A stretch of DNA of 63,609 bases, filler included, from Rhabdomonas costata (Eukaryota): NCBI GenBank assembly GCA_019059605.1. It is 57 parts of 57 records of this genome, joined end to end, with 100 filler letters (N's around TTAATTAATTAA, not from the genome) between each part and the next. Parts side by side here need not be neighbours in the genome. Positions count along the whole stretch, not along the records: positions 57,007 to 58,024 come from JAHMHO010033309.1; 56 more parts are not named here. One strand, 5' to 3'. The position numbers and the translations under genes are program-made. Positions 1 to 63,609 of this stretch are shown here, in pieces; the stretch's first letter is position 1; every line of letters begins with the position of its first letter. The notes under the pieces are model-generated. The model was not told the origin of the DNA. It saw nothing but the letters and a program-made list of their open reading frames with translations, and ran no database searches.

Positions 1-826
1 TTTTGGGGTGTCAAATGAGTGTGTTGCGGTGTGGTGTGTGTTTGTGTGTGGTGATGGCGTGCTTCTGTTCAGCAGGAATTGCTGCTGGATGGCATGGAGT
101 ATGGAGTGACTTGCAATGACTCTTCTGGTCAGTGGCACTCAAAGTGTGCGGTCCTCTAAATTTCTTCGGATACCTGCAAACGTGCAGTCTGTGGGAATGG
201 AACTTTAGAAGCGCTGAGTCGCAGTCCTCTGCCTGTTCTAAGAGAGAAAGTGTGCCAGGGTTGCACAAGGGTTGCACAGCGGCGCGGCGGTTCTGGGCGG
301 GCATCATGGATAGATGAGAGATGGAGAAGGGATGGAACCTTCGCTTGGTGCAGCTGCGGATGCTGCGAGGAATAATCGTTGTGAATGTTTTAGGGCTGCG
401 CTTGCTGCCCTGAGGTACCCGCGTACATGGCCCTAGTGGAACTGTTCTGGTCCACCGCGCTGCGGGACCAACTGGAGTTCCGCACATTGGCCGCGGAGAA
501 GTATGCCTTGTGAGAGGAAGGCGGGAGGGGGCCGATTTATCTCAGACCGTGAGGTGACTTGATTCGGTTGTCTTTTTCTCCCCCTCATCCTGAAGAGTCT
601 TTCTCCTCACTGCTGAACCGTCTTTCAGCCCTTTGCAGGTGATCTGCCCTCTTCCTCCGTTCTCTTCTTTGACCTACACACGGGCACCGTGCACTTAAAT
701 GGTCGAGGCCTCGCAAGACAAAATCTTGTGCATCGTCTTACGTCGCATGCCACCATCCTTTGATAGGTGCTGCGCACTGATCTCGTGTTGGTTCAGGACC
801 TCTCCCGCACACACATACACACACAG

Positions 827-971
827 GCTTCCGGAGGCGGAGGATCAGCCCCATCACTACTTCTTTCGGCGCTCTGAAGGCTGGAAGACCCCGCAGATGG
901 CCGCCCAGCTGGCGCAGATGCAGGACTTCCTGCGCAGCCAGACCCTGCGGGCCCATGCAGCAGATGTGCCG
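827..971 (+). CDS. Internal exon, hypothetical protein (LPEAEDQPHHYFFRRSEGWK...)
   Basis: cacag| acceptor, GC-rich coding-like stretch, |gttagc donor; no family recognised. Confidence 0.5.
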
Positions 972-1018
972 GTTAGCTGCCGCCCAATTCTCACCACGCA
1001 CACACACCCACACCACCC

Positions 1019-1118
1019 NNNNNNNNNNNNNNNNNNNNNNNNNNNNNNNNNNNNNNNNNNNNTTAATTAATTAANNNNNNNNNNNNNNNNNNNNNNNNNN
1101 NNNNNNNNNNNNNNNNNN
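1019..1118. other. Artificial contig-joining spacer N44-TTAATTAATTAA-N44 (first of 56; recurs about every 1118 nt)
   Basis: Identical 100-nt block between all contigs; TTAATTAATTAA gives stops in all six frames; contigs 1014-1019 nt. Confidence 0.99.
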
Positions 1119-1123
1119 GGTTT

Positions 1124-1351
1124 GTGGGGACAGTGTATCAGGTGAATGAGCTGTGCGGCTATGATGTTCGAGAGCTGTCCTTCTACTGGAAGGAATGTGA
1201 GGTTGTTGCGGAGTTCGGTGTGGCGGTGGACGTGCAGTTTGTTGACCGCCACGAGGGTGCGGTTGGGGCGGGGGAAGTGCAGCCCGGGCTTGTGAGTGTT
1301 GTGGGGACGTACAACGACGAGGCGTCGGTGCCATTTCTCAGCGGAGCTGAG
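1124..1351 (+). CDS. Partial exon, hypothetical protein (possibly beta-rich OB-fold-like)
   Basis: Open frame from contig start ending at gag|gtatgt donor; the fold guess is weak. Confidence 0.5.
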
Positions 1352-4300
1352 GTATGTGGTGTGCGTCTTGGATTGCATGGGATGGGGCGAATGCAAGCAG
1401 CGATTGGGAGTGTTTTTTTCAGCGAGTGTGTGCTCGCAAAAAGGCGGCACTCATAATGTTGTCTAGGTAGGCCTTCAAGTCGAGAGTCACTCGCGGGGTC
1501 GAAGTGGACAGTCTCACACCAAAAAATTCAGGACAGTTCGAACGTAGTTATCCACCTCTGCCACATCAGATCTCTCCACCCTTCCAAGTGAAGCTCCCCA
1601 TACCCGGCCCTGCCATCGACATTGCGACATTCCCCCATTCGGCAGAGATCCGCCGACAGTCTGGTGATGAGGTGCGCTCACGAGCACAATCATGGCCGGA
1701 AGTTGTGGGGTACCCACACACATGTGGGGTCGCTGTGTGTCACAATCCCATTGCCCGGGCTGGAATCGAGGGCTAGATGAGGTGAACCGGGGGTACCCCC
1801 CCCCGGGGGCCCTATATATATGTAGACTAGGCCTATAGGCCACCATTGTATACAAGGTTACACTAGGCTGAGGTCGTGTCGGGCTTCTGGGCGCTTCCCG
1901 TGTAGCGGGTGGTGGTCAGCGGGGTCTTCATCTCAAAGGGTGGGGGGATGGTCCTCTCGTTCCGACTGTGTGCATTTCCGTCGCCAGGTCTGTGCACCAA
2001 TCACAGTGTCGCCGCGCAGGTGGGAGCGTTTTCCCAGCTGTGACTTGATGCCTGCTCAAGCACGCTCCCTGTCTCTCTTTCGGGATTGTGCTTCCCTCAT
2101 TCTTCCAGGACCCCACAACCCAACCACACCCAACACNNNNNNNNNNNNNNNNNNNNNNNNNNNNNNNNNNNNNNNNNNNNTTAATTAATTAANNNNNNNN
2201 NNNNNNNNNNNNNNNNNNNNNNNNNNNNNNNNNNNNGTTGTTTTTTGTTGATATCTTCCCCTTTAAAAGTTGAGAACAGTGAAGCCTATTTTAGGAACGC
2301 CGTGGCAAATCCAGGCAAATCCAGGCAAACAACCTAATTCCTGAATTAAAGTAATAACAATGGGAGGTGGAAGTCAAGATGGCAGGTAGGGGGCCCCAAC
2401 GCCTCTCCACTCACCCGACCTCCATCCGGCACCCCACCCCACCTTCCTCCGCCCACAGCACCACCATTATATCTATACCATGGCGCCTCAATGCTCACTC
2501 TTCATCGCTACCCTCCAAGGCCTGCCACTGCGTGCATACTAAACGAATAAAGAAAGGGATGCTTCCGTTCCGCGTGCTGCAGCACCACACATCCATCCTG
2601 GCATTCGCTGGCCACCCTGTTGGGGTCGGCCCGGGCTGTGACCATGATACCCAAACCCATACCCCCTTCCATCTTATCCGCATTTACCCAAACACCCTCG
2701 CACTGAACTTGGAGCACTGCCCCAGCACTGAACTTTCTCCTGTGCAAAGACAACAACACGCCCAAGACTCCGGGAATAGGCAACTGCGCAACAAAACAAA
2801 GCAGCGTCCGAAGCCGAGCTCTGTTTAGGTCACACACAGCCAGCAGAAAAGGAGTTGGACGTCACAGGCGGGGGTCTGGCGCGTCGGGAGGACGCCGACC
2901 CACGCCAGGTCCACACAAAAATAACAAAAGCTACTGAAGTGGGAAAACAAAAAAAAAGGAAATGCTGGAGCATCAGAGCATAACTGTAAAGAGTGGGGGA
3001 GAAGGAAAAGCTAGAGATCTGAGACACGTCGACTGGGCATGCCTGACCGCATCGTTTTCAAGGATTTGTGGAGGAAGGGGACGACCCAACACTTCACCCG
3101 TCTGGAGGTGTGCGTGTTGGGGGAAGCACTTGTGGGGTTTGGGTTTACCGGGGACCTGAATGAAAAGGAGGAAATGAAGAAGGACAACACCACACCAGAA
3201 TGTCTCAGTAGTCAGGAAATGTTGCAAGACATCTAAGTGTGAAAAAACAAAACCNNNNNNNNNNNNNNNNNNNNNNNNNNNNNNNNNNNNNNNNNNNNTT
3301 AATTAATTAANNNNNNNNNNNNNNNNNNNNNNNNNNNNNNNNNNNNNNNNNNNNGATCCTGTCCACTGCTGCACATAAAGGAGCACTCCAGCAGATCCAC
3401 CCAGCGTCCACGAACGAAGAAGCAAGAAAACGGTGCCAGTCACAATGAGCTCGTGAGAATCCGACAAGTGGTGTGTGAGCACGACAGCGTCCAGGGTCAC
3501 ACTACTGAGGCCCTGAGGGGGAGGTTTTTGTGCTGTCCAGAACCCATTGCAGGTAAGATGAACTGCCCTGCGTGATGTCGGCCGAGATAACTTCGGGAAC
3601 CTGTTCAAATCCCAAGCACGCAGAGATCGAGCAGCAGAGTTTCTGGCCCATCCGGAATTGAAGCAAATAAAGTGGCCCAGCACCTAGCAACTGCAAAAAT
3701 GCTGTGAAAAATTACAAAAAAGCCGTGAAGCGGTTGATTCAGTCCCAAACCATCCGGAAACCAGGGAGAGCGTGTGTGCAGACGCGGAGAAGCAACCAAC
3801 CAAGCAATTTTTGCTCGAGAGGAAACGAAACCCGAAAGCATGGAGCTCGGAAAAAGACCACACTGCTGGGAAAGGATGCCGCCCCAGCTCGGGTGTGGAT
3901 GCTCTTTACAACATCCAAGCTGACAGAAATGAGGGCTGCAAGCACGTGGCTGCACCGTTGTTGGCTGATTGGATGTTCAGGAATGCCTTATGAAGATTAA
4001 CAATGTGCTGCAACTACCACCCAAGCAGGGGATATTGCATTTGGGGAGAGCTACACGTTGAATACTGCCAAAACTGCGATACCATGAACCTAAAATATCG
4101 CCATGGACACCTTACTTGGATAACCAGAAACCAGAAGCAGAAAAGCGGTACCTCCTTAATTAATAGAGAAACAAGAAACCCAGCAAATTCACAGACAAAC
4201 TACCTCTATTACCTCTATTAATGTACTTGACAGCCAGTATTTTACAATGACTGCTCCATCACGGAAACATGACTCTTGTCATTTGGTACGGATGCTACAC

Positions 4301-4821
4301 TCATCAACACGAAATGAAAACCAACAACAAAACACACTGCAATTCACACGCGCAAGGGGTGCCCACAACCCCNNNNNNNNNNNNNNNNNNNNNNNNNNNN
4401 NNNNNNNNNNNNNNNNTTAATTAATTAANNNNNNNNNNNNNNNNNNNNNNNNNNNNNNNNNNNNNNNNNNNNGTGTTGTTGTGCAGGTTGGACTACTGCG
4501 CGGGGACAATCTTGACAACTTGTTTGAGAAAGGGAGAGGGAAGATCTCCCATCTTCTCCATCCCTTAACCCATCAAAGCGCCTTTAGATGAAACCCACAA
4601 TAGTTTAACCAGGAACCGTGCTTCGGAAAGAAAACCGGAATCAGTGGGATTGTCTTTTCTTCGCTTTGTTTCCTCCCTGCTTCGGTTAGGAAAATCTCTT
4701 GCTCCATCCTGTGAACCCCCGAGGCTGTGTTTTTATTTTGCGGTACAAAACGAGTTGTTCTTTCCTCGCCTCCCCGCTATAGCTGTATGCGACTCGTTTC
4801 TCGGGGTGTCGTTGGACGCAG

Positions 4822-4991
4822 GGTGGGAGGACTGCGACCTCTCCACCAATGGCCTGGAGGAGGCCAACCTATGCGGGGACCTCCTGAAGAGCCGTGGTTT
4901 CGACTTCGACGTGGCCTACACCTCGATGCTGAAGAGGGCGATCCGCACCCTGTGGATCGTCCTGGACAACATGAGCTTGGTCCACATTCCG
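4822..4991 (+). CDS. gpmA: Exon of 2,3-BPG-dependent phosphoglycerate mutase (dPGM)
   Basis: [15 protein letters not shown]...[21 protein letters not shown] matches dPGM GWxDVxL / YTSxLxRAIxT motifs; gcag| acceptor; ends at ccg|gcatgt (GC donor). Confidence 0.9.
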
Positions 4992-6725
4992 GCATGTCTC
5001 TGCCGTCGGTCGTCCGTTGGCTTCACAAGCGTTTGGGTTGAAAATGTTGGTGGGTTCCTCTCACCCCTTTCCCGACTCGTCTGTGTGGGTTTTTATCCGG
5101 TGGAACTATCTTTTTTAGTATAGAAAAGGTAAAATTTGAATCTGAAGCGGCGGAATGTGCAACCGACCAAATGCGCTAAAAGGGAAAAAAAATGCATTTT
5201 GCCTTTTCGCCCCCCCCCCCTTTTTGTAGTTTGCCTCTTGCGTTGTGGTCGTTGCCCCCAGAAGGTTTGCATGTTGCACCCGCTTCTTTCTGATGTTGGG
5301 CGTTCCAAGTTTTAACTGGCGAGTTGTTTTGCAACAGCTGTGCAGTGCGGGCTCGTTATTTTCGTGTTTTTTCTGTGGCACTGGGTTTCGTTTTGTAGTA
5401 GTGAGGATATTCTGATATCCTTCCGGTGTAGCCTGTGGGATTCGCGCTGAAGTTCGTTTAATGTATGGGTGTGGGTGTCTGGGTCTTGCCNNNNNNNNNN
5501 NNNNNNNNNNNNNNNNNNNNNNNNNNNNNNNNNNTTAATTAATTAANNNNNNNNNNNNNNNNNNNNNNNNNNNNNNNNNNNNNNNNNNNNGGGTTGGTTT
5601 GGGCCTGTCACGGCGCCTCTCAGGCTGCAGTTTGATCTCTATCGTGGTGAATAGACTCTGTCTACCGCAACACATAGGAAGCCGGGCTGCTGGGCCTCAC
5701 CCTGATCGGCCGTGGAATCAAGAGAATCCCCGGGTGTGCACCATTTTGCCATCCTTTCGTGGCTTCTGTATGAGGCGGCAGATCTCCTTTGGTGTGAGGA
5801 GGAAGAGGAGGGGGAGGCGTTAAACGATTTGCACTGATAACCTTTTTTTTGGGGGGGGGTATTGCGGGTTTTTGGTTTTTTGTTGCTGGGGGTTGACAGA
5901 CAAATGGCACAAGATTTACTTCAGCGGTGGAGGCCAGTCCACAGCGGCCGGAGTGGGTGGATAGGTTAGGAAGTTTCATGGAAGTTCCATTGCGGTGTTA
6001 AACGACCGAATCCATTTTGGAAAAAAAAAACGCATAAAAAAACTACCGAATCGGTCAAGTATCTGGCAATGTCTGGCGATGTGGCGATAAGATGGGGTCA
6101 GGTGAATTATTTTGCTTACTAGACACGTTTAATTTGCTTTCAAGAGGGAAAGTGAAAGGCTGGAACCGCAACCACCGCAATAGAAAGGGGGGGGGTAGTG
6201 TAAATGTACAGTGATGCTAAACTTATTGCAGTGCCCCCTCCCCCTCCAGCACAGAGGCCCCTCTCGCTTTGAGAATGAGGGGCCGAGGGCCGATGTGGCT
6301 GCTGGCTGTCAGTGCCACTCATGATTGGGGTGCGAGTTTGTATAACTATGCCCAGACACTATATCTTCCACCACTCTCTCCCCTCTTTGTGGCATTCATG
6401 CTTTCTCTTTCTTCTTCCTTCACTTCTGGTTCTTCGCGGATACCTCGTGCTTTTGTTTGTATTTTCACTTCTCTTCGGGGGCAGCTGTCAGTATGTGTAT
6501 TTGAATTCTAAAAGGTACATTCTTCGACCCAAGCCCTCGTTTATGGACACCGTTGTGAATTTGGTCTCGTCCACGGCTGCCCCGCAGCCCGTGGCGGCCC
6601 CCACACACNNNNNNNNNNNNNNNNNNNNNNNNNNNNNNNNNNNNNNNNNNNNTTAATTAATTAANNNNNNNNNNNNNNNNNNNNNNNNNNNNNNNNNNNN
6701 NNNNNNNNTTCCCGACTGCCCTCAG

Positions 6726-6940
6726 ATGACTTTTACGTGGAGATGCTGAAGTCGGACAAGCAGATGGCCCGAGTGCGGGGAGAGCTGCAGTACCAAAAGC
6801 ACCGCATCACGGGCGCGGAGGAGCGCCGAAAGCAGAACTACCAGCGCAAGGTGGGGAAGGCGATCCAGGCCCAGGTCATCCAGGAGCGCCACAAGCAGAA
6901 GCGGGACGTCCTCAACCGCATCGCGGAGTTCCGCCGCAAG
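6726..6940 (+). CDS. EBP2: Exon of rRNA-processing protein EBP2
   Basis: DDFYVEMLKSDKQMARVR...RKVGKAIQ matches Ebp2 RPxDYFAEMxKSDxHMxKVR...KKFGKxVQ; ctcag| acceptor; probable aag|gcattg donor. Confidence 0.85.
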
Positions 6941-7978
6941 GCATTGCTGCACAGCGGTGGGGAGAGCGTGAGCGAGAAAGCAAGAGAGAGATTCCAATGA
7001 GATGGAGGTAGAGGAGGATGCAGAACCTGAAGCTCGGTGATCAACTAACGAGTGGGCCGACGAGTTGGCTGCTGCTCGCTTCCTGCAGCTCCCCTAGGGG
7101 GACCATCAGAAGCTGCAGCCCGTGCTGCCGACCACTGAGCCTCCACGAGCCGAAGAGGGGACCCTCTCCCCTTCATTTGCGAGAGCTGATGCTATCAAGG
7201 ATTTAACGGGACCCGACCTCCACTCATTTCCACACTCCTCACCCAAAGAGGGCGAGAGAGAGCTTCTCGAATGCTGAGTCTCCAACAATCTGCTGGCAGG
7301 GCTTCACTCCTGTGTGTGGAGCTCCAGAGCACTATAATCTGTCACTGAGGTGGGCTCATTCCCACACCAAAGTCGCACACGCTTGCTTGCACAAGTTGCG
7401 GGGCACTGCAGGTTGCAGGGCGACTAATAAAAACCAGTTCTCACACTCAGTCGTAGGGCAAGAGATTATACTCCGTATGGCAGACCTACTGGCACTTTTG
7501 CTTAAGTGTAGTGGTCAATTGGGCGTTCTGTTGTATTTTTGTGGCGAAGGTGGTGGGGGGGGGTGGTGAAAAATGTCTCTCACCGTTTGATAAAATCATC
7601 ATCGAATGGGCACTGCTTTCATAATTCCGTTGAAAATGGCGTTAAGCGTTTATCATCGTGAAACGACGAATGTGACACCTGTGCGGGCACGTCCCTGGCT
7701 CATCCGCCCTTCAGTCCATCCACACANNNNNNNNNNNNNNNNNNNNNNNNNNNNNNNNNNNNNNNNNNNNTTAATTAATTAANNNNNNNNNNNNNNNNNN
7801 NNNNNNNNNNNNNNNNNNNNNNNNNNGTTTTTGTTGAGCTTGCGCAGCACGTGTGATGGACAGAGGTTCGTTTTCGGTATCGGGTATCGGGTATCGGGCG
7901 TTGAGCTGGGAGGATGGGAGGAGCAGCGGCTGTGCATTTCCCTCCCTCCCTCCCTCCCCTTGCTCTCGTTCCCCTTAG

Positions 7979-8150
7979 GTCTGGGAGTCTTCGCGGTGGC
8001 CATTGTGGTGCACAACTACCACAAGTACGGGTGGGTGGGCCTGGAGCCCCCCACGGAGCACCCTGTGGAAGAGGCGCTGGTGCCCGAGCCGGACCAGCCC
8101 CCGCTGCCTGGGCCCGGGGACGGCGACTGCTTCAGCATTGTCGAGTACAG
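7979..8150 (+). CDS. Exon of a membrane protein (hydrophobic segment followed by a Pro/Glu-rich tail)
   Basis: Polypyrimidine-tag| acceptor; GLGVFAVAIVVHNYHKYGW...; donor is either cag|gcgtgt (8151) or a downstream gtaagt. Confidence 0.55.
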
Positions 8151-10908
8151 GCGTGTTCGTATGTAAGTGTGGGTGTAGATTCCAACAATTTGCACAGTGA
8201 GGATGTGTTTATGGAGGCCCGTCGGTGGGGTCTTGTGTGGGGGCAGGGAGCTCCCGCAGATCCCACTGGTCTTGTGTGAGTGTGAGTGTGTGCATTGTCG
8301 TGCCCCTCAAAATGAGAGGTGAAAAATGTTACGAAATTGTTTCTTTTTGGACTTTCAGGGGTTTTAGGGCTGGTAAAAAGTGTCACTTTGTAAACCATGC
8401 CAGCAGAGATGTTTCGTTTGCATTGGAAGCTTCTTATCAGGTGACCTATCTGAGATATGCCGATGCTTTCCGGATGTGCATGTGACATAAGCCGTGATTT
8501 CTCGCCTCTCTCTTTTGACGTGGCCCGGGGGGCCATCTGTGTGAAGTGGAAGCAAGTTGCCTTCAGCATCATGCTGGAGCGAGATCACCGTGTAAGACCG
8601 TAAATATGGATTCGAGCTGATCTCTTCGCCTGACAGTTTCCGTACCAGTGTTTCCCTCTGCACCCAACTTTGTATGCGTTGGTATGAAGTGTATATGGTA
8701 TTCGCTGGGGTTATCGTTCTTGTCCTTCATGTCATGAGGATGGCAGCAATGAAGCTCGTCGAAAGTGAACAATATGCGAATGTGATGAAGGACAAGAACG
8801 ATAACCCCAGCGAATACCATATACACTTCACACCAACACANNNNNNNNNNNNNNNNNNNNNNNNNNNNNNNNNNNNNNNNNNNNTTAATTAATTAANNNN
8901 NNNNNNNNNNNNNNNNNNNNNNNNNNNNNNNNNNNNNNNNGTGTTTTGTGTGCCACCACTGCTGTTTGACGAAACACCATGCAGCTGTGTGTGTTTGCCT
9001 TGGGTTTTCCTCAAATTCCGGGTTGTCTGAGACCTTAGGTCTAGCTGTACAAGTATTTTTTGGTTTCTTCCTTTCCATTGGAGTGGATCAGGTGGAGTTT
9101 CTGTTCCCCCTCCTTCGCTCGCGTGACCCCGTCCGCACCAGAAGTGAACTTCCCGGTTGCCTCCATCACCTGTGCACTTACAGGTGTACCGGATAACCGG
9201 GAGCCAGGAAAGAATGCTGAACCCAGCGAAAGTCACTTGTACATTCCCTCCCTTCCGCTTGCCAAAAACGAGCATACGCTTCTTTGTGGTGAGTAGCGGA
9301 GGTATGCGAGAGATTGTGTCTGTGGAAAACTCTTTTGTTCCTTTTTCGTTGGGGTACTGGTGTGAATGCTAAAGTGGAATGCCCTACTACTGAGCTCAGC
9401 TATGAATTTAAAACATTCGATTATCCTTGGACATTTCCTTTAGACTAGTGGCGTTGTCTGCCTCCCCACCGCCTCCCCGCAACTTTCATCAAAAGCCTTT
9501 ATTTTTATGGGCGCCCTGATCTGCTGTTGCTGTTTAAAAGCCGTCATTATGGTTCTTTAGGCTCAGATTCGACGAAATTTCTATTTGGACGTTGATAGCG
9601 AAGACTCATCACCTCCAAGTGCTACTTTTTCGCCGAGTACCTCTTGTTATGGTACTCTTCTATCTTCTCTTCGCTCATGTTCCCGAGAAAGCCCCGAGAC
9701 GGTTCGTCAAAAAAGCCGGGTATAATGAATCAGTTGTCATGCGATTGTCACGCGATCCAAAAGAAAACTGCAGGGGGCAACTGTATCGCCCTCTCACCCC
9801 CTGCAAAGCCTTGTGTAACAAAATTTTTGTCGAGCTCAGCAGTTAGAGCACTTGGCCCGAGAATGCATCGGATTGAACTGATTCAGCTATCTCGGCTTCT
9901 ATTTTCCTCATGGAACGTGTATTGGTTCCTCCGCGCCGTCTTCCTTGCCCACCCCACANNNNNNNNNNNNNNNNNNNNNNNNNNNNNNNNNNNNNNNNNN
10001 NNTTAATTAATTAANNNNNNNNNNNNNNNNNNNNNNNNNNNNNNNNNNNNNNNNNNNNGGTGTGGGTGTGTTTGGTTTTTTGGGGGCAGAGGCAGCACTG
10101 GACTGAACTGTGACTGTCTGGACACTCCCGTAAAGGCTCTGGAAAAAGAAAAGAGGACGTGGGTCAGAACGTTCTGCTTGACGTGTGCTCGATAAATTCG
10201 AGCATAGGCTTTCCAAAAGCTCATTGTCCCACCCATTGTCTCCATCCTTTGCGCAAAAGACGAGACATTCAATTTTCAAGCATGCATTCTTTTTCGGGTG
10301 TGTTTATTGCAAGAAACAGAAACACGAACGCACCGTGAAGGCACCATCTCTCAGTGGCTTTCCAGAGAAATTTCAAGGCAACATGTGGAACGAACCTCCC
10401 TTTCACATCGACAGAAGGAGCACTCGTAGTCACACGAAGCAGAGGCAAGCGCAATCCCGGTTTATTGACAGGGAGGAAGATGCACATGGAATCAGCACAG
10501 TGGAGTGGAGGCCCCTAAGAAGGGAGAGTGGCTTGGGGCCCAAAGTATTGACAAAAAGAAGACTCCACCAGTGCTGAACAGCGGGGGAATGACCAGAACC
10601 CATTCACCCCACAAGTAAGCAAGGTGCATGCGTAGGAAAAGATGCAGTCACACAGTTACACACCACAAGCACAGAAGAAGCAAAAAAAAACATTCAGAGA
10701 AAGGGAACACGGGAGGGTGCAGCTGGAATTTGGAAATTGGACCACGAAGCCGCAAACCCAAGAAAAAGTGAAAGCGCATTGCAGTGCACTGATTTCAGGG
10801 AAAGTGCTGCTAAGGTCTGCGAGCGCCGTGGCAGAGCAGCACCTTGACATGAACAGCGAACTTGGCTGGGGACGCCTCTCACCGGGCCACGGGGTTGGAG
10901 GCACGCAC

Positions 10909-11073
10909 GCCATTGGTGGTGGTGGTGACCGTGACCGCCCTGCTGCTGCCGCTGCTGCTGACGTTGGGCTGGAACGTGCACTCCGCCGCCTCGCCCGCGG
11001 CTAGGGCCTGCCGCAGCTCTTCCACGCGGCGCATGGTCTCCTGCTGCTGCCGAGTCTGCCGCTCATACACCAA
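10909..11073 (-). CDS. Exon of a coiled-coil protein with an ECTFQP motif
   Basis: ...RRVEELRQALAAGEAAECTFQPNV; |gtgcgt donor; ECTFxP motifs are common in protist cytoskeletal proteins. Confidence 0.6.
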
Positions 11074-12074
11074 ACCNNNNNNNNNNNNNNNNNNNNNNNN
11101 NNNNNNNNNNNNNNNNNNNNTTAATTAATTAANNNNNNNNNNNNNNNNNNNNNNNNNNNNNNNNNNNNNNNNNNNNTTGTGGGGTGGACGGACCAGTACC
11201 TGTGGTTCGGGCGGTTCTGGCTGACCCACTCCTCAGGTTGCTCATTGCTTGCCCATACGGGCGATTATATTCATAGCCTGTATCGATCGCACCCTGTGGG
11301 GAACAGGTGGCCTCTCATGCTGAACCGTTAGATACCTCATTGAGGAAATGGAATCACTGGATGAGGTCAGATATGTTCGAGGGCACAAGGTTTCGATTGG
11401 TTGTAGCTTGCGCTCTTCATACAAGAAGTATCACGTTCCCACTTTGTTATAAACGGGCGGGAGGGGTGAAAGCGAAGCCGAAGCAGGCTCGGGGTCTTTT
11501 GTATGTACAGGGCCTCCCAAAACATACCACTTTCGGCTTCCATGAATTGATTGTGGATTCAAAATGGAGTCGAGTTCACCTAGATTTCGAGCCGCTCGCC
11601 ACCTTCCTACCACCGCATGTCAAATTAACTTCACAAATGGCAAATGAGGGACAGCTGTGTCCCGACGTCTCCAAGTTGTGGGATGGAGTAAAGCAACCAT
11701 AGAAACCAGGGATGTGGTTGAGGGACTTTATCGGATGCATGCGTTGAATTGATGTACGTATAGCTGTGATTTGCGCACTGCGTTGTTTTTTGTGTTGGCA
11801 GATGAGCTGTAGCGATTGCCCTGGAGGGGCGGGGACGTCTTGTTGTCCAGTGTGGCCTCTTTGTGTGCTTGTACACATGGGCGGGCACCGTGAACGCTGG
11901 ACTTAGGATGGTTTTTCCACGCATCTTTTGGTAAGCAGGAGTTGATTGCTGTGGGGCTTCAACCTTCCTTGCGGAGCCAGCGTGGCGTCGCCCGTGCCTT
12001 TCTTTGCGGGAATCGCATTTTTCTTTTATGGCTCACATTTGAGTTTCGGTGCTCGACTTCTCGCACCCACTCAG

Positions 12075-12186
12075 CCGTATACTCCCCCACGGGGACTTTG
12101 CTTGGGGTGGCCGGGGTGGACATGGAGCTGGGCTTCTTGAACCAGATCCTGGTCGGGCTGAATCTGGTTCAAGAAGCCCAGCTCCA
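12075..12186 (+). CDS. Exon encoding part of a Cache (dCache_1-like) sensor domain
   Basis: AVYSPTGTLLGVAGVDMELGFLNQIL matches Cache consensus PVYxxxGxLLGVxGVDIxLxxLxxxL; ctcag| acceptor. Confidence 0.7.
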
Positions 12187-14037
12187 CCCCACCCNNNNNN
12201 NNNNNNNNNNNNNNNNNNNNNNNNNNNNNNNNNNNNNNTTAATTAATTAANNNNNNNNNNNNNNNNNNNNNNNNNNNNNNNNNNNNNNNNNNNNTGTTTT
12301 GTGGGCCTTCGGTGGGGTGGGGCGCGCTGTGGGGCCGATTGGGCCCTGAGGCGGCGCCGGGGCCTTCCCTGGGGAGACGGTGACGCCACTGAGGGAGGCG
12401 TTCAGCTTGAGGTTCTGCTGGTGCACTCGGCAGAAAGGCGGGCTGGAGGCGTAAGAGACCTCCTGCGGGGAGTGAGTAGGATTGGTAGTCGACGCACGTT
12501 TTCACATAAAACCAGCCGATTTTCATTTCATCTTTGTGCCCAATTCCAACGGAAAATTATGAAAAAAAAAGTTCAACCAAATCAAAGCTTGATAACCGAT
12601 GAACGAAGAGCAAAAACACCAAAAATGACCTTACTCGATTATCATGCTCGATTACCGATTACCGTGACTCCCCTCCCACAGGGGTCGATCGATCCACCAA
12701 AACACGAATTCACCACTGGATTACGGATTACGATTGATCGATAAGTCGACTACTAATCCCAGGAGTGAGATTGGGATTCCAGGGTAAGATTAACTTCCGA
12801 AAATCGACGTTCAGTGCGTATGTTTCAGTTGAAATCCTGGGAACATATGAGGGAGCCCATCGATATTTGGAGCGTTCCGACGGGCTCCCTCATTTCCACC
12901 AAAGAGCTGTCCTCCAGAAATGCTGGCAAAGGGAAATAAAGCGCCTCTAAACGCAGGGAGATGGACTGAGCCAAAAACAAGAGTGTGCCTGCGCAGTAGA
13001 TGGGTGGAAAAGAACAGACAGAAGGTAAAGGGGAAAGACAGAAAGTGCAGTTTCGCATTTGCTTTCTCGTGGCCAGAACTGAAAAAAAAAGCCTTTTATT
13101 TTATGATTTCCCGTTATTCGACAAAAAGCCTCATCTTTGGCGAGATTTGCGAGGGTCGGTTGCGGAGAATGACAACGCATCAGTCCAGCATTTCACTCTT
13201 TTACTCTCTCATTCTTGTTTCATTATTTCTATGAAGCTGAACATCACGTAACTTGAGAGAGTAAAAGAGTGAAATGCTGGACTGATGCGTTGTCATTCTC
13301 CGCACCAACCCCNNNNNNNNNNNNNNNNNNNNNNNNNNNNNNNNNNNNNNNNNNNNTTAATTAATTAANNNNNNNNNNNNNNNNNNNNNNNNNNNNNNNN
13401 NNNNNNNNNNNNTGTGTCAACTCAAGATGAATGTCTGGTTGCTATGGTTGCTGGAGTTGAAAAGAAAAGTTGAATTCAGCATTCGACTGTTCAACTCTTC
13501 GATTGTCTCGCTGCGCTGGTTGGTACTGAGAAACGCTTTTCCTTCTGATGGTGATGTTCAAAAGCTGTCTTGGGCATAGTCCTTTGGCTCTTTCTGGGCC
13601 TCGGTGTTTGCACGTTGTCATCTTTTGTGGGGAGAGTGAAATGCAACCCAGGCAATCGGTCCAGTGACGTCAAAAGCCAGATACAGCTGTCTCGTGGGTA
13701 GGTTTCAGTGGTGGGACATGTTCAACCTTTCCGTTTTCGACAGTTAGCTGACTGCGGCGGTGCGTTTCCATGGAAAACTGAAGTTTTTCCAACAGGCCAA
13801 AAAGCCTCACCGCAACAGAGCGCAGGTGTAGGCGAGCCACGGTGTTCTCAGAGCACCACACATTTCGGTCAAATTGGTAGACAGGCGTCGGGAAGATGAA
13901 GGGTGATGGCAGGCAAAGACAGAGTCACGAATGGCGAGATTTCAGTTGCCACTTCCTTTTGTTGGGGACGAGTTAGACATGCCGGGGTAGTCTGACCGCA
14001 AGCATTCCGAAGTAATTGCCCCTTTTCCTTTTATCAG

Positions 14038-14424
14038 GGAACAAATCTTTGACCTGGTCGACCTCTATGAGCCTGCAACAGGAGTGCACTACTTCTTCAA
14101 AGTGGTGTTCGAGTACAGCGTGGAGACGCTGCTGTTTGAGGCCAAGTTGAAGGTCCCCGAGATTCAGGGGCTGAGGAGCACTTGCAGCGCAAACAGAGCG
14201 AGCTTAAAAAAAACCCCGGTCCTTAATCACTCCGAGCTTGTTCAAAACGAACACCGTAAACAAAGACAGGCAAGGTGACACCCAAAACGGTATCTATTTC
14301 CGCTCCCAGTAACACAAAGGAAAAATGTTCCATAGTAAACTCGTCCAATTGCGATTGCTGTCTTTTGACTCCGCACGACTTGGCTCAGGTGGCGCAGTTG
14401 GCGGCGTTTCTGCTGCAAGACAAC
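14038..14424 (+). CDS. Two exons (14038-14152, 14389-~14424) of a hypothetical protein
   Basis: GT-AG intron 14153-14388 joins FEAKLK|VAQLAAFLLQDN in frame. Confidence 0.6.
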
Positions 14425-14530
14425 CCACACNNNNNNNNNNNNNNNNNNNNNNNNNNNNNNNNNNNNNNNNNNNNTTAATTAATTAANNNNNNNNNNNNNN
14501 NNNNNNNNNNNNNNNNNNNNNNNNNNNNNN

Positions 14531-15548
14531 TTGTGTTGTTTTATCTTTGATACAAACAAAAATATCAATCCACGGTATTTTTAAATGTCTATTATTATCA
14601 AGATATAAATAATTATTTTCATTTAATTCAACATTATTTTGTTTTATAATATGATTTACTGTTGGTAAATAAAAAGCTACATTAAAAAATAAAATTTCAT
14701 AGGATTCAAAATTTTCACAAATTTGAGAAAATAAAATGTAATTTGTTGTATATTTACTGTAATATGGCATATTATTATCTAGTAAAATTTGTGTCATTTT
14801 TCTTTCTTGATTCTCGTTATAATGCATATAAATTTGTAAATGATTACATAATAATTTGTAAATTAATTGTAAAATATGATGTTTATAATCTTTTTTTTCA
14901 ACAATTACTAAAAAATCATTATCATCATCAGTTACATCAAAACAGTTGTATCTATGGACTGAAAAATAAGTATTACCGAATGGAAATATTTGATCATGTT
15001 TCAATATATTATTTTTTATTGCAATTGAATAAAATGTTTTCATTAATAGATAAGACAATGCTGTAAAATAAATATTATAAATATGTTTTGATATTTGTAT
15101 GATAATATGATCTATATATAGATAATGAGTCATAACATCTTTATTTATTTTTGTATTTAAATAATATAAAATTTGTTTTTGATCATGTGACAATTGAGTA
15201 TAATTTGTAACATCTGTATTTTGAATACTTGTGCCAATTAACATTTTAACATCCAATTCTGGTTCCCATGGATCAAATGGTGTAACAAATTTAATTTTAA
15301 TTAATTTTTTAACTTTATCTTGTAAAACTTTATTATCTATTGACATAACCATATGTAACATTATATAGTTGAATGTTTGACATCCATGAGATCGTTGAGT
15401 ATGTTGATTATTAATTTTTGTAAAAGTTGCATATGGGTTTGTTGTATAAACTTGAAATTTACTTTGATAGTTCCATGGTTTAACAACAAATCCTGCAAAT
15501 GTAAAACCAAATGAATTTTCCATTTCTAATAACCATGAACCAAAACCC
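14531..15548 (-). CDS. AT-rich intron-less partial ORF, divergent LicD/fukutin-family nucleotidyltransferase-like; probably non-host (giant-virus-like)
   Basis: Frame open across the whole contig (about 20% GC by eye); FGNTYFSVHRYNCFDVTDDDNDFLV resembles LicD GTLLGAVRxxxxIPWDDDxD; downstream PWIDIFV. Confidence 0.55.
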
Positions 15549-15693
15549 NNNNNNNNNNNNNNNNNNNNNNNNNNNNNNNNNNNNNNNNNNNNTTAATTAA
15601 TTAANNNNNNNNNNNNNNNNNNNNNNNNNNNNNNNNNNNNNNNNNNNNGGGTGTTGGGTGGGGGGCGGGGGCTCAGCTCCCGCGCCCCGGCAG

Positions 15694-16650
15694 CCCAACT
15701 TCTTGGCCTCTCCGCCGCGCTCCTTGTGCACGGGTTACGGCATTGCCGTGGATGTCTCCACCGGGGTGCTGGACTTTGTGGTGGAGGTGTACATGCCTGT
15801 CCTAACGCGTCCGCACACTTTCTGCTTCTTTGATACACGGATACCCCGTACCCTCTGTCTGTTCTCTCATTAAGTCCTATATATTCTCTTATGCTACAAT
15901 CCATAAACCAAATATACATTGTCTCCTCAGTGCCAATCGTCCCTCTTCTTCCTCTCCTTTAGCTCTCCTCCTTCACGTTTCGTTTCATAATGCCACTGCC
16001 ACCGTATTTGGAGTTGGTAAGAAATATCTCCCATTTGAAACGGGCCATTGTATTGGAAGGGGGGGGGGGGCGTTAAACGTTTGGCACTGCTAAAGGGTCA
16101 TAAATTTCCCAACCCCACTTAAATTAGAATTTGTCTTTCAAGGGGACACAGTTTACCTAACCCCCGTGCCCTAAAAATGACATCCCCAAAAGGTGTCTGA
16201 TTCGATCGTTCAGCACTGGTAAACGTTCAGCAGTGCTAAAAGGAGTATCGTTCACACCATGGATCGTCCCACCCCACGCACACTCCGGCCGCACCGCGGG
16301 GCTGGCGCTCGCCTTCGAACATAAAATAATCCCATTTGGTGCCTTATCCAGCGACAATTCCAAAAATCCTTAAAAGTCATAACCGTTGAGCAGTGCTGAA
16401 CGTTTAATGCCCCCCCAGATCTGTGGATGACCTTGGTTGTTTTTTTTGCTCATCACTTTTGTCATGGCATGCTTGTCTGCTTGCCTACCTGCCTGCCTCA
16501 CTGAATAAACCTCGAGTTGGTGTTTTTTTTGGGGGGGTTTCTTTTGCTATGCGCTGCAAATATCTTGTGGCAGGTGGGAATGCTGCAACGGCTGCTCCAG
16601 GGAGTGGGCCGGTGGGTAGTGGGCCTTGGCAGGGCCATTGCCCCGGTCCC
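15694..16650 (+). CDS. Two exons (15694-15786, 16574-~16650) of a hypothetical protein; the intron carries a MITE-like element
   Basis: GT-AG intron 15787-16573 joins GVLDFVVE|VGMLQRLLQG in frame. Confidence 0.55.
16064..16416. mobile_element. MITE-like element, about 350 bp, with about 38-bp imperfect terminal inverted repeats
   Basis: Left GGGGGCGTTAAACGTTTGGCACTGCTAAAGGGTCATA versus reverse complement of the right end GGGGGCATTAAACGTTCAGCACTGCTCAACGGTTATG; the terminus motif recurs in other contigs. Confidence 0.65.
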
Positions 16651-18279
16651 TCCTCCCAACACCACNNNNNNNNNNNNNNNNNNNNNNNNNNNNNNNNNNN
16701 NNNNNNNNNTTAATTAATTAANNNNNNNNNNNNNNNNNNNNNNNNNNNNNNNNNNNNNNNNNNNNGGGTGCTTGGTGTGCTTTGGATGCTTGTGTTTCTT
16801 CTATGGGTATAGGTGCGTAGGTGTTGGGTAGAATAGGATAGAGCAGAATGCAGTAATCCAGAACCCGAACTCAGAAACACGGAACCCAAAAACCAAACCA
16901 CAGAATTCGAAACCCTAAACCCCTAAAAACCCTAAAAATCAAAACAGGTGGTCCAGATTTACTGCACCACATCAAAAAATCACCTTCCGCGCAAAAGAAA
17001 TGGCCACAGTGGTGAAAAATTCTCCACCCCAATTACAGAATTCCACCACTTTCATAATTCCCGCATACACACATGATATGACATGATACAGAATGCCAAA
17101 AGGGTAGCCAAGGACCACCTATTCTGCATCAAAAGTGATAAAATACGCGTAAAATTCCCACCTACATAAAGGCCAAATACGCGCAAGAGGTTACACATAT
17201 GCTCACGTTCTGTAGCACTGACAGTGCACTTGAAACACGATTCTGACAGTGATTTTCACACGCATTTTGAGAGATATCCGGATATGTAGAATTATGTAAA
17301 TTCTTAAACGATGCTAGTAAAAGTGTAAAAAAGAATATTTTTTCATCTATTTTTCTTTTTTCAAGTGCTTGTATGCATTTGTGTATATGATATGATATGT
17401 ACACTTTATTAAAAATGCTTAACGTGTAAAAATCAAAAAACCAAAAACTTTAACAAATTGTAAAAAAAATAAAAAGATGAAATTCTGATAAAATGTTTAA
17501 AAGATGCACGTAAGACCATCTCACTTGCACCTCATATAATTCTGAAAAAGGGAGGGTTTATGTGGTGAAGAAGGGAGATGCAGGAAGATGCATCATACCT
17601 GCATCTGATACCCATAAGAGAGAAAAAGGCCTCTATGTTTGCTGGTCGTGTGTTCCTCGCACTAGCTCCAACCACACAACCTACCCAAACAGCATCGGCA
17701 ACAACTCCAACAGCAACACCCACTCCGAGTCCACTACAACCACTGACTCCTACTCCAATAGAAATACAACCGATACACACCACANNNNNNNNNNNNNNNN
17801 NNNNNNNNNNNNNNNNNNNNNNNNNNNNTTAATTAATTAANNNNNNNNNNNNNNNNNNNNNNNNNNNNNNNNNNNNNNNNNNNNGTGGTGGGTGGGGTCG
17901 AGGAGGCCAGGGAGCTTGCCGCACACACGCTGGTGGAGGAGGAAGCCGGGCTGCCGTTTGACAGCTACGTGGTGTGCTTTGTGCACCCGAAGATCATGCA
18001 GGTTTGAATCGTTGGTGGGTGGTCTGCCGTTTTTGGCCTCCCAACGCATATCTTGCAGTTAGGGTAAATTATTGCCAACTTGCCAAAGTTGTGGAAAAAA
18101 TAGAAATCATTTCAAAACAAAGACGGGTTGGGTTTTTGTAATGTGGTTTGCCCTGCATTTGCATGCGGTTCACCCTTATTGTCGAGGGATGTCGCGAATT
18201 GTTTTCTGTTAGTGCATTGGGGCTCACTGTCTCCCGTCGGCAGTTATACGTGTTCCACAGAGTTGTGTTTTGGGGTGAG

Positions 18280-18334
18280 AACGGATAGTACTGCTCAACG
18301 GATAGTACTACTTGAACGGATAGTACTGCTCAAC
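18280..18334. repeat. Tandem repeat, 3 x 17-18 bp (AACGGATAGTACTGCTC)
   Basis: Read directly from the sequence. Confidence 0.9.
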
Positions 18335-18612
18335 CTTTTTGGCTTTTGTAGACCAATGAACGATAGAAGGGGAGAAGCTCCGGTTAGCATATTGTTAAAA
18401 TTTTTACGCGTCAACTTTTATGCCTGCAGTTAGGCAAACTGTGTCAACTACTCTCCGCATGCATTTTTTTTTCAGAAAATGGAGGCCAGAGAGATTGAAT
18501 GTGAATTAACCGCTAAACGTTTAACTCCCTCCCAAAAAAAACTTCAGCCCCGCATTCTGTGTGTTTGTTTCTATCCTGACCTCGTCCGGGAACTTCCCTC
18601 TCTGTGTTTCAG

Positions 18613-18771
18613 GTTTACCTGGAGGTCGTGCGCAACTTCGCGGCCAATACCGAAACCACCAACCGCTGCCTTGCCCGGATGCTGCACCGCGTAGCTTTCC
18701 GGCTGAAGATGGCCCCTGTGCTGTTCCATTTGGGCTACCTCACCGCCTTCGACCAGATCCTCTCCACTCCG
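18613..18771 (+). CDS. TIMELESS: Exon of TIMELESS/Tof1/Swi1 replication-fork protection protein
   Basis: YLEVVRNFAANTETTNRCLARMLHRVAFRLKMAPVLFHL resembles TIMELESS YxxLLxxYxxNSxxTNHCIVKMLHRLAxDLKMxxLLFQL; ttcag| acceptor and |gtgcac donor. Confidence 0.8.
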
Positions 18772-19935
18772 GTGCACCAATCACACACAGGGGCCATCTT
18801 CAGCCGGAAACCACCAACCGCTGCCTTGCCCGGATGCTGCACCGCGTAGCTTTCCGGCTGAAGATGGCCCCTGTGCTGTTCCATTTGGGCTACCACACCA
18901 CCNNNNNNNNNNNNNNNNNNNNNNNNNNNNNNNNNNNNNNNNNNNNTTAATTAATTAANNNNNNNNNNNNNNNNNNNNNNNNNNNNNNNNNNNNNNNNNN
19001 NNCCACGGGGAGGGCCACTCGCTTCCCAGAGTGGTGCCCCACCACTGGAGCTGAGAACTAGACCACAATCCCTTGCGTCTCGTGCCTTTGGTCCTTTTGG
19101 TGCGTCATAAAAGCCGTTGGAGGTTCTTCCCGTTTCCGTCGTGGGAGGCTTCTTAGAGTATAGGTCTGTGCATGTGTATTCTGTGTAGGAGAACGGCCCC
19201 GTCTTTGCGTTTTCCCACCTTGTGGCTTGAACTGCGGCTTTCTGCGGCATCGGTCGATGATATACTGCCTTTTCTGCGAGGGAAAACAGGCGGGAAAGGT
19301 GCTCTGGATCCTTACGCATGCTGCTTATCGGAGGACCAGAACGTGTTGCACTTGTTCCCAGCAAATGAAGAGAAATTTCTTGTAAGTGGATCGCGAGGCC
19401 TGGAGACCGAAGGTTTTGCTGCCACGTCTCCTCTCCTAATAACCGGAACCCAGATAGGGCCCTGAGAAGTGACTCGAGGGAGCACGAAGACAACAACATG
19501 TCAACTCCTGCTTTTGTCGATTCCGAAACTACTCCACATAAAAGATGTTGTGGTTTTCCCAGCTCACTGCCAACTCGTAAAACGTGAAAAGGTAAATCGT
19601 CCCGCGCACCATGACGCTTATGGTTTCTGCTCCATTTTGTTGGATTCGCTTTGCAGTGTTGACGATATTGCAAACATGCTGGAGTCCGAGAAGCAGGGAA
19701 AACGCCTAGTTGTGTCATTGATTGTTAAATCTCTCTGTTATAAAAAAACAGAGAATTGAAGAACGGCATCGTGTTTGTTGTACACCTTGTTGCCGGGACA
19801 GGCAATCGTGATGCGCTGTTGACTTTACATTATTCTTTTACGTTTTTTTTTTGGTTTTTCTCCTCCTTCGGAGAATGAGAAATATCCAGTGCCCTCGACC
19901 CGTGGCAGTGTTCCGCTGCCAGCGGGGAGTAACCT

Positions 19936-19990
<55 letters not shown>
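19936..19990. repeat. (CCTGTG)n microsatellite
   Basis: About 9 perfect hexamer copies. Confidence 0.95.
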
Positions 19991-19992
<2 letters not shown>

Positions 19993-20621
19993 TCCAAAAC
20001 ATCGGTCTTCCCCAACAACANNNNNNNNNNNNNNNNNNNNNNNNNNNNNNNNNNNNNNNNNNNNTTAATTAATTAANNNNNNNNNNNNNNNNNNNNNNNN
20101 NNNNNNNNNNNNNNNNNNNNGGTGCCTTCACAACCGCGCCCACCCAACGCACACGTGCACACAGATATATACACAGCCCCACATCCCTCTCCGCAGCTTT
20201 GGAGTCAGGGGTTGTGTATATATCTGTGTGCACGTGTGCGTTGGGTGGGCGGGGTTGCTTTTCTCGACCTCTTTGTTTCAAAATGACGCTGTTCTGGGAT
20301 GTACGGGGGTCAAAGCTTCCCTGGGCTGCCAGTGCCTTCCGTTGCGCCACACTGGTGGGAAAACGGGGCCATCACGTGAGAAGCTATTGGATGCACCCTG
20401 TGCCTGAACTTTTCGGCCTTGCCTCCAGTGCTGTTTCGCCGGCGTCCTGTGTCTGACTGAAGTGCTAATGAAAGCCTCACTCCTTTTTTCTCGCCTTCTC
20501 TGAAGTTTGTGGTAGGGGCCCTTCCCTCCAAATTTTTATCTGCTCTTTCTCAGCGCCCCTGCTTCCCTTCCCATTCCCTTCTCCCAGCACCCTTTGGAGC
20601 CCACTTCTTTCGCTCTGCGAG

Positions 20622-21138
20622 TTGCCCCGTGCACACATGGAGCTGGTTTTGCGAGACCGAGTTGACAAGGTTCGCAAGCTTCCCCTCCGCGAGGCTACAC
20701 AAAAGCTGCAAGGAGTGACGTTCTATAACCCAGATACCCAGACGACCACCATCTTCGACTTCAAAGTCGCGTTCTCACTCGCGCACGGGCCGAGCGGCTT
20801 CGAGGTGTACGTGCAGTATGCGACAGAGAAGGCTCCCAAAGAAGTCCGTGAAAAGATGAGCGTCGATTGCATTGCCGCCCTCGAAATCTACTCCGGCACC
20901 GTGATGCGCTACTTGCTGCCTCAGCTGATGGCCGACCAAAAGTCCCCGCGGTTTTCCGACGCCCTGCCCTTCGCAAAGCTGGTGCTGGAGGGCCTGCGCA
21001 ACCTTCCGCCGCAGTTTCAGGTCATTGCGAAGACGGCCTTCCACGCCGAAGAGTCCCTGCACAGCGAGAAGATCTTTTTCCACAGCCTGACCTCGTTTCA
21101 GAGCCCCGACTCGCTTCCAGGGACCCCTGCCACCCCAC
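20622..21138 (+). CDS. ADP-ribosyltransferase (ARTC/R-S-E clade)-like domain, partial and divergent
   Basis: IAALEIYS...PFAKLVLEGLRNLP...TAFHAE...FFHSLTSF parallels the ART pattern AIxLYT...PYxxLLxxALxxLP...VYRG...WxxFTSTS. Confidence 0.5.
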
Positions 21139-22557
21139 NNNNNNNNNNNNNNNNNNNNNNNNNNNNNNNNNNNNNNNNNNNNTTAATTAATTAANNNNNN
21201 NNNNNNNNNNNNNNNNNNNNNNNNNNNNNNNNNNNNNNGGGGGGTGGGGGCGCTCTCGATCTGGATGTGCTGCAGCCGCCGCAAGGCAAAGCAGCTCCTG
21301 GAGACCCTCCGCAACGCCGCCCCGGCGTCACTTGGGGGTCAGCAGGGCCCCGCAGCGCAGAAGTTGGAGGAGGAGCACTAAGGATGAGAGTAACGGGGTC
21401 CCCCTCGCTTCGCCGGCATTGCCGGAATGGGGGCTTGGTCAACGGGGTCGGCTCTCTTTGTTGTTGCCGCAGGCTTCCAGGAGTGGCGTCTGGGTTTTAT
21501 TTGCTCCAGTTCTTGGGTCTGCGCAGCCCGTTGTCTGCACACCTTATTTAAGTATCTTTGCACATCTTATTTAAGCATCTTTGCGATCAGCTTCTACCCG
21601 AGCTACTGAATATGCGGTTAAGTGCTGATGCTCGATTATTAGGAAGGAGGCGGGAGGATTATTAGCAAGGTAGAGGGGACGTCCCGCAGGAATCGTTTTA
21701 CAATACTGGCCCTACTGGCCCTGGCTTTCCACACGTACGCTAATGATTTGCCCCAAGTGATTCCAAAATAACGTTGCGCCCATGGGCACGGACTAGCCAA
21801 TTCATAGATGGAAAACTCTTCTATCGTTCGATGCGAGCAGCGGCAGCCCCCGCCCAGCTGCGCACCCGATACACCTCACCCGCAAAGTCCTTTTTCGGAT
21901 CATTTCTGTGGCCTCATGTATTTTTCCTGTGAAATGGGGTGCGGTGTGTTGGGCTGAGGTGAGATTTCGCGCCTGTTTTTTCTTTCCTCCTTTAGCTTCG
22001 TGCTCCTTTGAGGAGCTTGTTGGCGTTTGGATTTTTGCCATCGTACCGTACCGCAGGAGCTTTCTTTGTCGAGACTCCTTTGCATCTGCCGCTCTCCCAA
22101 CTGGTGCTTTTTTACCGGCGGGCAGGTTATACAAAACGACTCTGCCGCTGGAGTGCCTTTATCTCAAAGACTTTCCCTTTCCGCTCCACTCTGACCAATC
22201 GCTCTTTCGAGGCGAAAACGGCGACACACGCACCAACAACCCAAACACACCACACANNNNNNNNNNNNNNNNNNNNNNNNNNNNNNNNNNNNNNNNNNNN
22301 TTAATTAATTAANNNNNNNNNNNNNNNNNNNNNNNNNNNNNNNNNNNNNNNNNNNNGGGTTGGTCACTGAAATACGTCCGTTAGGGTCTGGCGTGCACGA
22401 GCGCAAACGGACGTATTTCAGTGACCGACCGAGAGAGAAAGCGAAAGAGACTCATCAGACCATCAATAGCATTATATGTGTGGACGTGAAAGACAGGAAA
22501 GAGGATCCTGGGCATCAAGCAAATCCCACCCACCCACAAACACGGAAAGGCGGATAC

Positions 22558-23052
22558 CATCACCCCAGAGCTTTCTACGACCACGTCTGTGTCGGCCAGT
22601 ACCCCATTGCCATTGAGATTTCGGGCCGAGACGGTCATCGAGGTCAGCCTGTTGGTGGCCATTCCCTTCCGGGAGGTTGCAATCGAGGAGTGGGCCATGG
22701 CCCGCTCCAGGGCCTTTGAGATGACCCCCAGCCTGTCCATGATGGAGTCCATGAACAGGCCCGTGTCTGGGGCAACCTCGGAGCCATCCACAGGCGCCAG
22801 CTTGGTCAGCATGGCCACCACGACGGGCCGCAGTTTTGCCGCGCGGTGAACGCTGAACTTCAGCTGCACGGCGTCCCGGACGTCCTGCACAGGGCTGAAG
22901 TCATCGTCCAGGGACATGCTCTCGCTGGCGTCAATGAAGCTTTCCAGGTAGAACTCGACGGCGGAGGTGAGGTAGGTCACGGCGTCCTTCCAGCACTCCC
23001 CAAGGCTGAGGTAGTGGCCCACCACGTCGTAGTTGGTAGCAGTCTTGTCAAC
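22558..23052 (-). CDS. 495-nt exon; N-terminal part resembles the TPR-like region after STAND NTPases (soluble adenylyl cyclase-like proteins)
   Basis: ttttcag| acceptor, atg|gtatcc donor; VVGHYLSLGECWKDAVTYLTSAVE resembles LAHHxxxAxxWxKAVxYLxxA. Confidence 0.5.
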
Positions 23053-24594
23053 CTGAAAAGGCAAAAGCCTGTAGTTGGCGGTTGTCTACGTTGGTTTCCG
23101 GATGATTATGCTGCCAGTGGTGGGTGAGGAAGGTTAAGGTCAGGACAAGTGCAAGAACTAAGGGCAAGGCAGGCTCTTTGCCGCAGCTGTGGGCTGTGAT
23201 ATCGAGCAGGCGAGAAGTCCGGAAAAACAGATAAAGAAACAAAAAAGCAAACAGGTGATGTTGGGTTGCAGAAGGTTGCTGATGTTGGGTTGCAGAAGGT
23301 TTTTCAGAAGGTTGCTATAGAATTCACACAAAAGTATAAGAGAAACACAGCTGGGGTAGGCGGGGACACGGGCTNNNNNNNNNNNNNNNNNNNNNNNNNN
23401 NNNNNNNNNNNNNNNNNNTTAATTAATTAANNNNNNNNNNNNNNNNNNNNNNNNNNNNNNNNNNNNNNNNNNNNGTTTTGGTGTTTGCTTGAGTCAGCAC
23501 CAGACCAAAGGTAAAGGTTCTTCTGGAAGTCCCAGTATATGGTGAGATCAGTGGGAGAAATTCCAGTTTTTTTTAGGGATTCGGGGCCTCCCACGGCGCC
23601 CCTCCGTTGTTTTTGTAGTATCTCTATCCTTGGAGGAATCTGGGCCTCGGCTCAGATTTCTCCTCTCCCCCCAACACCGCTTCCCCGGTTTTTTGCATGG
23701 GGTTTTTTCTGTGTATGCGCAAGATTCAAAAAAATGCCGAGTGAACGAAGATGGATGGATGGAGGAGTGGGGGACAGTACAGTGGGGTGAGCTGCAGGGC
23801 CATTTCTGTTCATTGCTTTGAGTGCCGCATCAAGCCTGCCTGCGGCTTCCTTTCAGTTCCAAACCCCGGTGAATTCTGTAACCTGTAACCGCACGCACAG
23901 GCCATATTTATGGTCATTGTTCTGCGCAGAGCGATTCGACCAACCGATGCGAAATGACAGTTGCACACACACCACGCATGCCAAATCAGAGTTCCCACAT
24001 ACATGCACAGGGTGCCCAGATACCTTTTCCTTTTTTCCTGCGGTTTCCCCCTTCCCCGCGTGACGTGCGTACATACAAAGAGAAAGAGCGAGACAGCGAG
24101 CCGCATGCGCGCACTTATTTCAGTTCCTTTAAGTGGCGATGCAATAGTCACGCGGCCGTAAATAAGCTGCGTCCCTTTCCTTTGAGATACGAGTCGTTTG
24201 TCGCTGTTAGTAAGGTCTGTTACAGAGGGAGAGGATCCCCTCCACCTCCACAATGCGTAGTGCGGAGCCGCGTCTACTTTGCGGTTTTCCCCGCCGGTGA
24301 GATCTGTCACCCCGTTTTCACATATACCGACCGGTAACAGCCTTTCTGCTGGCCTCTAAAGCTGCCATGAGAAAAGGCTAGTTTGCCAGCGACAGTGAAG
24401 TGAGAAAAGTTCACTCACAGGGTTCCCCTCCACCTCCCTCTTTCCGGTAAGTTCATACATTACCGAGAGGGCTGTACCCCTGCCCCAACAAANNNNNNNN
24501 NNNNNNNNNNNNNNNNNNNNNNNNNNNNNNNNNNNNTTAATTAATTAANNNNNNNNNNNNNNNNNNNNNNNNNNNNNNNNNNNNNNNNNNNNTT

Positions 24595-25370
24595 GTGGTT
24601 TTGTACATCGTCACGGTGGCTGCGTTTGCAGCTCTGACGTACGCCGGGGCAGTGGTGGTGTGGGCCGTGGTTGGAGCGCTGGGCGCGACCTTCGTGGGGC
24701 TTCAGGTGGGGCTGGCGGTGGCGATGACTCGGGCCACATGGGAGCACCATGGGCTCCGGGCAAGGCTGGAGGAGCATGCGAGGGAGAACGAGGTCGCGGG
24801 CAAGATCATCTCCAGGCTGGTACTGCGTGATGAAGAATGAGAGAGACCGCGCGGCTGTCTGAAAGATGCATTCCTGTGAAAATTTGCTTTCATGGTGCAG
24901 GGTTGAAACAACCAAAATGAAGGGCAATAATGTCCTGTTTAAGAAATGCGGCTTGATTCCGATTTGATTTGAATGGAGAAGGCCGTTGGTCATTAACGAC
25001 CCGTTCCTTGCTTTGTGATCGCAAGGCCATGATGGAAGTGGATGGCCTGGAGACCCTCTTCATGGGCGAGAGCTCCCCCCTCCTGGCCGACCTGTGGGCA
25101 GTGGTGGAGAGCATCACTCTGCTTCTCCCTCACATCCCAGACCACCTTCTGGCGCAGCTCCGGGAGGATCACCAGGACGACCTCAGCGCGCCCCCGGCTG
25201 AAGCCGAACTCCACGAACCTCGAAGCATGATGAATAGCTCGCTCAACCCCTTGGACGGGCCCTCGCCTTCCCTCCCGGTCCTGCGGCGGCGTGGCCCCGT
25301 TTGCGCTCCCACGGGCCGTGAGATGTCTTCGGTGCCCCTTCTTGCTTTGCACGTGCTCTGGTCTTTGCAC
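24595..25370 (+). CDS. Two exons (~24595-24819, 25026-~25370) of a multi-TM protein, likely a membrane adenylate/guanylate-cyclase-like receptor
   Basis: Phase-0 GT-AG intron 24820-25025 joins IISRL|AMMEVDGL; TM helices, then coiled coil, then LLPHIPDHLL (pre-cyclase xxPYLPxxL-like motif); the 3' boundary is uncertain. Confidence 0.55.
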
Positions 25371-28300
25371 TCTGTAAGTCGTGTTGGCGTGGCCTACCCT
25401 AGGTCTAGCATAACATTGGAGGTGCCGAAGGCCGCATCACCGCAAATAATTTCCAACTCGAATGAGTATTCACTAAATCATGCGTTTCCTTCGGAAACTT
25501 TCGTTTCCCGGGGCCCAGGAGAAGGCGACGGGAGGAAAGGTACACAACTGTTTTCATTTTCACAACCAAGGTGGGTTGTGTACAGCGTTGGGGCCGTGGC
25601 AGTTCACAGANNNNNNNNNNNNNNNNNNNNNNNNNNNNNNNNNNNNNNNNNNNNTTAATTAATTAANNNNNNNNNNNNNNNNNNNNNNNNNNNNNNNNNN
25701 NNNNNNNNNNTCTGAGAAATAACTTCTTCCCCAATAACTCCTTTGTCGGCTCATAGTCCATTATTCGACCTCCCCTGCCGTCTGTGTGATCCTCTGGACC
25801 GCAAACCTCACAACCTCTAGCCTCTGCATTCTGCAGCAACGGAATCTTCCATGTCTGGATCCGGAAATTTAGCTGGGGCTTCACTGGCTCTTTAATTGCT
25901 TTCTTGACCGCTGGGGGTGGAGCCGAGGCCGATATCGGCCCTCGCTCCCTTTTCAAGGTCCGCCCTTTCCTCGTCTCTGCATCAACTGCCTCATCATCAT
26001 CATCAACGTGATCTCTAAGAGCTGCCAATGGATCTCGAATGACGTCTGCACCATTCGCACTCAAGCTCATTACTGTGCAACCCTTATCTGTGGAACTCTT
26101 ATCTCCGCTCTCACTTGGCATGGGTTGGTGGTGATGCACCTCCTGCACTCTGTTGTCCTCCACCGGCACTGCTCTCTGCAACTGGAGCCCCGCTGGGTCC
26201 ACCCATATAGGGATCTGAATTGACTTCCTGGTCATCTCTCTGCATAACATCCTATGGAGCACATGTGGCGTCTGCTCTACTCCCATTCCTATGAAAAGGT
26301 AAAACTCATCTGGAGCACTTAGTATCCACGAAATACATCTGCTTTCAAAGATAGAAACTCTGAAATATGTCCATTTACTCCGCTGCGCATAGTCCTCTCA
26401 GTTTTCCACTCCCTCTGCATACTGATACGGAAGTTTGGTGGAGCAACAACAGGTCGTAACACCCCCGCTCTCGCAATTTATGAAAAGCAAACACAGACAT
26501 CTCCTCTTCAAGTCTTTCTGGATTCTTTAGCAACTCCAAAATCTGGTCTTTAACTATGTCCAACTTCAGCCAGAACCTCACCCACCATTGGTACTGTGGA
26601 GAATTAATAGGCTCTTGAGTCAAAGCTTTGTCTACGTTCAACAGATCTAGACCCATGCCACTCAAACAGTGCAGCATGGCCTTCTACTCTAGTGGAATCA
26701 CAAGTATAATATCTGCAAAAACCCACACNNNNNNNNNNNNNNNNNNNNNNNNNNNNNNNNNNNNNNNNNNNNTTAATTAATTAANNNNNNNNNNNNNNNN
26801 NNNNNNNNNNNNNNNNNNNNNNNNNNNNTGCCAGACGCCCTTTTTCAGCGTTAAATCCTGTTTCTGCCGTCAAACCGTAAGATCTTTTTTTTGGGGGATA
26901 TAACCGGCTTATTACCGTCTGTGGGAGAGCAGCAATGTACGGCCCCTGGGATTTCGAGAAGAAGCTTGTAAGATAACGTTCCTTGTTAACAAGGCCAGAA
27001 ACATCCTGGGAATTGTTTCGCTTGTAAGTGGTGATACCGTTTTTCGCCTGGCCACCAAAATGAGATCACGCAAACGCGAGCCTCCCCTTCTCCTCGCCGG
27101 AAGGCAATTCAAGCAGTGCTATTCTGACATCGGAGTTGCACTTAGGGTAAGCCCCGCACACCTCTTGCAAGGCAACCACAAAGGCCTCTCGGACCCGCTG
27201 CTCTTCTTGCGCGACCTCAGGGGGGCAGCTCGTGCACACAATCCCTGTACCCAAAAAACCTAAAAACGACATAAAAGAAAAAAACAGAGGACAAAGAATG
27301 ATTCTCCCCAATCCATTTTCCAGAGAGTTGGAGCAGAGCTTCCTCGGGCGCCCAGCCGCACGAAGGGGCGACAAATAGAGAGTGCTACGCCACTGGTTTA
27401 ACTGGAAAGGTACAACGTTGAACCACTGTGTGTTGTCTAACCTACTTAAGGGCAGCGCACAAGGCACGGTCCCAGGCGACCCAGGCAGGGTGGCACACCA
27501 GGAGAACAACGAGCGGAATGAACAAAGTTCCTTAGGACGAGAAGCTTCCCACGCAGCTCGGAAACCTTGCAAAAGCAAAGCAAAAAAAAATGCTAGACAG
27601 CATCTATGGCAACACGGTTTCGCTGCCGTCTCGGGGAATTAAAGTATGGCCCCGCCGTGTCAAAGTGAGAAGCGGAAAACTACAGCAACAGTTAATATCA
27701 CACGAACACCGGGAAAAGATCCACACACACACACACCCAGAAAGGGTAACCGGGTAACCTGAATTTAGGAGCTTCCAACACACAATAAACAGCAAGGCAG
27801 ACGTAGTTTACAAAAGACGTCTTGTTTACTCCCTAAACCCCACACANNNNNNNNNNNNNNNNNNNNNNNNNNNNNNNNNNNNNNNNNNNNTTAATTAATT
27901 AANNNNNNNNNNNNNNNNNNNNNNNNNNNNNNNNNNNNNNNNNNNNTGTGTTTGTGCAGATGATCAGCTTCCGCAGGTCCTGCGGGGTCGGATCATCTGC
28001 ACAAACGAACCAGTCACAGGATCTGGGCGCATTCGTTTCTTTTCCGAAACTTTTCTAACGCTACAAAAAAAGAGACCTTTCTACCGTTCCTAAGGTTTTT
28101 TGGATGTGTAATCCCTCTGACGATTTTTGAATTACAGCAAAAACAAAGGCTAGCAAAACCAGCGGGAAACAGAAACAAAAAGAGATGGAGCAAAAAAAAG
28201 AATAAACAACCCCCACTGTCTACAAAATACGATTTATCCGTCTAAAAGTAGGAGGAGAAAGTGCCACGAGTTCTTCTTCGGTGGATGGGTGTGGGAATGC

Positions 28301-30333
28301 TGCTGTGTGTGGTGCCATAAGCCACTGGTGTGTTGCGTTGTTGCTCTTGTCGTTGGGTTCTTGCATACCTTTTTATCTGCTGAGGCATGAATCTGAACTT
28401 GCGTCTGACTGAACTGGCTGGGTTGTCTTGCGTCAATGGAATATCGTATCGTCCTAGGTGGTGCAGGTGGTGGTCTAGTTCTTGGTAGTTCAAGCTCAGA
28501 AACTCCACCCATTGACCAGTTCTCCGTTGTAGGCCACTTCTACGTTTGCCGCGTAGCATATGCTACAAGACAACACCATGAACCAAAATCATTCACCGCG
28601 GTACAGGAGCCTGGAAAAAAGCCAAAAAGAACTTTCCTGACCACCTCCACCCCAGCGGCCACGTCTGCCTCGTAGGAGGTGAAAGGTCAATTTCTACTTT
28701 AACGTCCGAAAGTGGCCCTGCGTTGTTCTTCTCTTTCTCTGAGCCATGTGCGCGTCAGAGTTTGTACTGGGGAAACGGCCAAGCTGCTCCCCAGGCAACC
28801 ACAGGAGGGGGGGGGGAGGTCGCAATCATTCTGTAGCCGTTTCTGCATAATCATAGCGGTGGGGATGCAGTAGCAGCATTGCTCATTTGTCAGTATTATA
28901 TTACTCAGCTTTTTTAGCGATCCCTTTGCCATTGCAAGCGATTAACGCTTCTCCCCCACCACCCNNNNNNNNNNNNNNNNNNNNNNNNNNNNNNNNNNNN
29001 NNNNNNNNTTAATTAATTAANNNNNNNNNNNNNNNNNNNNNNNNNNNNNNNNNNNNNNNNNNNNGCTTTTGTGGCTGGTGCAATCCATGCCAGAAAGTAG
29101 GCTCGCACAAAGATTCGGAAGTCGGATCAGATCAGGTTCAAAGACAATGGTGGAGGCCTAGGGTAGGCAGACAACTGGGCTGCAGTTGGGGTCGATTTGT
29201 GTATGTTCTGGTACCGTTCTTTCACTACTTTTTTTTTCGCTGGGTGACATCCGCCATGGTCACCGGGACCGGACCGGAGACCTAATATTCTCAGAACTCG
29301 AGCTAGAGTGACGGGTTGGGGCTCATATTTGGTGGTATGGTAGTGCTCCTGAGATGAGTTGGTTGGCCGCTTCCCGGCCTCGAACTCCTTCTCTATGCCG
29401 AGATATGGCCCCTTCAAGGTCCCACTTTGGCCCTTTCCAGAGCCTGGGGTGCACTTTTCGGACCTTTGCAGACCTGCATACTGGACCTAAGCTTTCGGCC
29501 GGGCCTGCGTAGCATACCTAAGGGTACGGCCCAGGAGTATTTCATGCTGGCACCGGAGTGGGCCGGAATGCTTCGGTTTAGAGCCACGCTAGAGGCCGTT
29601 TAAGGGCCCTATTGGGGTGTTTTTGGGCTCCTTTTTTTTTTTTTGCCTTTACACAGGCTTGGAAGGACCTTTTGTTTTTGCACTGGCTTTATATCGGGCT
29701 TGCGCTTTGATAAGAGAAAGAACGGTAGGCTGGCACACCGTCCGCCCACCTGCACGCCGGTGTGCCAGCAACGATTTATTTATTTGTTTCTGCGTTGCTG
29801 AAATCTGGGAGTTGAAGCATGCATCCCCTGCTTGCGCGGCAATGAATATGGCGATCCTCCTTCAGATCCCTTGGAACGATGCATCGCCAAACCTCTGTCT
29901 TTTCCTCTTACCGCCTACAAATCACTTTGCACGTGCTTGTCGGACACCGCTCTCTACACACCACGATCTTACGGGGGCCTCTCTCCGCCACAGCCCCTCG
30001 GGGACCTGAGCAACCGACCCATCCTCCGATTTCAGATGTTCCTCATAAAGCCAACACCAACACCAAACACCCGAACCAAAACNNNNNNNNNNNNNNNNNN
30101 NNNNNNNNNNNNNNNNNNNNNNNNNNTTAATTAATTAANNNNNNNNNNNNNNNNNNNNNNNNNNNNNNNNNNNNNNNNNNNNTTCATTTATCGCTTTGTG
30201 TGGGTACATAGGTAAGAAGGCAGAGTTGTCCGGTAATGGTAAAATTCTCCTCCGATCGATGAGGAAGGAGTTCATGGAGGGTAGCATAGTGCCAAATTAT
30301 GGGTATTGGCGCCAGACCCACACACCCACAGAC

Positions 30334-31105
30334 CGAGGCTGTCCTCCGGTGGGACCAGCTTCCTGAGGATGCCGAGGCAAGGGGCGAGCACAGCTCGGGG
30401 CTATGGGCACGGCCGGGGCTGGCATCGGTGAGCGCTGCCTTGATGCCTTGCAGCAGCTGTACCACCATCTTCCAGTGCGGGCTGCCCAGGCTTACAAAGT
30501 TCGCGCTTCCGCCACCACTTGAGCTAAATCTCCGCCGCTGCTCACTTCCCTCGATCAGCCCTGCAGGTCAACCACACGGGAAGGACGCAGTTGAGGCACA
30601 CGGTAGAGACGCAGGGAAGGGAGAGACCAACTTTAGTCATTAATAAACGGGCGCTGATGGTGTTTTGACAGCTCCCCTTCCCTTAGCCCCAATCTTCGCG
30701 GTGTCCTGGTAAGTGACGGTGCGCGGCCTAAGGTTTTTGCAAAATCCTTCCCCATTTTTCGACCGGGCGGCGCTGCCACAAAACAATTCGAAAAGTGCCC
30801 TTTAGGGATGATAGATGATGAGGAAAAAATGCAGTTATACCTGAACTCATAACAAGACAGGCTACATCATCTTGTCGGTCATACAGAATCTGTGCTCATT
30901 CCCACAAGTGAGAGACCAGGGTTTCAGGCTCAAACCAGAGGTCGCGTTGGGGTGAGGAGAAGCGAGGGCACAGCGCGTGGCAGAGGAAGCAGGCCTGTTA
31001 GCATCGGCTTCAGCACGGGGTTTTCGGCGCACTCCTGCAGGAACCCCGCGAGGGTCACCCGCCCGTCATGGTCGTGGTCACAGTCCGAGAAGAGTGCCTT
31101 CGTGT
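30334..31105 (-). CDS. Two exons (31105-30995, 30560-30334): EF-hand followed by a PIP5K N-terminal-like motif
   Basis: EF loop DHDHDGRVTLAGF; second exon FVSLGSPHWKMVVQLLQGIKAAL resembles PIP5K GHxxWxLxLNMxxGIRxAV; joined in frame through a GC-AG intron 30994-30561. Confidence 0.6.
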
Positions 31106-31303
31106 CTTTGAAAAAAGCGATCACCAGGAAAAACCTCGGCAAATAAATATTATTGAGCAAAACCTTAAATTCTAATCCACCATAAAAGTCAAACCAAACC
31201 NNNNNNNNNNNNNNNNNNNNNNNNNNNNNNNNNNNNNNNNNNNNTTAATTAATTAANNNNNNNNNNNNNNNNNNNNNNNNNNNNNNNNNNNNNNNNNNNN
31301 GTT

Positions 31304-31345
31304 GGAAATGGAAATGGAAATGGAAATGGAAATGGAAATGGAAAT
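31304..31345. repeat. (GGAAAT)7 microsatellite
   Basis: Read directly from the sequence. Confidence 0.95.
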
Positions 31346-33610
31346 GGGCGAATGGAAGTGCGAAGTCATCCGATTTTACCCCCTCCCCCTAAAACAAAGT
31401 GAGATAAATGGCAGCTTCTTGAAGGCCTCTACCAAGAGTCTCGAGGGCCACAGCAAGACTATGGGCGGAGGGAAAGGTTAGGAGCGACCAGTACCAAATG
31501 TATGATAAATGTACGATACTGTCCCTTCTCAACCCTATTCAACTGGCACCGTACGTTTTTGGAGCGAAGCGACCATCACTCTTCTATTCCACCCTACTTT
31601 TTTGTGAAGGGCCATAACACCGCGCCTCAATCGCCGAGTCACGTTGAGTTTCACGTCACAAGGCTTCATCCAAGTCATGGTCACGCAATCCCAATACAAA
31701 CAACTTCGGGTGTTCGGTGCTGCCGCACAGGCGGTTGGCTTCTCGGACGAAACGGCGACCTTCGCTACGTTCCAGTGTTGGCTGGTTAGCCAAAGGTGCA
31801 ACAAGGAGGCGGCCTGAGGTCCCCCTACAGAGTGTCTACAGCTGGGACAGCTTGGCTGCAGCTAGGGCGCTGGAGGGCATCCACTGACGTTCCTCCACAG
31901 AGCAGGGACGCCAGCAGACAGTGTTCTGGTGGTCCTGGTGGGCACACCGGAAGCCTGTGTGGAACAGGACAGCCCACCGCCTTCCACATTAGATGAAGAA
32001 TGTAATATTTTCAATTTTTCAACTTTTCAGCTGAAAACTACCAAAACTTGAAAAATATGAAAGAAAAAATGAATCACCGGCTGGAGTATGTGAATTGGCG
32101 CATTGCCACTTTTTTATGGTGCGCGGCAGCGCCAGGAAGGGACAAGCCCCACTTCAGGGACAAGGGATGCACCATAAAATAAAGGAATGCACCATAAAAA
32201 AACTGGACGGGGTCATAAAGCAGTTGAACACAACCTAAAGTGAAGTGGTCTCACAACAGCGCGTTAAGAACAAAGTGAGAAAGTAATCTTCATCAACCTA
32301 GCGTTTACAGGACCGTACNNNNNNNNNNNNNNNNNNNNNNNNNNNNNNNNNNNNNNNNNNNNTTAATTAATTAANNNNNNNNNNNNNNNNNNNNNNNNNN
32401 NNNNNNNNNNNNNNNNNNGGTTGGTTTGGGCAAGCCTCAACGGGCGAGTACGTCAAGCTAAACGGCACGCAATGTATCGCCAGATCGGCCTCGCCCGTTG
32501 AGGCTTGCCCGCGACCTCTGATCAAAGACCATAGTAACGTATTATTGTTAACCATGAAAAATTTCAAAACCAGAAATTCCCTCGTTTTGGTTCACAACCT
32601 AACGTACGTTATTTGTAAAAGGCCCCATTTTTGCTCGGTGCAGATGTATTTTTTCTCTCTCTCTTGCCCGTGCAGAGTCGCTTAAGATCGGCCAGGACCT
32701 TCGCGAGCAGGTTCACTCTGCCTTTCATGGGCTGGACCTGATTCCCAGTGACGTCGCCTTTGGCATCCTGTGCCTGCATGCGGTGGAAAAGCTTCAGCCA
32801 GGTTGTTCGCGCACACCCGCCTTTTAGGTGGTCTGTGGTTTTTCTGCTGATGGCCGCCGCCTCCGTCCTCTGTGACGGCCATGACGGCAATGGCAGCCAT
32901 CCATAACCGCGACTGAGAGCGTGGGGGTGTTCGAAACTTTCGAATTTTTTTCGAACGAGATTCCTATTTGTCCAACTCAGGAACGGTTGCAGGGGTTGTC
33001 TGTTGAGCGGCACGGCTGTCTCCCATATCACTTTCTACTTTTCAGTCTGCTGTATTGTCGTTTCTTTCCTACTGCCACGCCTCAACCATGCTCATGCACT
33101 TATATACCATGTCCATTTCATTTAGTCCTCTCCCTCCACCTCCCAAGCGTTTCTCGTTGCTCTTTCGCACTGGGGACCTTGGATATTGCGTTATATTTGC
33201 CATTGCTTCCATCTCTTTTTTCCATTTGGGTTTGGCAGAAATCTCCGCCGCCTCCAGACTTCCCATCTCCCGCGCGACGGTCTCGCAGCCCATCTTAGAC
33301 ATACTGAGGCACTTTTTCCCATACTGCGTGGCCTCGTACGGGCACAGCTCGGTGAAGTCCGAGCACCCTGGGTCCTGGAAACGCCGTCTTCGGCGCCTCT
33401 TTGGACGCCGTGGTAATGCACTTCCCCCCCCACCCCNNNNNNNNNNNNNNNNNNNNNNNNNNNNNNNNNNNNNNNNNNNNTTAATTAATTAANNNNNNNN
33501 NNNNNNNNNNNNNNNNNNNNNNNNNNNNNNNNNNNNGGGGGGTGTGGCTTCCTTCCGGTAAAGTGGGTGCAAGAGTTGGCGCGGATCTCCCCTCTCTCCC
33601 TACCACACAC

Positions 33611-34531
33611 CGTGCTGCCGGTGAGGCGGTAGTCCTTGTCCGCCATCATGTCGTGGACGACGCACTTCTGGTACAGCAGGTCGATGAAAGGGGTGAATGC
33701 CTCGCGGTTCAGGCCCCCGAGGTACAGGTCGGACGGCGGGCGGTTCGACGTGCTCACCATCACCACTCCCCTCTCAAACAGAGCTTTGTGTATGTGCGTG
33801 TTTGTGTGTGTGTGTGTGTGTGTGCGTGCGTGCGTGTGGCGCGCACGCCGGTCGAAAGAGAAAGCATCCGAAACCGTTCCCATTATCAGAAGTCCAACGT
33901 CCCTCCCACCATCCTTCCTCTGACCGCGGGTGTTCAACGTTCTTGCACGCCTCAGACCATGCCCTGATTTAGGAACCGGGCGGGAGCTGCTCCAAAAATC
34001 AATTCCGGGGTCGGCGCGCGCTTCACGGCTGAAATATTCATTCGGATTCTATTAGTGAGTATTTGGTGACAACTTGAGGACGGAAACGTGTTATAGATTG
34101 ATTTGAGAAAACGTCTTTTGGTTTCTCATTGGTTAGCTGCTTTTTTCGGTGGGGGAGGGGCCAAGGCGAACCCACTGAATGGATGGAGGTAGATAACCGC
34201 TTTTCGCGTTGTGAGCGGCCACCGTTCGTTCTAATCTGGATGTTTCTGGGGCTACAGTCTATGTCCCACCGCAATCTTACTCCTCCCTCTGCTTTCTCAT
34301 AAATCTCAAGGGCAGGCCTTGGTAAGGGTCTTCCTTTGTGAAGGTAATGGGATGGTGTACAGGAAAGAGGAAGAGGTTGGAGCGCAACTGATGAGTGGGT
34401 GGCACAGGGCCACGGAGCACATCACATACACCGGTGAACATTCTTCGCAGGATCATCGCGTCCGCGATGTCCGTGACTTGGAACTCGTCAAAGCACAGCA
34501 GCTCGAACTCCTTCGTCAAGGCCTCCGCAAC
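33611..34531 (-). CDS. AFG1L: Two exons (34531-34432, 33783-33611) of AFG1/LACE1/ZapE-family ATPase
   Basis: Walker [19 protein letters not shown], plus [22 protein letters not shown] and DYR; phase-1 GT-AG intron 34431-33784 restores the frame. Confidence 0.95.
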
Positions 34532-34899
34532 CTAACAAAACATAGAATACCAATNNNNNNNNNNNNNNNNNNNNNNNNNNNNNNNNNNNNNNNNNNNNTT
34601 AATTAATTAANNNNNNNNNNNNNNNNNNNNNNNNNNNNNNNNNNNNNNNNNNNNCGGCTGCGGGAATGGCAGCAGGGCGCGGCTTCCAAGTAAATGCCGC
34701 CCGCTTCGAGGAAGCCATGCCGATGATACGCGCCGCGGCGTCCGAACAAGCTGCCGTGTGGCGCATTTCGGCGGCGAACGGACCTCGTGTTTTGTGTATC
34801 CGGTGCTTCCGCAAGACGCGCCAAGAGCAGGAGAATAGCCAGTAAGCCCGGAAACCGATAGACATTAACACCACCTTGGCCAGAAGATCCACCGGGCGG

Positions 34900-35089
34900 G
34901 GACGGACTCAGGTGTGACGGCCACGGACTGCATGGCGTCAGTACCACGAAAAGTCGTCACCTTTCCATTCTCTAGATTCCATACCTTGATCTTCAAGTCA
35001 TCGCTTTCTGACACAACGCCGCTTTCAGTGTCCACGACGGCCACCTTCATTGCAGACACACCTCCGACGATCAGCAGCTTAGAAGTCAC
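34900..35089 (-). CDS. WD40-repeat-like fragment, possibly decayed
   Basis: VVSESDDLKIKVWNLENGK...SVAVTP; no clean exon boundaries. Confidence 0.45.
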
Positions 35090-38000
35090 ACCCTCAATAG
35101 TTCTTCACTACGTCAACCTATGTGGTAATTGTGACTGGATTTTCAAGCCGTAGTGTATGTGTCTTCACTTTTCACATTGCCCTTGCGATCGTAAAAAAAG
35201 AATCATGAACAACAAAAACGGCATTTTAACACACTACCAGTCAAAGGACTGTAGAACAGCTCGACGGCAACCCAAGTCGCAAACCGAAAATTGCAGAACC
35301 ACACACACCTCTCATCTGGCACATTCGTTGTGTCACAAAAGTTTGCAGGATCGATTTTGCATTTTTGGAAGGGAGTGCGAGCCAATGGACCCATTGAGCT
35401 CCAAAAGCCAAAGCACCCCCCCACACTCTCTCCCCCACCCTCCCAAGCAAAGCCGGGATCAAGGATCCCCAGTCACACGATAATTCTGAGGGGATTCCCT
35501 CTCATAGGTTCCCAGGCTCCGAACGAGCCCGTTCACCGCGGCCTCGAGGATTTTCTTCTGGTCCGCATCGGAGAACTGCCCCAGGATCAGCCTGTTGGGC
35601 ACCAGCACGGTGGCAATGGTGCCTAGTTCCCCAACTTGGATCTGAATGTTGGCCTCGTCGCTGCTGGTCTGGNNNNNNNNNNNNNNNNNNNNNNNNNNNN
35701 NNNNNNNNNNNNNNNNTTAATTAATTAANNNNNNNNNNNNNNNNNNNNNNNNNNNNNNNNNNNNNNNNNNNNTGGGGGTTGGGAACCACTGGCCGCTCTG
35801 GGGCCTGAAAAAGCGGCTTGCCCGAGTACTGCTGAAGCACCGCCGTCAGCGCTGACGAAACCCAACAAGAAAATCAGTCGACCCTCCTTACCAGGTAAGG
35901 TATGACTCCGACAAATGGTGCAGTGGGTTTCGGCAAGTGCTTGCGGACAGGGAACGTTGCCGTCCAGTGGTTGTGCACGATAGTTGACATCAGGAATGAG
36001 AAGCATACCTTCCACGAACCCGCGCAGGGCTTCAGCTTCGGAATTGGAGAAGGGGTAGCTGCTGGAGCCTGAGCAAAGCCAGCGGAAAACGTACAAGGAA
36101 GAAAAACCAAAGAAGCGGGTGTTCCAACAACTTGCAGGGGCGAATTGACATGAAGCGCAAATGATAAACCCCATTTCACTCGGGAAGAACTTCTGATGTG
36201 CTGTTCTTAGAACTAAAGACCACCTTTCATCGATGTCTTGTGCTAAGCTCGACAGCATTCTTCTCTGTAACGGGTGCAGGTCGCTAAATTTCAGCATTCC
36301 GTTCCTTTCCGGTGGAAACATCGTACACACCAATTAGGACCAAACACGTCTGCGCTACATAACTTCGAGAAAATTGCACCAGCACGGGACACACGAAGTT
36401 TCGTAATCATTTATTCAGTGGCTGCCCAAGTGAAAGACAGTGCAACGTCTTGCAGTGGTGTTTGGCTGAAGTTGCTCAAAGGAAGCCTTTTGGACGACCA
36501 AAACAACCGCCCTGGACGAAATAGTTTCTGAGATAACCGGGCTAGCCTTCGATGGAAAGTGTGCAAGTTCGCATCCACAAGAACCCTGAAAGTTCGGACG
36601 ACAACTTGGGTCCGCAAGAGGCCCATGTCCCTTCGAAGAACATGATATCAATAAGCACGCGGTCAATAGCAGCAACTCAAGAATAATTCAGAACCACGTT
36701 TAGGGATAATCTGTAAAAAAATAGCTAATGCTCATATCCAAACCATGGAGAATACAAAAGTAAACCAAACCCCCAAACAAAAAAAAAACANNNNNNNNNN
36801 NNNNNNNNNNNNNNNNNNNNNNNNNNNNNNNNNNTTAATTAATTAANNNNNNNNNNNNNNNNNNNNNNNNNNNNNNNNNNNNNNNNNNNNTTTGTGGTTG
36901 ACTGGCGGCTGTTGGATGGGATGCTCAACGTGGGTCGTTTGAGCACATTGAGTGGGTACATACCCTCCTCCACAGCATTCAGGTAAATAAATTCAATGGT
37001 GCCCTTGAATTTTGCGACGAATCATAGGCAAAAATTCTACTTGTGGAGCACATGATAATAAGCAGGAGGTCGATAATACGTAATCAAAGGATTCACAGGC
37101 CAGGTTACCGTGCCCGCTTCGGCGGTTACCATGCCCACCTTACAAAACACACGAACTTTTTAAGACAATCCTTTGTAAGGCGCTGGTACAGGATTCCCGA
37201 TCTTTTTTAAACTTAAAACTTAAACAATTCGCGCGACCATTGGTAACAGTTACCCTTCCCCCAACAAAGATAACTAGGGCAAATCAAACTTGCGTTAAGC
37301 CCGCACAAGTCGGTTTCGGAAGATTGGAATTCTTGAACGTCAATTGGACTTAAAAAAATCCAAACACCTGCTCCTTGCGATGGCAAGTGCATTGTGTAAT
37401 GCAACCCCATTCCATCCGTTTAACCTCCACCCAGTCACACTCAAGACAAATCCTTGATTAACTTCATTCCGCACCACACTGTCCAAGTAGCATAATTGCT
37501 TCGAAACTTTGAATCTCCAGATTTGACAAAGCATATTTTCAGCAAGGATCGCAACTCGTCTTCAAGGAGTGAAGGAAGCGTCATTCTCTGGTCGACTCCG
37601 ATCTCGATGCCAGGAGCCAGGAGCATTCTCTCCTCTATCGGAGTCCGTCACCTTCGCAATATGCGGCAGCCTGCCTTTTCCCCTCTTGGGGAGCTTGGGG
37701 GCAGAAAGCTAGCGCTCCTCGCTCTCCATCAAATGTGCCCACGTGGCGTAAAGCAGCTTGTAGTATTGGACGTCTGATGGGCAGAACGGCAGCGGTTGAG
37801 CTATGGTGCGCTGCAGGGCATCGGGATCCACAGGGAACATCGCCGCAGCACCCACGGCCATGATCAGCACAAACAGCACAAGAAATTGGCCAATTCCGGA
37901 GATCTCCTNNNNNNNNNNNNNNNNNNNNNNNNNNNNNNNNNNNNNNNNNNNNTTAATTAATTAANNNNNNNNNNNNNNNNNNNNNNNNNNNNNNNNNNNN

Positions 38001-38178
38001 NNNNNNNNGTGTTCTGCAGCTTCAGCCACGTACAACATCCGGCGCCCGACTTTGCGAACCTAGCCGTGAATTATGCTACGTTGCTGGGACCAAACAAGGC
38101 AACAAGTCAACACACAAAAGAATCCCGGTGTCCGCAGCGATGTTCCCTCAGAAAATGCATGAATCAAAAACCGCTAAC

Positions 38179-38316
38179 CTTCCGAAGAACATGTCGTCAT
38201 CCAGTAGAACGACATAAGGTGAGAGACTCGGGATGCGGTGAAGCTGCAGCGCAATGGCGTTGGAGTTGAAGGTGGGCAAAACCTCGGTGGGCATGAACAG
38301 CGAGTGTGGGATCAAG
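38179..38316 (-). CDS. Exon of a Stealth-family (CR2) hexose-1-phosphate transferase (GNPTAB/XcbA-like)
   Basis: LPTFNSNAIALQLHRIPSLSPYVVLLDDDMFFG matches Stealth CR2 LPTFNSxAIExxLHRIPGLSxxFxYxNDDxFF; tag| acceptor and |gttagc donor. Confidence 0.85.
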
Positions 38317-39403
38317 CTATAAAGCAGCATACGGAAAGCGGGGGGAAGAATGAAAATCACGGGGAGAAGCGAAATAAGATCACCAGCTCAAAATGCCAGG
38401 GAAGCTGGGGCACTTGCCACAACTCCACAACACCGCAACGATGCCATTCGCGAAGAGGAATATCAGAAGAGTACAACGAGCAAAAACGTTTTTCCCGTGT
38501 CCGAAATACGGCTACAGACAAGGCAAGACACAATTCTTTTCTGATCGCTTTGAGCTTATAGCTTTCGTTTCGACTTTACCTTCAGGAATGGAGTCGACAA
38601 TTATTTGGTCAGCGAAACAGGTGCAAACAAAGGATCGACTTCAAACAGCCTCGTGCTCACCGGCGAAAACTGTTTTTAACTCACACTCGACGACTAAAAA
38701 AGACGACTTAAAGGTGCAGTCTGTGTTGGTTGTGGGCTCTGGGCTAACAGACGCACCAGCTTCTGCGTGTTCGTTGCTCTGTGCGCCCCATCCCTTTTTC
38801 CTGCCGAGTTGAACGCCATTGCGGGTTCCCCACCTTGCGCGTTTTTATTCGGGCGTCGTTGGCTTTGTTAACTTTGTTGGTTGCTTGTTGGTTGATAATG
38901 CTGATATATCATTCACTGAATTGTTTTGGCGCAGTGACGCGTGCATTTCTTCTTTAAAAAAAACACAACAGCTTCACCTTAAAATTCACAGAAATTAAAC
39001 CCCACACCCCAAACTCACCTAACACANNNNNNNNNNNNNNNNNNNNNNNNNNNNNNNNNNNNNNNNNNNNTTAATTAATTAANNNNNNNNNNNNNNNNNN
39101 NNNNNNNNNNNNNNNNNNNNNNNNNNTGTGGGTTTTTTACTTATTAAGCCAGGCTTCCACAGACAGTGGAGGTCAGTAAACGGTCCGACGGCAAGGCAAA
39201 TGTCAAACAATACCAACAAAAACAAATTGGGAGGCGGCAACAGGGGCTCAGCAGAAAGGAAGCCGGACTACCACTTCGCCTTGGGAGGTGCTCCTCGGAC
39301 AGTCTTGGACGTTTCTCTCGAAACAATTTCCCCCATTTCGGAAAACTCCCCGTCAGAGGACATTGTTTTGCGATCTGATTTGCAGAAAATAACATGTGTC
39401 GAC

Positions 39404-40073
39404 CTTGTTCAGGTCCTGGCCATCGGTGTTTTCCAGGGCGTACTCGAAGACCTCAATCTTCTGCATCAGAGTGAGGTTCTCGGCATCCCCTGCCCCCATG
39501 GGATATGAAAGAAAAAAGCGGCAACCGCGAGCTCGAGCTTGGGGGGTGTTTTAGTACGAAACGGACCAATCTTGGTTAGCAGTTTCCACAGTCACATCTC
39601 CATCCAGTTGCCCAACAGCGTTGCTTTCCACACACACACACACACACACACACGCACTCACATGCAGCACTGGTTTTTCCCAGTTCCCCTTGGTCACCTG
39701 TCACTTGAAGCATCAACCGATGCTCACAGTTCAGGTGCATCTTCTTCGCCTTGCGATACTCCTGTATACAAAAACGCAACGCCAACAGAAAACCACATGC
39801 ATCCCTTCTCCACACACAACAACGTCCACAGAGCTCACCCTTTATGTTCGCGGACGGAAGCTTGCTGCAGGTTCTGGGGGCTCAAGGAAACGGAAAGACA
39901 CCCCCCAATTCGCCTCCCTCGGGAGCCACACTCCCACGTCCCTCCCTCTCCTCGTAAAACACCGCGACTAAGTTGTGAAACGTCTCGGCGTGCTCCAGCC
40001 ACCCGATCAGCCCGACGTTGTTACTGAGAGGGATCACGGGGTACTTCTCAATTCCCAAGTCCAGCCGAGCCGT
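39404..40073 (-). CDS. TOR: Three exons (40073-39963, 39761-39698, 39489-39404) of TOR kinase catalytic domain
   Basis: Spliced [15 protein letters not shown]...[25 protein letters not shown]...[22 protein letters not shown] matches TOR; both GT-AG introns keep the frame. Confidence 0.95.
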
Positions 40074-41454
40074 CTGTACTGGGGCCTGCAGTTTGGCACG
40101 GATTGTATGCCGCATCCCCCCCCCCCAACCCAAACACACCCACANNNNNNNNNNNNNNNNNNNNNNNNNNNNNNNNNNNNNNNNNNNNTTAATTAATTAA
40201 NNNNNNNNNNNNNNNNNNNNNNNNNNNNNNNNNNNNNNNNNNNNGGTGGTTGTTATGTGGTTTTTGTCTGGCTGTCTTGGAAGTTGTCATTCAGCGCTTT
40301 AGAGTCGGTTTTTTCCTTTGGTGGGAAGTTGGTTCGCTTGTTCTAAAATGAAAGTCTGTGAGTTGTCATCCGCGTCACGGCAAAGTGTCACAACTTACGA
40401 AGAGTGTGCAATAAGTCAGTCGTTTTCGGGCTTAGAAGCAAAAGCGGCGAAAAGAACTGGGTTCCAGTGCATATCGGTTGTGCTTTATTCTTCAAGCTTA
40501 GCTTCTAATGTACCTTTTTCCTTTGAGGTGAGGCACGCCATATTTCTGTGATGAGAATACATTTCTCGTTTTCGTTTTTGTGCTGCTGGCAACGTTTTCC
40601 GATGCGGTTTTTCTCGTCTGCTAAACTTTTGTTTTGTTGCTCTTGATGAATGGAGAATCATTCCGCACACTGCACCACGCGAGAGAGGTGATGCCCCAAT
40701 GTGCCGCTGCCTTGTACACTCGTAGAGCCATTTGAATCAGATGTGTTGTGTTTCAAAGGGGACTTGCGGCCCCTGTCCTCCGGACCAAAAATACGACGAC
40801 TCAGTGAACCCTGCCCGGTGCACTCCGCCCTCTTCAATGCGTATGTGCTGAGCGTACTGAGTGTACTGAGTGTAATGATTTTTTTGTCTTTTTCACTCCC
40901 GCTTTTCCAATGAACGGTAGGATATGGGAGGTTGAAGAGTCTCTCTCGCCACGACCCGAATGCTTTCCGAAATGGAGCACCCCCTCGGCCCAGTTCCTCA
41001 ACGGAATTGCCCCATCTCTCAACCCCTGAGAGGAGTCGATGTCTTACCGCTGAATGATGCCGTGGCACCAGATTCGAGTCCCTCAATCAAGCGACCCAGG
41101 GTCAGCTGTTTGGCCCAACAGAACTAGCTACCTCCACGGCAGCAAGATCTTGCTCACACACCACGGAGCCCAGAGCTTTCGATTTGGCCAACTTCACAGT
41201 TGCCCTCTGTGAACGACGAACGACAAGTGTTCTGCACCTCGGTCAACAATTCCCCACACCACNNNNNNNNNNNNNNNNNNNNNNNNNNNNNNNNNNNNNN
41301 NNNNNNTTAATTAATTAANNNNNNNNNNNNNNNNNNNNNNNNNNNNNNNNNNNNNNNNNNNNGTGGGGGTTTTACCTGGTTTCTGTGTGATTTCCGTGGT
41401 GCCGGGTTTTGTGCCGTGCGATTCATGTTCATCGTGGGGCACCTTCTCCTTCAG

Positions 41455-42354
41455 AAAGCGCCAGCGAAGGCCAAGGCGCCGGGCACAGCGGGGGAGCCGC
41501 CGAATTCTGCTGAGGTGCGTATATGTATCTCCTAAAATGACGTGCTCCTACAAGGACGTAGCGTTCGGTCAGCAGCAGCTGGGGTGATGGATTCAGGATA
41601 ATTTCCAATCAATTACAAGCCCTGTGCCGAATTGACCGATGTGTCCTTAGCTTGGCAGGTTGACTATGGTTGCAGCATTGCCCTTTCTTTTCTGTGTTCT
41701 CTTGTTACTTTCTGCGCTGTTTGGATAGCAGCAGTCATCATTAGATGTAGATTCGCACCCCCAGGCCGAACGACGGCAGCAGGCACCCTAAGAGCCGTTT
41801 GAAAATTCAGCAAACATTCTTTTCCGGACAGAGCCCACACCACCATCAGTTAAATTTCACGTTTGTTTTGCCGCTCACCCCTTTCAAGTAAAAACAAGAA
41901 TCTGTGCTTAGGATTCCTTTCCGAAAAAAGTAGGGATGATCATCTTGCGCTGACACTCAAACCGACACGCAAATGCGGCACAGCTCGGAGCACCACTGCC
42001 CTACATGGGGGTGCTGCTGCTGGAGCAGGAGAGAGTGCGGCAGGTCCACGAGAAGGTTCTGCAGCTACAACAGAAGCTGACTTTGCAGAAGAATAAGGCC
42101 GACGAGAAAGGCGTATCCACGGGCTTTGTCCAGGGCACGGATGGTGAGTGTTCGTGTCTTCTTGTTTTAACACCAGCTAGAGAAAACAGAAAGGAAATGA
42201 AAATCAGGGACGGATAGTGACGTTGTTTGCCTGAGGTAGAAAAGACTGTCTTTCATTAGGCTCTTTATTCATCGCTGTTTTTTCCTCAGGAAAGGCTGCC
42301 AAGCCCGCACCTCAGCAGCAGGCAAAGGGGTCCAAGAAGGAGCCCAAGGAGCCG
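41455..42354 (+). CDS. Three exons (41455-41514, 41984-42143, 42290-42354) of a Lys/Ala/Pro-rich coiled-coil protein
   Basis: GT-AG introns with matching phases (0, 1); KAPAKAKAP...GSKKEPKEP composition resembles flagellar-associated proteins. Confidence 0.65.
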
Positions 42355-42792
42355 GTGCGTGTCGACTGATAGATTTGGTTNNNNNNNNNNNNNNNNNNNN
42401 NNNNNNNNNNNNNNNNNNNNNNNNTTAATTAATTAANNNNNNNNNNNNNNNNNNNNNNNNNNNNNNNNNNNNNNNNNNNNGGGGGGTGGTTCGGGACTTT
42501 GCGGATCCATTAATTTAAGGGCGGAAGGAAAATCGTGGCCTGGTGGAAGCGGACGGATGAGGTGGGACGCTTTCTGGAGAAGAGGATGCAAAATTTGACT
42601 CATTAACGTTTAACGCCATTAAACGTTTAACGCCTCCCCCACCGCAAATAGCACTTCACAGGGACGTGCTCTCTCGCAAAGGCACCACCCGCGCAGAATG
42701 AAGTGAAGAGGGAGGCAGACTTCTGAACAGCATGGTGAGGGTTGGGGGGTGAGAGAGTGAGGTGGGGCACAAATGTACACACGCAGGCGAAC

Positions 42793-42915
42793 CTCGGGGT
42801 GGACGCAGACGACGTACTTCGCGTACCCCCGGAGCATTCGGGGGAGGATCACGGGCTCATAGTCCATCTCCGGGGAAAAGGGGTGGCACGGGTTGCGTAG
42901 CGGGGCCGAGGCCAT
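42793..42915 (-). CDS. Probable first exon of an RIIa (D/D) domain protein, ropporin-like
   Basis: ATG at 42915; LPRMLRGYAKYVVCVHP resembles RIIa LPxILKxFTKxxIRxQP; gag|gttcgc donor. Confidence 0.55.
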
Positions 42916-43816
42916 CGTTTTCTTTTGGGGAGCTGTGCTCTCTTTTATAGAATTATAGGAATAGGGAGTGGTGACCTCTGACAACAGCAATCGCAACAGA
43001 AGCAATATGACACAGAGAGAGACCTTTGAGGAGGTTACAAAGAAACGGGCAAAACCAGGCGGAAGCGGCTGGATACTACCTCAGCTCTTTTGGATCTCCT
43101 AAGAGACATGGCGAAGGCAAGATTCGGGCGGGAGGTGTGTGTGTGTGTGTTGGGGGAGAAGGCAAGAGTTTGATCCCTGCCATCTATCCGGCGCTTTCGC
43201 AATGCATCAGAGTAAGGACTTTTTCCCGAATGAGTGCCACTGAAAGATGGAGCCGGAAACTGCGTCCCGGTTTCCAGTGGAAGGACATTCCGATGTGAGT
43301 CAGAAGATCCCAAGACCTCCCGGACTCCACTCCTATCCGGAAATGGGAAACACAGATCTCCCGCGCCATACAAAGACGTGGAGCGTCTTGAACAACAGAG
43401 AAATGTGTTCTGCTGTGGAACCCAAGAACCCACGCAATTGTCCCTCAGAGAAGTCCGGTTGTCCCGCACATTGTAAAGTTTCGTGCACCCCAAACCCCNN
43501 NNNNNNNNNNNNNNNNNNNNNNNNNNNNNNNNNNNNNNNNNNTTAATTAATTAANNNNNNNNNNNNNNNNNNNNNNNNNNNNNNNNNNNNNNNNNNNNGG
43601 GGGTTTTGGAGGTGACTACTTTTGTTCAGATCGTTAATGCTGACGTTGCTGCTAATGCTCTGATTCCACAAGCCTGAGGTACACATTGGGCACCGGAAAG
43701 AGAGAATTCGCAGCAACGTCAGCATTAACGATCTGAACAAAAGTAGTCACCTCCAAAATTCCATTTCTAAAAGACGCCCTTGATCGAGAATGGAAGAACG
43801 ATTTACACTTCCGCAG

Positions 43817-43923
43817 ATGTTGTCATGGTGGACATCCCCAGCGACTGCGCGCGGTGGATCATGGGGAGCCGTGGGGCCGGTCTGAGATCCATTGAGCAGG
43901 AGACAGGCACCTTCCTGTTCATG
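43817..43923 (+). CDS. Exon of a KH-domain RNA-binding protein
   Basis: VDIPSDCARWIMGSRGAGLRSIEQETGT fits KH IPxxxxxxIIGxxGxxIxxIxxxTG; AG/GT bounded. Confidence 0.8.
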
Positions 43924-44779
43924 GTGTGCGTCTGCCATGCAAATGGATACACTGGTCCGTAAGCTTACACACATACACTTACGAGCCATGGTGATTGTTC
44001 GTGAATGGTAGAACGCTTCCCTTGACCCTCTGCTGCGGATCGCAATCTTTGCTTTCAGGTTCGTTGTTTCTGTTGCTTCTGCACGTTCATCTGGTTTCTT
44101 TTGAGCGAAGTCGAGATAATTTCGCCACCTAAAACGTGACAGGTGGAGAGAAGTGTCACCAAAAAGTCGGGCAGGAGATCTCGTGATAAAAATGGTCTCA
44201 CGTTGTGAATCTTGTCAACACGATGGCTTGGTTTAGGTTACTTTTCTGCGTTGTACCCCCATTCTCGAGTTGTGCGTGGTGGCCGTACTCTGTAAGCTTT
44301 TTTTTTGCCTTCACCATTTGACTTTGGCTGCTCTGCTCGGAATTCCCTTTCGTTCGTTCCTCGCGGTGGGTTTTGTATTCTTTCGTAATGTCTTATCTGT
44401 GTTGTTGGTTGGCGCTGGTTGCGATGGACCGATCCCGTCATCAAATGCGCCTTTACTGTCCGTATTCGGTGGATTGAATTCCACATCAAGCCTCTGGCTT
44501 GCGCTGAAGGACTGAGCTCTGAGGTGACCGAAGTGCAGGTGAAGTGCGACTAAAGTTTAGCTGCTCTAGTCCCTCTTCGGCTGGATCAGTACACAACATC
44601 GGCAGCCACCAACAATNNNNNNNNNNNNNNNNNNNNNNNNNNNNNNNNNNNNNNNNNNNNTTAATTAATTAANNNNNNNNNNNNNNNNNNNNNNNNNNNN
44701 NNNNNNNNNNNNNNNNGGTGGTTGGGGCTCGGGCTACTCTGCTGCCGAAGGGGCAGGAGAGGGCCCTGCTCCTGTCTCC

Positions 44780-45175
44780 GTGCCCTACCGGGGAAACACC
44801 TGGGGTCGCGGCCGTGGCGGTCGGGGACGCGGGCATCTCACGTGGACACCCGCTCCGGGCCCTTCTTCCTCCTCTACGACTTCTTCTTCCACCACCTCTT
44901 CTGCCTCAGCTCCCTCCCAAGAGGAGCGGCAGAGCTGGCCTGGGCTGCAGGGCTCCACGGACAGCGCGGGTACCCCGTCCAGCAACCCCGGGGGGTCCTC
45001 GAAACGGAAGGAAAAGCCGCAGCAACAGCACCACGGGGATGGCGCCGCGGGAGGGGAGGGTCCCGGGGCGGAGGGTGCCGCGGCGGATGGAGCTTCCCCT
45101 ACCAAAGTGGGAGCCTCTGCCGAGGCCAAGCCGAAGGGAAAGAAGAAATGGAGGCCCCTGAGCGAGGTGCTGTGA
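44780..45175 (+). CDS. Terminal exon, low-complexity RGG/Ser-rich protein
   Basis: WGRGRGGRGRG...KKKWRPLSEVL-stop; GC-rich; 5' boundary unknown. Confidence 0.5.
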   Translation: MPYRGNTWGRGRGGRGRGHLTWTPAPGPSSSSTTSSSTTSSASAPSQEERQSWPGLQGSTDSAGTPSSNPGGSSKRKEKPQQQHHGDGAAGGEGPGAEGAAADGASPTKVGASAEAKPKGKKKWRPLSEVL

Positions 45176-45836
45176 TGGGGAGGAGGGCTGCACTACTGAT
45201 CACCACAGCCACATCACCACGCACCTACACACGCTCACTCACCATACAATCTCCTCTCCATACAACAGCCCTTTCTGGGGGGTGTATGGGACACCTCCTG
45301 TTCACACCCTTGGCTCCTGCTCAAGATATTCCAGTGCTACTTTTTTGCTGATTCACGCTCACACATCTTTCCCTGGAATTGACGGGTTGCTTCCCTTCAC
45401 CTCTCTGCCTTTCCTCGTTCAGAGAGAGAGTGCGATGTCATGAGAGCGAGCGATTTACATTAGGACCACTTTCCAACGGTTCTGTCTCTCTCTTTATGCT
45501 CTCTGCTGCAGTTCTCTGGAGCTCATACGTCTGGGATGCCCTTCCTTCCAACGTCACCACGTCTAGTACATGCAATGGATCGAAGCAGTTAACTTCTCAG
45601 TAGTTTTGGGCAAGCCCCATTTATGACTGTGTAGGGTGGACTAACTCCACGCATTTGTATGTTCCACTGCCATTGTTCCCACTCTATCCAGAAGTAGGCA
45701 CTGCCATAACCAGAGTCACCACAGACACACAACCNNNNNNNNNNNNNNNNNNNNNNNNNNNNNNNNNNNNNNNNNNNNTTAATTAATTAANNNNNNNNNN
45801 NNNNNNNNNNNNNNNNNNNNNNNNNNNNNNNNNNCG

Positions 45837-46852
45837 GAAGTCATTGGGGGCCTCCCTCTTGGAGCTTATGCTATTCGGGATCCACGGCTGGACATGCTCG
45901 CTCGGAGGCTGCGGTGGCTCCAAGTACTGGGGAACCACTCCGGGATGCTGGGTACCCTGCACCGCCGCCTGGCGTCCTCGGATGGTGCAACTTGGGTGGA
46001 GCCTACTCCTGCTCTTGCAGCTGCGCTCTCTTCTTTTCGGTGGCGAGTTCACTGCAATCGTCAGTCGCTTGCAGCTTCCTCCTGGCCTCGGTTGGATCCT
46101 GAGCCCTCCTACAGGGGCGACCTTCGGTACACGCCGGTGTCTGACCCCGTACCTCGGGGCGCTGTTTGGACCGATGGCTCTGTGAGCGTCCGTGGTGGCG
46201 CTGCTGCTCTTCAGTGGCATTCCTCGGCCTCTTTCCAGGCCCACGTGTCAGCACCGCGTAGTTCTACCCATTGCGAGCTCGTGGCACTTACTCTGGTTGC
46301 GGGCTTCCAGCCGCCGCCGTCTCTGGTGCTCACAGACTCGCTATGTGCCCTGCAGCTTCTGGGGTCATGGGGTCGACGCCCTCCCAGTGAGGTTTTCTCT
46401 TGCCCTGAACGGGCGGTGGTAAGGGAGTTCCTTCACCAGTGGACGCATCGTCGTGATGCCCCCATCCTTGAGAAGGTCAAGGCACATGACGACGCGGCGG
46501 CGGCCAAGGGTGTGGTCAAAGCCCTGGGCAATGCGGCCGTGGACCTCCTGGCCAAGCAGGCCGCGATCTCTGCGGGAATGCTCCATGTAACCGATCCTCG
46601 CTTTGAGGATGCGGTCCAGCTTCGGGATGAGTCGGGGATCTGCATCTCAGATCTTTCGGCGGTTGTCACCACCGCTTGGTGGGCCGCTCGCCTTCAGGAG
46701 GGCCGTGCGCGTAGATCTTGGCTCGCCCAGCTCTACCCCTCTGGGATGGCCTTTGACTGGGCTTCATCTACTGTGATCTTCCGGCGTCCACAGGTGGCGG
46801 ACCACTCTTTTGTGTTCCCTGCGGGCCCGCCGGTTATCAAGTGGGTCGCCCG
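45837..46852 (+). mobile_element. Non-LTR retrotransposon ORF fragment with an RNase H domain
   Basis: Intron-less frame open across the whole contig; WTDGS...STHCELVAL...LTDSL...KVKAH...GNAAVDLLAK carries the RNase HI D-E-D-D residues. Confidence 0.85.
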
Positions 46853-46952
46853 NNNNNNNNNNNNNNNNNNNNNNNNNNNNNNNNNNNNNNNNNNNNTTAA
46901 TTAATTAANNNNNNNNNNNNNNNNNNNNNNNNNNNNNNNNNNNNNNNNNNNN

Positions 46953-47491
46953 GGGGGTGGGGTGGCCCGGAGGATCTCCACGGCCCAGCCCTCAATGAGG
47001 TCGTGGGCGACCACGTCGCAAACTGCTCCAAACGCCACCAAAAAGACCATAGGCCACACCGCGTGGGCAATGTTTCCCTTTGGCCCATCGCCAATCACAC
47101 AGAGGGTGGCGTTCCGGGTCGCTCGGCTTGAGTTCGTGATCGCAAGCCGCGAGTGGAAGGATGCGGCCATGGAGTGCAGACACCGCACAAACGCAGTCGA
47201 GCACTGCGGGCCGTGCAACTCTGCGCGGCACCGCAGCAGCACCCGGACGGGCACCCCGCCCATCCGGGAGTCCGTGAACAGCACGGCCTGCCTCCTTTGT
47301 GAGTGAGCAGCGCAGAGGTCCACGCAGCACGAGGTGGTGCCCAGATCCACTCGAAGTGCCGGCGCAGGGATCCACTCCGAGGTGACATTCACGAGCTCGG
47401 GATTCCACGTATGAGAAGCTACGGCAAGGCAGTCGATAAAATACAAGAGAAGAACAAATGCCAGCAGCTCAGAACAGGGCGGTAATCTCAT
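46953..47491 (-). CDS. 5' part of a secreted/membrane protein, possibly glycosyltransferase (GT61-like)
   Basis: ATG at 47491 followed by hydrophobic LLAFVLLLYFIDCLAVA; Cys-rich; GNIAHAVW resembles NxxH; the family guess is weak. Confidence 0.5.
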
Positions 47492-48476
47492 TCTGAAAAG
47501 GCGAAAAAAAAAAAAAGAAGATCGTCTTTCCCGTGACCCCTCCTCCACAAAGGCATGATTACGCAGCGAAGACCCGAAATTTGTGGGGAGAGATCACCGG
47601 TTGTACGGGCCAAGAAAATCAAATAACGCACTCGTTGGCTGGTTCACTAAAGCCGCAGTGACCCAAAGCGGAATACATGCGCTTCTTCAGCAGCCACATT
47701 CGGTTTCAAGCCTCGACGGCTTGGATTAATTGCTCAACACCCTATTGGCTGACACATCTCACATTGTCAGACGTTAACAGAGACTAACTAATTTCATCAA
47801 TTCGAGCAAATAAACGGCTGCAAACTCAGCACTGCGAGGATAAGAGAAAGCAATGAAAAGCTGAAAACATGGTACGCTGCCAGCACCGCTTGAGAGTAGA
47901 CGCAGCCAACTCCCACCCTGCGACAAGCGGCGATTAGAAGATCATTCGCGGACGTCAACCCCCCCCNNNNNNNNNNNNNNNNNNNNNNNNNNNNNNNNNN
48001 NNNNNNNNNNTTAATTAATTAANNNNNNNNNNNNNNNNNNNNNNNNNNNNNNNNNNNNNNNNNNNNACAGACTGAGGTGTTTGATTCTCGCAAGGTCACT
48101 CACCGGACAGGGAAGCTTCCGTTGGAAGAAAAGCCAGATTTACTTGGGTTAGGTTGGTAATTGCAACCGCGATGCATGGATTCTAATCGATTCGCCGAGG
48201 AAGGATTTTGGCATGTGTGCTCGTTGGATGCGTGATGGTTTGTCTGTAGTTTGTTACCTTCACAATAAAGAGGGAAACTATACGGCGGGGTTTGATGTTT
48301 GTTTGTGAGGTCTGAAATTAGGGTAACGGGAGAACGGGGGCAGCGTGTGGTTTTTCTCGGACGAAAGAGGGTATCGGAATTTGCAAGAAAGTCTCTGAAA
48401 AGCCGGCCGCTACAGAATTATTCATTTTGGCGAACCTTCAGTTGATCATCCGATTTATGTCAAGTGGATACTCTCA

Positions 48477-49013
48477 ATGAGCTCCGGGTGCGCGCGCACA
48501 CCGGACGACGACTCCGAGAAGAAGCGTCGCTCCACTGCTGCCGCGCTGTTCTGCACTCGGCTGCGGACCTCCCGGCGAACCTCACTCCGCGCCTGCCTTC
48601 TCATTGTTGCAATGGGTCTCTCATTATCGCTGTGGGCCTTCAGTCTGTGGGGCGGCTTCCTCGGCCCCGCATTCGCTTCCTTTCCGGAGACAACACCCCG
48701 GAATAGTACACGGCTTGATGTCCAGCAGCGGGTGCGGCGCCAAGCCCTGTGGCTTACAAACCTGTCCCGGAGTTGGACGTCTTTCCCGAGCAGGTCCGGT
48801 TCTGGCTTGGACGATTCTGGTGGTGGGATGCAGGAGCTGCACACCATATTGAAGGTAAGCACAGAGCTTCAACACCGCGCAGAAGCCTTGGAGAGCAAAG
48901 TGGGGGAGCTGCTGGCGCGTGTCCCGCATTCACAGACCTCGGCGGAGGCCCAGAGGCGGGAGAATGAAGAGCTGGGTAGCTGGAAGGCTGGGGTGGAGCA
49001 GAGCCTAGCAAAG
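48477..49013 (+). CDS. First exon of a type II membrane protein with a coiled-coil stem
   Basis: Basic N-tail, single TM CLLIVAMGLSLSLWAFSLW, heptad region; aag|gtgcag donor. Confidence 0.55.
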
Positions 49014-49813
49014 GTGCAGCGCGCGCGCACACACACACACACACATTTTCTCTAGCGCGCGTTTTCCCCTCCACCCAACCAACANNNNNNNNNNNNNNNN
49101 NNNNNNNNNNNNNNNNNNNNNNNNNNNNTTAATTAATTAANNNNNNNNNNNNNNNNNNNNNNNNNNNNNNNNNNNNNNNNNNNNGTTTGTGTGGAGAAGG
49201 CCCTTACAGAACCTACAACTGATTACACGGCGGGAAGCAGTTGTAGGTTCTGTAAGGGCCTTCTTCATACAAACCAAAATAAGGAAGCGTCCAGCCAGTG
49301 CAACGTTCACACATATCCTGGGATCACAACCCGGGGTTATACATATAGCGACCGGTAAAGAAATGACTCAGTACGGGAAGAAAAAGGACTGACAGTACAC
49401 CACGGCAGAGGCGCAGCAGGTGCTTCTTTTGAGCCACACACGGGAGAGCATGAGACACTGCGTGTTTTCGTTATCGACTGGAATCTGAAGGCTCCGTTCA
49501 GGACACTGGGCTGGTCGCTCATGCTGTCGCCTCTGCGATAGTGTCAGTGTGAAGGTGTTTGTGTGCCAGATGCGGAGCGAAGCCTTGGGTCCCGTGATCA
49601 ATTCTCATCTTCCGAGCTAGCAGCCTGTGCCTCAAAGTTGTTGGCTAGTGCAGAACTGTTGTTTTTTCGCGAGAGTGTCGGCACGCATCCGCAGCCCACG
49701 TGCGATGATCGATGAGCGCTGCGGGCTCGGTTTGAGCCCCTACCTACAGGCCTACCCACAGACCCACATGCTCAGAAACAGAGCTGAGAGAGAGATAGAG
49801 AGAAGGGGAAGAC

Positions 49814-49989
49814 CTCTCCTCCAGGCGGTCGAAAACGGCGCGGTAAGCCCGCCGGGCAGCGGAGCGGGGCCGCGGCGCCCCGGAGGCGGTGGGCAGCACA
49901 AGGGTGCTGTCACAGAGCTTGTCGGGGAAGTGGCAGTAAAACAGGCTGGGCCGCCCCCACAACCACAGCAGGACCAGCGGGGACGCCAC
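49814..49989 (-). CDS. ALG2: Exon of ALG2 alpha-1,3/1,6-mannosyltransferase
   Basis: LFYCHFPDKL...RRAYRAVFDRLEE matches ALG2 LFYCHFPDxLL...KRLYRxPxDxLEE; gacag| acceptor. Confidence 0.85.
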
Positions 49990-50543
49990 CTGTCACCACA
50001 CCATCTCCCTCCCTTCCTCCCGCACTCTGGACCCTTTGCAAACACCAACACACACAATGTCAGTGTCACAACGGACAACTGACAGAAGATCCTTTTCTGC
50101 CGTGGCAAGGGGTCCAGAAAAAAAGCCTGAAAAAAGGGCATAAATGGTCCGTGCCACTTTGCTAGCCGCCCCCTACTAAGTCCTTAACTGCCCCCCCCCC
50201 TCNNNNNNNNNNNNNNNNNNNNNNNNNNNNNNNNNNNNNNNNNNNNTTAATTAATTAANNNNNNNNNNNNNNNNNNNNNNNNNNNNNNNNNNNNNNNNNN
50301 NNGGGTGGGGGGAAAAAAGAAAAATCTGCGCCCGTGTATGCGTCCACGTGAGCGCAAAAATCAAACCATTGCTTTTAAAGACATTGTCAGTTTACCGCAT
50401 TAACCAACCTTTCAGATATTTTCACGGGTTTCTGGGAGTGAGGAAGGTACTCGCGTTACAAACGTGTAGGGTATTGGAAAGCGTTTAAAAATGCAAGGGT
50501 TCCGCATTCATCCCATCTACCAATGTCAAAAAAACGTCCACAC

Positions 50544-50941
50544 CTCCATGTCAGCTCGTCGCTCGCCCCGGCCGCAAGGAAGATGTTGACAATCCCGGTC
50601 GCCAGGAGTTGTCCAACCCCCTGCATAGAAAACACCGCCGCCATAGCCTTGCCTCGGGCCTGAGGGGTGCTGTTCTCCGCCGCAACGCTCGCCGCCAAGG
50701 GGTACTCCCCGCCAACCCCGAAGCCTAAGATGAACCTCCAGAACGCCAGCTGCTGGTACACGCTGAAGCTCTCCGTGGGGAAACTCAGGCACGACCCCGC
50801 CGCACCCACGATGATCAGAATCATCGTCGACACGAAGATGCCGCGGCGGCCGATGTAGTCGGCCAGGGTGCCGAAGAAGAGCTGCCCTCCCACGGCGCCC
50901 CACAGCGCTGTGGAGGACACCATCGACTTGTCGCTGGTTGT
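50544..50941 (-). CDS. PHO84: Exon of an MFS inorganic phosphate:H+ symporter (PHO84/PHT1 family)
   Basis: GQLFFGTLADYIGRR, WRFILGFGVGGEYPLAASVAAE, RGKAMAAVFSMQGVG; AG/GT bounded. Confidence 0.9.
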
Positions 50942-51577
50942 CTGAAGAATGGGAAACATGGGTGAAGGTGGGGAGGGGATGGTCAAATAATTAAGCTTCA
51001 CATGTTCACATGGGCTTCAGTCGACATCGAGTCGCGTTTGCGGATTAGTAAACCTTATTGAATTGAAGCTAGAAGGAAGAAAGAGAAAGCTAATCGTCAG
51101 CCCTCTTCAGGTAAATAGGAACGGGACGCTGCAGTGAGGGCTCTGTCTTGCGGAATGCAAATTGCTTCATCGAAGAACCACTGCTACATTCACTACCACT
51201 GCGTTAAAAAAAGGTGCTACCAGGGCGCAGATCCTGATTTTGACTGCCGGAAAAGGGCCGGAAAGGAACTGGAGATGTCATTACTGAGTAGTAGCTAGAG
51301 ACTGGGAAGCTACCAACACANNNNNNNNNNNNNNNNNNNNNNNNNNNNNNNNNNNNNNNNNNNNTTAATTAATTAANNNNNNNNNNNNNNNNNNNNNNNN
51401 NNNNNNNNNNNNNNNNNNNNGTTGGTTGGGCTTCGCCCAGACCTTCACGTGTGAGGACCCCGAGCCCGGCTGATGCTCCGCAGCATCGCCTCCGGGTCCT
51501 CACACGTGAAGGTCTGGGCGAAGCCCAAGCAGCAAAAACAGCATGGGGGTACAGTTGGGGCCCATTTAGGGTTGAAT

Positions 51578-51830
51578 GGTAACCGTTACCGGTGACAGCG
51601 GTTATCAATGGTAATCCATGCCAACGGTAGCTGTTACCGGTGGCACCGCCACAACTGGTAACCCACGCCAATGGTAGCCGTAACGGGTGACAGCGGTTAG
51701 CATTGGTAACCCCATCCAATGGCAATTGTGACTGTGACTGGTGGCAGCGGGTACCACTGGTAGCCGATTTCATGGTAACGATTACCGGCGGCAACAGTTA
51801 CTGCTGGTAGCTGATACCACAGTTAACGGT
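51578..51830. repeat. Degenerate array of GGTAAC/GTTACC (GGTNACC-like) motifs
   Basis: More than 10 variants of ggtaac/ggtagc/gttacc in about 250 nt. Confidence 0.6.
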
Positions 51831-54784
51831 TAGCAGTGCTCGATTAAAAGGATCAGGTTAAGATGCCTGCGCACCCGAAATGACCTTTTTAGCGCAAGGG
51901 AATTAGGTAAACCTGGTCATTGCTCCCTGATTGAGTATTTTGGCTCAGCAGCTCAAATCTACTGCTGGAAAACGACGTCTATGGCTGGGGTATGAGCGGA
52001 TGAGTAGGACAGCATTAGCTCTGGGCCGAAGGCCAGCGACCCCATTCTTACAAACAACATGTTTAGATAACCTACGATAGTGCCAAAAGTGCCAACAATG
52101 ATAGCTCAAGGGGGCAATAACCGCTGTGCCAGGGAACCTATATGAGTTTTCTTTGGGTTAGGGTTAACAGTTCCAATGCTAAGGGTTAGGAACTAGCCCA
52201 AGAAGGGTGGCATTATTTTTGGCGCCAATGCGGGAAGCTGAACCGGAACCGTTGCCTGCGCCTGTAATACCTCATGGGTCCATGAGTAACAGTATGTACA
52301 AGAAATAGTTATGTTACGACCCCCCTGCAGTACGTTTCGCTGTCCCTTTCATTCCCTTTCATGCCGAAAACGCTGGAACCCTGGTGCAAGGCAACCCAAA
52401 GAAGGACCTCGAAGTCCTTTGCCATCACCCAACCACAANNNNNNNNNNNNNNNNNNNNNNNNNNNNNNNNNNNNNNNNNNNNTTAATTAATTAANNNNNN
52501 NNNNNNNNNNNNNNNNNNNNNNNNNNNNNNNNNNNNNNTTGTTTGGGTAACGCTACTCGTGAAGGCCTAAGCCGCCATGCCATGGTGGGTATCGCATCAG
52601 CTTCAGCCATTGTGTGTTGGTAATGGACGTCACCAGGTGTGGTGAGTGGGGGGGGGGGCACCAGTGGTTACGCCCCTGCAGAGCATTCAGATTGATCCCA
52701 TCGATCGCCCCAGGCTCTACTGCTGAACACCCAATTAAAAAATCCCTTTCGGTTTCGCAAGGTTGAACCGGCGGGTCTACCTTGTGGTTGGCTTTTCAGC
52801 ACAGGCAGCCAAGAACTGCCAGGCGGATTCGTGCTGACATAACTTCTTCATCCTGTAATTGCCATGGGCCACCGCTGATGTTCAAAGTTTGGCCCTGGTT
52901 CGAACAGTAGCCCGGGGTGAGGCCCACTTAAAACATGTTAGCTTGGGTTTCTACTTTTTTTCTGCTTGTGTATTTTTTTTACACCTTTTCCCAAGCAGTG
53001 AACAGAGTGACACGAGCAGTGAGTGGTCCTCCCTCCCTCTCCCCCTCCTGTCTCCAGTAGTGGTTTGTTTGTTGTTTTGTGCATATCATCCAAATCCTTC
53101 ACCTGTTTAGAAGCCGGGAGGAATCTTATACAGTTTGAACATTCATGGTGCATTCTTTGAATCGTCGCACGTTTTTCTCATCTCTCTGACTTTCTCTCTC
53201 TTTGGGTTTAGGTAGGGGAGGCTCGCGGCCTTCTCAGCCACAGGGTGGATCGTCCAGCGGGGAGCCCGGGTCCAGGCCTGCCCCGAAGCCCCGTGCCCCC
53301 AAGGCTCCCGCACGTGGACACAGACTGCAGGAAGGCTCGCGGGGTACGGCTCCGCGCACAGTGCTCTTCGCTCATAATCTCCTTCCCACCCCAATGCATT
53401 ACAATGCATACAATGCACCCGACGGCCTTCCTTGTTTCTGTATCCCCAACTCCAACTCAGCACTACTGGCCGGAACTGTAACCTTGAACAGGTTCTGTTC
53501 CTTTGGTAATGGCTACCAGTGGCAACCCCCTCGCAACTTTCATGCCACCAACCACNNNNNNNNNNNNNNNNNNNNNNNNNNNNNNNNNNNNNNNNNNNNT
53601 TAATTAATTAANNNNNNNNNNNNNNNNNNNNNNNNNNNNNNNNNNNNNNNNNNNNGTTTGTTGGTCGACACGGTAGCCTCACGTGCTTCATAACTGAATA
53701 ACTGAATTGAGAACTGCAACTGCACGACACCAATGGATACAAATGCAGCTCAGCAAAAGACGACTGAGGTGGTACTGGGGGGAGCACAACTGTTACTGTT
53801 GCAAGTATCGAAAATTTTTGATTTCAAGAAAGGTCGTGGAGAGAAGAATTGTGCCCCAAGGTCACACCAGGTGACCTCGAATTGGCTTAAGGAGTGACTC
53901 GCTCGTCTTCTGACCCATGGAAGTGCTATCCTTTCAGTGATGCACATCGACGGAAAATCAATTTCATTACCCCAGGGAGTCAGATCGCGATGTGCGTGTG
54001 AATGCTTAATAGTTCTGGACACTGGAATTTTCTGTGAAAGTCTTGTACAGTCACAAAGTTTGGAGGCAAATTCGCTGTATGGGCAGTGGCGCACATCTGC
54101 TCTGACCAGGTTGGTTCACCAGACAAGGCACTGCTGCGTCTACTTCATTTTGGGTCACAGTAAGTCTCTCTCGGTTCAAAAAACCGAGTCCAAGGATGCA
54201 ACCCAATTATGCTGTTAAATGAGATGTGTGGCATCGCACTGCGCGCAACAGTGCAAAACCAAGACACAAGAATCAGGCGCATACCGGAGTGAGATTCTTC
54301 TCCTTGATCTTGTACCTAAGGAGGGCAGAGAAGCGTGCGCGCGGGTGGCGGGCGAAAGCTCGGGATAGTCATCACAGAAGTTCCGATGTGACTGGTTCTT
54401 TCCCCTTCAAAAATGTGTGCTCCCCAAAGAACCAATAAGGGCAGCCATAGGGCCTTTATCCGTGGATTCAAAGAGACGGTACACCCAGGCCGCACATTGA
54501 CACATGACAAAAACACACACCCGGGTACAATGTCCTTGAAGATCTCCAACTCCTTCTCCATTGCCTGTGAGCACCCCACCACCACACAAGAGAGAGGGGC
54601 AGAGGCTATGGAGAGGAAGCGCAATCAGCTCAACAGCCTCTTTTGAGATCTTCTGATTGAGTGTGTCATCTTNNNNNNNNNNNNNNNNNNNNNNNNNNNN
54701 NNNNNNNNNNNNNNNNTTAATTAATTAANNNNNNNNNNNNNNNNNNNNNNNNNNNNNNNNNNNNNNNNNNNNGTTGTGTTGGGG

Positions 54785-54947
54785 CCGTGCGCCGGGCGTG
54801 CCGACCAAGCGCCGCACAGCACAGCATGTGGTCGCCGTGCGTGTCTCCCTCGGCGGTGCAAGCGGGGCAGATGGCAGTTTCCAGGGCACTACTTAACCTA
54901 CAAGGAGGATGCACCGATATTCGCAATCTTGAGGCCCGAAATTGCAT
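54785..54947 (-). mobile_element. Decayed fragment of an RLE-type (CRE/SLACS-like) non-LTR retrotransposon zinc finger
   Basis: FRASRLRI...CPACTAEGDTHGDHMLCCAALGRHARR fits FRxALRLRL...CxxC-x-DxxGDHxLxC-x-RxxRH. Confidence 0.6.
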
Positions 54948-55112
54948 AAGTCAATGATGACAGCGCAAAATTGATGGTGTTACGAAAGATGTAGGAACAC
55001 CGACGTGCTGCGTGTGCGACCCATGCCCCCAAGAACTGTGGCACGAAGGCCCCCTGAATTCATGGAAAGGGCCAGTCTAATGCAGGCTCAGCTGTTCGCA
55101 AATAGGTGATTT

Positions 55113-55789
55113 GTGCAAACGGATTTGGGGGAAAAGGATTGGTGGTATGTTGGAGAGTCGCGTGTTTTTCGCACATTTGTTGTTGTTCCCTCAATGGACG
55201 CGGGAGTTTTCTTGACGAGCGCTATCCGGGCTCGTCAAATGAACGCGACTCAGTCAGAGCGTTTCCGCAAACTGACGTGCTTGTTTCTTGATCTGCACGG
55301 AGCACAATATTCCTTGAAGACTCACCACGAGTTCATAAAAGAGATTATCATGGATTGCTTAGACTATGGGTGGGATCCGCAGCGTGACGACGACAAGCGA
55401 CAAGTGGTCCAGCGCTTTGAGCTTCGCCTGCAGTCGTGCCAGAATGGAGCTGACGAAGTTGCTCTCCTTGATTCTCGTGAGCAGCAGGTGCGGGAATTTC
55501 GACGACAGCGCAACCTGGCACGCTTGTCAGCTGTCAGGTCATCGAATGAACGTGCGGATCTTCCGGAAGGCAACAATGCACTTGGTCTCGAATTATGGCT
55601 CACGCGACAAGTTGGCCTTGCCAGTGAAGCGTCGGGCTCTGAAATGTCGTTGTTACCTGCAAACTCCTCATCTGATGGATCAGTCACTTGGCAGGCCCTA
55701 TCAAACCCAGGGTTGTCGCTGACCTCCGCGGAGCGTCTGGCTTCGCATCCTGGCATACCATACGAAGCTCAAATAATGGACCCACCACC
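55113..55789 (+). CDS. Intron-less ORF (>220 aa), unknown; possibly transposon-derived
   Basis: Long open frame running off the contig end; no family recognised. Confidence 0.35.
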
Positions 55790-57006
55790 NNNNNNNNNNN
55801 NNNNNNNNNNNNNNNNNNNNNNNNNNNNNNNNNTTAATTAATTAANNNNNNNNNNNNNNNNNNNNNNNNNNNNNNNNNNNNNNNNNNNNGTGGTGTGGTG
55901 TGGAGTCCGTTGGTCCCTCGGGAATTACGAGCCCGCGGCGTGGCGTCGGAACGCTAAAAGAACTTTTCGTTACGAAATTGGAATTTGTCGAGAATATTCA
56001 AATAATTAATAAATCCGAGTTCCAGAATTTCCATTTTGTTCAGGTGGTTTTTCATGCGGCGTTTCGCCTGTGGGTGTGGCGGAGCTTCCTGTTGTTCATC
56101 CGCACCAGGATTAATTGTGGATTGGCTGTCTCAGTTTTAGCTTTTTTGGCGCTCAGAAGTGTTCTCTTCTGTATACTGTGGAATTCCAAATGGTGGATGG
56201 AAGTTCGCCAGCACTCCGACCAGATCTGGGAGTATGTTGTACGGAGCCCCACAAGCACATGTGGATCTCTCTGGATCTTGCTGCTCTGTTTGGTTGTCGC
56301 AATCATATTCGTATGTGATACCCCCCCACACTGGCGTCACTCCACCCGGCGTCCTTTGTGCGTTTTTATTTGGGACATCTTTGGTTTTGGCCAGTTTTCC
56401 TCAGTTTGCTTTGTACTAAAACAAATTTTCCGTCTAGAAAATGCAGTTTGACAAAACTGTGAGATGGTTTTCCCTAAATGTCCCGCGGACGTTTATGATG
56501 AAAGCTTGCTTGATTTGGGCGCTTAGCGGTGGGACGCTTTTGACCGCTCTCAGGGCACGGAAAGCGGGCGTGTTGGATGGTGGGTTCTTGCGGTTGCCGT
56601 GCTCTTCGGGGTGGCTTTACACCTCACTGCTGTTGTGGAAGGTGAAGTGAAGACGATAAGGCGGGAACATCAGAGTGGGCCTGCCTTTTGAATGCCTTTT
56701 TTCCCGGTCATTTCGTCGGTTCACTCCTGATTTGCAATTTCTTTTTCGCAGAGTCGATGTTGGTCATCTCTGCTCTTGGGGTGCAACTTGCACAGAGGCA
56801 GCGATGCGGGCGCATCACGTGTGCTGTGACCTTTTCCGAGCAAGTGAGACTGACTACTGATATTTTTGGTTTTTGGGTTACCCCCCTGGGTTATTTTCAG
56901 GATGTTNNNNNNNNNNNNNNNNNNNNNNNNNNNNNNNNNNNNNNNNNNNNTTAATTAATTAANNNNNNNNNNNNNNNNNNNNNNNNNNNNNNNNNNNNNN
57001 NNNNNN

Positions 57007-57926
57007 AATGATGAGATATATACTGGAACAGTTGAATTTACCCATTTAGAACTTGTTGAATTGTATACAAGAACTTGATTATTTGAAGCACTTGATATAT
57101 TAAAATCTGATAAATATGAACTTGATAATGTTATGTTAGCCCATTTTGTACTTGTTGAATTGTACACAAGGGCTTGATTGTTTGGTAATGTACCTAATGA
57201 AACATCAGTTAGTGATGATAAATGTATTGGAGTAACATATAATGATAATGTTGACCATCCAGTGCCATTATAAATGTAAGATCCATTATTTGTACTTGTA
57301 GAATCATTTGTTACAAGGCATACATCACCTTCATCTGCTGTCAATGCGTTTCGTTGTGCTATAGTGTTAACAGATGTTACATTCGTAATAGACAGACTAG
57401 GAATTTGAGATGTATTTAATTTTCCGAATCTAATGATGCTAGACCGTTTGCCTGAGCTTTAGAATTTATAAAAGTATCCAAATCAGGTATATCTGATGTT
57501 GTTAATAGCCTATTTCTCCATTTATACCCACCACTTTCGACATTTCCTAATGTATATACAAGTACATGACCAACAGCTAAATCAGAAGCTACAACATCTT
57601 GTAATTGTGAAATTTTATAACCGCATGCTGTACTTGTTAAAGTTACCGCATTTGTTCCATCAGTAATAATAATATTATTTTGATCTCAAATAACTGGATA
57701 TAATCGTCTGTATGCTTCATACAATAATAAGTTCAATTGATTGTATAATATGTTACCAAAAACTTTTTGATAGGTAACAAGAGGATAACCAGAAGTTGAA
57801 TCAGTTGTTACTGTAAAATCAGTACCTGCTATGTAACGATTTTCATAAACCCAATCATCATAGATTCTAGCAAAAAACCCAGTATATCCAGTTCCTAATG
57901 AATATGAAGCTGTATCTGCTGATAAA
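57007..57926 (-). pseudogene. AT-rich viral tail-fibre/adhesin-like gene with an in-frame TGA and a frameshift
   Basis: The frame continues through TGA (57688-57686) to ...KAQANGLASLDS, shifts at about 57426 to GKLNTSQIPSL..., then repeats LSSLTDVS...NQALVYNSTSTKWAN / LSDFNI...NQVLVYNSTSSKWVN. Confidence 0.7.
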
Positions 57927-59393
57927 TTCATTAGGAACTGGATATACTGGGTTTTTTGCTAGAATCTATGATGATTGGGTTTATGAAAATCGTTACATAG
58001 CAGGTACTGATTTTACACAAACAANNNNNNNNNNNNNNNNNNNNNNNNNNNNNNNNNNNNNNNNNNNNTTAATTAATTAANNNNNNNNNNNNNNNNNNNN
58101 NNNNNNNNNNNNNNNNNNNNNNNNTTTGGTACCCAGAAAATGGTTTTGTTTTAATCAACCAAGAAGCGGGTGAATCAGTGTGATTTTTTTGTGGCTGGAA
58201 GCGGAGTCCGCAGACAGCCTTTGGATGGGTGGCGAAACTCTCCCCTGGGGGACTGTCACTCTTCGGGTGTTGGTGTTGAAACTCCACTACTTGGCGCTGA
58301 CTATGACCCTTGGGTTCCCCTTCTTGTTTTCTGTTCCTGTAAAGCATTGTTTTTGAGGTTTCTTGGCACGTTCATCCCAGGTTGCTGGTCCGTAGGTGCG
58401 GGGATTATTCAGGCAGCACGGTAATGAAATTATTATTGCCGTTGACACGTTCGTGGTGAAATCATCAGCCGAAAAGCTCCATAGAGTGCACTCTGTCTTC
58501 TATTTCGCGTTTTCAGGGCGCATTCTTTTCGCAGCTTACCTGTATCTCATTGGTCACTTCCGCTTGATTATGGCGGGTACCTTTGATGTTGTTGTACTTG
58601 TTTTTCTATGCCTTGGAGTGCGGGCTAAGGTCCACAAAACCGAAAACCTCTCCTCGCACGAAGTTAAAGGACCGGTGAATGCCTCGCTCCCATCGGGTGT
58701 GCATTTGGGGACAATCGCATTTTTGGGAGGGCGTTAAACGTTTAGAACTGCTGGTGCTGTGCTAAACGTTTTTGGCTTTTGCGGATTTTTGAAATCGTCG
58801 TTGCTGGGCTTTGACATCCAATTTTAGTATACGTGCGGAGGCCTGCAAGCGTTTGCCGGAGGGGCGGATGGGTGGGGACGTTCAGTTGTGTTAGCGCCGA
58901 TAAACTCCTAGCAGTGCTACAGGTCCGGAGTGGACACTTATGGGGATATAGTATCCTTTGGGCACGGAATTTAGATAAAATGTGTCAACGTCAACTACCA
59001 ACTGCCAAATGCATTTAAACATTTTGGATTAGGTATACTGTTTTTGTGCCTCCTAGACAGAAAATTTGGGGGGTTAACAAATTTTTGCCCGTTTTACACT
59101 GCTTAACGTTAAGCGGGGGATAAACGCCCCCCGCCCCCCCCNNNNNNNNNNNNNNNNNNNNNNNNNNNNNNNNNNNNNNNNNNNNTTAATTAATTAANNN
59201 NNNNNNNNNNNNNNNNNNNNNNNNNNNNNNNNNNNNNNNNNAGCACATGTACCGGAACTTTGGGCTTTTGGGGTTGGAATTATTCCAACTGCTTAATTTT
59301 CAATCTCGCATGGGCCCCTGACGTTGCCAACCTTTTGTTTACTTGGACAAGCGACGCACACAAACATACACGCACGCACGCAGGCACGCACAC

Positions 59394-59615
59394 CGCCCCA
59401 CTAAGGTCCGCCCCCATCGCGCCCAGCGCAGCTCGTGTACGCTTCAGTCCCAGCGCCGACAGCACCTGGGTCACTGTGCCGTACAGCGCGGCGTCCGCTT
59501 GGGCAGTGAGGTCCAGTACCCCGGCCTGCAATGTGGGCCCCGCCAGCACCTCAGCCACCTCATCGCTGCGAGCCACAAACGCCGCCACGGCGAAGGCGGT
59601 GCGGCCACTGCTGTC
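59394..59615 (-). CDS. Exon with a LisH-like motif
   Basis: tttcag| acceptor, |gtgtgc donor; LYGTVTQVLSALGLKRTRAAL resembles LisH LxxLIxxYLxxxGxxxTAxxL. Confidence 0.5.
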
Positions 59616-61545
59616 CTGAAAGTCCCACCCAAGAAACCGTAAAACCATCGCGAAATGGGAGGGAGGAGGCACACTTTAGGTGACCAGCAGCAGAAATGCA
59701 ATAACGTCCTTATTGGTCTTCACGAGCGGAGAGATGGCTCTTCTGGACGGAGAGATATGTGAAAGACATATGCAGAGAGAGGCAGAACCACACTATATAT
59801 GTATCAAAAGTGTTTTCTTTTACGACACCACAACTGCCTTCGACAACACTGGCATGCCCATACAGCGGGAGTACGCACAGTACATCGTTGCACACAATCA
59901 ATAAACACAAAATCGATGCCGCGCGAGCACCTGTCAGCAGTGACAGACGCAGAAGATAAAATCACTTTCCGACATCTGGTAACCTCCCTTCTGCCCCACG
60001 GGTCCCGGGCCATTGTCGTGTGTGATAGTTTTCATCTTTCCACACACATCGGCGCAGCTTTCGCACACTCCACAGCTATGCGAAAAACGTGTTCTCTGCG
60101 GTCCAAGTTTGCACACTGGTTTGTCCAAAATGTGAAAAATCGACTATTTACGTGACAGTAAAAAAAGAATGGCTCCTATCTCTCTGCAGTCACCTGAGTG
60201 GCAGTACTTGAGCCCAGCTTTACGAGGGCTTCCACAGCCTCCGCACACCCCACCACCCNNNNNNNNNNNNNNNNNNNNNNNNNNNNNNNNNNNNNNNNNN
60301 NNTTAATTAATTAANNNNNNNNNNNNNNNNNNNNNNNNNNNNNNNNNNNNNNNNNNNNCGGAGCCCCCAGCGGAGGAGAAGCCAAAGGACCCCCGGAAGC
60401 AGGCCATTCTGGAGCGGAGGATCGCTCACCGGTGCACCCCGAAGTGAGGGGGCGGGGGGGTGGGGGGAAGTGGTGGCAGGGCTAACCTTTCCTTTGGTTG
60501 GCATTGTCGCCCATTCTCAGATGATTGACGACAGAGCAATCGCACCACGATCACGCACAGTAGCACATTAAACATTGTTTTTGATTGTCCTTGTTCGCAA
60601 GCGTAAACACAAGAGGAACTTAGAAAACCAATAGCTTCCCGCCAAAACAATGTGAATGAGAACTTTGAAGATATTCCAAAGAGTTGCAAAAACGCAAAGA
60701 GAATTGTCACGAGAGATGATGCCGGGCTCCTACACGCTGCCCTGGGTGTTGGTTTGGCTCGACATGGCGCTGGTGTGTGCTCGGATGTTGCTCTCTTTTC
60801 TCCTTTCTTAGAATGTACTACCGCCCTGTGGACCACGCAGAAGAGCGACGCGCAAAGCTGGAAGCGGTGCTGTTATCACCCCTCCACTCCCCTTTGGGCT
60901 CCAACAGGATATGTTTGGGGGCACGGGTAAACGAAAACACTTGGGCGAATAAAAAGCTTCAAGACCGTCATGTTGAGGTTTTGGTCATTTCGTTTAAGTG
61001 CCCCAGAACCCCCCCCCCAAAAAAAGTACCTGTTTGATTGTGCACTCCCAAAATAAAAAGAATGAAAAAGGCCCAATAGCTATCACTCCTGCACTGTACA
61101 GTTCCCACATTCCACGGCTAAGCCTTAACGAACACCGCAATCACTTCACAACCACAGTCACACCAAATCGCAGTGGGGCTGCAGATCAAGCCGAACCTTT
61201 CGTCATAAATTTGCTAGAACTGTTCCCATATCCTTTCCCTGTTAAACCATAATCACTCACACAAAACCATTCTACGATGAGATTCTGTAAACCCCCGTCT
61301 TCTGTTATGTTTATACCTGACGGCAAATGAGACGTCTCCACGTCTCTCCGTGCCATTTCCGTTCCACATATGACGNNNNNNNNNNNNNNNNNNNNNNNNN
61401 NNNNNNNNNNNNNNNNNNNTTAATTAATTAANNNNNNNNNNNNNNNNNNNNNNNNNNNNNNNNNNNNNNNNNNNNTGTGGTGGTTACAGCCCTGCTGATC
61501 CGCGAGGAGCCAGAATGCACTGGCTCCATTAGCATCGCGTTTTGA

Positions 61546-61635
61546 TGTGTCGCTTTTGTTTGACACAACCTACCTGCAAGGTTTGTGCACTGTGTCGCTT
61601 TTGTTTGACACAACCTACCTGCAAGGTTTGTGCAC
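61546..61635. repeat. Perfect tandem duplication, 2 x 45 bp
   Basis: TGTGTCGCTTTTGTTTGACACAACCTACCTGCAAGGTTTGTGCAC occurs twice, head to tail. Confidence 0.95.
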
Positions 61636-62140
61636 AAATCTCGAAAGCTGGGTATAATTCTTATTTACTCGTGCCGCAAGCAAGAGTACGGAGAATATGG
61701 TGTGTGTGTGTAAAGGGCTATGTGTGAGGTATGAAAATGTAGGACTGGGAAGAAATGGGCGAACAAAAATCGGGTCAAATCGAGGACCAGAGTTGCTGGT
61801 CGTAGTGCTGGGACTCGACTCGTCTTATAAATGTTAACTTCACACGAGAGGCGGAAGCCGAATAAAAGAAGACCGCACCAACCACACGGTCAGTGAGTGA
61901 GCAGGCGAAGAAGAAGAGGGAGAAGAAAAGGTTCACAGAACCTCACCTCCCACCCCTTACAACGGCGCTTTCTCTATGTCCCTATGCCTCTATGTCCCAG
62001 TGACGCTCCAGCGTTCCCGCACACTGGACCGTGCGCCGACTGCCCAGCGGCGACAGCCCCCGCACTCCATCCCAGCAGCTCCACACCGCCGCAATGCAAT
62101 GCTCTGCCGCGTCCCTGCCTGTGCTGATCAGGTTCCCTTC

Positions 62141-62492
62141 TCAGTCACTGCCGCCGACCTGCAGGCCCATCAGCCTGGCCTCCAAGTCCGCGAGCTGCTG
62201 CTCCAGCTGCGGCACACGCTTGAGCTTCTCCGTCTGCTGGGAGTTTAGCGGAGCACCCCCTCCGCAGCTTTCCTGAAGCTTGCGACACTCCGCCAGCTTC
62301 GCCTTGACCTTCTTGGTCTCCTTCCGCAGAGCAGCCCTGGCCTCCTCCTCTTCCTCTTCCGCTGCTGCCTTGTCTTCCTCCTCTGCAGGCCCCGCGGCTA
62401 GTGCGTTCTGCTTCAGTACCACCACCTCTTCCCCCTCGGCTCCGTCAGCGTCCCACTCTGCGTCCACGTCCACAACCTCAGCCGGAGGCCGT
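62141..62492 (-). CDS. Terminal exon with an eIF2A/PYM-like C-terminal helical hairpin
   Basis: KETKKVKAKLAECRKLQE...PLNSQQTEKLKR...LEQQLADL resembles KKIRxLxKKLRxIxxL...LxxxQxxKL...LxxEL; acidic linker; stop at 62143-62141. Confidence 0.55.
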
Positions 62493-62951
62493 NNNNNNNN
62501 NNNNNNNNNNNNNNNNNNNNNNNNNNNNNNNNNNNNTTAATTAATTAANNNNNNNNNNNNNNNNNNNNNNNNNNNNNNNNNNNNNNNNNNNNGGGGGGTT
62601 GGGGAAAGTTGCTGATGTGAGTCTGACACGAATTCTCTCCAAACAAGAAAGTTAGCAGTTCGCACATCTGGGCAAAAAAACCGTGTAAAGGGCAGTTCAG
62701 CTTCAAGATTTAGCGGATTTTAGGGCGAGAAAGGCACTCTTTCACATCATCGCGGTTGAATTTAAGAAAAAAACCCACAAAATTCCGGAACGCAGAAAAA
62801 GTACTTGCCCTACTGTCGATGTTGGCACAGAACAGGGCACAGACAACGGTTGAGCACTGGGTCTTCTTGGACAGAAAAGAAATACTCCTGATCCCTCAAA
62901 GTCCCCACTGTAGTCCCACCAAAACCAGACAGAAAAAATATAATAACGCAC

Positions 62952-63337
62952 CAATTTTCCCTCGGTTTCCCCTTCCAAGGTGGAAGCCTGAGGAAACCTC
63001 CGGTGGTATTCGCGCAATTCAGCAAGGCGAGTGTAAAAGGAAGAAACCACCCGAGAGGGATTCTCTGTCCCAAGGTTGCTGAAGTCGTCGGATTGAAAAA
63101 TGTCCGTCAGCCTAAAAAACAAACAAACTCGTGCAACAACCAAAATGGTTGGAGGGCCGCAGCGGCCAGAGGAAAAAGACGAGAGGTAAGTGAGGAGGAG
63201 TCACTCGGGAAACCGCATACTGCTTATTTCGACGCTGAATCAAAACCAAGCGGTCATTGATGAAGTGGTCATGCATGACCTGCATCTTCTGGGTGACAGG
63301 CTCATTTCGAAGTTCCAAAATGATCTCTTGTTGGGAT
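62952..63337 (-). CDS. SF3A3: Two exons (63337-63221, 63111-62952) of splicing factor SF3a60/PRP9
   Basis: ...QVMHDHFIN...|...FYTRLAELREYHRRFP matches SF3A3 FYxRLKxIKEFHRKHP; phase-2 GT-AG intron 63220-63112. Confidence 0.85.
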
Positions 63338-63609
63338 CTGGAGATAGCGCACACAAAAAAAAACGAAAACACAAAGGAAGGTGCGCCAGCTGCTCAGCTG
63401 CAGGCTTGTGTCCATCCCGTTGAGAGTTGTTCAGTGCGTGTACAACGGTGAGATCAAGCGTAGCACTGGAGCCGGCATCAGCGGGCCGCATGCGCCCTGC
63501 GCTTGCTCCACTTCAGGGCGAAAACCCGCCACAGAAGCAAACAGCTTTTGTAGCTGCGAAGTCCTGGACACTCTCCACTATCCAGTAGGCCCGCTTGCCA
63601 CCACACACC

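Follow-up and report, generated by a model that had tools for sequence, protein, structure and literature searches.

A probable tailed-phage-type fibre gene fragment with two frame lesions in the genome assembly of Rhabdomonas costata

We find that an AT-rich contig in the genome assembly of Rhabdomonas costata (GCA_019059605.1) probably represents a fragment of a large modular gene coding for a tail-fibre-like or virion-structural repeat protein of the kind encountered in tailed phages, its source being either an AT-rich phage that is uncultured or the prophage of an associated bacterium. Phage or prophage DNA would then have been co-purified and assembled along with that of the GC-richer eukaryote, and we infer that the protein of an intact relative would serve as the fibre or receptor-binding appendage of the phage particle. 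The gene piece is internal, comprises about 306 codons, and is truncated at both ends.

Results and Discussion

Composition of the window and of the contig

The window, that is, the entire stretch of 63,609 nt that was analysed, was split at runs of N into 57 stretches of 1014–1019 nt, each of which is a separate contig. The spacers between contigs (e.g., 56907–57006 and 58025–58124) consist of N, TTAATTAATTAA and again N. Since the contigs are unrelated and merely joined, adjacency within the window has no genomic meaning, and only positions 57007–58024 provide the context of the gene. This contig of 1018 nt, flanked by such N/TTAATTAATTAA spacers, has a GC content of 0.313, as compared with 0.482–0.628 for 54 of the 56 other contigs, which bears out its preliminary description as an AT-rich contig among GC-richer ones. 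Considering also that the GC3 of its gene is 0.127, the contig is not host-like. It contains solely AT-rich coding sequence and its own fold-back copy, and a host-like flank is absent.

Where GC-rich contigs contain long open frames, these are pieces of eukaryote-type genes, i.e., an MFS transporter, a piece of an AFG1-like ATPase and a weak RNase H match, and an Rfam scan of the whole window yielded zero matches. Of the 16 longest open frames (at least 150 codons each) on the other contigs, none exhibits a phage or viral function or belongs to a phage-specific family, and the sole PHROG match among them is to a family of unknown function, for a frame which Pfam assigns to the MFS transporters.

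Two of the other contigs are outliers in GC content. The one at 14531–15548 (GC 0.214) has a single intact frame of 339 codons running from end to end on the minus strand, for which neither Pfam nor PHROG contains a family and whose sole relative (38% identity) is located on a metagenome contig of 39,673 nt. This contig may be organellar or stem from another AT-rich organism, and no connection with the fibre contig was found. The second outlier (16766–17784; GC 0.394) contains only ORFs of 53–92 aa, none of them long. Separately, a 338-codon frame on the plus strand spans the contig at 45837–46850; its RNase H match of 23.6 bits is below the Pfam cut-off of 25.8, and the frame looks like part of a retroelement.

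Layout of the gene

The gene is located on the minus strand. Its N-terminal domain is followed by a linker motif that is conserved and then by repeat units, each about 33 residues long. Frame 0 provides 79 real codons (57925–57689; segment A), which are open at the 5' end and encode the first part of the N-terminal domain. An in-frame TGA follows (57688–57686), at a site where the aligned relatives mostly have Arg, and the frame then stays open for 89 further codons until a TAA is reached at 57418–57416. The first 86 of these (57685–57428; segment B) extend to the D of ANGLASLD and include the first ...DV...LVY...KW.N copy. Two bases (57427–57426) constitute the frame break, located between the last matched codon of frame 0 and the first of frame 2. 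The latter frame opens with GKLNTSQIP at 57425 and remains open over 139 codons up to the contig end at 57007 (segment C, 57007–57425). This segment is tail-fibre-like and contains two more repeat copies 99 nt apart: the tandem units at 57041–57184 (57041–57085 and 57140–57184) are 87% identical over 45 nt and encode ...LVYNSTS.KW.N, and self-comparison of the contig reveals a third, weaker copy at 57613–57641. Stop-free outcomes are so rare among 20,000 mononucleotide shuffles (26 for the 79-codon stretch, 6 for the 89-codon stretch and 0 for the 139-codon stretch) that the open stretches exceed chance.

Frame translation thus confirms the coordinates given in the preliminary description, i.e., a TGA at 57688–57686 with approximately 87 codons continuing to the S of ANGLASLDS, and a shift of frame near 57426 after which the gene resumes with GKLNTSQIP in frame 2 from 57425. 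For the upstream ORF, the open frame stands, whereas its assigned start (ATG at 57931–57929) is spurious: this ATG sits within a terminal fold-back copy (see below), and the contig therefore contains no true gene start.

Two listed ORFs constitute one broken gene

The upstream query, P0001, comprises 171 residues with the TGA read through under translation table 4, and P0002 represents the downstream piece. A HMMER search with P0001 against 1.84 billion representative proteins identified 68 relatives at E<=1e-3, 16 of them at E<=1e-10 (best 4.2e-25), which are metagenome proteins. When these were compared with the contig by use of tblastn, 59 of the 68 relatives turned out to have HSPs that span the TGA (62 HSPs in all), and at the break the frame-1 HSPs stop at 57425–57428 and the frame-3 HSPs start at 57425–57422. 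Furthermore, P0001 and P0002 both match P0006, P0007, P0012, P0026, P0033, P0045, P0056, P0062 and P0069, among others. In P0012, P0026 and P0045 the P0001-like and P0002-like segments adjoin in the order found on the contig, while in P0056, P0062 and P0069 their order is unlike that of the contig; the segments are shuffled modules of one protein class. Since relatives align across both lesions, the two listed ORFs are one broken gene, as had been proposed: relatives span the TGA and match both sides of the break.

Segment B contains no ATG, GTG or TTG start that would give an ORF of at least 40 aa, and the pieces are hence not separate genes; a split gene with restart of translation is ruled out for the same reason. 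Given that neither downstream piece has a start of its own, this copy cannot yield a full-length protein.

Three of the relatives are giants: P0006, P0007 and P0021 comprise 2517, 3161 and 3011 aa, respectively, and each contains 3 to 10 stretches of the N-terminal domain, with stretches of the repeat part numbering 11 in P0006 and 16 in P0007. Of the relatives, P0007 is encoded on a contig of 152,939 nt and P0033 on one of 65,182 nt. The 10 best relatives are from one- or two-member clusters (ENA, JGI, Logan) bearing no informative names or taxa, and the sizes of their contigs range from 623 to 152,939 nt. The closest relative exhibits 54% identity over 55% of the query, and the 'near' word-index search returned two proteins; with no relative closer than 54%, a test for selection (dN/dS) is impossible. 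The blank returned by the 'longer' word-index search is uninformative, since relatives of 320–433 aa exist.

Phage kinship of the repeat part

It is the repeat part that connects the gene with tailed phages. Among the PHROG families, P0002 matches phrog_29752 (1e-9), phrog_13853 (1.7e-9), phrog_9627 (9e-9) and phrog_24501 (5.7e-7) and, among those with a functional label, the tail protein family phrog_26941 (2e-6) and the virion structural protein family phrog_2824 (5.5e-5). These six families are common to P0002 and its relatives, with matches that cover short repeat stretches and not the whole protein, and the four best are families without assigned function. The relatives show the same affinity: 11 of the 12 that were scanned have PHROG matches at E<=1e-5 (five of them to phrog_29752 and six to phrog_13853), P0049, P0056, P0057 and P0069 contain tail or tail-spike families, and the strongest matches are those of P0007 to phrog_29752 (2.8e-41) and of P0049 to the tail-spike family phrog_4636 (5.6e-46). 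In addition, P0069 matches hypothetical proteins of Microcystis myoviruses.

In a tblastn comparison, P0002 matched 21 phage records at 38–44% identity (best E 3e-5), none of the matches covering at least 80% of P0002. The matched genes include an annotated long tail fibre of PA5oct-like jumbo phages (XAI94163.1, 'long tail fiber protein' of vB_Pa-PAC2, a PA5oct-like Pseudomonas phage) and a large gene (gene 17) of Salicola phage SCTP-2. What the gene shares with these jumbo myoviruses is (i) the repeat, which is about 33 residues long and ends in ...Y....KW.N, (ii) a location within large modular proteins, and (iii) a stretch at residues 66–133 of P0002 with 43% identity (E 3e-5). The likeness is, however, limited to the repeat part, and the N-terminal domain has no counterpart in 50,697 phage records. 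The Atlas clusters nearest to P0002 in terms of language-model features are mostly from Uroviricota, and some carry Mtd_N (PF18454) or PTR (PF12789, phage tail repeat), with scores of 0.90–0.91; a Pfam scan of P0001–P0004 finds neither at E<=1, so that this represents resemblance and not membership. At the same threshold P0004 gives merely a chance-level PUA match, comparison of P0002 with PDB sequences yields none, and a blastn search of phage records with the contig yields zero matches. The viral fibre-like character claimed in the preliminary description is thus borne out by the PHROG and tblastn matches, the Atlas neighbours and the families found in the relatives, and can be specified as being of the tailed-phage kind.

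The N-terminal domain

The only new item in the contig is the N-terminal domain, which on sequence grounds would appear to define a hitherto undescribed family present in at least 68 metagenome proteins, some of them exceeding 3000 residues. Pfam and NCBIfam scans of the gene pieces yield no family; matches of P0001 to PHROG are weak and at chance level (best E 0.0097); tblastn of P0001 finds no match in the 50,697 phage records; and the A4 profile retrieves four chance-level rows (E 0.21–0.32) from PDB sequences. Consequently, it is the repeat part, together with the other domains of the relatives, that underlies the phage label. The two patterns EAY[RK]R[LIF]YPV and RR[LIV][FY]P[VI][VI]RD[TKQ] occur in 11 and 13 stretches, respectively, of 185,579 prokaryote species genomes, none of which is confirmed by tblastn; these scans detect the two peptide patterns only. 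The pLDDT of the structural model of the domain was 57.1 at first and 68.8 with a 56-row alignment, reaching about 80 over P0001 residues from about 31 to 100. Of the 500 matches that Foldseek retrieves from BFVD with this model, none reaches E<=0.001 (best E 0.054, TM 0.14), and neither does any from the PDB (best E 0.37), which leaves the domain without an assigned fold.

A terminal fold-back shared with host contigs

Positions 57926–58024 (minus strand) are an inverted copy of 57805–57903, with arms of 99 nt that are 98% identical and a loop of 22 nt (57904–57925). Self-complementary blocks of 57–224 nt located at most 10 nt from a contig end are present in 10 of the 57 contigs including this one, the others being the GC-rich contigs with blocks at 8678–8840, 12123–12186, 13153–13311, 20131–20257, 22358–22430, 27950–28006, 43604–43758, 49185–49274 and 51426–51531; the fold-backs of three GC-rich contigs, when read by eye, are clean hairpins. 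Because fold-backs recur on nine other contigs, the one considered here is an artefact pervading the data set and not a viral hairpin end, and the hairpin telomere of a linear virus is likewise ruled out by the similar terminal fold-backs of GC-rich host contigs. Their recurrence points to an origin in amplification, library making or assembly. In one account of multiple displacement amplification (MDA), the chimeras formed are described as being mostly inverted (PMC1855051). That the contig shares such a fold-back with nine host contigs also renders the quality of its sequence doubtful.

Origin of the contig

Several observations stand against derivation from a phage or prophage: the 1-kb contig contains this gene alone and hence no phage hallmark gene, the N-terminal domain has no counterpart in the phage records, the blank outcome of the prokaryote scans, which detect two peptide patterns only, speaks against a prophage or a bacterium as the source, and two inactivating lesions within 920 nt are not what one expects of an active phage.

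An unlikely reading is that the contig derives from a free virus of the eukaryote, that is, a giant or other large AT-rich virus equipped with phage-like fibres. An AT-rich composition is common to many giant viruses, some relatives are giant proteins (2517, 3161 and 3011 aa) and their contigs measure up to 152,939 nt, and the searches made detected the family neither in prokaryote genomes nor in phage isolates. However, the families shared with the relatives are PHROG phage families, with E-values down to those of P0007 (2.8e-41) and P0049 (5.6e-46), the Atlas neighbours are Uroviricota, and the giant-virus rows retrieved from BFVD are non-significant (E>=0.16, TM<=0.16).

The preliminary description had favoured an endogenous viral element, that is, a virus-derived gene (Polinton-like, virophage or giant virus) integrated in the nuclear genome of the eukaryote and decaying there. 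The presence of two inactivating lesions within some 920 nt of the assembled sequence, the lack of an own start in the downstream pieces, and the failure to find the domain family in prokaryote genomes (two motif scans) or isolate phages are all in keeping with this proposal. We nevertheless consider it improbable and do not adopt it, since (i) the contig contains no host-like bases, (ii) a GC3 of 0.127 indicates no drift towards the composition of the host, (iii) the other domains of the relatives are phage families, (iv) the N-terminal model finds no significant match among eukaryotic-virus structures (0 of 500 at E<=0.001 in BFVD), (v) the 16 longest open frames of the other contigs show no phage or viral function, and (vi) the lesions may equally well have arisen as errors, the contig being possibly of low coverage and the assembly visibly containing artefacts, among them the fold-back of this very contig.

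Also quite improbable is a further reading: the gene might belong to large AT-rich viruses of a lineage not yet recognised, with giant fibres bearing the domain whose RR[LIV][FY]P[VI][VI]RD core has so far been encountered in metagenomes only, and the copy found here might be a recent inactivated insertion in the eukaryote or a persistent associate of it.

Nature of the two lesions

Returning to the phage or prophage fragment as the probable identity of the contig, the two lesions may be real mutations (of a dead paralogue or the remnant of a cryptic prophage) or errors of the consensus in a contaminant contig of low coverage, and we consider these about equally likely. Assembly errors are not everywhere, given that the frames of two further contigs that are coding throughout remain intact for 338–339 codons, though these two may be high-copy sequences; a contaminant contig with low coverage and an existing fold-back artefact could contain consensus errors. 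At the frame break, the register is lost inside the conserved linker motif, with two bases present where relatives have two codons: P0069 and P0049 run unbroken through the motif, with two residues in place of bases 57427–57426 of the contig. A programmed frameshift is unlikely, since the change is confined to two bases between the conserved D and G codons without a slippery heptamer at that position, and is also opposed by relatives that are continuous across the site.

At the position of the TGA, 64 aligned stretches from 60 relatives show R (50), Y (6), H (5), C (1), W (1) and K (1), with G in 0. A single transition separates TGA from CGA (Arg), a codon used for 2 of the 7 Arg residues of the gene. 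The Trp codons of the gene are five TGG and, if counted, one TGA, which is the only in-frame TGA in 308 codons; in purine-ending codon pairs 44 of 50 codons (88%) end in A and 6 in G, and with such usage a TGG:TGA ratio of 5:1 has a probability of P = 1.3e-4 if TGA were to encode Trp. The Arg site of the relatives and the preference for TGG hence make recoding of TGA unlikely, in agreement with what had been surmised before; the earlier reason, namely that TGG is used for Trp, becomes valid only when quantified in this manner.

Recoding of TGA to Trp in AT-rich phages has been described as preferentially affecting structural and lysis genes (bioRxiv 10.1101/2021.08.26.457843), and the contig resembles such stop-codon-recoded gut phages in that its phage-like structural gene is AT-rich and contains an in-frame TGA. 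The reading in which TGA is a sense codon (Trp under table 4 or Gly under table 25) of a recoded phage or Mollicute-like organism, with the frameshift alone being a lesion or error, is nonetheless very improbable: aromatic residues are tolerated at the site (Y 6, H 5 and W 1 of 64), yet in contrast to those phages the lone TGA occupies an Arg position (Gly in 0 of 64) in a gene using TGG as its regular Trp codon despite 88% A-ending usage, and the frame break is left unexplained.

Implications

The contig is, in the first place, a matter of quality control: being of phage type and containing a fold-back as well as frame errors, it should be flagged as probable contamination and not be annotated as a gene of the host or as an endogenous virus. 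If the reading as an unrecognised virus lineage were true, phage-like fibre genes would be part of the virus-derived DNA of this protist. Finally, the family defined by the N-terminal domain may mark uncultured large phages that are worth describing.
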